A stretch of DNA of 64,000 bases from Minisyncoccota bacterium (GTDB lineage: Bacteria; Patescibacteriota; Minisyncoccia; Phycocordibacterales; UBA9973): contig JAIPHX010000002.1 of assembly GCA_021734995.1 (NCBI GenBank), forward strand, positions 80,189 to 144,188, in the 5' to 3' direction. The position numbers and the translations under genes are program-made. A model generated the notes under the pieces. It was not told the DNA's origin. It searched no databases and saw only the letters and a program-made list of their open reading frames with translations. Numbering within the stretch: the first letter of the stretch is position 1; the number at the start of each line of letters is the position of its first letter. Below are positions 1 through 64,000 of this stretch, in pieces.

Positions 1-1
1 G

Positions 2-70
2 TTTATACAAGAAGGAGACACTGTAAGAATCAACACCGAAACTGGAGACTACGTAGAGAGAGTTTCCTAA
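2..70 (+). CDS. efp: Elongation factor P, C-terminal fragment (truncated by window edge)
   Basis: Translates FIQEGDTVRINTETGDYVERVS*, the typical EF-P C-terminus. Confidence 0.85.
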   Translation, partial: FIQEGDTVRINTETGDYVERVS

Positions 71-77
71 ATACTAC

Positions 78-111
78 AAAAAAACCTCAGGCTTTCGCTT
101 GAGGTTTTTTT
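78..111. terminator. Bidirectional intrinsic terminator between efp and rpsR
   Basis: A-tract-CCTCAGGC-TTTC-GCTTGAGG-T-tract between convergent genes. Confidence 0.8.
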
Positions 112-136
112 GTTTAAAATATTTATCAAACTGCGT

Positions 137-337
137 TTATCTAGCAACAAAAGGAAGTAAACCCAAAAAGCGAGCATTCTTCACGGCACGAGCTAGCTTG
201 CGTTGATTTTTAGACACTACACCAGTTCTTTTGTGCCCTACTATCTTACCATTTGGATTCAAAAATCTCTTTAGAATATCTATATTTTTATAATCTATAT
301 GTTTTATATTGTTTGCTGAGAAATAATCTTGTTTCAT
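137..337 (-). CDS. rpsR: 30S ribosomal protein S18
   Basis: IDYKNIDILKRF...GKI...RTG...QRKLARAVKNARFLGLLPF; rpsF-ssb-rpsR order. Confidence 0.97.
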   Translation of the reverse strand: MKQDYFSANNIKHIDYKNIDILKRFLNPNGKIVGHKRTGVVSKNQRKLARAVKNARFLGLLPFVAR

Positions 338-380
338 AATTTTACTAATTTATTTTAATTGTTTGTTTATTAAAAATTTA

Positions 381-821
381 TTAAAAAGGAATGTCTTCTG
401 GGTTGATGTCTTCTTCTGGATACTCTATGCTATCTACTTCTTCGGATTGCTTTGAAGCTCCTTGAGCAGGAGAACTTGTAGATGCTCCTCCCCCTTTTGG
501 ACCAAATTGAATTCTATCTGCGATAATCTCCGTGCGATATTTCTTTTCTCCACTAGATTTATCGTCCCAACTTCTAGTCTGCATTCTTCCTTCTACTAAG
601 ATTGAATTACCTTTTTTCATATACTGAGAGACAGTCTCAGCTTGTCTGCCAAATACCACAATATTGTGATAATCAGCGGATTCTTGTCTAGTTCCATTCT
701 TATCTTTCCAAACACGATTGGTAGCCAAGGAAAAAGAACACACCTTAATACCTGAAGGTAAAGAACGCAATTCTGGATCGCGAGTAAGGTTCCCTATTAA
801 CATTGCTTTATTTAAAAACAT
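381..821 (-). CDS. ssb: Single-stranded DNA-binding protein
   Basis: NKAMLIGNLTRDPELR OB fold; acidic tail ending EDIPF. Confidence 0.98.
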   Translation of the reverse strand: MFLNKAMLIGNLTRDPELRSLPSGIKVCSFSLATNRVWKDKNGTRQESADYHNIVVFGRQAETVSQYMKKGNSILVEGRMQTRSWDDKSSGEKKYRTEIIADRIQFGPKGGGASTSSPAQGASKQSEEVDSIEYPEEDINPEDIPF

Positions 822-863
822 ATTTTTTATAAAACGCTATCCCAGTAGCTGGTTAACTTATAA

Positions 864-1364
864 TTAAACTGCAGCATCTGCTAGTGCGTCTATTTCTTTA
901 TCTATTTCTTCTTCGTTTACTTCTACGACTTCTTTCTTTTCCTCTTTTGATCTTCTCCCCACCCCACTTCCTGCATAACGTCTGGAAACAAGGGTATTTT
1001 CACGGACAGTCTTGGTAATCAAAAATCTTATAAAGTCTTGATTTAAAGTCAAATATTTCTTTACATCTGCTATTTTAGCAGTCTCAAGCTCAAATTTTAC
1101 CCAACCAAAATATGCAGAATCAAATCTGTGACGGATATTTTTGATGGACTTAGTCATTACGTAAGCTAAAGTAATCATTTTTGGCATTTCGCTAGAAATA
1201 ATCTCAGCCCCCATATTTTCTAAGGTATTTTTCATATCCCCCAATATTCCGATAGTGTTTTCTTCTGTAAGAGTAGGCACTAAAAGATACCCTATCTCAT
1301 AGATTTGTCGGCGTTCCGAGTCTTTTTCGGAATCAATATCTTCTTCTTTTAATACATCTGACAT
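864..1364 (-). CDS. rpsF: 30S ribosomal protein S6
   Basis: YEIGYLL...LAY...FIRFLI pattern and operon context; start moved to ATG 1364 based on the upstream extended -10. Confidence 0.9.
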   Translation of the reverse strand: MSDVLKEEDIDSEKDSERRQIYEIGYLLVPTLTEENTIGILGDMKNTLENMGAEIISSEMPKMITLAYVMTKSIKNIRHRFDSAYFGWVKFELETAKIADVKKYLTLNQDFIRFLITKTVRENTLVSRRYAGSGVGRRSKEEKKEVVEVNEEEIDKEIDALADAAV

Positions 1365-1483
1365 GAACTTCATCTTAACAGAAAACTTTTAAAATGTCCA
1401 ATTTTTAAATACGTTGTATTATCAATGTTTAGTGGGGGTTTTAAAAAACCTTATTAAAAAAATAATACTATATACAGAGACAA

Positions 1484-2320
1484 TTACACACCCCATACTC
1501 TCTTGGCATTTTGAAACAAGATACGGGCAGTCTCTTTTTCAGAGAGTCCTTTTACTTCTGCAATTTTTTTGACTACTTCTTTTACATAAGAAGGCTCATT
1601 TCTCTTCCCTCTATAAGGGACAGGTGCTACATAAGGAGCATCCGTCTCTGTCATAATCATTTCAATTGGAATATTTTTTATTACCTCATCATAATCTTTA
1701 GTAAAAGTAATCACCCCTGTAAAAGATATAGTAAAACCAAAATCCACAAAAGCTTTTGCTTCTTCTACGCTTCCAGCAAAAAAATGAACATCTCCTTTTA
1801 CTTTGGCATATTCTTTTAAAATCTGTAGGGCGTCTTTGTATGCATTTACACTTTGGTCTTCTTTGTTGTTTCTGATATGCAACATAATCGGCTTCCCTAC
1901 TTCGTTTGCCAATTGAATTTGAGAGATAAAAGCATCTTTTTGTTTTTGGATTGAATCTTTTTCCAAATGAAAATAATCCAATCCACATTCTCCGATACCG
2001 ACAGTCTTTGGATCTTCTAAAAGAATACGATATGCTTCCATATCAAAAATCTCTCCACGAGAAGTAAATTCCTTCCCTCCTTCTCCGAGTTCTTTTTCGT
2101 CATGATATGAAGCTCCTGTGTGAATAGGGTGCAGTCCTATGATGGCATACACTCCTGTCTCGTATTGGTGCGCCATTTCTACTGCTTTTTTTGATGTATC
2201 TATTTGTGTTCCGACATTGATAACCCAAGTATCTGCGTCTAATGCACGCTTTATGACAGCATCTCTGTCTTCATCAAAAGCTTTAAAATTAACATGACTA
2301 TGTATATCTATGTATTTCAT
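1484..2320 (-). CDS. tatD: TatD family DNase
   Basis: IDIHSH, GLHP, GECGLDY, ETDAPY, RNEP motifs. Confidence 0.95.
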   Translation of the reverse strand: MKYIDIHSHVNFKAFDEDRDAVIKRALDADTWVINVGTQIDTSKKAVEMAHQYETGVYAIIGLHPIHTGASYHDEKELGEGGKEFTSRGEIFDMEAYRILLEDPKTVGIGECGLDYFHLEKDSIQKQKDAFISQIQLANEVGKPIMLHIRNNKEDQSVNAYKDALQILKEYAKVKGDVHFFAGSVEEAKAFVDFGFTISFTGVITFTKDYDEVIKNIPIEMIMTETDAPYVAPVPYRGKRNEPSYVKEVVKKIAEVKGLSEKETARILFQNAKRVWGV

Positions 2321-2421
2321 ACTGATCAAAATTGTAACACAAAAGATGAGTCAGTGGGAAGTTGCCAATTATTTTAAAGGATAATATATTATATATAAGG
2401 GCTAGATCCATTTTCTAGCCT

Positions 2422-2637
2422 ATGAAGATATTCTTTACCAAACATTTCAAACAAAGATTAAAAGAAAGATCTATCTCTATTTTTCAGATATACCAAATTA
2501 TAAAATATCCAGATTACAGAGAAAAAGTACACCAAGATAGAATATTACTAAGAAAACATTTTGGAAGTAGGTCAATCAATTTAATCTGCGTGATTAAAAA
2601 CAAAAAAATTATAATTATTACAACTTATTCTAAATGA
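2422..2637 (+). CDS. DUF4258-like putative RNase toxin
   Basis: FTKHFKQRLKERSI...IIITTY signature; overlaps the next gene. Confidence 0.75.
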   Translation: MKIFFTKHFKQRLKERSISIFQIYQIIKYPDYREKVHQDRILLRKHFGSRSINLICVIKNKKIIIITTYSK

Positions 2638-2834
2638 AAATAACTTACGATAAAATCGCAGACGCCCTATATATATACTTAAAAAAATCAAAGGTGTCTG
2701 AAACCATGCAAGTAAATGCAGACACTTTTATAGATATAGATAAATATGGAAAATTACTAGGAATAGAAATTCTAAATGCTTCTCATCAAATCCCAAAAGA
2801 AAAACTATTAAAAACAACCACAAGTACCATCTAG
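2634..2834 (+). CDS. DUF2283-like putative antitoxin
   Basis: MKITYDKIADALYI...GKLLGIEILNAS signature. Confidence 0.85.
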   Translation: MKITYDKIADALYIYLKKSKVSETMQVNADTFIDIDKYGKLLGIEILNASHQIPKEKLLKTTTSTI

Positions 2835-4292
2835 CTACTTCCTCAAAAACAATGGATTGGTAGGTTTTTTATTTTCTTTTATAAAAGCTTGTATCTTGTG
2901 ACTTGTCTCTGGCAACAATGGCCCAAGCAATACTGCGATATTGTATAGCTCTAAAACCATTTCAGATATCAGATTCTTCCCTTTTGCTTCATCTGTTTTA
3001 ATAAGCTTAAACGGCTCTGTGTCTTGAATCTTTTTATCTAAGACTGTAATCTTCCCCCATACATAATCCACCGCTTTTTTTAAATCAAAAGTCTCATATA
3101 TATCAAAATATTCTTTGTGATTTTGTATTATTTCATCAACTGTAGGCAAAATTATTTCTGTATCTAAATATTTTTCAGACAAAGTCAAAAGTCTAGAAGA
3201 AAGATTGCCAATTCCGTTTGAAAGCTTAGCATTGTAAGCTTCTTTAAAACGCTCTGCGGAAAAAGGACTATCTTCAAAACTTCCAACTTCTCCAAGTAAA
3301 AAATATCTCAAGGCATCTGTCCCATATTCTTCTACAATCTCTCTAGGGTCTACCACGTTCCCAAGTGTTTTAGACATCTTTACTCCACCTTGTGCTGTAA
3401 TAAATCCATTCACAATGATCTGTCTAGAATTTGGTGCTCCTACAGCCATAAGCATTGCTTGCCACATTGCAGACTGAAAACGAGTATTGTCTTTACCACA
3501 ATACTGAGTAGGATTTCCTTCTACCCAATATTTTTTGAAATCTCCATTTTCATCAGGCCAGCCAAGAGTAGAGATATAATTTGTAAGTGCATCAAACCAC
3601 ACATACATCACATGGTCTGGATCATTCGGTACAGGCACCCCCCAAGGCATTTTAGTTTTAAGACGAGAAATAGAAAAATCTTGCAGACCATTTTTGACAA
3701 AAGATTTCATTTCATTAAAACGAAATTCTGGTATCACGAAACTTGGATTTTTTTCATAAAAGTCCAAAAGTTTTTCGGCAAAATCTGAATATTTAAAAAA
3801 ATAATTTTCTTCTGATATAAGCTCAAGGGGTCTACCTGTATGATCAGGGCATTCTCCATTGTCGTCTAGCTCAGAATCAGTCTTTTCACTTTCACATCCT
3901 GTGCAATATTTTGCTTCATAATTCTTTTTGTAAATGTATCCATTTTGAGCCACTCTTTTCCAAAATTCTTGGGCTGAAGCTTGGTGTTTAGAATCAGTAG
4001 TGCGGATAAAATGAACATCTTCACTTACTCCAAACATTTTTAACTGTTCTTTAAAAACTTCAAATCCAGCATCTACAAAGGATTGTGTTTCTTGTCCTGC
4101 TTCTTTTGCTTTATTAAAAATCTTGATTCCATGCTCATCTGTACCTGTATTAAAAAACACATCATACCCCATCATTTTTTTGTATCTAGCGATTGTATCA
4201 GCTCGGACAAACTCTAAAGCATGCCCCATGTGCAGTGGTGCGTTTACATAAGGAAGTGTGGTAGTAAGATAAAAAGTTTTATTTGTAGCCAT
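2835..4292 (-). CDS. metG: Methionine--tRNA ligase (minimal form)
   Basis: HMGH, GTDEHG, YVWFDAL, KMSKT motifs. Confidence 0.97.
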   Translation of the reverse strand: MATNKTFYLTTTLPYVNAPLHMGHALEFVRADTIARYKKMMGYDVFFNTGTDEHGIKIFNKAKEAGQETQSFVDAGFEVFKEQLKMFGVSEDVHFIRTTDSKHQASAQEFWKRVAQNGYIYKKNYEAKYCTGCESEKTDSELDDNGECPDHTGRPLELISEENYFFKYSDFAEKLLDFYEKNPSFVIPEFRFNEMKSFVKNGLQDFSISRLKTKMPWGVPVPNDPDHVMYVWFDALTNYISTLGWPDENGDFKKYWVEGNPTQYCGKDNTRFQSAMWQAMLMAVGAPNSRQIIVNGFITAQGGVKMSKTLGNVVDPREIVEEYGTDALRYFLLGEVGSFEDSPFSAERFKEAYNAKLSNGIGNLSSRLLTLSEKYLDTEIILPTVDEIIQNHKEYFDIYETFDLKKAVDYVWGKITVLDKKIQDTEPFKLIKTDEAKGKNLISEMVLELYNIAVLLGPLLPETSHKIQAFIKENKKPTNPLFLRK

Positions 4293-4346
4293 ATAGAAAA
4301 ATAATATCAGTAAATCGCCTAAAAGTCATTATTTCAAAATAAAAGC

Positions 4347-4372
4347 AAAACGCCCCCTAGGGGACGTTTTTT
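4347..4372. terminator. Intrinsic terminator after M16 peptidase
   Basis: AAAACGCCCC-CTAG-GGGACGTTTT hairpin. Confidence 0.65.
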
Positions 4373-4431
4373 AATGAATACACTATTCTATAAATTTTTT
4401 AAATAAAGATCAGAATATTTTTCATGTAACA

Positions 4432-5700
4432 CTAAACCTTTAAAATTTTAAGAAATTCACCCTCGTCTTTAAATGGACCAACAATAGCTAGGTTTAACTT
4501 TGTATTTTGAAATATTTCTTTAGCTACCTTTTGCACATCTTTGTTTGTAATCATCCTCAAAGCTTTTGCTTTTTCTTCTGGTGTTCTGATTTTTTCTCTA
4601 AATAATTCTTGTTGTCCATAGAAACTTGCCAAACTACTAGAAGATTCCAAAGAAAGCTTCATATTGCCTATCAAATACTCCTGTGCTTTTTTGACTTCTT
4701 CTTCTGGTACTCCATTTTCTAATATTTTTTTACATTCTTCTAACACTACTTGGATTACTTCTTTCAACCTACCTTTATCTACCCCAGCTGATATTTGAAA
4801 AGAACCATGATCAGTAGAAGTGTCATTGTATGCATTTACATAGTACCCTACCCCCATTTCTTCCCTCAACTTTTCAAACAAACGAGAACTCATCCCTCCT
4901 CCAAGAATAGTGGAAAGTATGGTGATCGCATAATCTCTTTTATTAAATAAATCATAAGACCTAAAACCTAAAATGAAGTGAGCCTGATCAGTGTCTTTGT
5001 AATGCATTAAGACTGCCGGCTTTTGCTGGGTATCTATAGTTTTCTTTTTTGTCCCCTTTTTTGATTTTGGCATCTGCCCAAAAACTTTTTGAGCTTCTAT
5101 CAAAACATCTTTTGTTGTGACATTACCTGCTACCACAAACAGTGTAGCCTCAGGCACATAATGCAATTTTTTGTATTCAACAAAATCATCTTGTTTCATT
5201 GCTAAAATATTTTCTTTTTCTCCAAGAATACTCCACCCTGCTGGCTGATCACCATACAATAGCTTCATAAATATATCTTGCACGAAAATATTTGGCATAT
5301 CTTTGTACATATTCATTTCTTCTATGATTACTCCTTTTTCTTTTTCTATTTCTGCGACAGGTAATGTAGAATTTAAATAAATATCAGAAACAATATCAAA
5401 AATCTTCTTAAAATTTTTGGCACTAGACTTGGCATAATACCCAGTATATTCATAGCTAGTAAAAGCATTATATTGGCTACCAATAGAATCAAGCTCTCTA
5501 GATATATCTATCGCTTTGGGTCTTTTTGTCGTCCCTTTAAAAAACATATGTTCCAAAAAGTGAGAAATACCGTTTACTTTTTTGTCTTCATATTTACTAC
5601 CTGTCTCTACTAAAATCAAAACATTTGCAGTAGGATTGTCTTTCATTGGCACAGTAAGCACTCTCAAACCATTTTTTAAAGTATTTATTTTATATTTCAT
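4432..5700 (-). CDS. M16 (pitrilysin) family zinc peptidase
   Basis: HFLEH inverted zinc motif, NAFTS, GGGMSSRLF. Confidence 0.95.
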   Translation of the reverse strand: MKYKINTLKNGLRVLTVPMKDNPTANVLILVETGSKYEDKKVNGISHFLEHMFFKGTTKRPKAIDISRELDSIGSQYNAFTSYEYTGYYAKSSAKNFKKIFDIVSDIYLNSTLPVAEIEKEKGVIIEEMNMYKDMPNIFVQDIFMKLLYGDQPAGWSILGEKENILAMKQDDFVEYKKLHYVPEATLFVVAGNVTTKDVLIEAQKVFGQMPKSKKGTKKKTIDTQQKPAVLMHYKDTDQAHFILGFRSYDLFNKRDYAITILSTILGGGMSSRLFEKLREEMGVGYYVNAYNDTSTDHGSFQISAGVDKGRLKEVIQVVLEECKKILENGVPEEEVKKAQEYLIGNMKLSLESSSSLASFYGQQELFREKIRTPEEKAKALRMITNKDVQKVAKEIFQNTKLNLAIVGPFKDEGEFLKILKV

Positions 5701-5827
5701 AATTATCTATGTATACCACATTTTTATAGTTATATAAAACATCTGCAAGATTTCCATTTTCCAACAAAAAAACTAGATTTACTTTTACGACATCTTTGAG
5801 AGTGTTACTTTCTTGAAATAAACAAAA

Positions 5828-7036
5828 TTAATCTAATTTACTTTTAATATTTAGTATATTATTTTTCTGTTTTGTTAAAGTCATCAACAAATACACTGTA
5901 ACCATAAAAACTCTTCCGAATCTAGATGCTTTTTTATTTTTACGGAACTCTTCCCTATTTTCTAAATCTTTTAATTCAGGGCTAAAATAAATCTTTTTTT
6001 CTTGAAGAAAACTAATATCATCATTAATTAAAGAAATTCCATGATCAACCATTTCACGCAATAATTCATGGTTATTTTTATGCTTAAATTCCAATTCGAA
6101 ATATTTAAAAGTTTGAAGCCAATAATTATAAATATTTTCCATACCTAAAATCTCATCCCCTTCCCCAATCCCCCCAGATGAATATTTATCTAGATTTAGA
6201 TATAAATCATGGTCGGGGTCTTCTTCATCTAAATCTTCATTAAAGTCGTCAATCAAGTCCTCGTCTGGGCCTTCGTCATCTAAATCTTCATTAAAGTCGT
6301 CAATCAAGTCCTCGTCTGGGCCTTCGTCCTCCCAAAAATCATCTTCCTCCCCTTCTAAAACCCCTTGACACCACATATCATAATCAGTGTTTAAAGAAAA
6401 ATGAATATTAAAACCAAAAAGAGAATCGGGTAACATTTCTTTATGAAGTGCTTCTAAATATAATTCTCCACAATCCAATTTATTATATTTTTCCAAATTC
6501 TCTATAATAGAAAAATATCTATTATAAGAAGATTCTAGTCCTTCATTTCCTTCAGAGAATACTGATTCAAAAATATTTAATCTTTTGTATTCATCACTTA
6601 ATTTATGAAAAATTATTAAAAAATCACTTATTTCATCTATATTTTTAACACCATCCATAAAATCATTTACACCAAAAAAAACATCCAGTAAAGATTGGAA
6701 AACATTCTTTAAAAAGAATGAGGTGTCATTATCCAAATTATCTTTATTAAAAGTTCTTAAAAAATCTACATACTTTTTCATATCTTTAACAACAAAATGT
6801 TTCTTTTTTATTATCGTATCAAAGAATTTTATTTCATCTAATTCTAGATTAATAGTTAAACCAATATCTTCAAAAGCTTTTTCAAGCTCAAAAATGTCAA
6901 CATTAATAACTGTATTTACTTTAATTAAAGTTTCTTGAAAGAAAGAATTAAATAATTTAATTCTTTCTTTCAAGTCTAATTTTTTTATTTCAGATGGGCC
7001 TTGAAAATTATTTTGTTCTAAGGGATTATTATCCAT
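5828..7036 (-). CDS. Hypothetical acidic protein with internal tandem repeat
   Basis: 402-aa ORF in series with neighbours; no recognised domain. Confidence 0.7.
   Translation of the reverse strand: MDNNPLEQNNFQGPSEIKKLDLKERIKLFNSFFQETLIKVNTVINVDIFELEKAFEDIGLTINLELDEIKFFDTIIKKKHFVVKDMKKYVDFLRTFNKDNLDNDTSFFLKNVFQSLLDVFFGVNDFMDGVKNIDEISDFLIIFHKLSDEYKRLNIFESVFSEGNEGLESSYNRYFSIIENLEKYNKLDCGELYLEALHKEMLPDSLFGFNIHFSLNTDYDMWCQGVLEGEEDDFWEDEGPDEDLIDDFNEDLDDEGPDEDLIDDFNEDLDEEDPDHDLYLNLDKYSSGGIGEGDEILGMENIYNYWLQTFKYFELEFKHKNNHELLREMVDHGISLINDDISFLQEKKIYFSPELKDLENREEFRKNKKASRFGRVFMVTVYLLMTLTKQKNNILNIKSKLD
6225..6328. repeat. Perfect 2x 51-bp tandem repeat (17-aa acidic unit DEGPDEDLIDDFNEDLD)
   Basis: Identical units starting at 6225 and 6276. 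Confidence 0.95.
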
Positions 7037-7052
7037 AAATTTTTTAAAATTA

Positions 7053-8363
7053 TTACAACCTCTCTTTTATATATTCTTCTAAATCTGCAACTTTTACTCT
7101 CTCCTGCTCTCCTGTATCTCTGTCTCGGACGGTCACCGCATCATCAGAAAGAGTATCAAAATCCACTACTATACACCAAGGAGTACCTATCTCATCTTGT
7201 CTGCGATATCTTTTTCCAATATTTCCATTGTCATCCCATGCTACCCTTCCAAAAATTTCTTTTAGTGGGGCAAAGACTTTTACATTTGCATACTCTACCA
7301 ACTCTGGCTTGTTTTTTAGTAAAGGAGAAACTGCACAAATGATAGGAGCGATACTAGGCTTAAGCTTCAAATATGCTCGGATATCTCCATCTTTATCTTC
7401 TTCTGTATAGGCAGAAGCAAGCAAAGCAATTACTGTCCTGTCTACCCCAAAAGATGGCTCTATCACATGAGGCACCATTTTTTCACCTTTTTCTTCATCT
7501 ATATATTCCAAACCATGACTGTTTAAATCAAAATCAGTCCTATATGCTAAGCCATACAGTTCTTTGCGACCAAAAGGAAAATCAAATTCAAAATCTATAG
7601 TTCGTTTGGAATAGTGAGCTCTATCCTCTTCTGACACCTCAAGCTCATGTATCTTACCCATATCTATCCCTATCTCTTCAATCCATTCAAGCATTTCATC
7701 TCTGAAATATTCAAAATACTTTTCCCATTCATCAGCTCGGACAAAATATTCTATTTCCATTTGTTCAAACTCCCTTGTTCTAAATACAAAATCTCTTGGA
7801 GTAATCTCATTCCTAAAAGCTTTCCCAATCTGTGCCATTCCAAAAGGAAGCTTTGGATGAAAAGCATCCACTGTATTTTTGAAATTCACAAATATTCCTT
7901 GTGCAGTCTCAGGACGCAAATATGAAGTAGCTGAAGAATCTTCTACTGCTCCTATTTTTGTAGCAAACATCATGTTAAATTGCTTGGGAGTACTGAGAAG
8001 CTCTTCATCTTCTGGGCAATGTTGAAATCCATCATCCGAAATCTGTATATGATCTTCTCTGTATCTATTTTTACATTTTGGACATTCTACCATTGGATCT
8101 GAAAAATGATCTACATGACCTGTTGCTTGCCACACTTCTTGACGCATCAAGATAGATGCATCCATTCCATACATATCTCTACGATTTTCCACAAAATTTT
8201 TCCACCAAGAATTTTTAATATTATTCTTCAAAGCTACTCCTAGATGAGCATAATCCCAAGCCCCAGCAAGCCCTCCATATATTTCAGATCCTTGAAATAT
8301 AAATCCTCTCCTTTTACATAGAGATATTATTTTTTCCATCAATTCTTTTTGTGTATTTTCCAT
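7053..8363 (-). CDS. glyQS: Glycine--tRNA ligase (alpha2 type)
   Basis: LRPETAQGIF, FRNEITPR, REFEQMEIE, IEPSFG, GKRYRRQDEIGTP. Confidence 0.97.
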   Translation of the reverse strand: MENTQKELMEKIISLCKRRGFIFQGSEIYGGLAGAWDYAHLGVALKNNIKNSWWKNFVENRRDMYGMDASILMRQEVWQATGHVDHFSDPMVECPKCKNRYREDHIQISDDGFQHCPEDEELLSTPKQFNMMFATKIGAVEDSSATSYLRPETAQGIFVNFKNTVDAFHPKLPFGMAQIGKAFRNEITPRDFVFRTREFEQMEIEYFVRADEWEKYFEYFRDEMLEWIEEIGIDMGKIHELEVSEEDRAHYSKRTIDFEFDFPFGRKELYGLAYRTDFDLNSHGLEYIDEEKGEKMVPHVIEPSFGVDRTVIALLASAYTEEDKDGDIRAYLKLKPSIAPIICAVSPLLKNKPELVEYANVKVFAPLKEIFGRVAWDDNGNIGKRYRRQDEIGTPWCIVVDFDTLSDDAVTVRDRDTGEQERVKVADLEEYIKERL

Positions 8364-8367
8364 ATAT

Positions 8368-10296
8368 TTATTGTATCACCCTATCTCCTGTAGGGGGGAA
8401 AGAAGGATCATTGGATAATCTAGTATTTAAAGAAGACTTATTGATCCTTACTCCTACATTAGCAAAATCATCCTGTCCCGTAAAGATGGTATCATTTATC
8501 AATGTTGGTGGTGTCCCAAGCTGGGAAAGTGATGGTAAAAGTTCTATCTGAAAACTAACCTCCCTACTTGAGCCCGTCACGCCAATTCCGCGCATCAATG
8601 TTCCAATATTCCAAACTATTTCTTTAGTAGAAGGATTGTAACTCAAGTCTTCAGATGGTGGAGAAACTGGGCCTACAAAGCTAGCCCAAGGAGGAAGTGA
8701 TGTTTTTACTTGAGCTCGTGAGATATTGTTGGCAGTATTGGATAGAGACCACACCACAGTATATGTAGTCTTTTGTTCTACTCTTGGTGGAATAGGACCA
8801 GAATTTTTAAATGCTCCAGAATAATATAATATTTTTGATACAAATCCTGCTTCGGTTATAATACGAATATTTTTTGATTCAGAGTTTTTTAGTTCATTTA
8901 TAGCATAACCATCAGAAGCTTGCCTACCTGCAATAGATACTTCTATGTTTATAGATGGATCAGACAATATACCATTTGTTCCACCAAGCAATGCTAATGG
9001 AGAAAGAGAGAAGCTAACATATCCAGATTTTCCAGGAGGTATGTCAGCAAACTCTTTTAGAGAATTTTTATCCCATACAATAGTATCTTGGGCAGAATTA
9101 TAAAAACCATCTTTCACTTCAATTTTTGATTCGTCTAAAGCATTTCCAGAAAGCTTGGCTCTTATCTGCATATCTGAAATTTTTGTATCCATATTGTTTA
9201 CCCATTTTATTTCTCCTTGTAATTTTGACTTAGTATCTACCGCATATTCATTCTGATAAACACCATTTATAAAAAGATTGGCTGCGATGAACGGCTTTTT
9301 AACAAACACTGTATGGCTTAGGGAATTAAAGACAGTGCCTATCTCAGTCTTGTCTACTAGATTTTCAGAACCACTCCAAACTTTAAAGTTCTTTTCTTCC
9401 CCATCATAAACATCCACCATCTTACCAGTCAAAGTGATTTCTTTTTCTCCTCCTGGAGGTAAATCTCCTAAATTCCAAATATTATTACCAATCACAGGAG
9501 AGGGTCTTGCTGATTGGAATTGAAAACCTACAGGATAGTCTATTTTTATAATCATTCTCTGCACAGATCTTGTCGCATTAAGTTGTGCTTTTATTCTCAA
9601 GGAAATATCTTGATTTGGACTAATCTCCTTTGGTCCTTCTACTAAAATATTTACTGGAGTAGAGCTAATAGACACTTCATATGGTTTTTCTTTTACAAAG
9701 ATAGCATTAGAACCTGCTACTCTATATTCAAGTAAAAATTTAATAGGTTTAATACTTCCCTGTTCTCCAAAAAGCACTACTTTTATATTCTCATTTTTTA
9801 CTCCACCAGAAGGAATACTTCCTAAAGAAACACGCAATTTTTCTGTATCTTTATTAAGGTCAGAAGAAGCACTTCTTGGATATTCCACAAGCAAATCAGC
9901 CAACTCTAGAGCAGAGGTGTTGCGATTGATAATTTCTATTTGAAGAGGCAATTCCTCCCCTCCTCCTGTGAAAGCATTACCCAGCACGGATATTTCAATA
10001 TTTTCATTTGAAATAGTATTTCCTTTTCCAACAAAGTTATAAAAGGCAAAAACAGAAGCAAGTACAAAAAATATTATTGAAAATATAAAGAATTTTTTAA
10101 AGATTGAAGTTTGCATAAATATTTTTTCTGGCAAAAGAAATTTTTTATCTTCTTTATCCCAAGTATCCGAAACTTTATGCTCCAAACTATCATGATGAAA
10201 TTTCATATCACTACGAATTTTCATTTCATAATTTTTACTGTAAAGTTTGGTTTTTAAATCTTCAAGTCTGTTCAGTTTTTCTGAGTCTCGCGCCAT
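8368..10296 (-). CDS. Membrane-anchored extracellular beta-rich protein (Ig-like/DUF11-like)
   Basis: Single N-terminal TM helix then beta-rich segments (IWNLGDL, IVWNIGTL). Confidence 0.75.
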   Translation of the reverse strand: MARDSEKLNRLEDLKTKLYSKNYEMKIRSDMKFHHDSLEHKVSDTWDKEDKKFLLPEKIFMQTSIFKKFFIFSIIFFVLASVFAFYNFVGKGNTISNENIEISVLGNAFTGGGEELPLQIEIINRNTSALELADLLVEYPRSASSDLNKDTEKLRVSLGSIPSGGVKNENIKVVLFGEQGSIKPIKFLLEYRVAGSNAIFVKEKPYEVSISSTPVNILVEGPKEISPNQDISLRIKAQLNATRSVQRMIIKIDYPVGFQFQSARPSPVIGNNIWNLGDLPPGGEKEITLTGKMVDVYDGEEKNFKVWSGSENLVDKTEIGTVFNSLSHTVFVKKPFIAANLFINGVYQNEYAVDTKSKLQGEIKWVNNMDTKISDMQIRAKLSGNALDESKIEVKDGFYNSAQDTIVWDKNSLKEFADIPPGKSGYVSFSLSPLALLGGTNGILSDPSINIEVSIAGRQASDGYAINELKNSESKNIRIITEAGFVSKILYYSGAFKNSGPIPPRVEQKTTYTVVWSLSNTANNISRAQVKTSLPPWASFVGPVSPPSEDLSYNPSTKEIVWNIGTLMRGIGVTGSSREVSFQIELLPSLSQLGTPPTLINDTIFTGQDDFANVGVRINKSSLNTRLSNDPSFPPTGDRVIQ

Positions 10297-10326
10297 ATTT
10301 TTTTATTATATCATATCTTAAGACAA

Positions 10327-10908
10327 TCAAAGATGTGTTTCCTTTAGAGCTTTGTTGATAGTGGCCAATATTTTTGCTCGGCTAGTCGCAAGTTCAAAAA
10401 CAAATTCTGATTGTATTGGTGATTTTATTAGTTTATCATATTCTGGATCACCCCCAATATAGCCCAAATTACCTAAAATCTTCAAAACAATCATTGTTTC
10501 TATATCTCTAATCATCTTTATATCTAGATTCCTCTCTAGAACCAAAAAACCATTTATTAAATCCTCAAACAGGGTTTCATTGGTCTCTTCTCCAGAAAGC
10601 AGTCTTTTCAAGAGACTGGCTACTCTGACAAAAATAGAGAGAGCACTTTTATTGTTTTTTAAATCATCTAAAATATTTGTTTTTGAAGCACTTGTAATAC
10701 GCCAAAAATCTTTTCCTCTCACTAAATCTACTTTTATATAAGAAAAATCTTGTAAAACAAAGCGTAATTTTGAAGAAAGTTTTCGCACCCCTTGAGCAGA
10801 AGCATAGATCATTCCTAGATCCTTTGTAAATAAAACATAATACTTCCCTGTCTCACCAATATTTCGGCTATCTAGTATTAGAGCTTCAGTATGATGTATA
10901 TGATGCAT
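10327..10908 (-). CDS. recO: DNA repair protein RecO
   Basis: TEALILDSRNIGE...LFTKDLG...AQGVRKLSSKLR OB-fold N-terminus. Confidence 0.85.
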   Translation of the reverse strand: MHHIHHTEALILDSRNIGETGKYYVLFTKDLGMIYASAQGVRKLSSKLRFVLQDFSYIKVDLVRGKDFWRITSASKTNILDDLKNNKSALSIFVRVASLLKRLLSGEETNETLFEDLINGFLVLERNLDIKMIRDIETMIVLKILGNLGYIGGDPEYDKLIKSPIQSEFVFELATSRAKILATINKALKETHL

Positions 10909-10915
10909 CTAAAAA

Positions 10916-11560
10916 TTATATCACAAACTCTTTCAGCTCTTCCAGCACAGGAAGTATACTTTGGTCATTTATATCATTTGGTTTTATTTTAGAATTTTTA
11001 AAAACAATTTCTTCTATTTTTTTTCCACAAGATACTAGCTTCTGTCTTTCTTCTTGCTCTGGGTGCTGGTATCTTTTATTTGCCTCATCCATTCTTTCTT
11101 CGTAACTCAATACTCCATAAGGGCCTACTCGCAGATCAGAGTACACTAGTATTTGTATCGGCAAAGATCCACTTTCTAGATTTCTACATAGCGAAGAAAA
11201 TTCTAAAACATCAATAAAATCAATTACTTTTTTAGAAACTTCCATCTCCTCGGCAATCTTTTTATTGGCTTCGTGGTCATTTTCTCCATATTTTTGAACA
11301 AATTGCTGTTGAACATCTCGCCAAAAATCTATCCCTTCTGGATCATAAAATTCTTTTGGGAACACTGAAAAATCTGCTTTTACAATGTTTCCAAAGTCAT
11401 GTAGCAATAAAGATTTTACTATATTATCTTCATCCTCTTTTGAAAGAGGGTCTATTAAATTGGCACAAATAATCTTTGCCACAGAAGCTACCCTCAACAT
11501 ATGTAGCTCTAGATTTGGCATTATCTTGTATTTTTTATATAGGTCGGAGATTCTAGACAT
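10916..11560 (-). CDS. HD-domain protein
   Basis: H...LLHDFGN...H...YSD pattern. Confidence 0.75.
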   Translation of the reverse strand: MSRISDLYKKYKIMPNLELHMLRVASVAKIICANLIDPLSKEDEDNIVKSLLLHDFGNIVKADFSVFPKEFYDPEGIDFWRDVQQQFVQKYGENDHEANKKIAEEMEVSKKVIDFIDVLEFSSLCRNLESGSLPIQILVYSDLRVGPYGVLSYEERMDEANKRYQHPEQEERQKLVSCGKKIEEIVFKNSKIKPNDINDQSILPVLEELKEFVI

Positions 11561-11574
11561 ATGGGTTTGCTATT

Positions 11575-12477
11575 TTATTTATTAAATTTATTCAAAAAAT
11601 CTTCTCTAGTAATATATCCATAAGAGGAATGGATTTGAAACTTTCCCGTTTCAATTAATTTACGAGCTTCATTTTCTCTAAAGTTGCCATTTTTATCGGT
11701 AAACTGTCCCCAAACATCATCTGAGTCAGAAGAACTTTTCTCTTTAAAAATCTTAAAACCAAGATTGCGACACAAAGGAGTAGACAAAAGCCAAGAACAA
11801 CCAATGATATATTTTATATTTTTATAATCTTTTTCTTTTTGAATCATTTTTGCTATATCTTGGAAAGCTTTATCAATACTAGCGAAAGGATTTTCATTTC
11901 TAAATGGATTTTTCCAAAAAGCTTCAAAATGGATAGAAATTCCTTCATCACCATCTTTTATATCCAAACCAGAGCCCTCAAAAAAAGACTGCAATTTTTT
12001 TTCTTTTACTGCATTTACAATTCCAAAACCTCTCATTTCTTTACCTTCTTCTACTATGCTTTGTGGAAGGTGTCTAAAGAATAAGTTACCTCTACCACTA
12101 TTGTATTTTCCAGCTTTTTTTCTTTCCTCTGTATAAAAATTATACAACTCCTCTTTCCAAGAGTTTGGGTTTTGGGCATATAAATCATTTATTTTATTAA
12201 TAGCAATAGATCTAAAGTCTTTTTCTTGGGCTAATTTATAAGATTCTCTCCCTTGATTGAATTCAATCATAGATCTACAACGAGATAAATCGTTTACAAT
12301 ATAAGTATTTTTTGCAAAAAGCTCACCAATAGATATTTCTTTTAGAGGCATTTCTCTTTTTATTAAAGAATCCACATAATCTATTTGCAGTTTTAACACA
12401 TTTTCCAATAAAATATTTTCTTTGTCGCCAACCAATTTTTTTTCAGCAAAAAAACCAAAATGATCTAAGGGGCTCAT
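11575..12477 (-). CDS. Hypothetical protein
   Basis: 300-aa ORF in series with neighbours. Confidence 0.7.
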   Translation of the reverse strand: MSPLDHFGFFAEKKLVGDKENILLENVLKLQIDYVDSLIKREMPLKEISIGELFAKNTYIVNDLSRCRSMIEFNQGRESYKLAQEKDFRSIAINKINDLYAQNPNSWKEELYNFYTEERKKAGKYNSGRGNLFFRHLPQSIVEEGKEMRGFGIVNAVKEKKLQSFFEGSGLDIKDGDEGISIHFEAFWKNPFRNENPFASIDKAFQDIAKMIQKEKDYKNIKYIIGCSWLLSTPLCRNLGFKIFKEKSSSDSDDVWGQFTDKNGNFRENEARKLIETGKFQIHSSYGYITREDFLNKFNK

Positions 12478-12484
12478 AATTTAT

Positions 12485-15400
12485 CTAAATTTTATTTATT
12501 TCTATTTTAAAGACCATTTCTCCTACAGATATTTGTTCTCCATTATTTTCTGCAAAAGATAATTCTTTTGCTCCTGCTGTCTTTTGTAAATCTTCTTGAA
12601 ATAACTTTATAAGCTCCATTCCTTGAGGATCTGTCTGGACCTTTATAGCCACAACATCACTCGGCACAAGATTTATTTTCTTTCGAAGATCCTGTACTGC
12701 TCTCAAAAACTCTCTATAGTCTCCTTCTTTTTTTAACTCACTGGTAATTTTAGTATCCAAAAAGAAAGACTCTGTTTGATTTAAATCCACTAAAATATCT
12801 TTTATATTTAATTCATCTTTTATTAATTCATTGTATTCTTCAGAAAGAGTATAATTTTTCAACACAATCTTACTCAAAGGCTGACGCACTTTTATCCCTG
12901 CCTTTTGTCTTGCCTCAAAACCAAGAGAGACAGTATCGCGGACGGTATCCATATTGGCCAATACCTTTTCTCTTTCTTTCCCTACTCCAAAAAAATTAAA
13001 GAATCGTGTCATCCACTCTCCATCAACTCTTGGCCATTCAGTCAAATGAATACTTTCTGGTTCATTTTCATTTTTTAGAGAAAGCCATATTGACTCAGCA
13101 GAAAATGGAGCAAACGGAGCCAATATCTTTGCAAAATTTTTCAAAACAAAATACAAAGTTTGTTTTGCTTCCAACTCTCCATCTTTAATACGTTCTCTAG
13201 AGCGACGCAAATACCAAGTAGATAATTCATCTACAAAATTTTCAAAGGGTTTGATAGCTTTATTCATATCATATTCTTCCATCCCGCTTGTCACTTCTTT
13301 TATACATTTTCTCAATCGTTCTACAATCCAAATATCTAAAACATTTTTAGAATCTCCACACAAAGCTTCTCCATTTAAATCTGCAAAGGTTTTTTCTAAA
13401 TCCCTATCACGGTACAACTCATAAAAAGCTAAAACATTAAAAAGTCTCCCCACAATCTTGCTAGATATATCTTGCACTGCTTTTTCAGAAAAATCAGCAT
13501 CTTCTCCTTTCATTAAAGGACCAGCCAAAAGATACATACGCAATGCGTCTACCCCATATCTATCAAACAAAATCCAAGGATCTTCAAAATTACCTTTAGA
13601 TTTAGACATTTTTTGTCCATCTTCTGCTCTTACTGTCCCTGTTGTCACAACATATTTAAATGGTGCATGATCAAATAAAATAGAAGATACTACGTGAGTA
13701 TAATAAAACCAAGTACGGGTCTGAGCGATGTATTCAGCCACAAAACCTGCCGGAAAATTATTTTTCTTCCAATCTTTATTGGAAAATGGAAAATGATCTT
13801 GAGCAAAAGGCATAGAGCTGGATTCAAACCAGCAATCAATCACCTCTGTGATCCTTTGCATTTCCGCTCCACAGTCACATATAAGAGTAATATTATCTAT
13901 ATATGGTCTATGCAAATCCAACTCTCGAGCTTTATTGTGTGGCAGTGGAACAAAATCAAGCGCTCGTATTTCTGCATTATTAAAATAATCAAAACTTTCA
14001 GATTGCATATTGAACTTTTCTTGTTCAAAACCACCTGCAATCATATACATTGCTTGGACAGTATCTCCATGAGAAACAAATACAATATTTTCATTTTTGT
14101 ATTTGTCTTCAAAGTCATATAGAAAATCCCCCACCCTTTCAAAAAGTTCTTTTTGAGATTCTCCTCCCTCTGGATCTGCCAAAAATCTATCTTTTTGATC
14201 TTTGAAAAACTGATGATAATACTCAATGGATTTTCCTTCAAAAATACCCATATCAATCTCTCTGAGTCTTGGTTCAAAAATAATATTTTCTTTTTTAAAT
14301 CCAATAGTATCAGCTAAAATCTCTGCTGTCTCTCTAGCCCTTGGTAAATCAGAAGATACAATCATTGTAATCTTTTTGTCTTTCAAAATCGGGGCAGAAT
14401 TTTTAACTTGCTCTTTCCCTTTTTCCGTAAGAAAATTTTTAAAATGTGGGTCAGAATCAACATAAAACTTTTGATTACTATCTGCCTGCCCATGACGCAT
14501 TACAAAATATTTATTACCAGACTTTTTCCCTTTCTTTTTTAAATCTTCTAAAGAAGAGACGAAGTGTTGTTTTTCACATTTGGTGCATTTCCATACTGGT
14601 AGTGGAGAAGCAAAATATCTATTGCGGGAAATGTTCCAATCGGGAGCATTGTCTACAATATTTTTAAATCTTCCATCTTTTAAATGAGCTGGAACCCAAG
14701 ACATGTATTTTGCGTTTTTAATAATACTGTCTTTTGTTTTATTGATATTGATAAACCAAGAAGGGAGAGCGTAGTAAATAATAGGAGTATCGCAACGCAT
14801 ACAGTGAGGATAAGAGTGATTTATCTTTTCTTTGGCAAAAAGCTTGTTGTTGTGAGCTAGATATTTAACAATCTCAACATCTGTCACTTGGTGACCGTCT
14901 TTTTCTACAGCTTTTGGCTTTACAAACATCCCTGCAAAATCCAAAACTTCTTTTTTAAATTTACCAGTCTCATCTACATGCAAAATCCATGGTATTTTAT
15001 TTGCTCTAGCCAAATCCATATCTTCTTCTCCAAAAGCTGGAGCTTGGTGAGCAATGGCTGTTCCTTTGTCAGTAGTCACAAAATCAGCATGCCAAATCTG
15101 CCAAATATTTGGTTCATTTTTCATAGATTCTTCGTAATATGAAAACACAGGAGTATATTTTTTACCAATCAAATCAGCTCCTTTCAGCTCTCCTAGCTTT
15201 TCGTATTTGTTTTGTTCATTTTTAGAATTATTTTCAGTATTACTTGCAGAAGCATTGGATTGTAGTATTTTTTCAAAATATTCTTTTGAAACTATATACA
15301 CATCCTCTTCCCCGTTTTTACGGAACTTTATATAATCAAAATCTTTATTTACCACGATAGCAGTATTGCCTGGAAGGGTCCAAGGAGTAGTTGTCCATAC

Positions 15401-16087
15401 TATAAGGTATGTATTTTTTTCTTCCTTAAGGGCAAATTTTGCATAGACAGAAATATCAGCTATGTCTTTATAACTATTGTCCATCGCAATCTCAGAGTTG
15501 GCAATCGGGGTCTCACATCTAGCACAATACGCCAATACTCTTGTTCCTTCATAAATCAAATCTTTTTTATTCATTTCAGACAAAGCCCACCAGACAGATT
15601 CCATAAAAGAATTGTCCATAGTCTTGTATCCTCCATCAAAGTCTACCCACCTACCAATACGTTCTACTGATTTTTTCCATTCAGAAGCATAAGTAAGTAC
15701 TTTACTTTTTGCATACTCTGTAAATTTATCTATCCCAAGCTTCTCTATCTCTTGATGCCCTGCAATACCTAGATCCTTTTCAACAATATTTTCTATAGGC
15801 AAACCATGACAATCCCATCCCCATTTTCTAGGAACATAATATCCTTGCATGGTCTTGTATCTACCAATGGTATCCTTAACTGTACTACCCAAAATATGAC
15901 CATAATGCATAAGCCCTGTAGCAAAAGGAGGACCATCATAAAATACATAATGTCCTTTTGGAGACTCTTTTTTTAGACTTTTTTCAAAAGTATTATTTTC
16001 ACGCCAAAACTCTAAGATCTTTTCTTCTCTTTCCGCATTTTCAGATTTTATATTTTCCTTTTGAACTTCTTTGTTTTCTTCTGTCAT
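12485..16087 (-). CDS. ileS: Isoleucine--tRNA ligase (IleRS2 type) with inserted histidine-phosphatase domain
   Basis: DGPPFATG, HYGH, GWDCHGLP, WTTTPWTLP, QTRTWFY, KMSKS; internal RHG...RARET...SHG domain. Confidence 0.96.
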   Translation of the reverse strand: MTEENKEVQKENIKSENAEREEKILEFWRENNTFEKSLKKESPKGHYVFYDGPPFATGLMHYGHILGSTVKDTIGRYKTMQGYYVPRKWGWDCHGLPIENIVEKDLGIAGHQEIEKLGIDKFTEYAKSKVLTYASEWKKSVERIGRWVDFDGGYKTMDNSFMESVWWALSEMNKKDLIYEGTRVLAYCARCETPIANSEIAMDNSYKDIADISVYAKFALKEEKNTYLIVWTTTPWTLPGNTAIVVNKDFDYIKFRKNGEEDVYIVSKEYFEKILQSNASASNTENNSKNEQNKYEKLGELKGADLIGKKYTPVFSYYEESMKNEPNIWQIWHADFVTTDKGTAIAHQAPAFGEEDMDLARANKIPWILHVDETGKFKKEVLDFAGMFVKPKAVEKDGHQVTDVEIVKYLAHNNKLFAKEKINHSYPHCMRCDTPIIYYALPSWFININKTKDSIIKNAKYMSWVPAHLKDGRFKNIVDNAPDWNISRNRYFASPLPVWKCTKCEKQHFVSSLEDLKKKGKKSGNKYFVMRHGQADSNQKFYVDSDPHFKNFLTEKGKEQVKNSAPILKDKKITMIVSSDLPRARETAEILADTIGFKKENIIFEPRLREIDMGIFEGKSIEYYHQFFKDQKDRFLADPEGGESQKELFERVGDFLYDFEDKYKNENIVFVSHGDTVQAMYMIAGGFEQEKFNMQSESFDYFNNAEIRALDFVPLPHNKARELDLHRPYIDNITLICDCGAEMQRITEVIDCWFESSSMPFAQDHFPFSNKDWKKNNFPAGFVAEYIAQTRTWFYYTHVVSSILFDHAPFKYVVTTGTVRAEDGQKMSKSKGNFEDPWILFDRYGVDALRMYLLAGPLMKGEDADFSEKAVQDISSKIVGRLFNVLAFYELYRDRDLEKTFADLNGEALCGDSKNVLDIWIVERLRKCIKEVTSGMEEYDMNKAIKPFENFVDELSTWYLRRSRERIKDGELEAKQTLYFVLKNFAKILAPFAPFSAESIWLSLKNENEPESIHLTEWPRVDGEWMTRFFNFFGVGKEREKVLANMDTVRDTVSLGFEARQKAGIKVRQPLSKIVLKNYTLSEEYNELIKDELNIKDILVDLNQTESFFLDTKITSELKKEGDYREFLRAVQDLRKKINLVPSDVVAIKVQTDPQGMELIKLFQEDLQKTAGAKELSFAENNGEQISVGEMVFKIEINKI

Positions 16088-16117
16088 AGAAAGGATTTTA
16101 GCATAAAAACAAAGGTT

Positions 16118-17839
16118 TTACATCTTTTCAGGGGCTTCTACACCGAGCAAATACAATCCTTTCTGCATTACAAGAGTAAAAGCTTTGACTAAATTTACTC
16201 TATATTCCGAAGTTCCTTCTTCTGTGTCTATTATTTTATTTTCAGAATAATAAACATTAAAAGCTCGTGCTACTTCAATCAAATAGCTAGCAATATGATT
16301 TGGAGCAAGCTCTTCTGCGCTTCTCTCTACCACTTCCCCAAATCTATACAAGATTCTCTCAAGTGTAGAAATTTCATTTGATAAATTCCCTTGAATCAAC
16401 TCTCCATTTACTTTACGCAACAAAGATGACGCTCTTGCAAAAGAATATTGTAAATATGGTCCAGAATCTCCATCAAAAGAAATAGATTTATCAAAATCAA
16501 AAATGATATCTCCGTTTAAAGATTGTTTTAAGACAGAATATTTTAGAGCAGATACACTTACTACAGAAGCAATCTTGTCTTTCTCTTCTTGAGACATCTC
16601 TTTGTCTTTCAAAATATCCATTATGGCGGAAAAAGAATCTTGCATTAAAGATTCCCCTGTAATCACATTTCCTTTCCTAGAAGACATTTTACCACTTGCG
16701 AGTCGCATCATTCCGTGTGTAACATGCTTCATTCTAGAAGCCCAATCAGGATACATTTGCTCTATTGCCTTTTCTACTACTTTCATATAGTCTGCTTGCT
16801 CTATCGCAGTAATAACAATGGAAAGATCTGGATTTTCTTTTTCAAACTTAGTAGTAGTCAGAGCAATTTCCTTGGTCTCATAAGTCGGCAAAAGAGCTTT
16901 GGTAATAAAGACTCTAGTGTGTAATTTTGAATCATATTTTTCAGCTTTAAAAACAATAGCTCCTTCAGATTCTTCAAAAACCTTCCCTATATTTTCACGG
17001 ACAATTTTTTCTCCTTTTGGAGCCATTTCACTTTCAAAAAAATAATAATCAAACTTAGTCCCAAGCTTTTTGTATATCTCTTCAAAAGCTTCCAAGGTGA
17101 CTTCTCTCCCCCAATCATAAATATTATTTATCTTTTCATCACTTCTCTCATAAACTTTTTTATTGATTACATCAATTTCTTTTTTAATATTTTCATCAGT
17201 GTCATATAGGTTGGAAGCATAAGAGTAACATTCACCGATGTGCTGAGCTTGTGAAGATACTGGAAGACTTTTGTCTGGCTCTCCTTTATCAAAAATTCCA
17301 TAAATAGCTTTAGCCACATGAAGTCCTACATCCCCTTGATAATTTGCTCGAATCATATTTGCTCCAGAATATTCTATAACGCGAGACAATGACTCTCCTA
17401 TAGTGTTACTCATCAAGTGTCCAACATGAAAAGGTTTAAAAGGATTTGGCTGGGTGTATTCAATCATTACTTTCTTCCCAGCAAAAAGATCATTCTTGCC
17501 GAAGTCTTTTTCTTCTAAAATATCTTGAATACTTTTATGAAAAAAATCAGGAGAAAGATAAAAATTTATAAAGCCTGCTCCTGCTGTTTTTACATCCAAA
17601 AATATTTTTTGAGTATGTTCGTTTTCTTTTATTTTTTCCTTTAAAACTTCTACTATGCTTAGAGCAAAATCTTTTGGATTTTTTTGCAAACTTTTAGCAA
17701 ACACCATAGCTACATTGGAAGAATAGTCTCCATTTGTGTGGTCTTCTGGATGTTCTATATTAAAAGAAACCTCTTCATTTACTCCCAAATCTCTAAGGGT
17801 GCTTTTAATCAAATCTTCTATTGCTCTTTTTATATTCAT
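16118..17839 (-). CDS. argS: Arginine--tRNA ligase
   Basis: GDYSSN, PNPFKPFHVGH, KMSSRKG, GDSGPYLQY. Confidence 0.97.
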   Translation of the reverse strand: MNIKRAIEDLIKSTLRDLGVNEEVSFNIEHPEDHTNGDYSSNVAMVFAKSLQKNPKDFALSIVEVLKEKIKENEHTQKIFLDVKTAGAGFINFYLSPDFFHKSIQDILEEKDFGKNDLFAGKKVMIEYTQPNPFKPFHVGHLMSNTIGESLSRVIEYSGANMIRANYQGDVGLHVAKAIYGIFDKGEPDKSLPVSSQAQHIGECYSYASNLYDTDENIKKEIDVINKKVYERSDEKINNIYDWGREVTLEAFEEIYKKLGTKFDYYFFESEMAPKGEKIVRENIGKVFEESEGAIVFKAEKYDSKLHTRVFITKALLPTYETKEIALTTTKFEKENPDLSIVITAIEQADYMKVVEKAIEQMYPDWASRMKHVTHGMMRLASGKMSSRKGNVITGESLMQDSFSAIMDILKDKEMSQEEKDKIASVVSVSALKYSVLKQSLNGDIIFDFDKSISFDGDSGPYLQYSFARASSLLRKVNGELIQGNLSNEISTLERILYRFGEVVERSAEELAPNHIASYLIEVARAFNVYYSENKIIDTEEGTSEYRVNLVKAFTLVMQKGLYLLGVEAPEKM

Positions 17840-17961
17840 ATATTTTTAATGGGAATTATTCCTCACACCTACCAACTCTTTATATTATACCTAATTTCAC
17901 TAATATTATATATTCACCCCAAAACTAGCAAGAACACTGAGCAAAAAAACAATTGGGTTAC

Positions 17962-18387
17962 TTAAAGGTGTCCCGTACTACCTTCTCTCCCATTTCCACG
18001 AGGGGTTTCACTTAAATCACTTACTTCTTGGATATCACAATGTTCAAATTTTTGTACAATCATTTGAATTATTTTTCTTCCTTTTTCTACCACCACTTCT
18101 TTATCAGATGTATTAAAAAGACAAATTATCATTTCACCCCGATACCCTGCGTCAATCACTCCTCCCATTACTTTTAATCCTAGATTAAAAGATACTCCTG
18201 ACTTGTCCCAAATAAAACCAACATATCCTTCCGGTATTTCTACTGCAATCCCAGTCTTTATATTCACTCTTTCTTTAGGAGGAAAAACAGCCTCTTCTAT
18301 CGCATAAAAATCAATCCCTGCGTCACTTGCGTGGGCTCGAGTAGGGATCTTTGCTTCAGGATGTAATTTTTTAACTTTTAAAATCAT
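17962..18387 (-). CDS. dut: dUTP diphosphatase
   Basis: AGIDF, KSG, GVIDAGYRGE, RG..GSTG motifs. Confidence 0.95.
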   Translation of the reverse strand: MILKVKKLHPEAKIPTRAHASDAGIDFYAIEEAVFPPKERVNIKTGIAVEIPEGYVGFIWDKSGVSFNLGLKVMGGVIDAGYRGEMIICLFNTSDKEVVVEKGRKIIQMIVQKFEHCDIQEVSDLSETPRGNGREGSTGHL

Positions 18388-19076
18388 ATTTTATTTTTAA
18401 TTTTAATTTTAACAAAAATCATTTCATGAATTTTTTCTGGTGGCAAAATCTCGTTTTTGTCTGCACAATCTATCCTAATCCAATTTTTTTCAAATTTAGA
18501 AAGCCATATAGCACTAGCTCTAGAATTTTTTAGAAAAACTGCATCTGCTTCATGTAGATCTTTTTTGTTACCAAGATAATTTCTTTTACTTTTTTCATTT
18601 CTTTTTTGGATAAGACGTAAAGATGTCTCTACGGGGATACTTAGATAAAAAACCATATCAGGCTTTGGAATTTTAAATACTTTATACTCCATCTCTGCTA
18701 GCCACTTCATAAACTCTGCTCTTTTTTTAGGATTTTTTATCTTTCCTCCTTGGTGAATTTGATTGGCGCTCACGTATCTATTTGCCAATACAATATATCC
18801 TTCTTTCAACCATTTTTCTAACTTTTCCTTAGACTCAAAACGGTCCGCGGCATATAGCACCGAAGCAATTTTAGGATGCACTTTTATAAAATTATAGTAT
18901 TGCTCAGAAAGACAATGCCCAATGAAGGAACCAAAAAAGTTTGAATAGTACTCTGGAAAATCAACGATTTTTACTTTGTGTCCCTCTTTTTTTAAACGTT
19001 TAAATAAAATGTTTACTTGAGTAGATTTGCCACTACCATCTGTCCCATCAAAAACAATCAATTTACCTTTTTTCAT
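18384..19076 (-). CDS. tmk: Thymidylate kinase
   Basis: FDGTDGSGKSTQ P-loop, LYAADR, NRY, PD motifs. Confidence 0.92.
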   Translation of the reverse strand: MKKGKLIVFDGTDGSGKSTQVNILFKRLKKEGHKVKIVDFPEYYSNFFGSFIGHCLSEQYYNFIKVHPKIASVLYAADRFESKEKLEKWLKEGYIVLANRYVSANQIHQGGKIKNPKKRAEFMKWLAEMEYKVFKIPKPDMVFYLSIPVETSLRLIQKRNEKSKRNYLGNKKDLHEADAVFLKNSRASAIWLSKFEKNWIRIDCADKNEILPPEKIHEMIFVKIKIKNKI

Positions 19077-19122
19077 TCTTTTAATATATCACAATTCCCC
19101 AAGTTCTTTAAGAGCCTCTTTA

Positions 19123-19131
19123 TGCTATACT
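19123..19131 (+). promoter_or_regulatory. Extended -10 promoter of cassette ORF 1 (also at 19841-19849 for ORF 2)
   Basis: TGCTATACT conserved in both copies about 60 nt upstream of ATG. Confidence 0.6.
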
Positions 19132-19191
19132 ATCCAAAAAGTCGGCAGAGTTTTTGAAAAACCTTTATTATTTAAGGTTTTTTATTTTTAA

Positions 19192-19797
19192 ATGAAGAAA
19201 AAGAAAGATACTCTGCCAAAACATATCTGGGATATTTTTTATAGATTTAAAAAAATGAAGAAAGGTGAGCTGGTTAAGAACCCAACAAAAAAGTTGCTAA
19301 CAAATCTTGTGGTTTCAGAACAAATTTGGGGCTTAAAATTCAATAAAATATATTTTACCAATAAATCTTTAAAACATTTATCAGAAAAGAAAGATTTGGG
19401 AGAAAAATTATTAAAAAACATTCACATCATCTTTAAATCTCCACATGAGACAAGAGAAGCAAAGAATATAGATAGGTTTTTTCTTATCGGAGACATAAGG
19501 GTCTCTTCAAAAAAAGTTCAGACAGTTGTCACTTTAGAAAAGTCTAAAAACGAAAGTGGCATAATAATTACAATATTCCCTACAAACAAAAAATACCTTG
19601 AGAAATTTGAGTTGGTTTGGAGGACGGCAAAGCTCACTTCTAAAAAAGAAATGTCAGTCCCTCCATACGCATATCAACAAAATGTTGACGCTGGCGGTCG
19701 AACCGATGAATTTTCCGCTCATAAACCAACTCAAAGCTCTCAAAGTACTAAATCCAGTATATCAAAACCAAAACAAAAAGGTCAAGCAACTCTTTAG
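19192..19797 (+). CDS. Putative BECR/PBECR-like ribonuclease, copy 1
   Basis: IYFTNKSLKHLSEK...IFKSPHE...RFFLI...VVTLE...IIITIFPT..KYL pattern; paralog of 19910. Confidence 0.6.
   Translation: MKKKKDTLPKHIWDIFYRFKKMKKGELVKNPTKKLLTNLVVSEQIWGLKFNKIYFTNKSLKHLSEKKDLGEKLLKNIHIIFKSPHETREAKNIDRFFLIGDIRVSSKKVQTVVTLEKSKNESGIIITIFPTNKKYLEKFELVWRTAKLTSKKEMSVPPYAYQQNVDAGGRTDEFSAHKPTQSSQSTKSSISKPKQKGQATL
19584..19750 (-). ncRNA. Predicted structured antisense sRNA, copy 1
   Basis: Promoter 19785-19756, closing stem 19598-19618/19723-19743, inner hairpins, U-tract; covariation with copy 2. Confidence 0.65.
19756..19785 (-). promoter_or_regulatory. Sigma70 promoter TTGACC-N18-(TGa)TATACT for antisense RNA 1
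   Basis: Boxes identical in both cassettes while the spacer varies. Confidence 0.7.
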
Positions 19798-19909
19798 AAT
19801 CTATCTTGCAATTCCCCCCAGTTCTTTAAGAGCATCTTTGTGCTATACTATCCAAAAAGTCGGCAGAGTTTTTGAAAAACCTTTATTATTTAAGGTTTTT
19901 TATTTTTAA

Positions 19910-20494
19910 ATGAAGAAAAAGAAAGATGCTCTGCCAAAACATATCTGGGATGTTTTTTATAGATTTAAAAAAATGAAGAAAGGTGAATTGATTGAAAATG
20001 GCTCCAAAAAAATAGGGACTAAAATTTACATTTATAGACATATCAAAAATACCATGTCTACCCCAAAAAAAGTATATTTTTCTCATTTAACAATAAAACA
20101 TATGGCAGAAAAAAATATATTAGGTGAAAAATTATTAAAAATAACTCCAAAGATTTTATTAAAACCAGATGAAATTAGACATGGGATCAAAAAAGATAGA
20201 CTAATTTTTATCAAAAACACAAAGACGACTTCTCACGCAAAAAATACAGCAGTGGTCATTGAATCCAAAACAAAAAATACCTGTATTGTTGTCACAATAT
20301 TCCCCACAAACAAAAAATACCTTGAGAAATTTGAGTTACTGTGGAGGACGCCGGCACCAAATGGTGTTCCCTCCATGCGGCAACACTTCAAAGAAGTGGC
20401 TCGCGGCAAGCGATTTCCCGCTCATACAGCAACTCAAAGCTCTCAAAGTACTAAATCCAGTATATCAAAATTAAAACAAAAAGGTCAAGAATAG
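19910..20494 (+). CDS. Putative BECR/PBECR-like ribonuclease, copy 2
   Basis: VYFSHLTIKHMAEK...ILLKPDEIR...RLIFIK...AVVIE...IVVTIFPT..KYL. Confidence 0.6.
   Translation: MKKKKDALPKHIWDVFYRFKKMKKGELIENGSKKIGTKIYIYRHIKNTMSTPKKVYFSHLTIKHMAEKNILGEKLLKITPKILLKPDEIRHGIKKDRLIFIKNTKTTSHAKNTAVVIESKTKNTCIVVTIFPTNKKYLEKFELLWRTPAPNGVPSMRQHFKEVARGKRFPAHTATQSSQSTKSSISKLKQKGQE
20308..20453 (-). ncRNA. Predicted structured antisense sRNA, copy 2
   Basis: Promoter 20488-20459, closing stem 20322-20342/20426-20446, inner hairpins, U-tract. Confidence 0.65.
20459..20488 (-). promoter_or_regulatory. Sigma70 promoter TTGACC-N18-(TGa)TATACT for antisense RNA 2
   Basis: Same boxes and spacing as copy 1. Confidence 0.7.
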
Positions 20495-20510
20495 CTTGCG
20501 AAATTATTTT

Positions 20511-20954
20511 CTACCCTAATTCCCCAAGTTCCTTAAGGGCTTCTTTGGCATAAAAACAAATATTTGGTTCTATATCCATCTCATCCAATTCTTTTATTCC
20601 CACCCAGCGTATTTGATCTGTATCTCTTTCTAAGACCAACTTGTCATTGTTTGTTTTCGCAAAATACACACTGACAACTTTTGTATTTTCAAGATTATTG
20701 ATCTGTGCCAAAAATCTTGGAGCAAGTAAATGTTCATAATGATCTTCATCTGAAATATTTGAATGGTGGCCAAACAACTCAACTTCAAGCCCCACTTCTT
20801 CCATTACCTCTCTTTTTGCTGCCTCTATTGGGTTTTCGTGTTGTTCAATATGCCCACCAACAGAAATCCATTTCCCTAATTTTTCATGCAATCTCAAAAG
20901 TACTTTATTTTGAAAGACAATAAAAACTTCTACGGTAAAATCTACTTTTTTCAT
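20511..20954 (-). CDS. NUDIX hydrolase
   Basis: GGHIEQHENPIEAAKREVMEEVGL Nudix box. Confidence 0.93.
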   Translation of the reverse strand: MKKVDFTVEVFIVFQNKVLLRLHEKLGKWISVGGHIEQHENPIEAAKREVMEEVGLEVELFGHHSNISDEDHYEHLLAPRFLAQINNLENTKVVSVYFAKTNNDKLVLERDTDQIRWVGIKELDEMDIEPNICFYAKEALKELGELG

Positions 20955-21043
20955 AAATTTAATTTAATGAATATTAAACCACAACATTTAAACATTAAGA
21001 CGTATTGATAACATAAATCTATCCAGATAAGAACTTTTCAAAT

Positions 21044-22288
21044 TTAAACAAAATATTTTGGCACAGGAAATTTCTTTGCTAGCTTTCTTACTTCTTCTCT
21101 CGCCATCTTTATTATTTTCTGATCATCTTTGTTCTTCAAAACCCTTATCATTATCTCTGCCACTTGCTTGCATTCTTTTTCGGTAAATCCACGAGTAGTA
21201 ATCGCGGGTGTACCAAAGCGAATACCAGAAGGATCCAATGGCTTCCTTGTATCATTGGCTATAGAGTTCATATTTAAAGTAATTCCCACTTCATCAAGCA
21301 CGGTCTGTGCTTCTTTCCCCGTAACTCCGATAGAGCCATACACATCAGCAAGAATGAGATGATTGTCCGTGCCTCCCCCAATCATTCTAATACCTGATTT
21401 TTTAAATACTCCTTCCATTGCTTTTGCATTCTTCAATATTTGTCGTGCATATTTTTTAAATTTTGGATTTAATGCTTCTCCAAAAGCGACAGCCTTAGCT
21501 GCAATAGTGTGCATATGTGGACCACCCTGAATCCCTGGAAAAATTGCTTTATCAATCTTCTTTGCGATCTCTTCACTTTCACGAGTAAGAATAATTCCTC
21601 CACGAGGTCCTCGTAATGTCTTGTGAGTAGTAGAAGTAATCACATCAAAACCATAATCAAATGGATTCGGCAAAACTTTTCCAGCAATCAAACCTGCAAT
21701 ATGTGCCATATCTGCTACCGTAATAGCTCCTACTTCTTTAGCAATATCTACAAATTTTTTATAATCCAAACTACGAGAATAAGCGGAAAATCCAGCTAAA
21801 ATTATTTTTGGCTTCGTTTCTTTTGCTACACGACGAAGTTCTGCATAATCTATCTCCCCTGTGTCTGGATTTTTCATTTTGTAAGTAACAAAATTATATA
21901 TTTTGGCAGGTAAGGTCATTGGGTGTCCATGAGTAAGATGTCCTCCATGAGATAAATCCATTCCAAGGATAGTGTCCCCTGGAGAAAGTAAGGCAGAATA
22001 TACTGCTAGATTGGCAGGAGCTCCTGAGTGAGCTTGCACATTTGCAAATTTACAATCAAAAAGCTTACAAATACGCTCAATAGCTAGACGCTCCACTTCG
22101 TCTGTAAAATCTTGCCCTCCATAATATCTCCTCCCTGGATAACCTTCTGAATATTTATTAGTAAAAATAGAGCCCATCGCTTCAAGCACATCTTGAGATA
22201 CGTAGTTTTCAGAAGGAATTAGTTCTAGTCCTTCTTTTTGCCTATTTGTCTCTTTTTTAATTAAATCTTGAATTTTTTTATCTTTCAT
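21044..22288 (-). CDS. glyA: Serine hydroxymethyltransferase
   Basis: LIPSEN, NKYSEGYPG, STTHKTLRGPRGG. Confidence 0.98.
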   Translation of the reverse strand: MKDKKIQDLIKKETNRQKEGLELIPSENYVSQDVLEAMGSIFTNKYSEGYPGRRYYGGQDFTDEVERLAIERICKLFDCKFANVQAHSGAPANLAVYSALLSPGDTILGMDLSHGGHLTHGHPMTLPAKIYNFVTYKMKNPDTGEIDYAELRRVAKETKPKIILAGFSAYSRSLDYKKFVDIAKEVGAITVADMAHIAGLIAGKVLPNPFDYGFDVITSTTHKTLRGPRGGIILTRESEEIAKKIDKAIFPGIQGGPHMHTIAAKAVAFGEALNPKFKKYARQILKNAKAMEGVFKKSGIRMIGGGTDNHLILADVYGSIGVTGKEAQTVLDEVGITLNMNSIANDTRKPLDPSGIRFGTPAITTRGFTEKECKQVAEIMIRVLKNKDDQKIIKMAREEVRKLAKKFPVPKYFV

Positions 22289-22370
22289 ACAAACATATTA
22301 GCATAAATACAAGAAATCTACCTACAGAAGAGAAAAATCAAAACCACCCCAAACAGTTCCATTTAAATAG

Positions 22371-23231
22371 TTAAAAACCAAACTTCACCACCACACTCCC
22401 CAAAACATCTGTCCTCAAAACCTGTACTCCAAGAGAATTCAAAATATCCAAAACTTCTCTATGAGGATGCCCATAAGAATTATTTTTACCAGCAGATACT
22501 AAGGCAAAGCGTGGAGAAACTTTTTGCACAAAAGGAAAAGAGCTAGAGGTCTTGGACCCATGATGCCCTGCTTTTAAATAGACACTTTTCAAAAATTGCT
22601 CAGCAGTGTTTTCCAATAAAATATTTTCTGTTTCAATCCCCGCATCTCCTGTAAGCAAAAAAGAAAGGTTGCCAAAAGAAAGACGCGTCACCACAGAAGC
22701 AGAGTTGGTCTCCCAGTCATATACATCTCTATCAGGAAAAAGAATATCTAAATATGTATCCCCTCCTAAATCAATCCGTGTTCCCTTTCGCGCTAAAATA
22801 TTTAAAATATTCTTTTCTGCAATTTTCTGAGAAATATTTTTGTAGACGATAGAATCCGTCGCTACTCCTGATTGAAAAATCATACCAACTTCATAAAAAT
22901 CCAAAAGCTCCTTGAGTCCACCAATATGATCGGTATCTGGATGTGTCATTATTACCACATCTATATATCTATCAAAAGATGGCACCACTTCTGCCAATGC
23001 TCCAAGCAATTTTCTAGGAGGGCCTCCATCAATCAATACTTGTGTCCCTGTGGGAGATTGAATAAATAAAGCATCACCTTGTCCAACATCAAGCATTGCA
23101 AACACAAACTTCCCATCAAGGCTTCTAGTTTCAAAGAAAAGCAATACAAAGAACATTACAGATAGTACAAAAAACATCGCCATAGCAGAAGATTTAGGAT
23201 TTTTGTATATGTTTTTAAAGAAAAAATACAT
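22371..23231 (-). CDS. ComEC/Rec2 C-terminal metallo-beta-lactamase domain protein
   Basis: LDVGQGDA, THPDTDH, LLTGDA, GHHGSKTSS, YGHPH. Confidence 0.92.
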   Translation of the reverse strand: MYFFFKNIYKNPKSSAMAMFFVLSVMFFVLLFFETRSLDGKFVFAMLDVGQGDALFIQSPTGTQVLIDGGPPRKLLGALAEVVPSFDRYIDVVIMTHPDTDHIGGLKELLDFYEVGMIFQSGVATDSIVYKNISQKIAEKNILNILARKGTRIDLGGDTYLDILFPDRDVYDWETNSASVVTRLSFGNLSFLLTGDAGIETENILLENTAEQFLKSVYLKAGHHGSKTSSSFPFVQKVSPRFALVSAGKNNSYGHPHREVLDILNSLGVQVLRTDVLGSVVVKFGF

Positions 23232-23348
23232 TTTAAAAAATATTAAAAAGGCGTGCTTTCAGGCATGCTATAATAAAGACAGGGAAGATATGTGTCTTTC
23301 CCCCTATCTATTATTAAGTTAACATTTACACATAAAGAAAAAATAAAT

Positions 23349-23939
23349 ATGAAAAAATTTGAAGAAATACAATTTAATATAGGTGAGCTAAAAGGTATCT
23401 CCGCTAAAAACATAGAGGAACATCTCAAGCTATATGCTGGCTATGTAAAACATTCCAATTTAATTTTGGAAAAAATATCAGAATATTCTAATGATATGGA
23501 AGGTAACGCCTACACCATAGGAGAATTGCAAAGAAGATTTGGTTTTGAATACAATGGTATGCGCAATCACGAATACTATTTCAAATCTCTAGAGGGCGGG
23601 GCAAAAACATTACCAGAAGATAGTGTTTTAAAAAAAGAAATCATAAATCAATTTGGCTCTTTTGATCAATGGCTCAGAAATTTTCAAGCAATGGCAATGA
23701 CAAGAGGTGTGGGGTGGGCGGTACTTGCTTTTGATACTCACACAAAACAACTCATACACATCTGGATAGACGAGCAACATTTGGGACAATTAAACGGAGC
23801 TCAGTGGATCCTAGGAATAGATATGTGGGAGCATGCTTTTGTATATGACTACCCTACTTCTCAAAAGAGAAAATACATAGAAGCATTTTTTGAAAACTTA
23901 AACTGGGAAGTGATAGAAGAAAATTTTAAAAAGATTTAG
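23349..23939 (+). CDS. sod: Fe/Mn superoxide dismutase family protein
   Basis: NHEYYF, GWAVL, DMWEHAFVYDY; start moved to ATG 23349. Confidence 0.9.
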   Translation: MKKFEEIQFNIGELKGISAKNIEEHLKLYAGYVKHSNLILEKISEYSNDMEGNAYTIGELQRRFGFEYNGMRNHEYYFKSLEGGAKTLPEDSVLKKEIINQFGSFDQWLRNFQAMAMTRGVGWAVLAFDTHTKQLIHIWIDEQHLGQLNGAQWILGIDMWEHAFVYDYPTSQKRKYIEAFFENLNWEVIEENFKKI

Positions 23940-25374
23940 AATATATCTTCCAACTAAAAAATACATAAATCATTAATACCAATATCAGTGGTAAGCTTTT
24001 TATCTGTAGAGAAGCGAGTGGTATTCTTGCCAATAGATCTATCACGAAAAGCTTCCAGTGAAGCAGAAAATATGTAAACTCCAAAAAAGGGAAAGCAATT
24101 ATATGTGAAAATAAATTTAAAAAACCTCCCAAAAATCCAAAAATCATAGTAATCGGAATCGTAGGTAATACCAATATATTAGCAGGCAAAGACACCAAAG
24201 AAAGATTCCCCATTTTGTAAACAACAAAAGGTATTACAAAAACATAAGCAGAAAAAGTAGTAGCAATCATCTCTCTCCACCATTTATTTTCAATCCAAAA
24301 AAAATATTTCTGCACCAAAGGGGTGAAGAAAATTACAGCAATGGTAGCCAAAAAAGAAAGCTGAAAAGACACATCATACACTAAGACAAATGGATTTAGA
24401 ATCACCATTAATAAAGCTACGAATACAATCCCTCTCCATACATCATATTCTCGCCCTGTGGCTTTTGCTACTATTGCTAGACTTGCCATAATCCCTGCCC
24501 TGACAGCAGTCGCCTGCCCTCCCGACATAAGGACAAATAAAAAAATACCAATTACCCCTGTAAAAAATGCCCAGTAAATCGGTAGCCAAGAAAAAAGTTT
24601 CATTATCCATTCAGCAATCATCGTCACATTGTATCCAGAGAGAGCTACTATATGTATCGTACCTGTATCCACAAACTGCTGTCTAAGCTCGGTACTAAAT
24701 CCAGACCGCTCCCCCAAAATCAACCCACCAAGTAAGGTAGATTCTGGAGAAGGGATAACAGCATTCAATTTTTCTAAAAAAATACTTTTTGTTTTATACA
24801 AAAATCTTTTGAGTGGATTTCCCTCCCCTTTATTTACCACCTTTATGTTTGGATAATTCATCAAAAAAAATATTTTATCTTTCTTCAGATATGAAATATA
24901 ATCAAAACTTTTCCCTAAGGGAGTGATAAAATTTTCAGGCAAAATTAAAACACCATTCAATATAACCCTATCTCCATAATCAAAGTATTTTTCAAGCCCT
25001 GTAGTGACGAGAACATTTTGCTTCTCTAGCTTCACTGTGATTTTTTGATTTGTATCTTTCACTTCTGGCTCATTTATCACTATTCCTTCCAAAGATATTT
25101 TTTGTCCTATCTTTTGATAAAAATCAAGAGGAGGATATATATCTGCTATATTGTATCTACTGATACCCAGACCAATAGCCAATAAAAATACACTTGCACA
25201 AATAATTATATTTTTAATTTCCCAAAACACTTTTATTTGCCACAAGAGAAAAATCAAAAACATTGCAACTCCAAAAAGCCAACCAGCAAAATACCAATCT
25301 AAAAAAATAAAGGAACGCATCAGCGTTCCTAGGAGGAATCCAAAACAAATTGTATAAAATATTTTATCCCGCAT
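23926..25374 (-). CDS. comEC: ComEC/Rec2 competence channel (membrane part)
   Basis: GTIHIVALSGYNV, VRAGIM, SFQLSFLAT; many TM helices. Confidence 0.93.
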   Translation of the reverse strand: MRDKIFYTICFGFLLGTLMRSFIFLDWYFAGWLFGVAMFLIFLLWQIKVFWEIKNIIICASVFLLAIGLGISRYNIADIYPPLDFYQKIGQKISLEGIVINEPEVKDTNQKITVKLEKQNVLVTTGLEKYFDYGDRVILNGVLILPENFITPLGKSFDYISYLKKDKIFFLMNYPNIKVVNKGEGNPLKRFLYKTKSIFLEKLNAVIPSPESTLLGGLILGERSGFSTELRQQFVDTGTIHIVALSGYNVTMIAEWIMKLFSWLPIYWAFFTGVIGIFLFVLMSGGQATAVRAGIMASLAIVAKATGREYDVWRGIVFVALLMVILNPFVLVYDVSFQLSFLATIAVIFFTPLVQKYFFWIENKWWREMIATTFSAYVFVIPFVVYKMGNLSLVSLPANILVLPTIPITMIFGFLGGFLNLFSHIIAFPFLEFTYFLLHWKLFVIDLLARIPLASLQIKSLPLILVLMIYVFFSWKIYSKSF

Positions 25375-25882
25375 TTTTTAACATAGTAGGTTCATTATCA
25401 GCAAAGCTTGTAGCTATCTCATCTGCTCTTTCGTTGTAAGTGTCCCCTGTATGCCCTGCCACATACTTCCAAGTGATATTTAATCCTCTAGTCACAGAAT
25501 ATAATTCTTCCCACAATTCTTTGTTTAAAACAGGTTTTTTAGCAGAATTACGCCAGTTATTTTTGATCCATCCATGAATCCATTCGGTGATGCCTAAAAT
25601 CACATATTTGGAATCAGAAAAAATTTCTATTTCAAATTCATTTTTTCCGGAGAAACTATCTCCTCCTCCCAAAGAATCTTTCTCTCCAAAGAATTCCTGC
25701 CGAATTTTTCTAACTCCCTCTATCCCAGCAGTTAGTTCCATTTGGTTATTGGTCGCCCTGTCTGAGCGCCCTCCCATTTCAAAAATTTTATTACCCACAA
25801 TCAAAATAGCTCCCCACCCTGCAGGGCCTGGATTTCCTCTAGCAGATCCATCTGTATATACAATGATTTTTTCTTTTGACAT
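25364..25882 (-). CDS. rnhA: Ribonuclease HI
   Basis: YTDGSARGNPGPAGWG, TNNQMEL, DSKYV, GH...NERAD. Confidence 0.96.
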   Translation of the reverse strand: MSKEKIIVYTDGSARGNPGPAGWGAILIVGNKIFEMGGRSDRATNNQMELTAGIEGVRKIRQEFFGEKDSLGGGDSFSGKNEFEIEIFSDSKYVILGITEWIHGWIKNNWRNSAKKPVLNKELWEELYSVTRGLNITWKYVAGHTGDTYNERADEIATSFADNEPTMLKNAG

Positions 25883-25976
25883 TATCCAAGTATATCATTG
25901 AAAGCAAGATGGTCAAAAAACATTCAAAAATCTCTTTTAAAACATATTTTTTAGATAGTTTTCGTTTTTTAAAAAA

Positions 25977-27764
25977 CTAAAAAACATCCACCACCCTCAG
26001 TCGTAGCTCTGCCCTTCCCCTAAAACGCGACAAGTCAAAATTGGCAAGTAAATCTACGGACATCCCTTCTGCTAAAGTATTTACAGAGAAAGAATCTAAT
26101 GAAGAAAAAAAAGAAATAGCGACCCCTTTGTTGCCCACAGTATCTCTAAAAGATATTTCAAGATGCTCTCCTCCATTTTTACCGAACTTTTTTATTTTCT
26201 CTATAATCACACTCTTAAAAAGAAAAATGGGTTTTGGGTTGCCGAGCCCGAAAGGTTCTAGTTTTTCTAAATCTCGCCAATTTTTCATATTTACTTCAGA
26301 GAGTTTCATTTCCAAATCATATCGCATATTTTCTTTTGTCTCTTCTTTCTTAATTTCAAAAAATGTTTTTGAAAGAACCCCTTCCAAAAAAGGTACTTTT
26401 TCTCGTGAGGTACTGAACCCTCCCGCCAGCTCATGCCCGCCAAACTCATTAAAATAATCTTTAGCGGAAGACATAAGCTCTACCACAGAGACAGATCCTG
26501 GAGAGCGACAAGAGCCACGAATACAATCATTCTCATCTGCTCCCCACACAAAGACAGGTCGCTTGTATTGATCTACAAGCTTGCCTGCTACTAGTCCAAG
26601 TACTCCTACTTTCCATTGAGGGTTTCCAATCACAATCACTTCTCTTATAGATTCAGTTATTTCTTTTTTTTCAAAAATTTTATGCACTTCACGCATAATG
26701 CCTTTTACTAAAGTTTTTCTATCGTCACTTATTTTTATAAGATGTTCAGCTAAAGCGCTCGCCTTAGCAATGTCCACAGAAGAAAGAAGCTCATAAGCTC
26801 GCATTGGGCTATCCATTCTAGAAGCTGCATTTATTTTTGGAATAATCATAAAACTAAGATCATCTGCAGATAAATATCTAAAATCTATTTTCATTTTTGA
26901 AAAAAGCTTTTGTAGTCCTGCCCGAGGAGTCTTACGCAAAACTTTCATTCCAAAAAATGAAATAGCTCTGTTTTCCCCCAAAAGAGGAACCATATCTGAT
27001 AGCGTAGCCATACCTGCCATATCAAGTAGCCACTTCTCCCAGCCAATATGCACATTTTCTTTTATCATTTTTATTGCCTTTGGATACTTTGTGTTTGCCT
27101 CTTCTCCTTGTCTGTCTGTCTCTTTTTCTATCTCTATATTTTCTTTCTCTTTTTTTTGTATATCTTTCACTGCTTCAATATCTCCTTGCTCGGCAAAAGT
27201 TATTAGTCCCTGCACAAGTTTAAACACCACTCCTGCCCCACAAAGCATTTTGGATGGATACTGATCTATTTTTGGATTAAGTATAGCAAAAGCTTTTGGT
27301 AATACTTCTGGTGGAAGATGGTGATCAGTGATAATCACATCTATATTTTCTTTTTGCAAAACATCCACTTCTTCTACCGCTGTAATTCCTAAATCTATAG
27401 TAATCAGTAAATGCACATTTTTTTTAATAAAACCCTCTATAGCAGGAAGGTTTAAGCCATAACCTTCGATATTTCGTTCTGGTATATATACTTCATAATT
27501 GGTAAAACCTATTTTCTGGAAAAAATCAGACAAAATCACCGCTCCTGGGATACCATCACAATCATAATCAGCATAAATTAAAATATTTTCATCTTTATCA
27601 ATAGCCTGTAAAATCCTTTCGCATACAGTCCGCATATCTCGCATCAAAAATGGATCCAAAAAATCCCTCTCATAGCTTGGATTCAAAAAAAGGTCTGCTT
27701 CTTCTACAGAAGAAATACCTCTTTTTTGTAACAATTGCATCAAAAAATCCCCATACTTTTGCAT
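25977..27764 (-). CDS. recJ: ssDNA exonuclease RecJ
   Basis: DYDCDG, ITDHH, SDMVPL, GSCRS, GGHELAGG, LEPFGLGNP. Confidence 0.95.
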   Translation of the reverse strand: MQKYGDFLMQLLQKRGISSVEEADLFLNPSYERDFLDPFLMRDMRTVCERILQAIDKDENILIYADYDCDGIPGAVILSDFFQKIGFTNYEVYIPERNIEGYGLNLPAIEGFIKKNVHLLITIDLGITAVEEVDVLQKENIDVIITDHHLPPEVLPKAFAILNPKIDQYPSKMLCGAGVVFKLVQGLITFAEQGDIEAVKDIQKKEKENIEIEKETDRQGEEANTKYPKAIKMIKENVHIGWEKWLLDMAGMATLSDMVPLLGENRAISFFGMKVLRKTPRAGLQKLFSKMKIDFRYLSADDLSFMIIPKINAASRMDSPMRAYELLSSVDIAKASALAEHLIKISDDRKTLVKGIMREVHKIFEKKEITESIREVIVIGNPQWKVGVLGLVAGKLVDQYKRPVFVWGADENDCIRGSCRSPGSVSVVELMSSAKDYFNEFGGHELAGGFSTSREKVPFLEGVLSKTFFEIKKEETKENMRYDLEMKLSEVNMKNWRDLEKLEPFGLGNPKPIFLFKSVIIEKIKKFGKNGGEHLEISFRDTVGNKGVAISFFSSLDSFSVNTLAEGMSVDLLANFDLSRFRGRAELRLRVVDVF

Positions 27765-27792
27765 AAGAGTTATTCTAACATATATATCAGAA

Positions 27793-28860
27793 TTACTTTT
27801 CTAAAGCTTTAATTCCTGGCAATGTGCCTTTAGCCAAAAAGTCTAAAGTAGCTCCTCCTCCAGTAGAAACAAATCCAAGCTTTTCTTCTATTTTCATCTT
27901 TGAAATTATAGCCACAGTATCTCCTCCTCCAACAACACTCTCCACTTTCATAGAAGCGAGTGTTTTCAAAGTATTTTTTGTTTCACCCATTCCACTTGCT
28001 TCATATCTACCAAGTGGACCGTTCCAAAGAACAAACTTAGATTTTTTGATTATCAATGAAAGCATTTTGGAAGATTCGGGACCAATATCTACAATGTAGT
28101 CATTTTTGGAAATATCGCCTAGCTTTTTAGCATATCTTTTACCCAAAGATTCCACCCATACATCTTGTGGTAATACCAGCTTTTTATTTTTCAAAATATT
28201 TTTTATTCCATAATCATTCTCATCCAAAAGAGACTTGCCTACTTCATAACCACTAGCTTTAAAAAAGTCATTGGCCAAAGCTCCCCCGACAAACACAGTA
28301 TCTGCCAACTTTAAATATTTTTTCAACAAAGGCATCTTGGTAGAAAACTTTGCTCCACCGAGGATAAACAAAAAAGGATGTCTAGAATTTTTGAAAGCTT
28401 TAGATAGATTGTGTGATTCTTCTTCAAGCTGAAATCCAGCATAACTAGGTAAAAGTTTGGGTACACTGACAATAGAAGCATCTTTCCTGTGTGAAACTGA
28501 AAAAGCTTCATTTACATAAATATCAGCTTGCCCTGCAAGAGTTTTGGCAAAAGATAAGTCATTGGCTTTTTCTCCTGCAAACTTTCTAACATTCTCAAAA
28601 AATATAACCCTATCTTTCGGTGCTTTAGAAAGAGCAAAAAATCTTTTCTTTACTGGCTCAATACTTTCAGAGCCGTCCTTTCCTAAATGAGTAACTAGTA
28701 AAAGATTGGCTCCTTTTTTTAATAAAAAATCTATTGTCTTTAAGGATTTTTTGATACGAAAGTCATCAGTTACTTTTCCTCCAGCAATGGGGACATTGTA
28801 GTCCACCCTGACTAAAACTTTCTTCCCTTTCAAATTTTTTAAACTTTTAATTGATTGCAT
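27793..28860 (-). CDS. pgk: Phosphoglycerate kinase
   Basis: RVDYNVP, GGAK, WNGPLG, GGGDT, STGGGA. Confidence 0.97.
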   Translation of the reverse strand: MQSIKSLKNLKGKKVLVRVDYNVPIAGGKVTDDFRIKKSLKTIDFLLKKGANLLLVTHLGKDGSESIEPVKKRFFALSKAPKDRVIFFENVRKFAGEKANDLSFAKTLAGQADIYVNEAFSVSHRKDASIVSVPKLLPSYAGFQLEEESHNLSKAFKNSRHPFLFILGGAKFSTKMPLLKKYLKLADTVFVGGALANDFFKASGYEVGKSLLDENDYGIKNILKNKKLVLPQDVWVESLGKRYAKKLGDISKNDYIVDIGPESSKMLSLIIKKSKFVLWNGPLGRYEASGMGETKNTLKTLASMKVESVVGGGDTVAIISKMKIEEKLGFVSTGGGATLDFLAKGTLPGIKALEK

Positions 28861-28863
28861 AAA

Positions 28864-29652
28864 TTATTTTTTATTAGGACCTTTTAAAGAGTTTAAATTC
28901 TCGGAGGTTTTAATTATTTCAGTAAACTTTGCGGGGTTTAAACTTTCTCTCCCCACCAAAAGCCCGTCGGCTTTTCCATTCTCCAAAAAATCCAAAGCAT
29001 TTTTTGTATTTACAGATCCACCATAGAGAATCTTTACTGTATCGGTAGCGCTTTTACCAAATTTATCATTCAACACTTTTTTGATAAGTAAGCTCATTTC
29101 CAAAAATTCAGCACTAGTAGCTTCGCGGACAGCAGTCTTCCCTATCGCCCAGATTGGTTCATAGGCAATAATGACTTTTGCTAAAGAGTTTTTGGAAACC
29201 TTGTCTAACGCGGATTCAACTTGTTGTTTTACAAAATTCAAATATTTATGATCTGCATCTCTCTCTGTTTCCCCAACACATAAAATTGGAATAATTCCAG
29301 AAGCCAAACATCCCCTAACTTTTCTATTTATTTCTTCATCTGTATATTTGTGTCTTTGTTCAGAATGTCCTACGATAGTATATCTAACTCCAAGAGTATC
29401 TAGCATTGAAGCTGATATCTCCCCTGTAAAAGCTCCTGACTCTTCCCAAAAAGCATCTTGAGATCCTAGAGATATCTTGGTAGAAACTTTTTTTAATTTT
29501 TCTAAAAATAATGCAGGCGGGCAGATGATGACTTGAGTTTTTTTAAGAACAGCAAACCCTTTTGCAATTCCAGAAAAAATCTTTTCTGCCTCTTTTAAAG
29601 ATACAGGATTCATTTTCCAATTACCCACAATTATTTTTTTATTTATAGCCAT
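28864..29652 (-). CDS. tpiA: Triosephosphate isomerase
   Basis: GNWKMN, GHSE, AYEPIWAIG, LYGGSV. Confidence 0.97.
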   Translation of the reverse strand: MAINKKIIVGNWKMNPVSLKEAEKIFSGIAKGFAVLKKTQVIICPPALFLEKLKKVSTKISLGSQDAFWEESGAFTGEISASMLDTLGVRYTIVGHSEQRHKYTDEEINRKVRGCLASGIIPILCVGETERDADHKYLNFVKQQVESALDKVSKNSLAKVIIAYEPIWAIGKTAVREATSAEFLEMSLLIKKVLNDKFGKSATDTVKILYGGSVNTKNALDFLENGKADGLLVGRESLNPAKFTEIIKTSENLNSLKGPNKK

Positions 29653-29667
29653 TTATTGATTATAACA

Positions 29668-29701
29668 AAAAAACCTCCCAAAAAATAGAGAGGTTTTTTT
29701 T
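29668..29701. terminator. Intrinsic terminator after the CARDB protein gene
   Basis: AAAAAAACCTC...GAGGTTTTTTT. Confidence 0.6.
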
Positions 29702-29721
29702 GTTAAAAATTTCTTTTTATT

Positions 29722-32700
29722 TTATTGTTCTTTGTATGTTGGCTTTTTTGCTGTTCCTCCATCTTCAGTAACATTAAGGGTGACACTTTTTGGAGCAAAC
29801 CGAGTTCCTTCTCCAGTACAATACAAAGTGTATACATGTTGACCTTCTGTCTGAAATGGACCAACAAGGGAACTCCCCTCTGTTGCTCCCTTTGTATCAA
29901 AACCATCTCCATTACACTCTATAGCATTCATAGAAGACCAAGAAAGAGTAGAAGTGGCATCAAAAGCAATCCAAGAAGGACTCACAGAAAGACTGGAAGA
30001 ATATATAGTTTCTCCTTTTTTACAAATTTCTTCTTTGTCATCCCAATAAAGGTTACTTGCACAATCTGCTGAAGCATTACTTGTGTCTAACTCCACTCCA
30101 TTGTGATACAAGAAAAACCCATATGTTTCTTTTTTTACTGAATATTTTACCTTTGTACCAGAAGTATCTGTTGAGACTACAGTATTGCGAGGAGGATTCA
30201 CAGTAACAGCAGTATCCGCTTCTGCGGTTAGATTACCAGTAGACCAAGTCAAAGAAATATCACAACTTCCGCTGTTTTCTTGAATAATACAACCTGTCGC
30301 AGAAAGGTTCCCAAACGGCACTCCGGCTTCTCCAACATTTACGCTTACCCAAGCTCCACAGTTGTTGGTTTCATCTGATTCTGTGATTTCCCCATTATTA
30401 TCACTAGAAGATTTATCGGCACATACTCGGATCCAATAAGATCCATTATTGTCAAAAGTATGTTGTTTTGTAATACTTTGATTTGTTCCCGCAGAAAGAG
30501 ATGATATTTGAACAGAAGAAAGGTCTGTGATATTCCCTTCAGCATTATCTGGATTATGATCTGCTACTTGGAAAAAGTTTGGGAAAGCAGTAGAGATGTT
30601 TGCACTACCAATGTTTGAAATACTTCCAGAAAGATTGGCTACTTGTTCTGCAGAGAAATTTGTTGGCCCTGTATAGCTAGCAGTAAGGTCAGGAGAAGGG
30701 CCAACTTTTACAGAAATACTACCCCAACCAGAACAGTTGTTGTTTTCTAGAGATTCTGTTATTTTCCCATCATCACCACTATTTTTCTTGTCTACACAAG
30801 CTCGGAGCCAATATGTTCCCACAGCATTAAATGTATGACTTGTAGTCATTGTTTCAGAACTATTTACTCCTAAATTTTTAAAATCATAAGAAGTAAGATC
30901 TGTAATTGCAGCAGTTTCTCCTCCTCCTTGAGCATTCGCTACTTTAGCGAATGAATTATATGAACTATTCCCTTGTCCAGAAGGGGCACCTATTCCTTCT
31001 TCTCCACTAGGATCAGGATTTATGGCTGAAACTTGCATAAATCCATCAAAACCACCACCTGTAGCTTTTAATCCTTGGTTTGTAGCGACAGCTGTAAGAT
31101 TTAATGCTTGATTTACTGTAGCTTCTTTTGGAGAAACACTACTTATCACAAGATCAGGCATTGGATTATCTGCTAAAGCTATTGTAGTCCAAGCCCCACA
31201 GTTATTTCCTTCATCTACTTCAGTAATTGTCCCTGCACTATTTCTATTTTCTTTATCTACACAAAGACGCATCTTATATCCACCTTCAGAATATGCTCTT
31301 AAATCAACATTACTTAAATTAATTAACTTCTCCTCTCCTGCATTCAAAGCATTTACATCAAAACTTGGAAGATCAACCTCTATTAATGCATTTACTATTT
31401 GTGCTCCATGTTTAAAAGCTGAAAGGGGTAATTCTTGTAATTGCAAAAATGCCTTGAAAGATGCTCCTGTAGCTACTCCACCAATATTTTTTACACTTGT
31501 ATTTATTGATGCATTTGGTCCAATTTGAAAAGTCGTAGGGCTGATACCCCCAGGAATAAGATCAGGAAGGGACCCGATGACAATTTTAGAATATGGATGG
31601 CTACAGTTATTGTCTTCATCTGACTCCACTATGCGTCCTAGATCTAAAATATTTTGTTTATCAGTACAAACCCGCACCCAGTATGTACCGGATTGAGTAA
31701 AGGTATGGTTTACATCTACAGTCAAAGATCCCCCTGGTGCAAGTGGTGGCTTTGCCACTGCTGGTGTTGAGTATGGGAATTGAGAGCTTGTCTGCGCGTT
31801 TACCTTTTTTGTGTTTTTAGTTAACTTCGCTAAAATATTTTCTTTTACACCTCTCTGTTGGGTCAGCTCTGGATTTGAGCTTGGGTCTTGATCTGTTATT
31901 TGGAAAAAGGAATTAAAGCTAGCACCTGTGGTTTCTCCTCCAATGTTTTTAACAATAGCAGAAAATTTTACTGGTTTATTTATAGTAGAAGCTGTAGGGG
32001 TGAATGTTACAGGGTCTGGGCGAAGATCTGGGGGGATTTTAACATCAATAACCAAACTATTACTTAAAATATTATTATTATCTTGGTCTTTACCCTTAAT
32101 ATTAAAAGTGATTTTTCCTGATCTTGAGGATAAATTTTTAGTCAGAACAACACCATTAACAGGACCTGAAAAATCAGGAGTACTATACCCAGAATTAACA
32201 TTCATACTTGTTGGATTATAATTAAATATATTATGTTCTATATCAGAGACACCTAACTTTTCTAGATTAAAACTAAGTACTTCAGAATTTTGGTTCGAAA
32301 ATGTAATTTTCTTTTCACTACTTACTGGTGTATTAGAAACCCCTCCTGTCCCAGTATTAACATTACCACTCCAATTAATTTTTAAATAAGGAGAAGCGGG
32401 TGTTTCTAATACATGAATTTTTGCATATCCTACAGTTTTGTATTCAGGAAATTCAGATTCAACTCCTTGAACTCGCAAAGTATAATCCCCGGCAGTAGTT
32501 GTGGGCAGAGAAACAATATTTACTGCTGTTGTCCCTAAAGAAATATTAAATTTTTTGACGGTAGAAGGGTTTTTACCGCTTACCTCTATAGCATTAATAC
32601 AACCATTTTGTTGACAATCTCCTTGAAATAAGCTTACATAGTCTGAATATGTATTCACTTGATTTCCATTTTTCTTTACTAAATTAAACATAAAAGACTC

Positions 32701-33624
32701 TCCAATAGAGATTGTTTTTGGTTCTGGAGACAACACAATACATAGAGGACAATCCACTTTTATAGTTGCTGTCTTAGATAACCCATACGGAGAAGTAAAG
32801 GTAACAGAACGTTCATAAGGAAAAGTAGATACTTTTTGACTCAAAAGACTTTCTTTAATTTTCATACATTTAAGTGGTTCTTCTTGTGGATTATTATTAA
32901 AATAACAATTCACAAAAGGCAAATCAAAAATATCACCCAAGTTCTGACCAGTAACATTAGCAGTATGACTAATATTAGGACCTTCTTTTATTAAAAATTT
33001 TATTGTTTCACCTGGAGTTGTATTATAAAATGAAGGGGCTACCATTAACCCTGATGGGTGTGCGGTAACTGTTACAGGTAAGTCTATCTCTTTTTGACCC
33101 AACTTAATCTGATCCCCTCTCCAAGCACGTTTGTAAGCTTTTACTTTAAAGGTAAATGTTTCAACTTGAGTAACTGTGCTATTCATTTTTAGTGAAAAAC
33201 CTTCCACATTACCATTAAAGATGGTAATGTTACTTGGTTTATTTTCAGTAACTAAATTACCATTATTTAATACAAAAACAATATCACACCCTGTTATTAT
33301 TGTCCCATTATTATTTGTTACCCCGTAACCATATTTTTCGCAAGATACTGCAGTATTAGGAGGAGTACCAGTACATTCATCGTATCCAGATACATCACAA
33401 CCCACTGAGTCATTAAGAAAATTCGTTAATTCCGGCCCTGGATTTGGTGTTTGAATAAACAAATACTGTTCATAGGAAGAACCAGTTCCATATTGCATAT
33501 TTGCACTTCTTGGATAAATCCCGACACCACCATCACCACCACCCACTGCATAAACAGGGGTAAAAAAAGATAAGCTAAAAACAAAACAAAACACTAGAAA
33601 GATATATTTTATATATTTAGACAT
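29722..33624 (-). CDS. Large secreted surface protein with four CARDB-like Ig domains
   Basis: Signal peptide (PVYA); four PDL...N.G...RxCxD...I.E..E.NNC repeats. Confidence 0.85.
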   Translation of the reverse strand: MSKYIKYIFLVFCFVFSLSFFTPVYAVGGGDGGVGIYPRSANMQYGTGSSYEQYLFIQTPNPGPELTNFLNDSVGCDVSGYDECTGTPPNTAVSCEKYGYGVTNNNGTIITGCDIVFVLNNGNLVTENKPSNITIFNGNVEGFSLKMNSTVTQVETFTFKVKAYKRAWRGDQIKLGQKEIDLPVTVTAHPSGLMVAPSFYNTTPGETIKFLIKEGPNISHTANVTGQNLGDIFDLPFVNCYFNNNPQEEPLKCMKIKESLLSQKVSTFPYERSVTFTSPYGLSKTATIKVDCPLCIVLSPEPKTISIGESFMFNLVKKNGNQVNTYSDYVSLFQGDCQQNGCINAIEVSGKNPSTVKKFNISLGTTAVNIVSLPTTTAGDYTLRVQGVESEFPEYKTVGYAKIHVLETPASPYLKINWSGNVNTGTGGVSNTPVSSEKKITFSNQNSEVLSFNLEKLGVSDIEHNIFNYNPTSMNVNSGYSTPDFSGPVNGVVLTKNLSSRSGKITFNIKGKDQDNNNILSNSLVIDVKIPPDLRPDPVTFTPTASTINKPVKFSAIVKNIGGETTGASFNSFFQITDQDPSSNPELTQQRGVKENILAKLTKNTKKVNAQTSSQFPYSTPAVAKPPLAPGGSLTVDVNHTFTQSGTYWVRVCTDKQNILDLGRIVESDEDNNCSHPYSKIVIGSLPDLIPGGISPTTFQIGPNASINTSVKNIGGVATGASFKAFLQLQELPLSAFKHGAQIVNALIEVDLPSFDVNALNAGEEKLINLSNVDLRAYSEGGYKMRLCVDKENRNSAGTITEVDEGNNCGAWTTIALADNPMPDLVISSVSPKEATVNQALNLTAVATNQGLKATGGGFDGFMQVSAINPDPSGEEGIGAPSGQGNSSYNSFAKVANAQGGGETAAITDLTSYDFKNLGVNSSETMTTSHTFNAVGTYWLRACVDKKNSGDDGKITESLENNNCSGWGSISVKVGPSPDLTASYTGPTNFSAEQVANLSGSISNIGSANISTAFPNFFQVADHNPDNAEGNITDLSSVQISSLSAGTNQSITKQHTFDNNGSYWIRVCADKSSSDNNGEITESDETNNCGAWVSVNVGEAGVPFGNLSATGCIIQENSGSCDISLTWSTGNLTAEADTAVTVNPPRNTVVSTDTSGTKVKYSVKKETYGFFLYHNGVELDTSNASADCASNLYWDDKEEICKKGETIYSSSLSVSPSWIAFDATSTLSWSSMNAIECNGDGFDTKGATEGSSLVGPFQTEGQHVYTLYCTGEGTRFAPKSVTLNVTEDGGTAKKPTYKEQ

Positions 33625-33700
33625 TTGATTAATTTAATTAAATTGATTATATTAATTATATCTTTTTTTAAATATTTATACAAGTAAAAAGATCCCTAAA

Positions 33701-33733
33701 AATAAAAACCGCACAATTTTGTGTGGTTTTTAT
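33701..33733. terminator. Intrinsic terminator
   Basis: ATAAAAACCGCACA...TGTGTGGTTTTTAT. Confidence 0.7.
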
Positions 33734-33751
33734 TTTTCATCTTTATATCAC

Positions 33752-34489
33752 TTATTGAGTCAGTAATGGTTTCAATTTCCCTGGATATTCTTGAACCTCA
33801 ACATATGCATGGTTGGTCATCTCATTATTATCCAAATTTATACCAATCTTCTTTACTTTCTTCCCTGCAGGAATAGGCCAATAATGTGTTTGCCAATCAT
33901 TAGTTAAAATTTTTCTTGAACCACCATAGATATCAAACCCACCTCCATAATAAGAAAGAGCTACTGTTATTGCCCCCTCCCCTCGTACAGTTAATGGAAC
34001 TTGATTTCCTGAAATAGTTACATATTTGTTGAAAGTACCTTGAAAAGATTGCAACTGATTCGGCTCAAAACCTTGTTTTTCAATAATATTGTTTGCATAA
34101 TTTATATTTCTATTTTCTGACCTTCTTGAAATTAAAACATTATTATTTTTTTCAAAATTAAACTTATTAGTTAAATTTATATCACTTCTTTTTGATCCAG
34201 TTAATCTACTTGTGTCGTAATTTCTTTCATTATCTACACTAGATAATCTGTTTAACGGCAAAACATCTTTTATGTTTTTTGTAATATCCTCACCAACAAC
34301 AGTAGCTCTTGTATTTAAATTTAATAAGTGCAGACTAGAAAGTCTAAAAGTGCTGTCCACATACCCTTGCAATAACATAGATTCTGGTAAGTAGCCAGAA
34401 AACTCCCACCCACTCGCCTCCACCTTCTCCGCAAAAGAGAAAGATGCGACTAAAGCTAGGGACAAAATTGTTAATATTATTTTTTTCAT
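33752..34489 (-). CDS. Secreted protein, paralog A
   Basis: Signal peptide ending KVEA; close paralog of 35410. Confidence 0.8.
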   Translation of the reverse strand: MKKIILTILSLALVASFSFAEKVEASGWEFSGYLPESMLLQGYVDSTFRLSSLHLLNLNTRATVVGEDITKNIKDVLPLNRLSSVDNERNYDTSRLTGSKRSDINLTNKFNFEKNNNVLISRRSENRNINYANNIIEKQGFEPNQLQSFQGTFNKYVTISGNQVPLTVRGEGAITVALSYYGGGFDIYGGSRKILTNDWQTHYWPIPAGKKVKKIGINLDNNEMTNHAYVEVQEYPGKLKPLLTQ

Positions 34490-34654
34490 TTTTTTATAAT
34501 TAGTCTATTAAAATATAATTTATGTTTTAATGATTAAAGTTAATTGATAAACTTTTCGCACATTTCGCACAAATAGTACTTATATAATATCTACTTAGTA
34601 GTATACCACAAATAAAATAAAAAAGCAATTAGCAAGCCTAAAAAGTGGATAGCC

Positions 34655-34663
34655 TGTGGATAA
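34655..34663. promoter_or_regulatory. DnaA box
   Basis: TGTGGATAA perfect match, intergenic. Confidence 0.5.
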
Positions 34664-34750
34664 CTTTTTGGGGCTAAAATAGCCTTACCTTATAAGGGTT
34701 TTATAGATACAGAAAATAAAAAAATATAAACATTTGATACTGAGACAAAA

Positions 34751-34781
34751 ATAAAAAACCATCCATACGGCGGTTTTTTAT
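34751..34781. terminator. Intrinsic terminator
   Basis: ATAAAAAACC...GGTTTTTTAT. Confidence 0.6.
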
Positions 34782-34798
34782 TAATTTAGAAATCTAAA

Positions 34799-35398
34799 TT
34801 ATTGAGTAATTAATCCAGGAGATTTTAATTGGATATAAGGGCTTTCTAATGTTCCTCTATTACTTAATTCTAAAACAATAGTTGTAATTGTGGCATTTGG
34901 TTTAACAGGATATGTGTATGTTCTCCAATTTGGAGTCAAAACGGCTCCTTGACCAAAAGCTATAAATCCACCATCGGAATAAGCAAGGGCAAAATTAACT
35001 CTTCCTTCCCCTTTTACTGTAAAAGTAATAGTATTTTGTTGTAAATTAACTTCTTGTACAAATTTTGTAGCAAAATCAACAACTTGAACATCTTCAGGAT
35101 TGTTTTGGTTCCCTATTTTAGAATCTGTGTTTACTGTTGATCTTAAATCATTTGAACGAGAAATAGCAGTAAGAGCATTTAGTGGAGGATCCCCTACTTG
35201 CTTTGCATGCAAAGCAACATATTTATTACTAGGTATTACCCACCCTTTTATTATAGCCCCTGGAGGAAAAGACATGTAATTAGCAAAATACCAACTACCT
35301 CCTTTACCTGAATATGGTTCTGCTTTAGCTGTATCTCCAAACAAAGGAGAAAAAGCTACCGCTAGAAACAAAATTGTTATGTATATTATTTTTTTCAT
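34799..35398 (-). CDS. Secreted protein, distant paralog B
   Basis: Signal peptide ending AKA; shares TVKGEG...LAYSDGGF...LTPNWRTYTYP. Confidence 0.8.
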   Translation of the reverse strand: MKKIIYITILFLAVAFSPLFGDTAKAEPYSGKGGSWYFANYMSFPPGAIIKGWVIPSNKYVALHAKQVGDPPLNALTAISRSNDLRSTVNTDSKIGNQNNPEDVQVVDFATKFVQEVNLQQNTITFTVKGEGRVNFALAYSDGGFIAFGQGAVLTPNWRTYTYPVKPNATITTIVLELSNRGTLESPYIQLKSPGLITQ

Positions 35399-35409
35399 CT
35401 TTATACTAC

Positions 35410-36021
35410 TTATTGTTCTAATAATGGTTTCAATCTGTCTGATTGTTCTTTAATCTCAACATATGCATGATTAGTTTGATAATTGTTTTGCAAATTTATA
35501 CTTATCATACTAACTTTTTTACCTGCAGGAATTGGCCAATAATATGTTTTGAAATCACTTGTTAAAACTTTTCTTAAAGTACCATATATTGTAAAGCCTC
35601 CATTTTGATAAGACAAAGTAACTACAATAGCACCTTCTCCTCGTACAGTTAAAGGAACTTGATTTCCTGAGACAGTTACATATTTATTGAAATTACCTTG
35701 AAAACTCTCAAAGTTGTTAGGCTCAAATCCTATTGCATTACTAATATTAATTGCATGGCCAGTGGTTCTATCTACATACCTTTTTATTGTTGAAACACTG
35801 TTTCTGTGACTATCAATCAAAGATGCGCCACCTCTTCTTGTATCAATTCTTTCTAAATGCAGACCAACAATTCGAGAGGACACATTCTCTATGTGTTGAT
35901 TTATTATAAAATTTTCTGGAAAATAACCAGCAAACTCCCACCCACTCGCCTCCACCTTATCCGCAAAAGAGAAAGACACCACTAAAGCTAAAGATAGGAT
36001 TGTTAATATTATTTTTTTCAT
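35410..36021 (-). CDS. Secreted protein, paralog C
   Basis: Start at MKKIILTILS by alignment with 33752. Confidence 0.8.
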   Translation of the reverse strand: MKKIILTILSLALVVSFSFADKVEASGWEFAGYFPENFIINQHIENVSSRIVGLHLERIDTRRGGASLIDSHRNSVSTIKRYVDRTTGHAINISNAIGFEPNNFESFQGNFNKYVTVSGNQVPLTVRGEGAIVVTLSYQNGGFTIYGTLRKVLTSDFKTYYWPIPAGKKVSMISINLQNNYQTNHAYVEIKEQSDRLKPLLEQ

Positions 36022-36187
36022 ACTTTTCACATTTTTCATATTCATTTATGTTTGTTAATCTAACACACATTTTAAAATATGTAAATCGCCTGTGATAATG
36101 TGCACACACATATGGTGGTTAATTAAGACTGCCATATCTATGCGAATTTATACACATTACCTTCGTATCCCCCTCCCCATAAAGCCC

Positions 36188-36254
36188 TTGCATTATGTTT
36201 TCACATATAGTACTATATATAGCATACAAGTCCTGCACCGAAGGGGCTTTTTTT
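36188..36254 (+). promoter_or_regulatory. nusA promoter (TTGCAT-N17-TACTAT) with terminator-like leader hairpin
   Basis: AAGTCCT...GGGGCTT followed by a T-tract before the nusA ATG. Confidence 0.55.
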
Positions 36255-36280
36255 ATTTAAAATAACACACAATTAAATAT

Positions 36281-37534
36281 ATGTTAGACATAAAAACATT
36301 CAAATCAGCGTTAGAACAACTAGAAACTGAAAGAAAAATTCCAAAAGAAAAAATACTTGAAGCGATAGAGCAAGCCATGGCTGCCGCCTACAAAAAAGAC
36401 TACGGAAAGCGTGGGCAGATTATTCGTGCCAAATTTGACCAAGACACAGGAGTGGTAGATTTTTATCAAATCAAAATAGTAGTAGATGAAAGCATTGCTA
36501 GAATGGATGAACCAGAAGAAGGAGAAGAAGAATATTCATTCAAAGACACCGAAGATGAGAGAGTTCGTTTTAATTCTGAGCACCACATTCTTCTTGAAGA
36601 TGCTCGTATTATAAAAAAAGACGCAGAATTAAATGACGAAATTGTCTTTCCACTAGAAGCAAAAGACGATTATGGACGCATTGCAGCTCAAACAGCCAAG
36701 CAAGTCATAATTCAAAAGATTAGAGAAGCAGAAAGAACATCTATCATGGATGAATATGGTACAAAAGAAGGAGAGATTGTTTCTGGAATGGTTCAAAAGA
36801 TAGAGAGAGGAAATATTTATGTAGATTTTAATAGAGCTACAGGGGTAATAACTCAAGAAGAACAAATTCCTAGAGAATATTTTGACAGAGGTCAGAGAAT
36901 CAAAGCATACCTATACTCTGTAGAAGATGCTCCAAGGGGTATTAGTCTTCGTCTTTCTCGTACTCACCCAAAGTTTTTAGAAAAACTTTTTATGGTTGAA
37001 GCTCCTGAGATAGAAAGTGGAGTAGTAGAAATAAAGTCCATTGCCAGAGAAGCAGGATCTCGTTCAAAGATTGCTGTTCTTTCAAATGATGAGCACATTG
37101 ATCCTGTAGGATCTTGTGTTGGACAAAAAGGAACAAGAGTAAACACTGTATCTCAAGAACTTGCTGGAGAAAAAATAGACATTATCCCATGGTCTGAAGA
37201 CCCTAAAACTTTTATTACAAACGCTCTTTCCCCTGCTAAAGTAATATCAATTGAAATAAATGAAGAAGAAAAACAAGCTCTAGTAGAAGTACCTGAAGCA
37301 GAATTATCTCTTGCAATCGGAAAAGGCGGACAAAATGTAAGACTTGCTGCAAAACTTACTGGTTGGAAAATAGACATCAAAGGAAATGGTGCGGAATCTA
37401 CAGAAGAGAAAGAAACAGATAATACGACTGATTCTGAAGAAAACACAGATGATGCGACAAGTGACTCAGAAACAGCAGAAAACAACACAGAAAATGATGC
37501 AGAGATTGTCACAGAAAAAGAAGAGACTAAATAA
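36281..37534 (+). CDS. nusA: Transcription termination/antitermination factor NusA
   Basis: GRIAAQTAKQVI, AREAGSRSKIAV, AIGKGGQNVRLA. Confidence 0.98.
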   Translation: MLDIKTFKSALEQLETERKIPKEKILEAIEQAMAAAYKKDYGKRGQIIRAKFDQDTGVVDFYQIKIVVDESIARMDEPEEGEEEYSFKDTEDERVRFNSEHHILLEDARIIKKDAELNDEIVFPLEAKDDYGRIAAQTAKQVIIQKIREAERTSIMDEYGTKEGEIVSGMVQKIERGNIYVDFNRATGVITQEEQIPREYFDRGQRIKAYLYSVEDAPRGISLRLSRTHPKFLEKLFMVEAPEIESGVVEIKSIAREAGSRSKIAVLSNDEHIDPVGSCVGQKGTRVNTVSQELAGEKIDIIPWSEDPKTFITNALSPAKVISIEINEEEKQALVEVPEAELSLAIGKGGQNVRLAAKLTGWKIDIKGNGAESTEEKETDNTTDSEENTDDATSDSETAENNTENDAEIVTEKEETK

Positions 37535-37571
37535 AACTTGAAAAAAGAAATTAGAGTAGTATTATAGACAT

Positions 37572-38156
37572 ATGGCAAACATAGATCAAAAACCTTCAAA
37601 ATATATGCTTAATCTTTTGCATGTTCTTTCTCCTTTTGCGGATGAAGAAAAAAAGGTATTAAACGCTATCGTAGAAATAAACTCAGGGACTATCAATAAA
37701 TACGAGCTGATTACTGAGACAGGTCAATTAAAATTAGACCGAGTGGGATATTCTTCCCTCGCTTATCCTTTTGCTTATGGAGCAATTCCTAAAACATGGG
37801 ATTACGATGGTGATCCACTTGATATAGAGATTGTAAATGTTATGGAGCCATTAGTTCCAGGATGTCTAGTAGAGGCCCGTATCATTGGTGTAATGAAATT
37901 TGAAGATGCTGGAGAAATAGATGACAAAATCATTGCAGTCTTGGCAGACGACAGGAGAAGTGATCATATTCAATCCTTAGAAGATTTAGGAGGGCAATTT
38001 CAAAAAGAGACTACTTACTACTGGGAACATATCAAACACTTAAAAAAACCAGGTACAGGCATCATTAAAGGTTTTTTTGATAAAGAAGAAGCTATCAAAG
38101 TTGTCCAAGAGTGTGCTGATAGATACACTGATATATATTTAAAGAAGTTTGAATAA
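37572..38156 (+). CDS. ppa: Inorganic pyrophosphatase (family I)
   Basis: NKYE, LDR, YPFAYGAIPKT, DGDPLD, DDKIIAV. Confidence 0.93.
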   Translation: MANIDQKPSKYMLNLLHVLSPFADEEKKVLNAIVEINSGTINKYELITETGQLKLDRVGYSSLAYPFAYGAIPKTWDYDGDPLDIEIVNVMEPLVPGCLVEARIIGVMKFEDAGEIDDKIIAVLADDRRSDHIQSLEDLGGQFQKETTYYWEHIKHLKKPGTGIIKGFFDKEEAIKVVQECADRYTDIYLKKFE

Positions 38157-38172
38157 AGAAAGTTTTTTCCAC

Positions 38173-38199
38173 AAAATCCCCTTTTATAAAGGGGATTTT
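38173..38199. terminator. Intrinsic terminator after ppa
   Basis: AAAATCCCCTTT-TAT-AAAGGGGATTTT. Confidence 0.7.
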
Positions 38200-38293
38200 G
38201 AATTTTAGTGACTAAATGTATTTATTTCTGCTATAATAAAAAGGTGTCTTTTCCGACACTGGTTATTATTAGTATTTAATATAAATAAAAAAA

Positions 38294-39109
38294 ATGAAAA
38301 CAAAAAATTATTCACGCATATTATCACTCGCTTTGGTTTTAGTTTTTTCTTTGGCTTTTAGCCAAGTAGTATTAGCAGAAAGTTCAAATCCACTTTCTCC
38401 AAGTCCAAGACCTCTTCCTCCTGTAAAACCAGAAAGGAAAGAAATTAAAGACAAGTTTGAAATTGAAAAAAAAGAACTTAAAGAAGAAATGAAGGCAGAA
38501 AAAGACGAAGTTAAAAAATTACTAGATGAGAAGAAAGAGAGCATCAAAACTGAAATGGAAGCAAAGAGAGAAGCTGTCAAAAATGCAATGGAATTAAAAA
38601 GAGAAGAAATCAAAAAGAATCTAGAAGTTAAAAGAGAAAACTTGAGAGAAAAATTTGAAGACAAAAAACCAAGTTTAGTTAATAGTTTAAAAGAAAAAAT
38701 AGCTGGTAATGATGATAAAAAACCTGAAGCTCCTGCTGTACGAGTAGCTTTCAATTTTGGAACAGTAGCTGAAAATTTAGCCAAAATTGCAGATAGAATA
38801 AATTCAAGAATAGATACAGTAGAAGAATTAGGAGCAGATGTTTCTGTTTCAAGAGAATTTATGACTTCAGCAGAGACTAGTCTTGCAAAAGCTATGGGCT
38901 ATATATCAGAACTAAAAACAAATGTTGACACAAAGACCGCAAACATGGAACAAGCAAAGACTTTAGCAAAATCAGCAAAAGAAGCATTAAAAGAAGCTCA
39001 TGGTTACATGAGAAAAGCATTAGAGAGCTTAAAAACAAAAGCTTCTGAAGTAAGGAAAAGTGTTACCTCAAGTTCTGCAGAAGTCGCTCCAAGCGCTGAA
39101 GTAGAATAA
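38294..39109 (+). CDS. Secreted coiled-coil protein
   Basis: Signal peptide (VLA) then E/K-rich helices. Confidence 0.8.
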   Translation: MKTKNYSRILSLALVLVFSLAFSQVVLAESSNPLSPSPRPLPPVKPERKEIKDKFEIEKKELKEEMKAEKDEVKKLLDEKKESIKTEMEAKREAVKNAMELKREEIKKNLEVKRENLREKFEDKKPSLVNSLKEKIAGNDDKKPEAPAVRVAFNFGTVAENLAKIADRINSRIDTVEELGADVSVSREFMTSAETSLAKAMGYISELKTNVDTKTANMEQAKTLAKSAKEALKEAHGYMRKALESLKTKASEVRKSVTSSSAEVAPSAEVE

Positions 39110-39157
39110 TATTAAAAGTCGTATCATTTATAAATTAACAATAATTTAACAAATAAA

Positions 39158-39412
39158 ATGGAACCAACAGTAGAAAAATCAAAAAATGTTTGGGTTAGTG
39201 TAATTATAATAGTGCTTATGCTTGTAATAGGAGGAATATATCTTCTAAATAATAAAGGAAGCATGGAAAACAACACTGAGGAGTCTGCAGTCGTAGAAGA
39301 ATCTGCTGAAATGTCAGTAGAGACAGCTCCTACTGTGACTGAAATCCAAAATATTGAAGAAGATTTGGGAGATTCTATGAATATAGATAATTTGGACGAA
39401 GGTTTGCAATAA
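39158..39412 (+). CDS. Small single-pass membrane protein
   Basis: One TM helix and acidic tail. Confidence 0.75.
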   Translation: MEPTVEKSKNVWVSVIIIVLMLVIGGIYLLNNKGSMENNTEESAVVEESAEMSVETAPTVTEIQNIEEDLGDSMNIDNLDEGLQ

Positions 39413-39432
39413 TTATTGTAACAGTTCTCTAC

Positions 39433-39457
39433 AAAAAACCCTTAAACGGGGTTTTTT
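39433..39457 (+). terminator. Intrinsic terminator
   Basis: AAAAAACCC...GGGTTTTTT. Confidence 0.65.
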
Positions 39458-39511
39458 GTTTTTCTATACAAAAATTTGAAAATAAAAGAGTTTTAGTATA
39501 GGATAAAGTTT

Positions 39512-40600
39512 ATGATACAAATAAAAATAAATAAACTACCAAAAAGTGAATTGGAGATAGAGGCACAATTAGAAGCAAATGTATTAGAGGCACTCTTTCC
39601 AAAAGCGCTAAAGAATATTAGTGAAAATATTGAAATGGACGGATTTCGTAAAGGAAAAGTCCCAGAAAATATCATTTTATCCAAAGTTGGAGAATTAGCG
39701 ATTTTAGAAGAAGCAGCAGAAATAGCGATCAATGAAAATTATCCAAAGATCCTAGAAGAAAACAAGATAGATGCTATTGGTAGACCTTCTATTACAATCA
39801 CCAAAATAGCTCGCAATAACCCATTGGAATTTAAAATAAAGACAGCTGTATTGCCTGAAGTAAATCTTCCAGACTATAAAAAAATATCCCAGAAAACTAT
39901 CAGTGATATAAGTGCTGAAGATAAAAATATTGAGGTATCTGACCAAGAGTTAGAAAACACCATAATGGATATTCGCAAATCTCGTGCTCCAAAAATCAAC
40001 ATGCAAGACATAGCAAAGAAAGATGAACCAACAGAGGAGAATAAAAATACAGAAGAAGTAAAACTCCCAGAAGTGGAGCTTCCAGAATTAAATGATGACT
40101 TCGTCAAAGCTCTAGGGCCATTCAAAGATGTAGCAGATTTTAGAGAAAAGCTAAAAGAAAATATCAAGCTTGAAAAAATAAACCAAGCACGAGAAAAAAC
40201 ACGCTTGAAAATCATAGAAGCAATCATAGAAAAAACTGAAGCAGAAATACCTGAAGTATTGATAGATTCTGAACTAGAAAAGATTCTCTATAGAATGGAG
40301 ACAGATATCAGCGCAATGGGTTTAAAATTTGAAGATTATCTTGTCCATATCAAAAAAACCAAAGAAGACTTACGCAAAGAATTTAGACAAGATGCAGAGA
40401 AGAAAGCAAAGTTTTCTCTTGTTTTGTTTGAAATCTCTAAACAAGAAAATATAAAAGCAGATACAGAAGAAGTAGCAAAAGAAGTAGCTCATATCCTAGA
40501 ACACTACAAAGATGCTGACCCTGACAGAGCTCAAATGCATGCTGAAAATGTCTTGACCAATGAAAAGATTTTCCAATTTTTAGAGAATCAGGGGAAGTAA
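39512..40600 (+). CDS. tig: Trigger factor (appears to lack most of the PPIase domain)
   Basis: GFRKGKVP ribosome-binding motif, LPELNDDF; upstream of clpP. Confidence 0.93.
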   Translation: MIQIKINKLPKSELEIEAQLEANVLEALFPKALKNISENIEMDGFRKGKVPENIILSKVGELAILEEAAEIAINENYPKILEENKIDAIGRPSITITKIARNNPLEFKIKTAVLPEVNLPDYKKISQKTISDISAEDKNIEVSDQELENTIMDIRKSRAPKINMQDIAKKDEPTEENKNTEEVKLPEVELPELNDDFVKALGPFKDVADFREKLKENIKLEKINQAREKTRLKIIEAIIEKTEAEIPEVLIDSELEKILYRMETDISAMGLKFEDYLVHIKKTKEDLRKEFRQDAEKKAKFSLVLFEISKQENIKADTEEVAKEVAHILEHYKDADPDRAQMHAENVLTNEKIFQFLENQGK

Positions 40601-40659
40601 AAACACTATTCTATTAAAAAGAGAAGGGCTATACTTATATGACCAAATAACTTCCATCG

Positions 40660-40965
40660 CTACACTAGCTCTATTTTTTTACCTAAGGCTTTGGATATTT
40701 TATACAAAGTACCTAAAGAAAAACTATGCTTTCCACTTTCTATACGAGAAATAAAGGATTGTGGTAATTTTGTCTTTTCAGCAATAGTTTTTTGTGTCAT
40801 TTTCTTTTGAATGCGCGTATTTCTAATTTTTTTTACTAAGTACAAACGAGAAATCTCTTCATAGTAAACTTTTTGATAGAATTTTGATTTTGAAAATTGA
40901 TCAAAAACATCTTTACTAGAATAAAGCTTTAGCGGACTTTTGATTTTTTTATTTTTTTTAATCAT
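40660..40965 (-). CDS. XRE-family HTH antitoxin (HigA-like)
   Basis: MTQKTIAEKTKLPQSFISRIESGK HTH. Confidence 0.85.
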   Translation of the reverse strand: MIKKNKKIKSPLKLYSSKDVFDQFSKSKFYQKVYYEEISRLYLVKKIRNTRIQKKMTQKTIAEKTKLPQSFISRIESGKHSFSLGTLYKISKALGKKIELV

Positions 40966-41270
40966 ATATTATATTTAATATACTTATATACTTTCTCCAT
41001 TTGAAATAAATAACTTTTCGGGGTTTTGGATGTCTTCTTAATAAAAATATAAATAAAATATATATTTTTATCTTTCACAAAGAAAACCAAGCGGTATCTT
41101 TTTACAATCAATTCTTTAATCTCTCCTTTTAGTTTTTTAGTATAAACAACCCTGAAATCTCCCTCTTCTAAGAAACTAATAGAAGCGTGTATTTTTGCTT
41201 GATCTGTTTCTGGTAATTGTTTTATAAACAAAGAAACCTTTTCGGTAAAAAAAGAATTATACATTTTCAA
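40962..41270 (-). CDS. RelE/HigB (Gp49-like) toxin
   Basis: KKLKGEIKELIV...RLVF...FIKKTSKTP; upstream of and overlapping the HTH gene. Confidence 0.8.
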   Translation of the reverse strand: MKMYNSFFTEKVSLFIKQLPETDQAKIHASISFLEEGDFRVVYTKKLKGEIKELIVKRYRLVFFVKDKNIYFIYIFIKKTSKTPKSYLFQMEKVYKYIKYNI

Positions 41271-41310
41271 AATAAATATTTTATAATGAAAATTAAATCT
41301 TTCTGTTTAG

Positions 41311-41340
41311 AGTATATCAATATTGATATACTAGTGTCAA
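41311..41340 (-). promoter_or_regulatory. TA promoter TTGACA-N18-TATACT with perfect 22-bp palindromic operator
   Basis: AGTATATCAATATTGATATACT at 41311-41332. Confidence 0.75.
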
Positions 41341-41488
41341 ATATAAAAAAATCAATTATATATAAATATTGTAAATAAGTTGTAAATTAAGTATATATAT
41401 CAATAAAACATGAGGTCTGAGAAGTCTCCTGTATGGTAGACGCGTACAGGAAATTGATTTTATTTCCAAAAAAAGTATAATGAACATT

Positions 41489-42088
41489 ATGTTAATACCC
41501 ACAGTAATAGAAAAGTCCCAGTTTGGTGAAAGAGCTTATGATATATACTCTCGTCTTTTGCGTGAGCGTATTATCTTTCTTGCAGGACCAATAGATGACC
41601 ACACTGCCAACATTGTCATCGCACAGCTTTTATTTCTAGAGTCTGAAGATTCAAAAAAAGACATCAGCTTTTATATCAACTCCCCTGGAGGATCAGTCAC
41701 TTCTACTCTTGCTATTGTAGATACTATCAATCACATTAGACCAGATGTAGCTACTTTTTGTGTAGGAATAGCAGCTTCCGGAGCAGCGATCATATTATCT
41801 TCTGGTAAAAAAGGAAAGAGATACATTCTTCCAAACGCAGAAGTTATGATTCACCAGCCACTTGGAGGAGTAGAAGGACAAGCTACTGATATTGCTATCA
41901 CAGCAAAACACATTTTAAAGACAAGAGAAAATCTAAACAAAATGCTTGCAAAAAATACCGGTAGACCTGTAGGCCAAATAGAAAAAGATGTAGAGAGAGA
42001 TTTCTTTATGGACGCTGAAGAAGCAAAAAAATACGGGATTATAGATGAAATAGTCACGAAATCCAAAGCTACAAGTTCTAGCAAGTAA
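41489..42088 (+). CDS. clpP: ATP-dependent Clp protease proteolytic subunit
   Basis: [31 protein letters not shown]; start moved to ATG 41489. Confidence 0.97.
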
Positions 42089-42225
42089 TATATCAGCCAA
42101 AAGCTCTTAAAAATACTATTTTTTAATTCTTAAAATCATTTTTAAGGCTGTTTTTGGCATTTTCTGGACTTTTGTCTATATTTTTGGTACATTTCTAATG
42201 TAGATTTTTAATAATTATTTTGAAA

Positions 42226-42340
42226 CAGTTTATAGGAATACACACATGTTGTTGAAGAAAATAAATCACAAACGGATTTTTGACTTAAAAAAAGTGAGTA
42301 AGATTAAGACCACAATATAGGGGCGTGTTCTTGTAAGCTG
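42226..42340 (+). other. Long-stem RNA structure in the rny leader
   Basis: CAGTTTATAGGAATAC pairs with GTGTTCTTGTAAGCTG (16 bp including G-U); second stem inside. Confidence 0.5.
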
Positions 42341-42350
42341 AAAAACGCTT

Positions 42351-43880
42351 ATGAGTGAAACAACTATAATTCTTTTAGGAGGCTTGGTACTCCTTTTAGG
42401 ACTTGCTATCGGATATTACCTCCGATTGGTAATTGCTCTTGGAAAAAAGAGATCAATTGAAATAGACATCAAACAAATGATGGTCGGAGCTAAAGAAGAG
42501 GCTCAAAAAGTAGTAGAGGAAGCCAAGAAGAAAAGTGAAGATAAATTAGCAGAGCTTCGTGAAGAAGAAAAAAAACGAGAGCAAGATTTTAAAGATACTG
42601 AAAAACGTCTTATCAAAAAAGATGATTTTTTGGATGCTCGTCAGACTGAGCTTGATAAAGAAGCTGAGGCAATAAAAGTTAAAGTAGAGGAAATAAAAAA
42701 GATACAAGAAAGAGTATCTAAGGTAGAGGAAGAGAAGCGCGTAGAATTAGAAAGAGTCGCCAAACTTTCTCAAGAAGATGCAAAAGAAGAACTAATGCAT
42801 GAAATTGAAAAAAAGTATGAAGAAGATATTTTAATCAGAATGCAGAAATTAGAAAATATGGGAACTGAAAAACTAGAAAGTAGGGCAAAGGATATATTGG
42901 CTACTTCTATCCAAAGACTTGCTTCTAGTACTGCTTCTGATCTAATGACCACTACTGTCACATTGCCCAATAACGATATTAAGGGAAAAGTAATAGGAAA
43001 AGAAGGTAGAAATATTCGTGCTTTTGAAAGAGCTTCTGGGGTAGAGCTCATTGTAGATGATACTCCAGGATCAATCATTATTTCTTCTTTTGACCCTGTA
43101 AGAAGACAAGTAGCTAGACTAGCTCTGGAAAATCTAATACTAGATGGTAGAATCCAACCAGCTAAAATAGAAGAATTAGTAGAGAAGGCAAAAGAAGATA
43201 TAAACAAAATAATCAAAGAAAAAGGAGAACAGGCAGTGTTTGAGTGTGGTGTATTTAATTTTGATCCTAGAATTGTGGCAATCTTAGGAAGATTGTATTT
43301 CCGCACAAGTTATGGACAAAATGTTCTCCAACACTCAGTAGAGATGGCACATATCGCAGGAATGATTGCCGAAGAGCTTGGAGCTGATGTACAAATAGCT
43401 AAAGCGGGAGCATTAGTACATGACATAGGAAAAGCTCTTGACCATGAGGTGCAAGGAACCCACGTAGAAATCGGTATTCGTATTCTTCAAAAATTTGGAG
43501 CAGACGAAAGAATTATTACAGCAATGAAATCTCACCATGAGGATTATCCTTATGAAACAGTAGAAGCTATCATTGTGCAGACAGCCGATGCTATCTCTGG
43601 TGGACGTCCAGGAGCTCGTAGAGACTCTGTAGAGAACTATATAAAGAGACTACAAGACTTAGAGGCCTTAGCAAATAGCTTTGAAGCTGTAGAAAAATCA
43701 TATGCTCTTCAAGCTGGTAGAGAAATTCGCATATTTGTTACTCCTGAAAAAATATCAGATACTGAGGCAAAGCTTATGGCTCGTGAAATAGCTCAAAAAA
43801 TAGAACAAGAGCTAAAATACCCTGGTGAAATAAGAGTTACAATGATTAGAGAAACTAGAATTATTGAGTACGCTAGATAA
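42351..43880 (+). CDS. rny: Ribonuclease Y
   Basis: N-terminal TM, coiled coil, KH (IGKEGRNIR), HD (HDIGKA). Confidence 0.97.
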   Translation: MSETTIILLGGLVLLLGLAIGYYLRLVIALGKKRSIEIDIKQMMVGAKEEAQKVVEEAKKKSEDKLAELREEEKKREQDFKDTEKRLIKKDDFLDARQTELDKEAEAIKVKVEEIKKIQERVSKVEEEKRVELERVAKLSQEDAKEELMHEIEKKYEEDILIRMQKLENMGTEKLESRAKDILATSIQRLASSTASDLMTTTVTLPNNDIKGKVIGKEGRNIRAFERASGVELIVDDTPGSIIISSFDPVRRQVARLALENLILDGRIQPAKIEELVEKAKEDINKIIKEKGEQAVFECGVFNFDPRIVAILGRLYFRTSYGQNVLQHSVEMAHIAGMIAEELGADVQIAKAGALVHDIGKALDHEVQGTHVEIGIRILQKFGADERIITAMKSHHEDYPYETVEAIIVQTADAISGGRPGARRDSVENYIKRLQDLEALANSFEAVEKSYALQAGREIRIFVTPEKISDTEAKLMAREIAQKIEQELKYPGEIRVTMIRETRIIEYAR

Positions 43881-44044
43881 TATATAGTTACGAAAGAATA
43901 ATTTGACTAAATTGATACATTCTCTATACCCCTTGCCTAAAAAAACCCTTGATATATAATATATGTATGTACTTTAAGGGTAAGTCTTTTAATGAAAATT
44001 AAGAGACCGGTCGAAAGATTATTAAAAATAACTTTTAAAGAATA

Positions 44045-44317
44045 ATGAATAAACAAGCATTAGTTGAATGGGCACACGGTAAATTAGGCGGGACAAAAGT
44101 CCAAGCTGAAGAGTTAGTAGATGGAGTCTTTGATTCTATTGTTGGTACTTTAAAAAAAGGAGATGAAGTATCAATAGCTGGTTTCGGAATTTTTTCCGTT
44201 AAAGCAAGAGCAGCAAGAATGGCTCGTAATCCAAAAACTGGAGAACAAGTAAAAGTTGCAGCTACAAAAGTTCCAAAATTCAGAGCTGCTAAAGCACTGA
44301 AGGATGCAGTAAAATAA
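44045..44317 (+). CDS. hup: DNA-binding protein HU
   Basis: GFGIF...RAARMARNPKTGE...PKFRAAKALKDAV. Confidence 0.96.
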   Translation: MNKQALVEWAHGKLGGTKVQAEELVDGVFDSIVGTLKKGDEVSIAGFGIFSVKARAARMARNPKTGEQVKVAATKVPKFRAAKALKDAVK

Positions 44318-44347
44318 TTTTCTATTCGCGCGCGAACAGAAATATAT

Positions 44348-44378
44348 CAAAAAGCACAGACATCGTCTGTGCTTTTTG
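44348..44378. terminator. Bidirectional terminator between hup and lexA
   Basis: AAAAAGCACAGAC-ATC-GTCTGTGCTTTTT. Confidence 0.8.
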
Positions 44379-44396
44379 TATTATGTAGTATTTTGT

Positions 44397-44966
44397 TTAG
44401 TACTTCCTAATAACGGCTTTGACTATTGCCACGATATTCATACTATTCTCTGGGTAAATAAGTTTATAGTTTTTATTTGCTGGCTCAAGCCACATCTTTG
44501 ATCCACTTTTACTTTTGCGTAAATATTTCATAGTAAATTCTCCATCTACTTCAGCAATCACAATGTCACCTTCTTTTGCAGTATTTGTCTTTTCTACTAT
44601 TACCATATCCCCTTCTTCTATATGAGCATCAATCATAGAATCTCCATCTACTTCTAGTATGTATGTTTTTTCTGTATCTTTAACGAGAAAATCTTTTAAG
44701 TTCATACTGTCTTCAACTTCTTCGGCAGTAGAAGGAAAACCTGCTTTTACAGAACCAAGCAAAGGAACCTCTCCAAAAGAATCTGAGGGTATCAATCTGC
44801 CTAGATTATCTTTAGCAACAAAACCCATAGAAATCAATTTTTCAACCACCCTAAAAACTGCATTCTTGGACTTGAATCCAAAAATCTTCATCATCTCAGA
44901 ATATGAGGGCATTCTCTTGTTGTTTCTATAAAAAGATTCTATTTTTAATTTATATGGGTTTTGCAT
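44397..44966 (-). CDS. lexA: LexA repressor
   Basis: N-terminal wHTH, KAGFP cleavage site, GDSM, TMK catalytic residues. Confidence 0.9.
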   Translation of the reverse strand: MQNPYKLKIESFYRNNKRMPSYSEMMKIFGFKSKNAVFRVVEKLISMGFVAKDNLGRLIPSDSFGEVPLLGSVKAGFPSTAEEVEDSMNLKDFLVKDTEKTYILEVDGDSMIDAHIEEGDMVIVEKTNTAKEGDIVIAEVDGEFTMKYLRKSKSGSKMWLEPANKNYKLIYPENSMNIVAIVKAVIRKY

Positions 44967-45051
44967 TTATTATTTATATAAACTTTGTATTTATTACTTA
45001 TAAGAATTTGATTTTATTGTTTACAGAAATCTTGTATTTACTACAATAGTA

Positions 45052-45255
45052 TTATACCGATAATACTGAAGTGAGTGTAGGGAAAAATTTTTGAAAGAAA
45101 TTCCTTCTAGTATGATAACGGACTTTCCTTAAAAGTAAACGATGATCTCTCGCCTCTTTTGAATAAGATTCCCCTGCTAAAATCTTAAGATCAATCTGTC
45201 TATTGATCCTTTGTATTTCCATTTCTAACATTTTTAAATATTGTGATTGTGACAT
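45052..45255 (-). CDS. Small hypothetical protein upstream of lexA
   Basis: 67-aa ATG ORF between a LexA-box promoter and lexA. Confidence 0.7.
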   Translation of the reverse strand: MSQSQYLKMLEMEIQRINRQIDLKILAGESYSKEARDHRLLLRKVRYHTRRNFFQKFFPTLTSVLSV

Positions 45256-45319
45256 TTTTTTATAAAAGTTACTTGTTGCTAAACGACCTAACTATTTGTT
45301 ACTAAACTAACTTGTTTTT

Positions 45320-45348
45320 AGTATATGTGAACGAGCGTTCACTGTCAA
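45320..45348 (-). promoter_or_regulatory. Promoter TTGACA-N17-TATACT containing a putative LexA box GAAC-N4-GTTC
   Basis: GTGAACGAGCGTTCAC palindrome at 45327-45342. Confidence 0.75.
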
Positions 45349-45357
45349 GAATTTAGA

Positions 45358-45366
45358 TGTGGATAA
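45358..45366. promoter_or_regulatory. DnaA box
   Basis: TGTGGATAA. Confidence 0.5.
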
Positions 45367-45393
45367 CTACAATTCACTTTAAAAACAAAGCTT

Positions 45394-46944
45394 CTACATA
45401 GGCTTGGGACGATATTGTAAGGCTTCCAATATATGTTTATTTTGAATAATGGCAGACTGATCCAAGTCGGCAATAGTTCTAGCTACCTTCAAAATCTTTT
45501 TGTAAGCTCTCATTGATAAAGACATTTTTTCTATACTTTGAATAAATAATTCACGGGATTCTTGGGATATACTGTACGCATCAAAAAAATTTGTATCTAT
45601 CTCTCCTATATTTTTTATAGAGGTATCTATAGGGGTAGTTAAATTTTGTTTTATTGAGCTCTGTATTTTTTCTCCCATTTTTCTGCCAGCTATAACTCTT
45701 TTTTTTATCTCAACACTTGTTTCTGTTTTTTCTGTTTTATTTAAAATATTAAAATCCACTTGACCGACCGAAACCCACATGTCTATTCTGTCTACAATAG
45801 GTCCTGATAATTTTCTTTTATATTTATACAAATCTACCGCTGTGCATTTACACAAATCTTCTTTTAATGATGCATAGCCACACGGGCAAGGATTCATTGA
45901 AACAATTAAAATAAAATCAGCAGGAAAGATAATGCTTGCATTCGCCCTTGTAATTGTAATTTCTTTTGATTCTAATGGTTGTCTTAGTGCTTCTATTACC
46001 CTTCTATCAAATTCTGGAAATTCATCCAAAAACAAAACTCCCTTATGTGCCAAAGTAATCTCTCCTGGCTTTGGATTTGTCCCTCCTCCTACAATAGATG
46101 TATAAGAAGAAGTATGGTGAGGAGATCTAAAGGGTGGGTGAAATATTAAATTATTTTTATTTAATCCAACAGCAGAATGAATACTTGTTACTTCAAATAT
46201 TTCTTCATACTCTAAATCTGGCAAGATGCTAAGAAAAGCATTCGCAAGCATTGTCTTCCCTACTCCTGGTGGACCGTACATAGCAATATTGTGCTTGCCT
46301 GTCGCCGATATCTCTAATGCTCTTTTTATTGATTGTTGTCCTTTAATTTTTGCAAAGTCATTTTTGTTTTCAGTTGATAAATAATCTTGTATCATCGTCT
46401 TCTGCTTGCTTTGAGCCAAAATTTTTAACCCAAGCAAATGATTGGCAACATCTGCAAGACTTTTTACTCCAAAAATTTTGATATCTTTTACAAAGATTAC
46501 CTGTGATATATTTTCTTCTGGTAAAAAAACTTGCTTGAAACCTTTACGCCTAGCTTCTTCTACCAACGGCAATGCCCCTTTAATAGAAAATATTTTTCCA
46601 TCCAGCCCAAGTTCCCCTAAAAATATTTTATCTCTCGGGTCAAAAGAAATCTGTTTGTCTGCCAACAAAAAACATACAGCAATAGCAAGATCAAAAAAAG
46701 TCCCCTCTTTTTTTATATCAGCAGGAGACAAAGAAACTACTATTTTTTTGTTTAAACTTCTTGGAGACACAAACCCAGAATTTTTAATTGCAGAGCTAAC
46801 TCTGTCTTTTGATTCGTCTATAGATTTGTCAGGCAAGCCGATAATTGAAAAAGAGTGTAGCCCAATAGAAACATCTATCTCTATGTTTAAAATGTTTGCC
46901 TTTAAAAAATTTATTTGAGCTGAATATACTTTTGCAAAACTCAT
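45394..46944 (-). CDS. comM: YifB/ComM Mg-chelatase-like AAA+ ATPase
   Basis: IIGLPDKSI.ES.DRV, GPPGVGKT, FRSPHHT, LFLDEFPEF, NPCPCG, ARTIADL. Confidence 0.93.
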   Translation of the reverse strand: MSFAKVYSAQINFLKANILNIEIDVSIGLHSFSIIGLPDKSIDESKDRVSSAIKNSGFVSPRSLNKKIVVSLSPADIKKEGTFFDLAIAVCFLLADKQISFDPRDKIFLGELGLDGKIFSIKGALPLVEEARRKGFKQVFLPEENISQVIFVKDIKIFGVKSLADVANHLLGLKILAQSKQKTMIQDYLSTENKNDFAKIKGQQSIKRALEISATGKHNIAMYGPPGVGKTMLANAFLSILPDLEYEEIFEVTSIHSAVGLNKNNLIFHPPFRSPHHTSSYTSIVGGGTNPKPGEITLAHKGVLFLDEFPEFDRRVIEALRQPLESKEITITRANASIIFPADFILIVSMNPCPCGYASLKEDLCKCTAVDLYKYKRKLSGPIVDRIDMWVSVGQVDFNILNKTEKTETSVEIKKRVIAGRKMGEKIQSSIKQNLTTPIDTSIKNIGEIDTNFFDAYSISQESRELFIQSIEKMSLSMRAYKKILKVARTIADLDQSAIIQNKHILEALQYRPKPM

Positions 46945-47009
46945 ACCTTAAGCTAAAAATTATTCCGCTCAAGGCAGTATGTTAATAAAAATATTTTTCT
47001 ATACAGAAA

Positions 47010-47366
47010 CTAGTCGTTTAGATGCTCTTTGCAAGTGTGGGCTGCTGGATTAGCTTCTAGCCTGTCTTCTTCTATTTCACCACCACATACATCACACAAA
47101 CCAAAAGAATCCTTATGAAGCTCAATCAAGGATTCTTCTATGGAAGACAATCTTGCTTGTAAAACTTCTAAAATAGAAACTCTAGACTCGGAATCTTCAA
47201 ATCTATCTGCCATGTCGTTTTGATCTGATTCTGGTTCTTCTATTTTTTCAGGCACAGCTTCCCATTCGTTTGTCTCAGAATTAAATACCCCAATATCAGA
47301 CAAATCTGCCAATATTTCTGCTTTCTCTTCCTCCAACTTTTGTTTTATTTGTGCTTTTTTATTCAT
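47010..47366 (-). CDS. TraR/DksA-type zinc-finger protein
   Basis: D.AD helix tip, CDVC...RLEANP..TCKEH; start moved to ATG 47366. Confidence 0.85.
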   Translation of the reverse strand: MNKKAQIKQKLEEEKAEILADLSDIGVFNSETNEWEAVPEKIEEPESDQNDMADRFEDSESRVSILEVLQARLSSIEESLIELHKDSFGLCDVCGGEIEEDRLEANPAAHTCKEHLND

Positions 47367-47416
47367 AAACAAATATTAGCACATTAAAAAAGAAAGGTAA
47401 ATTATCTTGTTTGGGC

Positions 47417-48277
47417 TTATTTTTTAATTTTCCCGCTCAACAATCTAAGTATTATCTCTCTAGCTGTATCAATATTGTCAGTAATCACTACTGAATCATT
47501 GCTAGAAAAAACATACATCATTGCGATATTGCCATCTTTATCATATAAAATTCTAGCATTTTTGTTTACGATAAATTTGTCTTCAAATGGTTTGACTGTA
47601 AGGTATATATTTTCATTAGTAATCTCTGTCCCAAAAAAATTACTCATATCAGCAAAAAGGCTTTTTTCCCAAATAAGCATTTTGGGAAAAACATCTGTAA
47701 AGGATCTAGCTTTCAAAAGAATAAATGGGTGTTTGGTGTTTTCTTTAGTTTTAAATACCCCCATTAAAAATCCTGTTTTTAAAACATTAATTCCCTCCAA
47801 AGGATATGATGAATTAATTTTTTCTAAAAACATTCTAGAACTCAAAACATTCTTTCCCTCAGAAAAATACACACCCTCCATTCCTCCAATCTTCACATCT
47901 GTATTTGATATTTGGTTGTAAAACAAAGTAGCAACTTCGTTTTTGGTTGGAAGATTATCTATTTCTAAAAAAGTAGTTTTATCTGTAAAGATAATCGGTG
48001 TAAACTGAGTATCCACTATAGCTGTAAAAACATTTTCTTTTAAAAAAACAGAAGCAAAGACAGCTCCTGTCGCCCCAATTATCAAAAAAAGGCCAATTAA
48101 CATAAAAATTTTATTTTTAGTGCTTTCGGGAGATAAGTTTTTCTTTTGTAAATCTCGTTCTTCTTCTTCGTGAATAATCTTTTTTATCAATCCCCCTTTT
48201 TCATGCTCCAAAACCCTGACCATGTCGTCAGTAAAGGTTTCAATATTTTTTAATTTTGGTTTATTATCAGAATCCAT
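47417..48277 (-). CDS. Hypothetical single-pass membrane protein
   Basis: One TM helix, 286 aa. Confidence 0.75.
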   Translation of the reverse strand: MDSDNKPKLKNIETFTDDMVRVLEHEKGGLIKKIIHEEEERDLQKKNLSPESTKNKIFMLIGLFLIIGATGAVFASVFLKENVFTAIVDTQFTPIIFTDKTTFLEIDNLPTKNEVATLFYNQISNTDVKIGGMEGVYFSEGKNVLSSRMFLEKINSSYPLEGINVLKTGFLMGVFKTKENTKHPFILLKARSFTDVFPKMLIWEKSLFADMSNFFGTEITNENIYLTVKPFEDKFIVNKNARILYDKDGNIAMMYVFSSNDSVVITDNIDTAREIILRLLSGKIKK

Positions 48278-48413
48278 TTTAAATAATGTTTACTGAATAC
48301 CCTTTTAGTATATTTTCAGTAATATTATATTCTATAATAACATTATAACACTAAAGAGAAAATCTTTAGTGTTATAATCTACCTTCTTTATTTAAAATAT
48401 TAAAGCTTAGAAA

Positions 48414-50537
48414 CTAGGATTTTTTGAAAAAATCTTTATCAGCTTCTTTAATAGAAAGACTGATCCTACCTTTATCGTGCTCTACTCGTAAAACTTTTAC
48501 AGGTACAATCATTCCTTCTTTTACAACATCAGTAATTCTTTCTATCCTAAAAGGAGCAAGCTCTGATACATGCACCATTCCATCAACAAAAGCATTCAAT
48601 TTCACAAAAATACCAAAGTCAGCAATCTTTACGACTTCTCCTTTAAGCATTTCTCCTGGTTGAAATTCTCTAGTCATTTCAAAAATCATTTCTTTTGCCT
48701 TCATTGCAGAATCCCCTACTCCAGTAAGATATACTGTGCCATCATCTTCTATTGTAATCTCCGCTCCAGTCTTTTCTTTTAATTCTTTTATAGTCTTTCC
48801 TCCACTACCGATCACCATTCCAATCTGGTCTGGTTTTATCTTCATAGTCAAAATCTTTGGTGCGTTTGGAGAAATATCTTTTCTAGGAGCTGAAATTTCT
48901 TTTTCAATAACATCCAAAATAGTAAGTCTTGCTTTTACGGCTTGTTTCATTGCTTCATCAAGTATTTTTATTGAAACCCCATCTACTTTCACATCAAGCT
49001 GTATTGCTGTAATACCATTTCTAGTTCCTGCCACTTTAAAATCCATATCACCATGATGATCTTCTGGCCCTTGAATATCTGTCAAAATTTTATATTTATC
49101 TTCTGATTCATACATAAGCCCCATTGCAATACCTGCAACAGGAGCTTTAATCGGCACCCCTCCGTCCATCAATGCTAAAGTACCAGCACAGATAGAAGCT
49201 TGAGAAGTAGATCCGTTTGAAGCCATTGATTCAGAAACCAAACGCATTGTATATGGAAAATCTTCTACTTTTGGCAACACCATAGCAAGAGCTTTTTCGG
49301 CTAATGCTCCGTGTCCAACTTCGCGACGATTTGTAAATCCGGCTCTTCCTGTCTCTCCTGCAGAATATGGTGGGAAGTTATAATGGTGCATAAATCTTTT
49401 TTCTATATTTGCTTCCATTCCGTCAACCATATATTTGTCTTCAGGTCCTCCCAATGTAAGCACAGAGAATACATGAGTACCTCCTCTATAAAAAATACCA
49501 GAGCCGTGCAAAATAGAAGACATCCCCCCTGCTTGAGCATACAAAGAACGAACTACATCCATTTCCCTTCCATCAGCTCTTTTGTTTTCATTTACTGCCT
49601 TTTGGTGTAAAATTTCATTTTCTTTATCGTCAAACAAATCATCTTCTAAAGCAAAATCTTCTTTCTCAGGATCTTTTTCTTTATAATATTCACGAACTAG
49701 ATTATTCCACTCTGTATGCAATTCATCTATTTCTTTTTTACCTGGACCAGAAAAAATAGCCCCCTCCATTTTTGGTAAAATCTTTTCATTAAACAAAGAG
49801 ACAGATTCATCTGCTATCTTTTCTTTAGCTAAGACTCTTTTTTCTTTACCAATCTCAGTAACTATTTTCTTTTGAAAATCTTCAAGTTTTGTAATCTCTC
49901 CGCTTGCTTTATGCAACGCTTCGGTAATACCATCTTCTGACTCCTCATGAGCAGCCGCTTCTATCATATTTATACTTTGATTTTTTCCACATACCAACAA
50001 ATCAAATTTGTATTTATCATTATCTTCTCTAAGGTTTCTAGGTGCATTTATTTTTAAAGTATCGTCATCATACTTACCAATACGTACAGCTCCGATTGGT
50101 CCATCCCAAGGAATATTTGACACTGCCAAAGCTAAAGAGGCTGCATTTACCGCAAGAACCACAGGATCATTTTCATCTAAAGAAATTACTGTCACAATCA
50201 CTTGTACAGCATGTCTGATAGATTGATCAAAAAGAGGACGAAGAGTCCTGTCTATTACACGACTAGCCAAAACTGCATCCTCTGATGGTTTTCCTTCTCT
50301 GCGCACAAAACGAGAACCTAAAATTTTACCACCAGCGTAAAACTTTTCCATATAATCCACTGTAAGATTAAAAAATCCCAAACCTGCTTGTTTGTCTCTA
50401 GACATACAAGCAGTAGCCAAAACAATAGTTTCACCATATTTTAACAATACTGATCCATGAGCTTGATCAGCCAAATCACTAAAGATAGCAGTCATTGTTT
50501 TGCCACCTATCTCTACACTATATTCTTTCTTTTCCAT
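48414..50537 (-). CDS. pnp: Polyribonucleotide nucleotidyltransferase
   Basis: RRE, SRVIDR..RPLF, HHYNFPP, SNGS, GDMDFKVAG, KH and S1 domains. Confidence 0.98.
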   Translation of the reverse strand: MEKKEYSVEIGGKTMTAIFSDLADQAHGSVLLKYGETIVLATACMSRDKQAGLGFFNLTVDYMEKFYAGGKILGSRFVRREGKPSEDAVLASRVIDRTLRPLFDQSIRHAVQVIVTVISLDENDPVVLAVNAASLALAVSNIPWDGPIGAVRIGKYDDDTLKINAPRNLREDNDKYKFDLLVCGKNQSINMIEAAAHEESEDGITEALHKASGEITKLEDFQKKIVTEIGKEKRVLAKEKIADESVSLFNEKILPKMEGAIFSGPGKKEIDELHTEWNNLVREYYKEKDPEKEDFALEDDLFDDKENEILHQKAVNENKRADGREMDVVRSLYAQAGGMSSILHGSGIFYRGGTHVFSVLTLGGPEDKYMVDGMEANIEKRFMHHYNFPPYSAGETGRAGFTNRREVGHGALAEKALAMVLPKVEDFPYTMRLVSESMASNGSTSQASICAGTLALMDGGVPIKAPVAGIAMGLMYESEDKYKILTDIQGPEDHHGDMDFKVAGTRNGITAIQLDVKVDGVSIKILDEAMKQAVKARLTILDVIEKEISAPRKDISPNAPKILTMKIKPDQIGMVIGSGGKTIKELKEKTGAEITIEDDGTVYLTGVGDSAMKAKEMIFEMTREFQPGEMLKGEVVKIADFGIFVKLNAFVDGMVHVSELAPFRIERITDVVKEGMIVPVKVLRVEHDKGRISLSIKEADKDFFKKS

Positions 50538-50610
50538 GCTTTTTAATTTTCACTTACTTATTTTTTAAAGGACATCTCGTGATATCCCCAAAAAACAAAG
50601 CTGTGAAACA

Positions 50611-50709
50611 CGGTTCCTCAAATGAGTTTGACTTCGTATCAAATTCTTCAGACTAAAGTATTGTTCCCTTCAGAAACCGGAACACTACTATCTGTCTGAA
50701 GATGAACCG
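50611..50709. other. Multi-stem structure upstream of pnp
   Basis: Nested inverted repeats CGGTTC/GAACCG, TCTTCAGAC/GTCTGAAGA, TGTTCC/GGAACA. Confidence 0.5.
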
Positions 50710-50776
50710 GATTAACTTATAATTTACTATCATCCTAACACTAGGGGAGTAAAAAGCAAGACTTTTATAATTTTTA

Positions 50777-51298
50777 CTAGCGAACTTTTATATTCCCCAT
50801 CAAAAACTTTTTAGGGCTATCGGATAAGTCCACAAAATCATCTGCTGATTCTTTTAGTTTCATAGAAGTTGTTTTACCGAAAGAAACCACCTCCACTTGT
50901 GCTCCTGTATAGTTTTGTAAATATTCTACCAATGGGACAAAATCCCCATCTCCAGAAATCAAAATAACTGCGTCGAGTCTGCTTGCCATTCTCATAACAT
51001 CTACCGTAAGCCCGACATCCCAATCTCCTTTTTTACTTCCAGAGTGAAAAATCTGTAAATCTTTTGTCTTTGTCTCTATTCCAAGCTTTGTAAGAGCATC
51101 AAAAAAGTTTTTCTCTTCCCCTGCCTCTGTGGTGATCACATAAGCAATAGCACGGACAAGCTTTCTACCAGCCACTGCTTCTTTTAGCACAGCTCCGAAG
51201 TCTACTCGTGCTTTGTATAAATTGCGAGCGGAATGATATAGGTTTTGTGTGTCTATGAAAATTCCAACTCTTTGTTCTTTGTGTTTTATTACTGTCAT
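50777..51298 (-). CDS. NYN domain (LabA/DUF88) protein
   Basis: IFIDTQNL, KGDWDVGL, LISGDGDF. Confidence 0.92.
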   Translation of the reverse strand: MTVIKHKEQRVGIFIDTQNLYHSARNLYKARVDFGAVLKEAVAGRKLVRAIAYVITTEAGEEKNFFDALTKLGIETKTKDLQIFHSGSKKGDWDVGLTVDVMRMASRLDAVILISGDGDFVPLVEYLQNYTGAQVEVVSFGKTTSMKLKESADDFVDLSDSPKKFLMGNIKVR

Positions 51299-51395
51299 AT
51301 GTATTTATAATACCACACTCACTGTCAAAATGGTGTAGCTCTAATTTAATTGTTAAATATTTTTATAATATCTCGTGTAAATAAAAAAAATGGAA

Positions 51396-51656
51396 CTATT
51401 TGTCCATTTTTTTTACTAAAGCGGAGTGACGAGATTTGTCTTTGCGTTCAAGATATTTTAAATGAGTCCTTCTGTCTGCTACCATTTTTATAAGACCACG
51501 GCGAGAGCTATTGTCTTTCTTGTGTGTCTTTAAATGATTTGCAAGCTCACTAATTTGTTCAGAAAGGACGGCCACTTGAACATCAATAGAACCTGTGTCT
51601 TTCTCGTGAATTTGGCTTTTCTTTATAACTTTTTGTTTCTTTTTGGTGTCTAACAT
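51396..51656 (-). CDS. rpsO: 30S ribosomal protein S15
   Basis: DTGSIDVQVAVL, HKKDNSSRRGL. Confidence 0.97.
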   Translation of the reverse strand: MLDTKKKQKVIKKSQIHEKDTGSIDVQVAVLSEQISELANHLKTHKKDNSSRRGLIKMVADRRTHLKYLERKDKSRHSALVKKMDK

Positions 51657-51704
51657 TTTTTAATCATAGCATAAACTAGAAAAAAATGCAAGCCCCAAAA
51701 GGCT

Positions 51705-52715
51705 CTAAAACCAATTGAAAAGTTTGGCAACGAAGAGGACATAAAGAGCCAAGAAAAATGCCCCTTCCCATAGATATATTTTTTTAGATATTCCTGATAT
51801 AACAAATAGAAGTGTTGCCATTGCCATTACAGGTACACCAATAGCAAAAGTTTGTGTATCTACAGAAAGTTTACCGACAAGTCCTGGAAGACCTACCACT
51901 ACTAATGCGTTAAACACATTTGAACCAAAAATGTTTCCAAGGGCAATTTCTGATTTCTTTTGCAATGCAGCTCTGACTGACACTAGAAGCTCCGGCAAAG
52001 ATGTCCCAATAGCCACTGCGGTAATAGAAATAACTCCTACTCCAATATTCAACAAAGAAGAAAGGTTAATCAAAGAATCTATCAAATATTTTGCACCAAA
52101 AACTAGACCCACTAATCCCACAGCCAACATAACAAAATCTTTGACTTTCAACTTGGGACGAACAGTATTTGCTTTTAACTCTAAATCTTCTAAAACATCT
52201 TTTTTTAGTTCTGCTTCTTCTCTTCTTATTCTTGCTTCATCTTCATCTGCAGGAGAATCATCCCTCTCTTTGTGCATCACTGTATACAAAAGATATATCC
52301 CATAAGTAGCAAGCATTAGTATAGACTCCCCTAAAGTAATCTGTTGATCCCATAAAACCCCAAGCATTAATGCAGTACTGAGCGCGAGTAACGGAAGATC
52401 AAGGTTAATCAAACTTTTACTAACAATTAGTTTTTTGCCTATCAAAGCAGAAAATCCTACTATCAACAAAATGTTGGCGATGTTTGACCCGACAGCATTT
52501 GCTACTACCACTTCACTTACATTTTGCATTACTGCTATAAAAGAAGAGAAAAGTTCTGGTAAAGAAGTTCCAATACCGACTATGGTAACTCCAACAATAA
52601 AAGGAGACAGGCCTAAAGCGAGTCCAATCTTCTCTGCGCTTTCTATGAGCCAATCAGCTCCTTTTACAAGGACAAACAAAGAAATCACAAAAACGATAAT
52701 CCAAAATATAAGCAT
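51705..52715 (-). CDS. Calcium/sodium antiporter (YrbG-like)
   Basis: Two GTSLPE alpha-repeats, GSNI/GSNV; start likely ATG 52715. Confidence 0.92.
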   Translation of the reverse strand: MLIFWIIVFVISLFVLVKGADWLIESAEKIGLALGLSPFIVGVTIVGIGTSLPELFSSFIAVMQNVSEVVVANAVGSNIANILLIVGFSALIGKKLIVSKSLINLDLPLLALSTALMLGVLWDQQITLGESILMLATYGIYLLYTVMHKERDDSPADEDEARIRREEAELKKDVLEDLELKANTVRPKLKVKDFVMLAVGLVGLVFGAKYLIDSLINLSSLLNIGVGVISITAVAIGTSLPELLVSVRAALQKKSEIALGNIFGSNVFNALVVVGLPGLVGKLSVDTQTFAIGVPVMAMATLLFVISGISKKIYLWEGAFFLALYVLFVAKLFNWF

Positions 52716-52916
52716 TGTATTAAAAATTATTTTTAAATTAAAATTAAGTAACAAATACATTAAAGCATATATTGACTAAAAAATTCAACACTCAAGACAA
52801 AAAACATTTGCGTTTAGATACTTGTTCTAATTCCAAAAATTATAACTTGGCACAAAAAAGGCTTTTTAGATTACAAAAATATGTTAATATATTTATATTA
52901 GTAATTTTTTATAGCT

Positions 52917-54602
52917 TTGGAAATATTTACAGAAATCAGCATAATACTCATCATCACTACCGTTATCGCGGTAATTTTTAAAATGTTACGACAACCCATC
53001 GTAATCGGATATTTGATTAGTGGTATTATCGTTGGCCCCTATGCTCTAAATATTTTACAATCAAATGATCAAGTAGAATTATTTTCTCAGATAGGTATAT
53101 CCGTATTGCTCTTTATTGTTGGATTAAGTCTAAACCCAGATACCATAAAAGATACAGGCAAGTCTTCACTTATCACAGGTATCGGCCAGATAGTTTTCAC
53201 ATCTGTGTTTGGTTTCATGATAATGAAAGCCCTTGGTTATTCAGATATAATTTCTTTATATTCATCTATTGCTCTCACCTTCAGCAGTACTATCATAATT
53301 TTAAAACTTTTATCGGACAGAGGAGATCTAGGTACTCTGTATGGAAAAATCTCAATAGGATTTTTGTTGGTGCAAGATGTTGTCGCTACAATATTGTTAA
53401 TCATAGTTCCGTTGGTTGGAGCACACAATTCTACAAATGGAAATCTTGGTGGGCAGTTTGTGAAACTTTTCTCAAGTGGGGTGTTAATCAGTATCTTACT
53501 CTACCTTATATCAAAATATATACTACCTAAATTCTCTGACTACTTAGCAAAATCCTCAGAATTACTTTTTATCTTTTCTGTTTCATGGGGGTTAGTTTTA
53601 GCTACTTTGTTTTATAAAATAGGATTCTCTATAGAGATAGGGGCTTTAATTGCAGGTGTTACTCTTTCCGCTTCAAAATATGCTTATGAAATTAGCTCCC
53701 GAATGAGACCCCTCCGTGACTTTTTTATTGTAATGTTTTTTGTTTTACTAGGATCTCATCTAGCTTTTGGAAATATTCAAAGCCTAATCATCCCTGCGGT
53801 AATCCTCTCACTATTTGTTTTAATTGGTAACCCATTGATTGTATTCATTCTAATGAACTTGCTTGGTTACAAAAATAAAACTTCCTTCATGGCAGGATTG
53901 ACCGTTGCCCAGATCAGTGAATTTTCTTTGATTTTAATTTCATTAGGATATTCTTTGGGACACCTAGATCAAGCATCTGTAACTCTGATTACTTTTGTAG
54001 GAATCATCACAATTGCGGGCTCCACATATTTTGTCATTTATGCAAATGAAATTTTTTACTTCCTTTCAAAGATTCTTCAAAAAATAGCCATTCGTAAAAA
54101 ATTAAAAGACATTGAATTGGAAGATGATTCTGCTCATGAAATGCTCATTTTTGGATTTGGAAGAGTAGGCTCAGAATTTGTAGAGAAAGCAACCGAGAAA
54201 AAAATAAGTTACTTGGCTGTAGATTATGATCCTGAAGTTTTCCAAAATGAAAAAATAGACAGAGAACATTATCGCTTTGGAGATGTAGAAGACTTAGAAT
54301 TTTTAGAAGAAATAAAATTAAAAGAAGCAAAAATAGTAATCTCTACTATTCCTGATCTGCATACAAATATTTTACTTACTCGTTTTTATAGAGCAGAAAA
54401 CAAAACAGGCACTATGATTATAGTTTGTCACACAGCTAAAGACGCAGAAACATTGTACTCTGAAGGTGTCACTTATGTAATACTCCCCCACTACCTTGGA
54501 GCATACCACGCAGTAAAAATGCTTTCTGAAATGGAGACAAATCAAAATGTATTTGATGAAGCAAAAAAAGTGCAGAAAAAACAAATCAGTAAACACTCTT
54601 AA
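52917..54602 (+). CDS. CPA2 (Kef-type) cation:proton antiporter with TrkA-N domain
   Basis: FSSTIII.KLL, LLVQD, QISEFS, GFGRVG. Confidence 0.9.
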   Translation: MEIFTEISIILIITTVIAVIFKMLRQPIVIGYLISGIIVGPYALNILQSNDQVELFSQIGISVLLFIVGLSLNPDTIKDTGKSSLITGIGQIVFTSVFGFMIMKALGYSDIISLYSSIALTFSSTIIILKLLSDRGDLGTLYGKISIGFLLVQDVVATILLIIVPLVGAHNSTNGNLGGQFVKLFSSGVLISILLYLISKYILPKFSDYLAKSSELLFIFSVSWGLVLATLFYKIGFSIEIGALIAGVTLSASKYAYEISSRMRPLRDFFIVMFFVLLGSHLAFGNIQSLIIPAVILSLFVLIGNPLIVFILMNLLGYKNKTSFMAGLTVAQISEFSLILISLGYSLGHLDQASVTLITFVGIITIAGSTYFVIYANEIFYFLSKILQKIAIRKKLKDIELEDDSAHEMLIFGFGRVGSEFVEKATEKKISYLAVDYDPEVFQNEKIDREHYRFGDVEDLEFLEEIKLKEAKIVISTIPDLHTNILLTRFYRAENKTGTMIIVCHTAKDAETLYSEGVTYVILPHYLGAYHAVKMLSEMETNQNVFDEAKKVQKKQISKHS

Positions 54603-54714
54603 ACATATTTGATTGTTTGATTGCAGATATTTTTTAAACAAAAAAATATCTATAGAAAAAATATTGCACTGCTAGATACTACATCGGCAAAGAGTGTTCA
54701 AAAATATTTCTGTA

Positions 54715-55722
54715 CTATTTTCTACTATGAAATTTTTTATGCACCTCTCTCAAAGCTTTATCAGTGAAGTGAGTATATACCTGAGTGGTCGAAATATTTG
54801 CATGTCCAAGCATTATTTGAACGCTACGAATATCTGCACCGTTAGAAAGTAAATCTGTAGCAAAAGAGTGTCTTATTACATGCGGTGTAACTTTTTTTGA
54901 AATCCCTGCTTTTATAGCATAGTATTTTACCAATCTTTCTATGGACCTAGTAGTAAGTCTGGTCGGAGCTTTTTGAGAAGCACTTTTGTTTTGTTTTTTC
55001 TTTTCACCATTTCCCTCTTTTCCATCTTTTATTTTTTTATTACTTTGGTTTTTTTCTTCTTTCGCGCCAAACCTATTTGGAATATTTACAAACAAGGCTT
55101 CTTCCATATCTTTTCTTTTTGCTAAATATTCTTTGATTACTTTTTTAGCACTATCTGACAAAAAAACTACCCTGATTTTTTCTCCCTTGCCTCTTATGGA
55201 AAATTCATCTTTAGACAAATCTAAATCTCTATTCAAAGAAACAAGCTCGGAGACACGAAGACCTGTAGAAAAAAATAATTCTAAAATTGCTTTATCTCTC
55301 AGATCTTTTAAATCATTTCCGTCTGGTCCTGCGAGCAACCTCCCAAGCTCCTCTACGCTTATCAAATCCAATCCCCTTTCTTTTGTTTTTGCTAGTTCTA
55401 TTTTATCTGGAGCAATAGCTTGTATCCCTCTTTTATTTAAAAATTTTAAAAAAACTCGCAAAGCAATCAAGTAATAATTCTGCGTATTTTTCTTCATAGT
55501 GCTTTCTGTCTGCCCACGAACCTTTGCTCCTTTTTGTCTATTTAAAAATAATCTAAACTCTCTAATCTTATCTTCAGAAATATCTCTAGGAGAATTTACT
55601 CCTGAAAATTCAAAAAATCTTGTAAGGTATCTTTCATAATTAGCAACAGTTTTTAAGCTTGAGCCTTTCTCAATCTCTAAATATTCTAAAAACCCTCTTT
55701 TTAACTTATCCATTTCTTTCAT
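54715..55722 (-). CDS. Tyrosine recombinase XerC/XerD family
   Basis: RDKAILE...TGLRVSEL, GKG.K.R, HVIRHSFAT, LGHANISTTQVYT. Confidence 0.93.
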   Translation of the reverse strand: MKEMDKLKRGFLEYLEIEKGSSLKTVANYERYLTRFFEFSGVNSPRDISEDKIREFRLFLNRQKGAKVRGQTESTMKKNTQNYYLIALRVFLKFLNKRGIQAIAPDKIELAKTKERGLDLISVEELGRLLAGPDGNDLKDLRDKAILELFFSTGLRVSELVSLNRDLDLSKDEFSIRGKGEKIRVVFLSDSAKKVIKEYLAKRKDMEEALFVNIPNRFGAKEEKNQSNKKIKDGKEGNGEKKKQNKSASQKAPTRLTTRSIERLVKYYAIKAGISKKVTPHVIRHSFATDLLSNGADIRSVQIMLGHANISTTQVYTHFTDKALREVHKKFHSRK

Positions 55723-55906
55723 TCATCATATTTTACCATTATTTAAAAGAGATGTCGCACAATATTTTTTAACACAATGTTTTACATACTCCCCTGCTAA
55801 CATTTGTTTTCAAATATATATTATCAAAAGCTAATGAGAAAATGATAAATCAAATGCTGGAAAGTCAAAAAGAATATCTAAAAAATAAAAATGTTATAAT
55901 AATAAG

Positions 55907-56713
55907 ATGAAAATAATTAGCTGGAACGTAAATGGGATACGAGCTGTGCACAAAAAAGGAATGTTTTTTCTCTTTTTAGAAAAATACAATCCTGATATTT
56001 TATGTTTGCAAGAAACAAAAGCAGAACAAAGCCAAAATGAAATGGTCTTACCTCTGTATGAAGAATATTGGAATTCTGCTGAAAAAAAAGGATACAGTGG
56101 GACTGCTATTTTTATAAAAAAAGAAATAGTAAAAAAAGAAACACCTAAAGTTTTTTATGACTTCCCTGACTCAATTCAAAAGAAATACAAACTCAAAGAT
56201 AAATATGGTAATGCTGGTAAGGAAGGACGCGTAGTTACTTTAGAAACTGAAAAATTTTATGTTGTGTCTGTGTATACTCCAAACGCAAAAGATGATCTAT
56301 CTAGAATTCCTCTTCGTTTCAAAAACTGGGATCCAGCATTTTTGGAATACGTGAAAATGTTAGAAAAAAAGAAACCTGTAATATTTTGTGGTGACTTAAA
56401 TGTGGCACACAAAGAAGAAGATTTGGCTAGACCGAAAGAGAACAAAGGAAAGAAAGGGTTCACAAGCGAAGAACGTGAAGGAATAGACAAGGTTGTTGAT
56501 GGAGGATTCTTAGACACGTTTAGAATTTTTACAAAAGAAAACGGACACTATACTTGGTGGAGTCATTTTGCAAATGCTCGTGCAAGAAATGTAGGGTGGA
56601 GAATAGATTATATTTTTACAAGCAAAAAACTTTCTTCAAAAATACAAAAGGCAGAAATCCTCTCAGATGTATTCGGTTCTGACCATTGTCCTGTAATGAT
56701 TGAATTAAAATAA
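55907..56713 (+). CDS. xth: Exodeoxyribonuclease III
   Basis: SWNVNG, LQETK, GDLNVAH, GWRIDY, SDHCP. Confidence 0.97.
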   Translation: MKIISWNVNGIRAVHKKGMFFLFLEKYNPDILCLQETKAEQSQNEMVLPLYEEYWNSAEKKGYSGTAIFIKKEIVKKETPKVFYDFPDSIQKKYKLKDKYGNAGKEGRVVTLETEKFYVVSVYTPNAKDDLSRIPLRFKNWDPAFLEYVKMLEKKKPVIFCGDLNVAHKEEDLARPKENKGKKGFTSEEREGIDKVVDGGFLDTFRIFTKENGHYTWWSHFANARARNVGWRIDYIFTSKKLSSKIQKAEILSDVFGSDHCPVMIELK

Positions 56714-56724
56714 TAAAAAACTTT

Positions 56725-57303
56725 ATGGATTACAAAACTATCTTGGGTGGCATTTCGATAGCAATTCAACTCTTTGCTTACTTTATATATTTTAAAGGAA
56801 TCTATAACGGGAAAACAAAGCCTCATGCTTTTACTTGGTTTGTTTGGGGAGTGCTGAGTATTATCGGCTTTAGTGCTATATACACATCAAATGGAGGAGC
56901 TGGATCATGGCTTACTTTTGTAAATATTATTGCTTGTTTTGCTGTAGCCACCATTGGGATAGTTCAAAAACATGTGAAATATGATAAATATGACTGGCTT
57001 GCTTTATTTGGTGCTTTGCTTGGAGCAGGCCTTTGGTGGATTACTAAAAATCCATTATATGCTGTAATATTAATATCTATATCTGATTTCATTTGTGTAA
57101 TACCAACATTAAGAAAAGCTTACAGGTTCCCTTTTGAAGAAAACGCCTTATCTTTTAGTATGGCTCTGATGTACTATCCTTTATCAATATTAGCACTAGA
57201 GTCACTTACCGTAACAACATGGCTCTACCCTGCCTCTATTGTTTTCACTGATATGTTTTTGGTTTGTATGATTTTGTGGAGGAGGAAAACATTAACTAAA
57301 TAA
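56725..57303 (+). CDS. Multi-pass membrane protein (PQ-loop-like)
   Basis: About six TM helices; TKPH..TW and PTLRKA..P.EE motifs. Confidence 0.75.
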   Translation: MDYKTILGGISIAIQLFAYFIYFKGIYNGKTKPHAFTWFVWGVLSIIGFSAIYTSNGGAGSWLTFVNIIACFAVATIGIVQKHVKYDKYDWLALFGALLGAGLWWITKNPLYAVILISISDFICVIPTLRKAYRFPFEENALSFSMALMYYPLSILALESLTVTTWLYPASIVFTDMFLVCMILWRRKTLTK

Positions 57304-58698
57304 TTATTTTAAAAAGAAGTCATCAACAAAACCAAAATTGTTTTTTCTTTTATATATATCTTCTGAGATATAATAGAAATAAGGTTTTTTATGTTTAACT
57401 TTTATTTTTATAATCCCCTTGATACATTCTTTTACATTATTAACAGACATTCCAGACTCAACAGATGCTTCCTGTATGAATTTTTCATAAACATTCGCAG
57501 GGCAACCACCATCTAATCTAGTCCTAGCTGAAACTTTTTTTGCTAAATCATAAATAGCATGATTCATCCCCTTCTTATTGTTTTTATTATCAGGAGTTAC
57601 TATTTGTATTTCAAATCTTTTATCTTTTTTTAAACCACCACCAAGATTCTTAGCAGAAACAATACCTGTAATAACAATAGCTTTGTATTCACCCTGAGAT
57701 GTAGCGTTTTTTTCTACTTTTTTATCAATAGTACTTTTAATTTTAATTTTTTTTGAAAACTTTTTATTTTTATTTTTATTTATATTTTTATTTATATTTT
57801 TTAAATCATCAGAACTTAATAAATTAATATCCTCAAAGAGAACATTTTCCACATGCATTTGATTGATTAACCAACCAATCAAAACTTCAGAAATAACTGG
57901 TATATCTTCCTGTTCAATTGAAAGCTTAAAACCAACACCATCTTTTAATGCTTCTTGGATGTTTGCTTCTGGTCTATTTATAAATCTTAAAATAACCTTT
58001 TCAAAATCTTTGGCTCTAGAATTTATTTTTCCTTTTTTATCACCAAATTCTCTCAAGAAGAAAAGTTTGTCACCTTTTCCGTCTGTAGAAATAGAAATAA
58101 GTGGTGAATCTACTTTATTGTCACTAATCATTTTTGATTCGAATAAATCTTTTGCTTTATTTAATTCATTAGCTTCATTCTTTAGTGTCTCATATATAGC
58201 AATCATAACTTTTACTAAACGACAAAAAACTAAAGATTTAGCTAAGGCATGTTTATTACCATTTTCTTTTTTTGCTTTTTGAGTATTTCTAAGGATATAG
58301 AAGATATCTTCTTTAGAACTAATAGATTTTGGAAAATCTTCCACATTTACAAACAAATCTCTTTCAGAATAAAGCAAAACATTTTCCATAAAATCAAAAG
58401 ATTGATTAAAAGCTTTATTTAATCTAGTAAAGACTTCTTCAGACTCTTTACTTTTACCTTCCTTTAAAATTAATTCACTTTTTATATCTAAAACCTTTTC
58501 AATCCAATCTAAAAAAACTTTTTCTTCTGTTTTACCTTCCATATCTGGTAATACTGTAAAATTAAAATCAATTGGTGTTGGTCTTTGTTTTGTAGGGATG
58601 TCATCAAAATCCCCTGCCATCATTTTACCAAAAGAGTCAATTTGCTTTTTTGGGTCTCCAATAGTTCTTTTATCTAAATATGGTAAATTTTCTTTCAT
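57304..58698 (-). CDS. Hypothetical protein with RelA/SpoT-like nucleotidyltransferase motifs
   Basis: SRAK, DGVGFKL, GEYKAI, FEIQIVT, NHAIY in synthetase order. Confidence 0.55.
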   Translation of the reverse strand: MKENLPYLDKRTIGDPKKQIDSFGKMMAGDFDDIPTKQRPTPIDFNFTVLPDMEGKTEEKVFLDWIEKVLDIKSELILKEGKSKESEEVFTRLNKAFNQSFDFMENVLLYSERDLFVNVEDFPKSISSKEDIFYILRNTQKAKKENGNKHALAKSLVFCRLVKVMIAIYETLKNEANELNKAKDLFESKMISDNKVDSPLISISTDGKGDKLFFLREFGDKKGKINSRAKDFEKVILRFINRPEANIQEALKDGVGFKLSIEQEDIPVISEVLIGWLINQMHVENVLFEDINLLSSDDLKNINKNINKNKNKKFSKKIKIKSTIDKKVEKNATSQGEYKAIVITGIVSAKNLGGGLKKDKRFEIQIVTPDNKNNKKGMNHAIYDLAKKVSARTRLDGGCPANVYEKFIQEASVESGMSVNNVKECIKGIIKIKVKHKKPYFYYISEDIYKRKNNFGFVDDFFLK

Positions 58699-58714
58699 AA
58701 AAATATTTTATAAT

Positions 58715-60220
58715 TTAAACTCCATGTTTTTGGTGGAGTTGTTTTACTTCTAATTCTTCTAATTCTTCTTTTTTATCTTTCCCCTTCTTCCCCAATTTCT
58801 GTAATTCTTTATCTGAAAGATTGTTTAATTTTAACACAATTTCAGATAAGATTTCTATTGTATTTTTAGAAGGATCTTCTAATACTTCTTCCAAAAGAGC
58901 ATTTAAAATCCAGCCCATTCTTGGTCCAGCACTAATTCCTAAATTTTTCATCATAAAATTACCATCTATTTTTAGCTGGGAAACTGAAATCGGATCATGT
59001 AATGCTTCTTCTATCATTGCGAAATATTTACGCAAACGATAAGGGGCTTCTTTCTTTTTCATTCCTACCCTATCGCACTCTCTTACTTGCATTAGCCCCC
59101 AAATGTTTTCTTTAGATACTTTAGTAATAATTCTACGCACAGCGGAAAGAGTTATGGTTTCTGTATCTGAAAAAAACATATGATTGCGAATTAATTTTTC
59201 CACAAGTTCTATTTCTTTTTTAGAAAATTTTAATCTCTCTAAAATATTTTTAGTCATTCTTGCTCCCACAACCTCATGCCCATAAAAAGTATACTTCCCT
59301 TTTCCTCCTGCTTTGCTTTGGTCAAATCTTCTAGTGCGAGGTTTCCCAATATCATGAAAAAGCGAAGCTAGCCTTATTTCTAAAGGCCATTTTTTGATTG
59401 CAGAATGTTCCATAGCGTGCAATAAATGATTCCATATATCATAGATATGTTCTCCTAGTTGCTCGCACCCAATCCCCTCTTCTAGTTCAGGAATTATGTT
59501 TTTCAATATGCCAAACTTTTGCAACATTGTAATTCCCACTGCAGGAGAATCTGACATAATTATTTTTACAAATTCATCTCTGATTCTTTCGGCAGATATT
59601 TTTTTTATTAAATCTACATTTTTCAAAATACTTTCTGTTGTTTCGTGTGAAATAGAAAAATTTAATTGAACAGAAAAACGAACAGCTCGCAACATTCTCA
59701 GAGCATCTTCTTGAAATCTTTCCTCCGCTTCTCCTACTGTCCTTAATATCTTTTTTTCTATGTCTTTTAGTCCATCAAACATGTCCATTACTTGTCCTTT
59801 ACTATCCATAGCGAGAGCATTTATAGTAAAATCGCGTCTTTTAAGGTCGTCCGATAGATTTTGACTAAACCTAACATCATCAGGATGTCTAAAATCACTA
59901 TATTCTGCCTCTGTTCTATAAGGAGTTACTTCAATTATCATATATTCTGTTCCTTGTGAAACGGCATCTTTTGTGGTTTCATAAGGAACACACACAGCAA
60001 CAGTACCAAAAGTATTCTCATACACTGTCTTGTCAAAAAGTTTAACAATTTCCTCAGGGACAGCATTTGTAGTAATATCCCAATCCTTTGGCTCTAACCC
60101 CAAAACAAGATCTCTAACACACCCCCCTACTAAATAGGACTCGAATCCATTTTTTTCTAACGTGTGCGTTACATGTAAAACCTCTTTTGGTATTTTTTTA
60201 AGATCTATATTAAATTTCAT
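58715..60220 (-). CDS. cca: CCA tRNA nucleotidyltransferase with HD domain
   Basis: VGGCVRD, DWDITT, RRDFTINA, EDALRMLRA, HDIGKP; start moved to 60220 to avoid overlap with the tRNA. Confidence 0.93.
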   Translation of the reverse strand: MKFNIDLKKIPKEVLHVTHTLEKNGFESYLVGGCVRDLVLGLEPKDWDITTNAVPEEIVKLFDKTVYENTFGTVAVCVPYETTKDAVSQGTEYMIIEVTPYRTEAEYSDFRHPDDVRFSQNLSDDLKRRDFTINALAMDSKGQVMDMFDGLKDIEKKILRTVGEAEERFQEDALRMLRAVRFSVQLNFSISHETTESILKNVDLIKKISAERIRDEFVKIIMSDSPAVGITMLQKFGILKNIIPELEEGIGCEQLGEHIYDIWNHLLHAMEHSAIKKWPLEIRLASLFHDIGKPRTRRFDQSKAGGKGKYTFYGHEVVGARMTKNILERLKFSKKEIELVEKLIRNHMFFSDTETITLSAVRRIITKVSKENIWGLMQVRECDRVGMKKKEAPYRLRKYFAMIEEALHDPISVSQLKIDGNFMMKNLGISAGPRMGWILNALLEEVLEDPSKNTIEILSEIVLKLNNLSDKELQKLGKKGKDKKEELEELEVKQLHQKHGV

Positions 60221-60227
60221 TTTTTTG

Positions 60228-60299
60228 TGCACCCGGAGGGAATCGAACCCCCACCAACAGTTCCGAAGACTGTTGTGATATCCATTTCACCACGGGTGC
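60228..60299 (-). tRNA. tRNA-Arg(UCG)
   Basis: Cloverleaf; anticodon arm ACAGT-CTTCGGA-ACTGT; GGTTCGATTCC; CCA not encoded. Confidence 0.93.
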
Positions 60300-60647
60300 T
60301 TTTTAAATAAACTAATAACTATAGTATTATACACTTTTTATTGTTTTATAAAAGGAGCTTACTTAATAACAAATAAACACGAAAAACCATTTTCAATTTT
60401 ACTTGATGTTGAGAAATAACTACGTTTTATATGTTTTTAATTTAATGTCTAAAAAAATATAGAAAAACAAAATTTAATACTTAGAATAATTAAACACTTA
60501 AAATATTTTCATAAATCATTAAAAATCATTAAAAAAGTAGGTACAGGAGAATTGCAATATGGGTTTGATGATAGTATAATATTCAATGTTCTTTTAGAAA
60601 AAAAATTAAAATGGACTGAGCTTTGCAGAAAAAGCTTCAGTTAAAAA

Positions 60648-60718
60648 GCGGTCATGGTTTAGTGGTAGAACACGTCCTTGCCAAGGATGAGACGGGAGTC
60701 CGATTCTCCCTGACCGCA
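60648..60718 (+). tRNA. tRNA-Gly(GCC)
   Basis: Anticodon arm CGTCC-TTGCCAA-GGATG; acceptor GCGGTCA/TGACCGC. Confidence 0.9.
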
Positions 60719-60785
60719 CAACTTAGTGTCTATTTAATTATTCTTTATATGTCCTTTATATCTATCTTTTAAAATAAAGATATAC

Positions 60786-60823
60786 TGTGAATATGTGGAT
60801 AACTTTGTGGGTATTGTTTATAA
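60786..60823. promoter_or_regulatory. DnaA-box cluster (one perfect, others degenerate)
   Basis: TGTGGATAA at 60794-60802 with TGTGAATAT, TGTGGGTAT and TGTTTATAA nearby. Confidence 0.55.
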
Positions 60824-60919
60824 AGGACATATTTAAACTGTCTAATAAAAGACCAAAAAACCAAATATATGCTTATAATATAAGGTTATCTTAATAAAAG
60901 ACACTAAAAAATAATAAAG

Positions 60920-60935
60920 TGTTTCACGTGATAGA
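60920..60935. promoter_or_regulatory. parS-like site
   Basis: TGTTTCACGTGATAGA, 14/16 match to TGTTTCACGTGAAACA. Confidence 0.6.
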
Positions 60936-60982
60936 AGTTTCATAAAGAACCATTATTTAAAATTTATATCTTGCTTATATAA

Positions 60983-61399
60983 ATGCCTAAAATATTTACT
61001 TCTGAAGCTCAAAAAATAGGGGAATTGGGGGAGAAAATTGCTATTAAGTTTCTTATGAAACACGATTTTTTAATAAAAGAACGAAATTATACTAAAAAAT
61101 GTGGTGAAATTGACATAATTGCCTTTAAAAACAACAAACTCTATTTTGTAGAAGTTAAAAGCAGTTTAAAACATCAAAAAAAGTTATCCAGTGGAGGAAA
61201 TCCAGGTTATTCTTCTGAATATAATCCGGCAGACAATGTCCATTATAAAAAGAGAAGGCGATTATCTAAAACAATCCAAATGTATCTATTTGAAAATGAA
61301 ATCCAAAACACTAATTACCAGATAGATCTAATAATTGTAAATATTGATATAGAGAACCGAAAGGGCTCTATAAAAGTGGTAAAGGACATAATCTTGTGA
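60983..61399 (+). CDS. yraN: YraN family (UPF0102) nuclease
   Basis: GELGEKIA...ERNY...GEIDIIA...FVEVK. Confidence 0.9.
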   Translation: MPKIFTSEAQKIGELGEKIAIKFLMKHDFLIKERNYTKKCGEIDIIAFKNNKLYFVEVKSSLKHQKKLSSGGNPGYSSEYNPADNVHYKKRRRLSKTIQMYLFENEIQNTNYQIDLIIVNIDIENRKGSIKVVKDIIL

Positions 61400-61427
61400 T
61401 ATACTCAATTTGTTTTCAGTACATCTT

Positions 61428-61498
61428 CGGGCTGTAGTATACCGGTAGTACAAGCGCTTTGGGAGCGTTTAGACTGGGTTCGATTCCCAGCAGCCCGA
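61428..61498 (+). tRNA. tRNA-Pro(UGG)
   Basis: Anticodon arm AGCGC-TTTGGGA-GCGTT; GGTTCGATTCC. Confidence 0.93.
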
Positions 61499-61565
61499 CA
61501 ATAATAAAAAACCTTGTTTTAGAATATAAATTTGATATACTTACTTTCGTAAGAAAATAATAAAT

Positions 61566-61639
61566 GCGGGATTAGTTAAATGGTATAATAACAGTTTTCC
61601 AAACTGTGGTCAGGAGTTCGATTCTCCTATCCCGCACCA
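61566..61639 (+). tRNA. tRNA-Gly(UCC)
   Basis: Anticodon arm ACAGT-TTTCCAA-ACTGT; encoded CCA. Confidence 0.93.
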
Positions 61640-61663
61640 AAATTTTTAATAAACTAAAATAAC

Positions 61664-62419
61664 ATGGAATTAAACAATTTATACCCATTTTTAGCAGTAG
61701 GAATAGTAAGTCTTATATCTCTTGTGGGAGTTTTTACTATATCTTTAAAAGAAGAAACTATAAAAAAATACCTTTTCCTTTTTATTAGCCTAGCTACAGG
61801 GGCGTTGCTTGGAGACGCATTTATACATTTAATCCCAGAAAGTTTTGAGGAATCTAGCAACGCTTTGCTCACAAGCTTACTTATCATCTTAGGTATTATT
61901 ATATTTTTTATCTTAGAAAAAATATTACACTGGCATCACCACGGAGAAGACACCGAAGATGCTCATATTCATCCGGTAGGGAAGTTGACTCTTTTCTCAG
62001 ACGGAATACACAACTTAATAGATGGTATTATTATTGGAGCTAGTTTTTTGATAAGTATCCCTGTAGGTATTGCTACTACAATCGCTGTTATAATCCACGA
62101 AATACCCCAAGAAATAGGGGATTTTGCTGTATTGATACATGCTGGATACAAAAAAACAAAAGCTTTATGGTTGAATTTTATTTCAGCGCTAACTTCTTTC
62201 CTTGGAGTATTTATTGCTCTACTTATAGGGGAAAAGACTGAGTCTTTTGTCATTTGGTTTTTACCAATAGCCGCAGGGGGATTTATATATATAGCGACAG
62301 CTGATTTAATCCCAGAAATGCACAAAACAAAAGAGATTAGAAGATCTTTTGTTCAACTTGGAGTAATATTGTTTGGAGTTTTTTTAATGGCGTTAATGAC
62401 TGCTCTTGAAACACACTAA
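61664..62419 (+). CDS. ZIP family metal transporter
   Basis: HLIPE, HWHHH, HNLIDG, HEIPQEIGD. Confidence 0.94.
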   Translation: MELNNLYPFLAVGIVSLISLVGVFTISLKEETIKKYLFLFISLATGALLGDAFIHLIPESFEESSNALLTSLLIILGIIIFFILEKILHWHHHGEDTEDAHIHPVGKLTLFSDGIHNLIDGIIIGASFLISIPVGIATTIAVIIHEIPQEIGDFAVLIHAGYKKTKALWLNFISALTSFLGVFIALLIGEKTESFVIWFLPIAAGGFIYIATADLIPEMHKTKEIRRSFVQLGVILFGVFLMALMTALETH

Positions 62420-62434
62420 AATATTTCAAAATAT

Positions 62435-62461
62435 AAAAACCCTACTTTCATAGGGTTTTTA
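62435..62461. terminator. Bidirectional terminator
   Basis: AAAAACCCTA...TAGGGTTTTT between convergent genes. Confidence 0.7.
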
Positions 62462-62481
62462 TATTATTTATTTTATTATAT

Positions 62482-63546
62482 CTATCTAGCCCAAGAACCA
62501 TCGGCTCCTGGATTTCTAGCCCCATGAACTTCAAAGTGCAGATGAGGTCCAGTAGATCTTCCTGTACTTCCCACAAGGCCTATAACATCCCCTTGAGATA
62601 CCTTAGTACCACTTGTCGTACTTATCTTAGATAAGTGAGCATACAACGTCTGTGTCCCATTTGGATGCTTAATAATAACCAAATTACCGTAACCACCGTT
62701 ATATCCACCTCTAGCAAGCAACACTGTCCCAGAAGCTGAAGCTCTTACAGAAGTACCAGTAGGAGCAGCTAAGTCAACTGAATTTTTTCCATGAATACCT
62801 TGGCTTTTTCTAGCGCTTGGGACAGGATTAATAAAGTATCCTGATAATGTTTTTGTAGGATTTTTCTCATAGTATTTATTATCTTTTGCAATACTTTCTT
62901 TTACATTTACAATTGGCTTGCTATTTTCAACTTCTTTTGTTGCATTTGGAATAATAAGCTTATCTCCTATTGCTAACTTTACATCTTCATCTAGATTATT
63001 GGCCCAAAGAATATCATTTACTTCTATTTTATATTTAGTAGCCAATCCCTTCAAAGTCTCTCCTTTTTTAACTTCGTGCTCTAAGCCGGAAATAGGCAAA
63101 ATAAGAAGAACATCTCCTTCTTTTATGGTATCGCCTTTTTTCATATCGTTTGCCCAAAGGATAGTATTCTGAGTAACTTCAAACATTTCAGCAATCTGGG
63201 ACAATGTATCTCCTTTCCTTACTACATATACACTAGTGCTTTCTGAAAAATCTCCCCCTTTAGCTCCTTCAATAGAGGATACAGCAGATACAGTATTTGC
63301 TACTAAGGCGTTTTGATTTACACTTAAAGACAAATCTACCGTATTGTCAGTAGACTTGTCTTTATCTAAAACATTTATATATGATCCATTTGCCTCTAAA
63401 ATAGGCATATTTTGAGAACCAGTGGTATTATTTTGATTATTTTGCAGAGCTGATCCAATAAATACAAGGCTTTGAGCTGAAGCTTTGTTTCCTAAGATAG
63501 AAGGAAAGAACGCCTCAGCCACATTAGAATATCCAAAAGAAGACAC
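62482..63546 (-). CDS. LysM x2 + M23 peptidase (true start probably further upstream)
   Basis: YVVRKGDTLSQIA LysM, H...VD, YAHL, STGPHLHFEV. Confidence 0.93.
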   Translation of the reverse strand: MSSFGYSNVAEAFFPSILGNKASAQSLVFIGSALQNNQNNTTGSQNMPILEANGSYINVLDKDKSTDNTVDLSLSVNQNALVANTVSAVSSIEGAKGGDFSESTSVYVVRKGDTLSQIAEMFEVTQNTILWANDMKKGDTIKEGDVLLILPISGLEHEVKKGETLKGLATKYKIEVNDILWANNLDEDVKLAIGDKLIIPNATKEVENSKPIVNVKESIAKDNKYYEKNPTKTLSGYFINPVPSARKSQGIHGKNSVDLAAPTGTSVRASASGTVLLARGGYNGGYGNLVIIKHPNGTQTLYAHLSKISTTSGTKVSQGDVIGLVGSTGRSTGPHLHFEVHGARNPGADGSWAR

Positions 63547-63875
63547 TAAGAGAAGCCCAAAAAAGACTCCGGGAAGTAGGGGGGAAGATCTAAGGTGGGA
63601 TATGTATAGTCTTTTTTTAATGAGTCTAACAAGTATTGTAGATATCTCGGCAAGCGACCTGTCTGGATTTGCACCCAGAAATCCGATATTATCGGCATAA
63701 ATAGCTCTATTTTAAGCTTTTTGGTACATTTAAAGGCTATTTTAGCTCTTTTTTCCCAAAAAACTGAGAGATTTCTACAAAATTACAATCTTTCCAGCGT
63801 TTCTATCGTGGTCTTTCCTGCTTCTGATACCGTGTACTATTAAGGGTAGCCCAATACAAAAGGGAAGTCAAATGG

Positions 63876-63884
63876 TTATCCACA
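63876..63884. promoter_or_regulatory. DnaA box
   Basis: TTATCCACA. Confidence 0.5.
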
Positions 63885-64000
63885 CCCAAAACAAAATCAT
63901 TTTCATTTATTTTTAAAAAAACTAAGTTATTTATAAAAATTAAATTTAATATTCCTTAAAAAGCTTTTTATTTTTACTATGTAATAAAATTTATTATATT

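Follow-up and report, generated by a model that had tools for sequence, protein, structure and literature searches.

A conserved structured RNA antisense to the 3' ends of predicted phage-derived BECR-fold nuclease genes, and its probable role as an antitoxin

In type III toxin-antitoxin systems the antitoxin RNAs are pseudoknotted. In these systems (ToxIN, AbiQ, CptIN and TenpIN) an RNase toxin is held by a protein-binding RNA, as described in the available part of PMC8167048, and the antitoxin consists of tandem repeats of ~36 nt that lie upstream on the toxin's own transcript and are cut by the toxin. Type I systems such as txpA/RatA and bsrG/SR4 have a convergent layout, with toxin and RNA genes overlapping at their 3' ends (the same part of PMC8167048), and their toxin is a small membrane peptide. 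Protein-binding RNA antitoxins are known from few families, none of which has a BECR-fold toxin in the literature searched.

The protein side of the present locus belongs with the PBECR domains of polyvalent and MuF proteins (PF18810, PF18819, PF18825), treated by Iyer et al. (2017, PMC5512222), whose main text, so far as it was available, names no RNA partner of PBECR and contains neither "antisense" nor "noncoding". The available portion of a 2026 survey of BECR proteins (bioRxiv 10.64898/2026.08.28.747851) similarly lacks the words "non-coding" and "antisense". MuF polymorphic toxins carry a C-terminal nuclease on a phage head protein, so that the producer needs immunity, and of the 191 toxin genes 89.4% are accompanied by a small downstream immunity protein (Jamet et al. 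2017, PMC5576092, in the part available). How a producer survives the nuclease domains of polyvalent and MuF proteins that have no immunity gene is a question to which the RNA family considered here offers a candidate answer. The DUF3800-I to XI, drum and skipping-rope motifs are reported structured RNAs, unexplained, each family of which accompanies a single protein domain, on one strand or the other (available text of PMC5737381). No description of an RNA tied to PBECR domains was found in the literature searched, which excludes most subscription papers.

The DNA considered in this study, which I will call the window, is a stretch of 64,000 nucleotides from a Minisyncoccota bacterium (contig JAIPHX010000002.1). 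The source genome measures 789 kb and is 97% complete, and ARAGORN finds 35 tRNA genes and no tmRNA in its 10 contigs. The interval between tmk and a NUDIX gene holds two tandem ORFs on the plus strand, each of which, with its leader and the RNA over its 3' end, I will refer to as a cassette. The sense-strand features are as follows (basis in parentheses).

19123..19217, plus strand: TGcTATACT (19123-19131), the sense extended -10 box of cassette 1, followed by its folded leader (seen in sequence; fold)
19192..19797, plus strand: cassette 1 gene, PBECR2-type predicted ribonuclease, 201 aa (ORF list; Pfam)
19841..19935, plus strand: sense extended -10 box of cassette 2 with its folded leader, which share 95% identity with those of cassette 1 (sequence comparison; fold)
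19910..20494, plus strand: cassette 2 gene, PBECR2-type predicted ribonuclease, 194 aa (PF18810 above cut-off)

The cassette 1 leader folds at -25.1 kcal/mol (a value without a shuffle control) into a hairpin with a U-run, within an 8-bp helix that closes over the start codon.

The two proteins are 50-52% identical. The protein of cassette 2 matches the PBECR2 profile PF18810 above the curated cut-off of 27.1 bits (E=2.8e-8, 34.4 bits); that of cassette 1 matches it below the same cut-off (E=0.0028, 18.3 bits) and keeps the His and Thr columns of the alignment. Its domain occupies about residues 1-145, and its final ~55 codons traverse the antisense RNA and the promoter of that RNA. Among 40 aligned homologues His64 is invariant and Thr129 is present in at least 90% (cassette 2 numbering). 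In an AlphaFold model of the cassette 2 protein (pLDDT 83), H64 lies in a helix (59-67) and T129 in a strand (124-133), and for PBECR domains and colicin D the available part of PMC5512222 describes an active site with a His-plus-Thr layout. The best structural matches of the model have middling Z values: CdiA-CT NC101 at 6.4, the highest (rmsd 3.3 over 86 residues), then BrnT (5.6), RelE (5.2) and colicin D (4.7). Foldseek with the nuclease model gave no match in the PDB at E<=0.001, and the ESM Atlas clusters returned for the window nuclease are PBECR2, PBECR3 and MuF_C. A Pfam search showed no match to the ToxN family in the window nucleases, and PADLOC returned nothing meaningful. On profile and model, then, the two are predicted BECR-fold RNases.

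On the opposite strand, over the 3' end of each nuclease gene, lies a structured element of ~145-165 nt, whose parts are these.

19584..19749, minus strand: structured RNA copy 1, predicted 5' end at ~19749 (fold; covariance model, 132 bits)
19749-19723 with 19618-19592, minus strand: copy 1 closing stem P1 (fold)
19694..19718, minus strand: copy 1 helix P2 (19718-19715 with 19697-19694), whose loop carries the 5' strand of the pseudoknot, 19705-19702 (family parse)
19667..19693, minus strand: copy 1 arm P3, a variable hairpin (fold; alignment)
19619..19664, minus strand: copy 1 helix P4 (19664-19660 with 19623-19619), the optional hairpin inside it, and the pseudoknot's 3' strand, 19628-19625 (family parse)
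19593-19584, minus strand: copy 1 U-run (sequence)
19756..19785, minus strand: copy 1 antisense sigma-70 promoter, TTGACC-18-TATACT (promoter scan; family conservation)
20308..20452, minus strand: structured RNA copy 2 (fold; covariance model; family parse)
20452-20426 with 20342-20316, minus strand: copy 2 closing stem P1 (fold)
20421-20418 with 20406-20403 and 20374-20370 with 20347-20343, minus strand: copy 2 helices P2 and P4, respectively (family parse)
20412-20409 with 20352-20349, minus strand: copy 2 pseudoknot, compensated relative to copy 1 (family parse)
20459..20488, minus strand: copy 2 antisense sigma-70 promoter (promoter scan)

A first-pass annotation of the window had proposed a structured RNA on the minus strand from these two copies, and its particulars hold when set against the sequence and the folds. 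The arms it paired in copy 1 (19606-19618 and 19723-19735) are exact reverse complements, and those of copy 2 (20330-20342 and 20426-20438) differ from them by two double changes and by one change that gives A-C on the plus strand and G-U on the minus strand. The extension it described continues the stem to 19749/19592 in copy 1 and 20452/20316 in copy 2, and the inner helices it named (GGAGG/CCTCC, GCGG/CCGC and two variable hairpins) all appear in the folds. The TTGACC-18-TATACT sites it placed ahead of the stem are present at 19785-19756 and 20488-20459, as is the U-run behind it. The minus-strand fold of copy 1 reaches -62.0 kcal/mol (z -5.89) and that of copy 2 -63.9 kcal/mol (z -5.64), with 0 of 200 shuffles as good in either case; the 132 bits of copy 1 are the score of a member of the model's own training set. 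The two promoters are the best (10/12 each) of seven promoter-like sites in 19000-20700, a number not above chance (5.8 +/- 2.8 expected). The U-run is the antisense of conserved Lys codons, the terminator scan does not call it a terminator behind the RNA stem, and it may serve as one. The pseudoknot, the overlapped nuclease genes and the three copies of the NUDIX 3' end considered below had gone unmentioned in that annotation.

Searching Patescibacteria and phage DNA with a covariance model, here built from 22 copies, was the course the annotation had recommended, and relatives from Patescibacteria genomes, from metagenomes and from phages keep the fold. From its 5' end on the antisense strand, it consists of P1 (up to ~27 bp), a 4-nt linker, a 4-bp P2, the unpaired sequence RAA, the variable P3 and a 5-bp P4 that is stacked directly on P1 and may contain an inner hairpin, the whole making a four-way junction. 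In a MAFFT alignment of the 22 copies, not fitted to structure, 93% of cells pair, a figure that falls to 40-49% when partners are slid. Covariation is present in this larger alignment: 30 of 51 pairs change on both sides, a count reached by 0 of 500 shuffles (which ignore kinship) and compared with 12-18 for slid partners. RNAalifold recovers P1, P2, P3 and P4 unprompted. Of 45 model matches, 41 were parsed (L078, L089, L210 and L279 were unparsed and dropped). In these P2 varies between G-C (22) and A-U (19), P4 likewise between G-C (33) and A-U (8), and the RAA after P2 is invariant (41/41). A pseudoknot joins the loops of P2 and P4. Its inner three pairs hold in 41 of 41 copies and all four pairs in 35 of 41, where shuffling the partners between sequences gives a mean of 17.4 and a maximum of 27. 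The variants, several of them compensated, include CGGC/GCCG, CGGG/CCCG, CAGC/GCUG, CGCU/GGCG (common to window copy 2 and a Mu-like phage) and, read from sequence, CGAC/GUCG (L279) and CGCC/GGCG (phage B3).

The unpaired motifs and the pseudoknot are kept across phages and two nuclease clades. These two clades, which the RNA subtype tracks, are well supported within a tree that is otherwise poorly resolved (6 of 30 branches starred), and one clade has an extra conserved purine-rich internal loop in P3. Variation in the RNA sits in hairpin extensions; the P3 loop is not conserved across the family, and no variable, guide-like single-stranded segment is seen. A divergent member (L101:1920-2088) has P4 as GGGUG/CACCC; its closing stem is short, and a long, perfect terminator-like hairpin comes immediately after it.

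The strand can be fixed as the antisense one, because G-U cells outnumber A-C cells on it by 100 to 18 and because a sigma-70-like site (>=9/12) lies upstream of the RNA in 35 of the 43 copies with enough flank, as against 3 of 43 at the other end. The antisense strand also folds better in 41 of 45 copies. As to coding, the conserved RNA bases fall in one reading frame in 25 copies, in another in eight, outside the ORF in seven and in a truncated locus in one (n=41). Two frames and a non-coding placement mean that protein coding does not explain the conserved bases, and a cause at the protein level is thereby ruled out. Covariation, G-U polarity, the unpaired motifs, the pseudoknot and the frames together support the broader claim of the first-pass annotation, that the element is a structured minus-strand RNA whose fold matters beyond antisense pairing.

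The conserved RNA family is real, and it is uncatalogued. The comparison with Rfam that the annotation had called for matches the element to no described family: Rfam 15 at gathering score finds four tRNAs only in the whole window, a search of 19000-20600 at E<=10 finds nothing on the element (weak RatA matches fall at other coordinates), and nine relative loci give 0 matches. A tRNA was considered and rejected, given that neither ARAGORN nor Rfam RF00005 calls one and that P3 ranges from 23 to 44 nt with no conserved anticodon arm. RNase P RNA was rejected as well: RF00010 has no match at the locus and the genome's RNase P RNA sits on another contig, on which finding a passing likeness to RNase P conserved regions was dropped as well.

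To what extent is the RNA tied to the nuclease? A HMMER search gave 68 proteins, including the window's two, of which 46 have their C-terminus within 30 residues of a conserved Trp, 17 extend further and five were unparsed; a word-index protein search found only the window's own two. Starting from the proteins, an antisense RNA was found at the 3' end of the gene in 2 of 2, 13 of 13 and 7 of 7 new loci in three sets of DNA, a tight association in which 10 of the first 15 loci belong to the model's training set and the final seven were fetched after the model sequences were fixed. In another set, of 15 loci with non-self homologues, six have the RNA (L087, L088, L089, L090, L091, L101; L088, itself unscored, is counted as identical to L087), seven hold distant putative toxins followed by a DUF2283 gene (six above the Pfam cut-off, one weak), and the remaining two are an LPD3-like gene and a weak, broken match. 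Neither the covariance model nor a hand-written descriptor for distant members finds the RNA beside the seven DUF2283-partnered homologues, and a comparison of the ORFs beside 39 RNA-bearing loci, made on length and first residues alone, shows no recurring small partner.

Starting instead from the RNA, the model matches one other genome among 150 of the phylum, at a locus already found by the protein search. A DNA-pattern scan of GTDB genomes gave 16 matches judged true: 11 adjoin a substantial match to the domain, three only its last ~20 codons, one is cut by the end of its contig and one is without the domain. Relatives with names are Patescibacteria (Paceibacterota, Taylorbacteria, Saccharibacteria). 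Matches in such scans are mostly chance (judged true: 3 of 68, 16 of 62, 0 of 36, and 5 of 80 examined out of 91). The remainder in the first three was screened by script and not by covariance model, and one of the 16, L140, is half an element only and was left out of later counts. Viral scans with the protein alignment and with P0003 confirmed nothing. The descriptor recovers 39 of 44 loci, and its chance rate for a 150-nt window is ~1e-4 to 6e-4. Plain hairpins can reach 24 bits with the covariance model (R1) when its filters are off, so that L087 (20 bits), L209 (18) and B3 (17) rest on position, strand and descriptor.

The distribution of the module is patchy, as it is absent from all five of five genomes of the same genus. 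Since 18 of 40 tested loci lie in one comEC-sod-MBL region of related genomes, the copies are not independent, and kinship limits what the counts can say. In many Paceibacteria-type contigs the module stands behind comEC, overlapping its stop or fused to it in frame as ComEC-PBECR2 (module behind comEC: L074-L077, L079, L080, L083, L084, L118, L123, L139, L143, L146, L155, L160). The window has its own comEC-sod-MBL region (22371-25374), 2-5 kb from the cassettes. The module may conceivably have some link to DNA uptake. L143 is labelled Gammaproteobacteria and has the comEC-sod context of the Patescibacteria loci, and is probably a mis-binned contig. The RNA and a promoter-like site are kept at L146, L155 and L161, though the nuclease gene is gone or cut to its last ~20 codons.

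Two LPD3-like orphan genes with weak Pfam matches, one in the source genome outside the window (L325:531-992, equivalent to G000:C6:52330-52791) and the other at L099:1459-1965, each have their own antisense promoter-like site and structured element downstream, and the former also has a leader hairpin like those of the window cassettes. These elements are possibly a second RNA family in the same role.

The RNA occurs in phages as well. It follows LPD13/PBECR2 domains fused to portal proteins (L005, L053, L279) and the MuF protein of a Mu-like phage (L276), and in L154 it lies, with its promoter, inside an ORF of >1000 aa. In Pseudomonas phage B3 a copy occupies the 123-base gap between the MuF and G genes; it scores 17.4 bits (E 0.0064 in 14 kb) and is a full match to the descriptor, the chance of which is ~3e-4 per 150 bases at its GC content. 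Its predicted transcript spans about AF232233 18953-19080, minus strand. Seven of seven viral contigs related to B3 show the RNA. An annotated hypothetical ORF of 32 codons (B3 ORF34, L312:2140-2238) shares the position of the RNA gene, though not its strand, and may be spurious. That the family is present in a cultured phage, besides uncultured Patescibacteria, makes it testable at once.

When seven Mu-like MuF tails are aligned, two have no His and leave no intergenic gap for an RNA. The five that bear the His include two with this RNA, two with other structured antisense elements (Pasteurella phage AFS-2018a and Curvibacter phage TJ1) and one with none (Ralstonia phage YO088_1, which has no gap); because of these three exceptions, the RNA family cannot be obligatory for every PBECR-like domain. 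In AFS-2018a (L303:3360-3445, minus strand, the gap between ORF23 and ORF24) a promoter-like site and a cloverleaf of ~80 nt, unrelated in sequence to the window family and without a match in Rfam, stand behind the MuF tail. The third arm of the cloverleaf resembles a tRNA T-arm. In TJ1 (L316:2075-2270, minus strand) a terminator-like hairpin comes after the structured element. MuF_C is matched by the MuF tails weakly or not at all, and that of L276 has no significant alignment with the window protein family; for this reason the kinship of the MuF tails rests on the available part of PMC5512222 and on the ESM Atlas clusters. Neither the window protein nor the L005 domain had a tblastn match among annotated phages.

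How the cassettes came to lie between tmk and the NUDIX gene is suggested by repeats of the end of the latter.

19089..19121, minus strand: distal repeat of the NUDIX 3' end, its stop in frame (KEALKELGEL*) (sequence repeat)
19801..19839, minus strand: middle repeat of the NUDIX 3' end, its stop in frame (KDALKELGGIAR*) (sequence repeat)
20511..20546, minus strand: 3' end of the NUDIX gene (20511-20954) as it now stands, where insertion apparently took place (ORF; Pfam; empty site in same-genus genomes)

Three copies of the final 11-13 NUDIX codons, each with an in-frame stop, thus bracket both cassettes. Among the five genomes of the same genus, NUDIX abuts tmk in three, and glyA does so in two. 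L207 shows the same arrangement, with a 33-base repeat of the end of a neighbouring gene. These scars fit successive site-specific insertions at the 3' ends of genes; no integrase for the insertion of the cassettes was identified.

What might the RNA do? Each cassette would be a two-part toxin-antitoxin module, in which the plus-strand gene would encode a PBECR2/BECR-fold ribonuclease with its origin in the virion and polyvalent proteins of phages, and the strong convergent promoter would yield a single RNA of ~150 nt, folding by way of its closing stem, four-way junction and kissing-loop pseudoknot of the P2 and P4 loops. The folded core would bind the nuclease and hold it inactive, in the usual place of a protein immunity gene. 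This is the best reading of the sequences, and I give it about even weight; that the RNA has an antitoxin role of some kind is a good deal more probable. The antitoxin slot is suggested by the distant homologues, which have a protein partner and no RNA, and by the RNA-bearing loci, which have no apparent recurring small partner gene. An intact-looking cytoplasmic RNase would, moreover, need a brake. The RNA may even serve as a substrate-shaped decoy: a 4-bp P2, a 5-bp P4 stacked on P1 and contact between the P2 and P4 loops resemble the geometry of a tRNA core, and the nearest solved folds of the nuclease include tRNases. Mimicry of tRNA is only a lead, because the arm that would bear the anticodon is not conserved. 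A wider generalization, to an unrecognised immunity strategy in which tRNA-shaped decoys, encoded antisense at the end of every such domain, disarm the PBECR nucleases of virion and polyvalent proteins within the cell that produces them, is tentative and on the whole doubtful. If it were true, toxin domain and RNA antidote would move as one 700-base unit, even inside long ORFs, and the toxin would be freed on entering a cell without the RNA.

The main rival, rather unlikely in my estimation, is that the RNA pairs with the toxin mRNA and silences it. The convergent 3' overlap is indeed the layout of txpA/RatA and bsrG/SR4 (available part of PMC8167048), the sense leader also looks repressive, and loss of the RNA together with a His-less nuclease would fit silencing too. 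Binding of the protein is to be favoured because pairing in cis, being automatic, needs neither a tertiary fold with its pseudoknot nor invariant unpaired bases; furthermore, P1 and P4 take up most of the part of the RNA that is complementary to coding sequence. A phage's target would be the late transcript of the portal or MuF gene, and silencing it would stop the phage from making and packaging a protein of which it needs large amounts, so the position of the RNA behind portal and MuF genes and inside an ORF of >1000 aa would argue for the blocking of a protein and not of a message. The RNA could, alternatively, be a working partner or effector, a cofactor or scaffold of PBECR or a phage's tRNA-shaped decoy against host anticodon nucleases. 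The highly constrained core common to phyla and phages speaks for this, as do the unrelated structured RNAs that hold the same place behind other PBECR-like and LPD3-like genes (compare the many DUF3800 motifs in the available text of PMC5737381). So does the persistence of the RNA in the three loci that have lost the gene, which would suit an antitoxin left behind, but a role of its own too. The RNA has, however, no variable guide-like segment, and its replacement by DUF2283 in the distant homologues points to an antitoxin slot, so that I consider a partner or effector quite unlikely.

Two further readings account for the fold in other ways. The cleavage assays proposed in the first-pass annotation hint at a ribozyme, for which there is no support here. 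A compact pseudoknotted core with invariant unpaired purines would suit a self-cleaving or otherwise catalytic RNA, but no Rfam ribozyme matches at gathering score or at E<=10, and a tight link to one protein domain on the opposite strand is unusual for ribozymes, according to the available text of PMC5737381; the reading is very improbable. The element might, finally, act not as RNA but as single-stranded DNA, an attC-like recombination site of a mobile gene cassette, as tandem cassettes, a strand-biased fold and insertion scars might suggest. Yet the duplicate that marks the crossover is the NUDIX 3' end, which lies outside the fold, a promoter is directed into the element in 35 of 43 copies, and the element is found inside long ORFs and phage head modules, which together leave this idea with scarcely any probability.

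Set beside the systems described at the outset, the module resembles toxin-antitoxin systems of type III in its proposed working, an RNase toxin held by a protein-binding RNA. It differs from them in having one multi-helix RNA with its own convergent promoter, at the 3' end of the gene, and a predicted toxin of the BECR fold: no short tandem array lies upstream of the window nucleases, a single RNA lying instead at the 3' end, and toxin and RNA share neither promoter nor strand. With type I systems it has the layout in common, since the RNA overlaps the last codons or the 3' flank of the nuclease gene in 41 of 41 parsed copies. Its predicted toxin, however, is an RNase domain of ~145 aa, often fused into virion proteins, and its RNA keeps a tertiary fold and is matched by no Rfam antitoxin family. 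Relative to the MuF polymorphic toxins, an antisense RNA gene takes the place of the immunity protein. The association of a structured RNA with one protein domain recalls the DUF3800, drum and skipping-rope motifs, from which the present family differs in its protein partner, and none of their Rfam models matched. The family also gives a sequence handle for finding such RNAs inside coding regions. By analogy, then, the module would be type III-like in its working, on the best reading, and type I-like in its layout, with a fold that type I does not need, and its RNA probably represents a new form of antitoxin, directed at BECR nucleases of phage origin.
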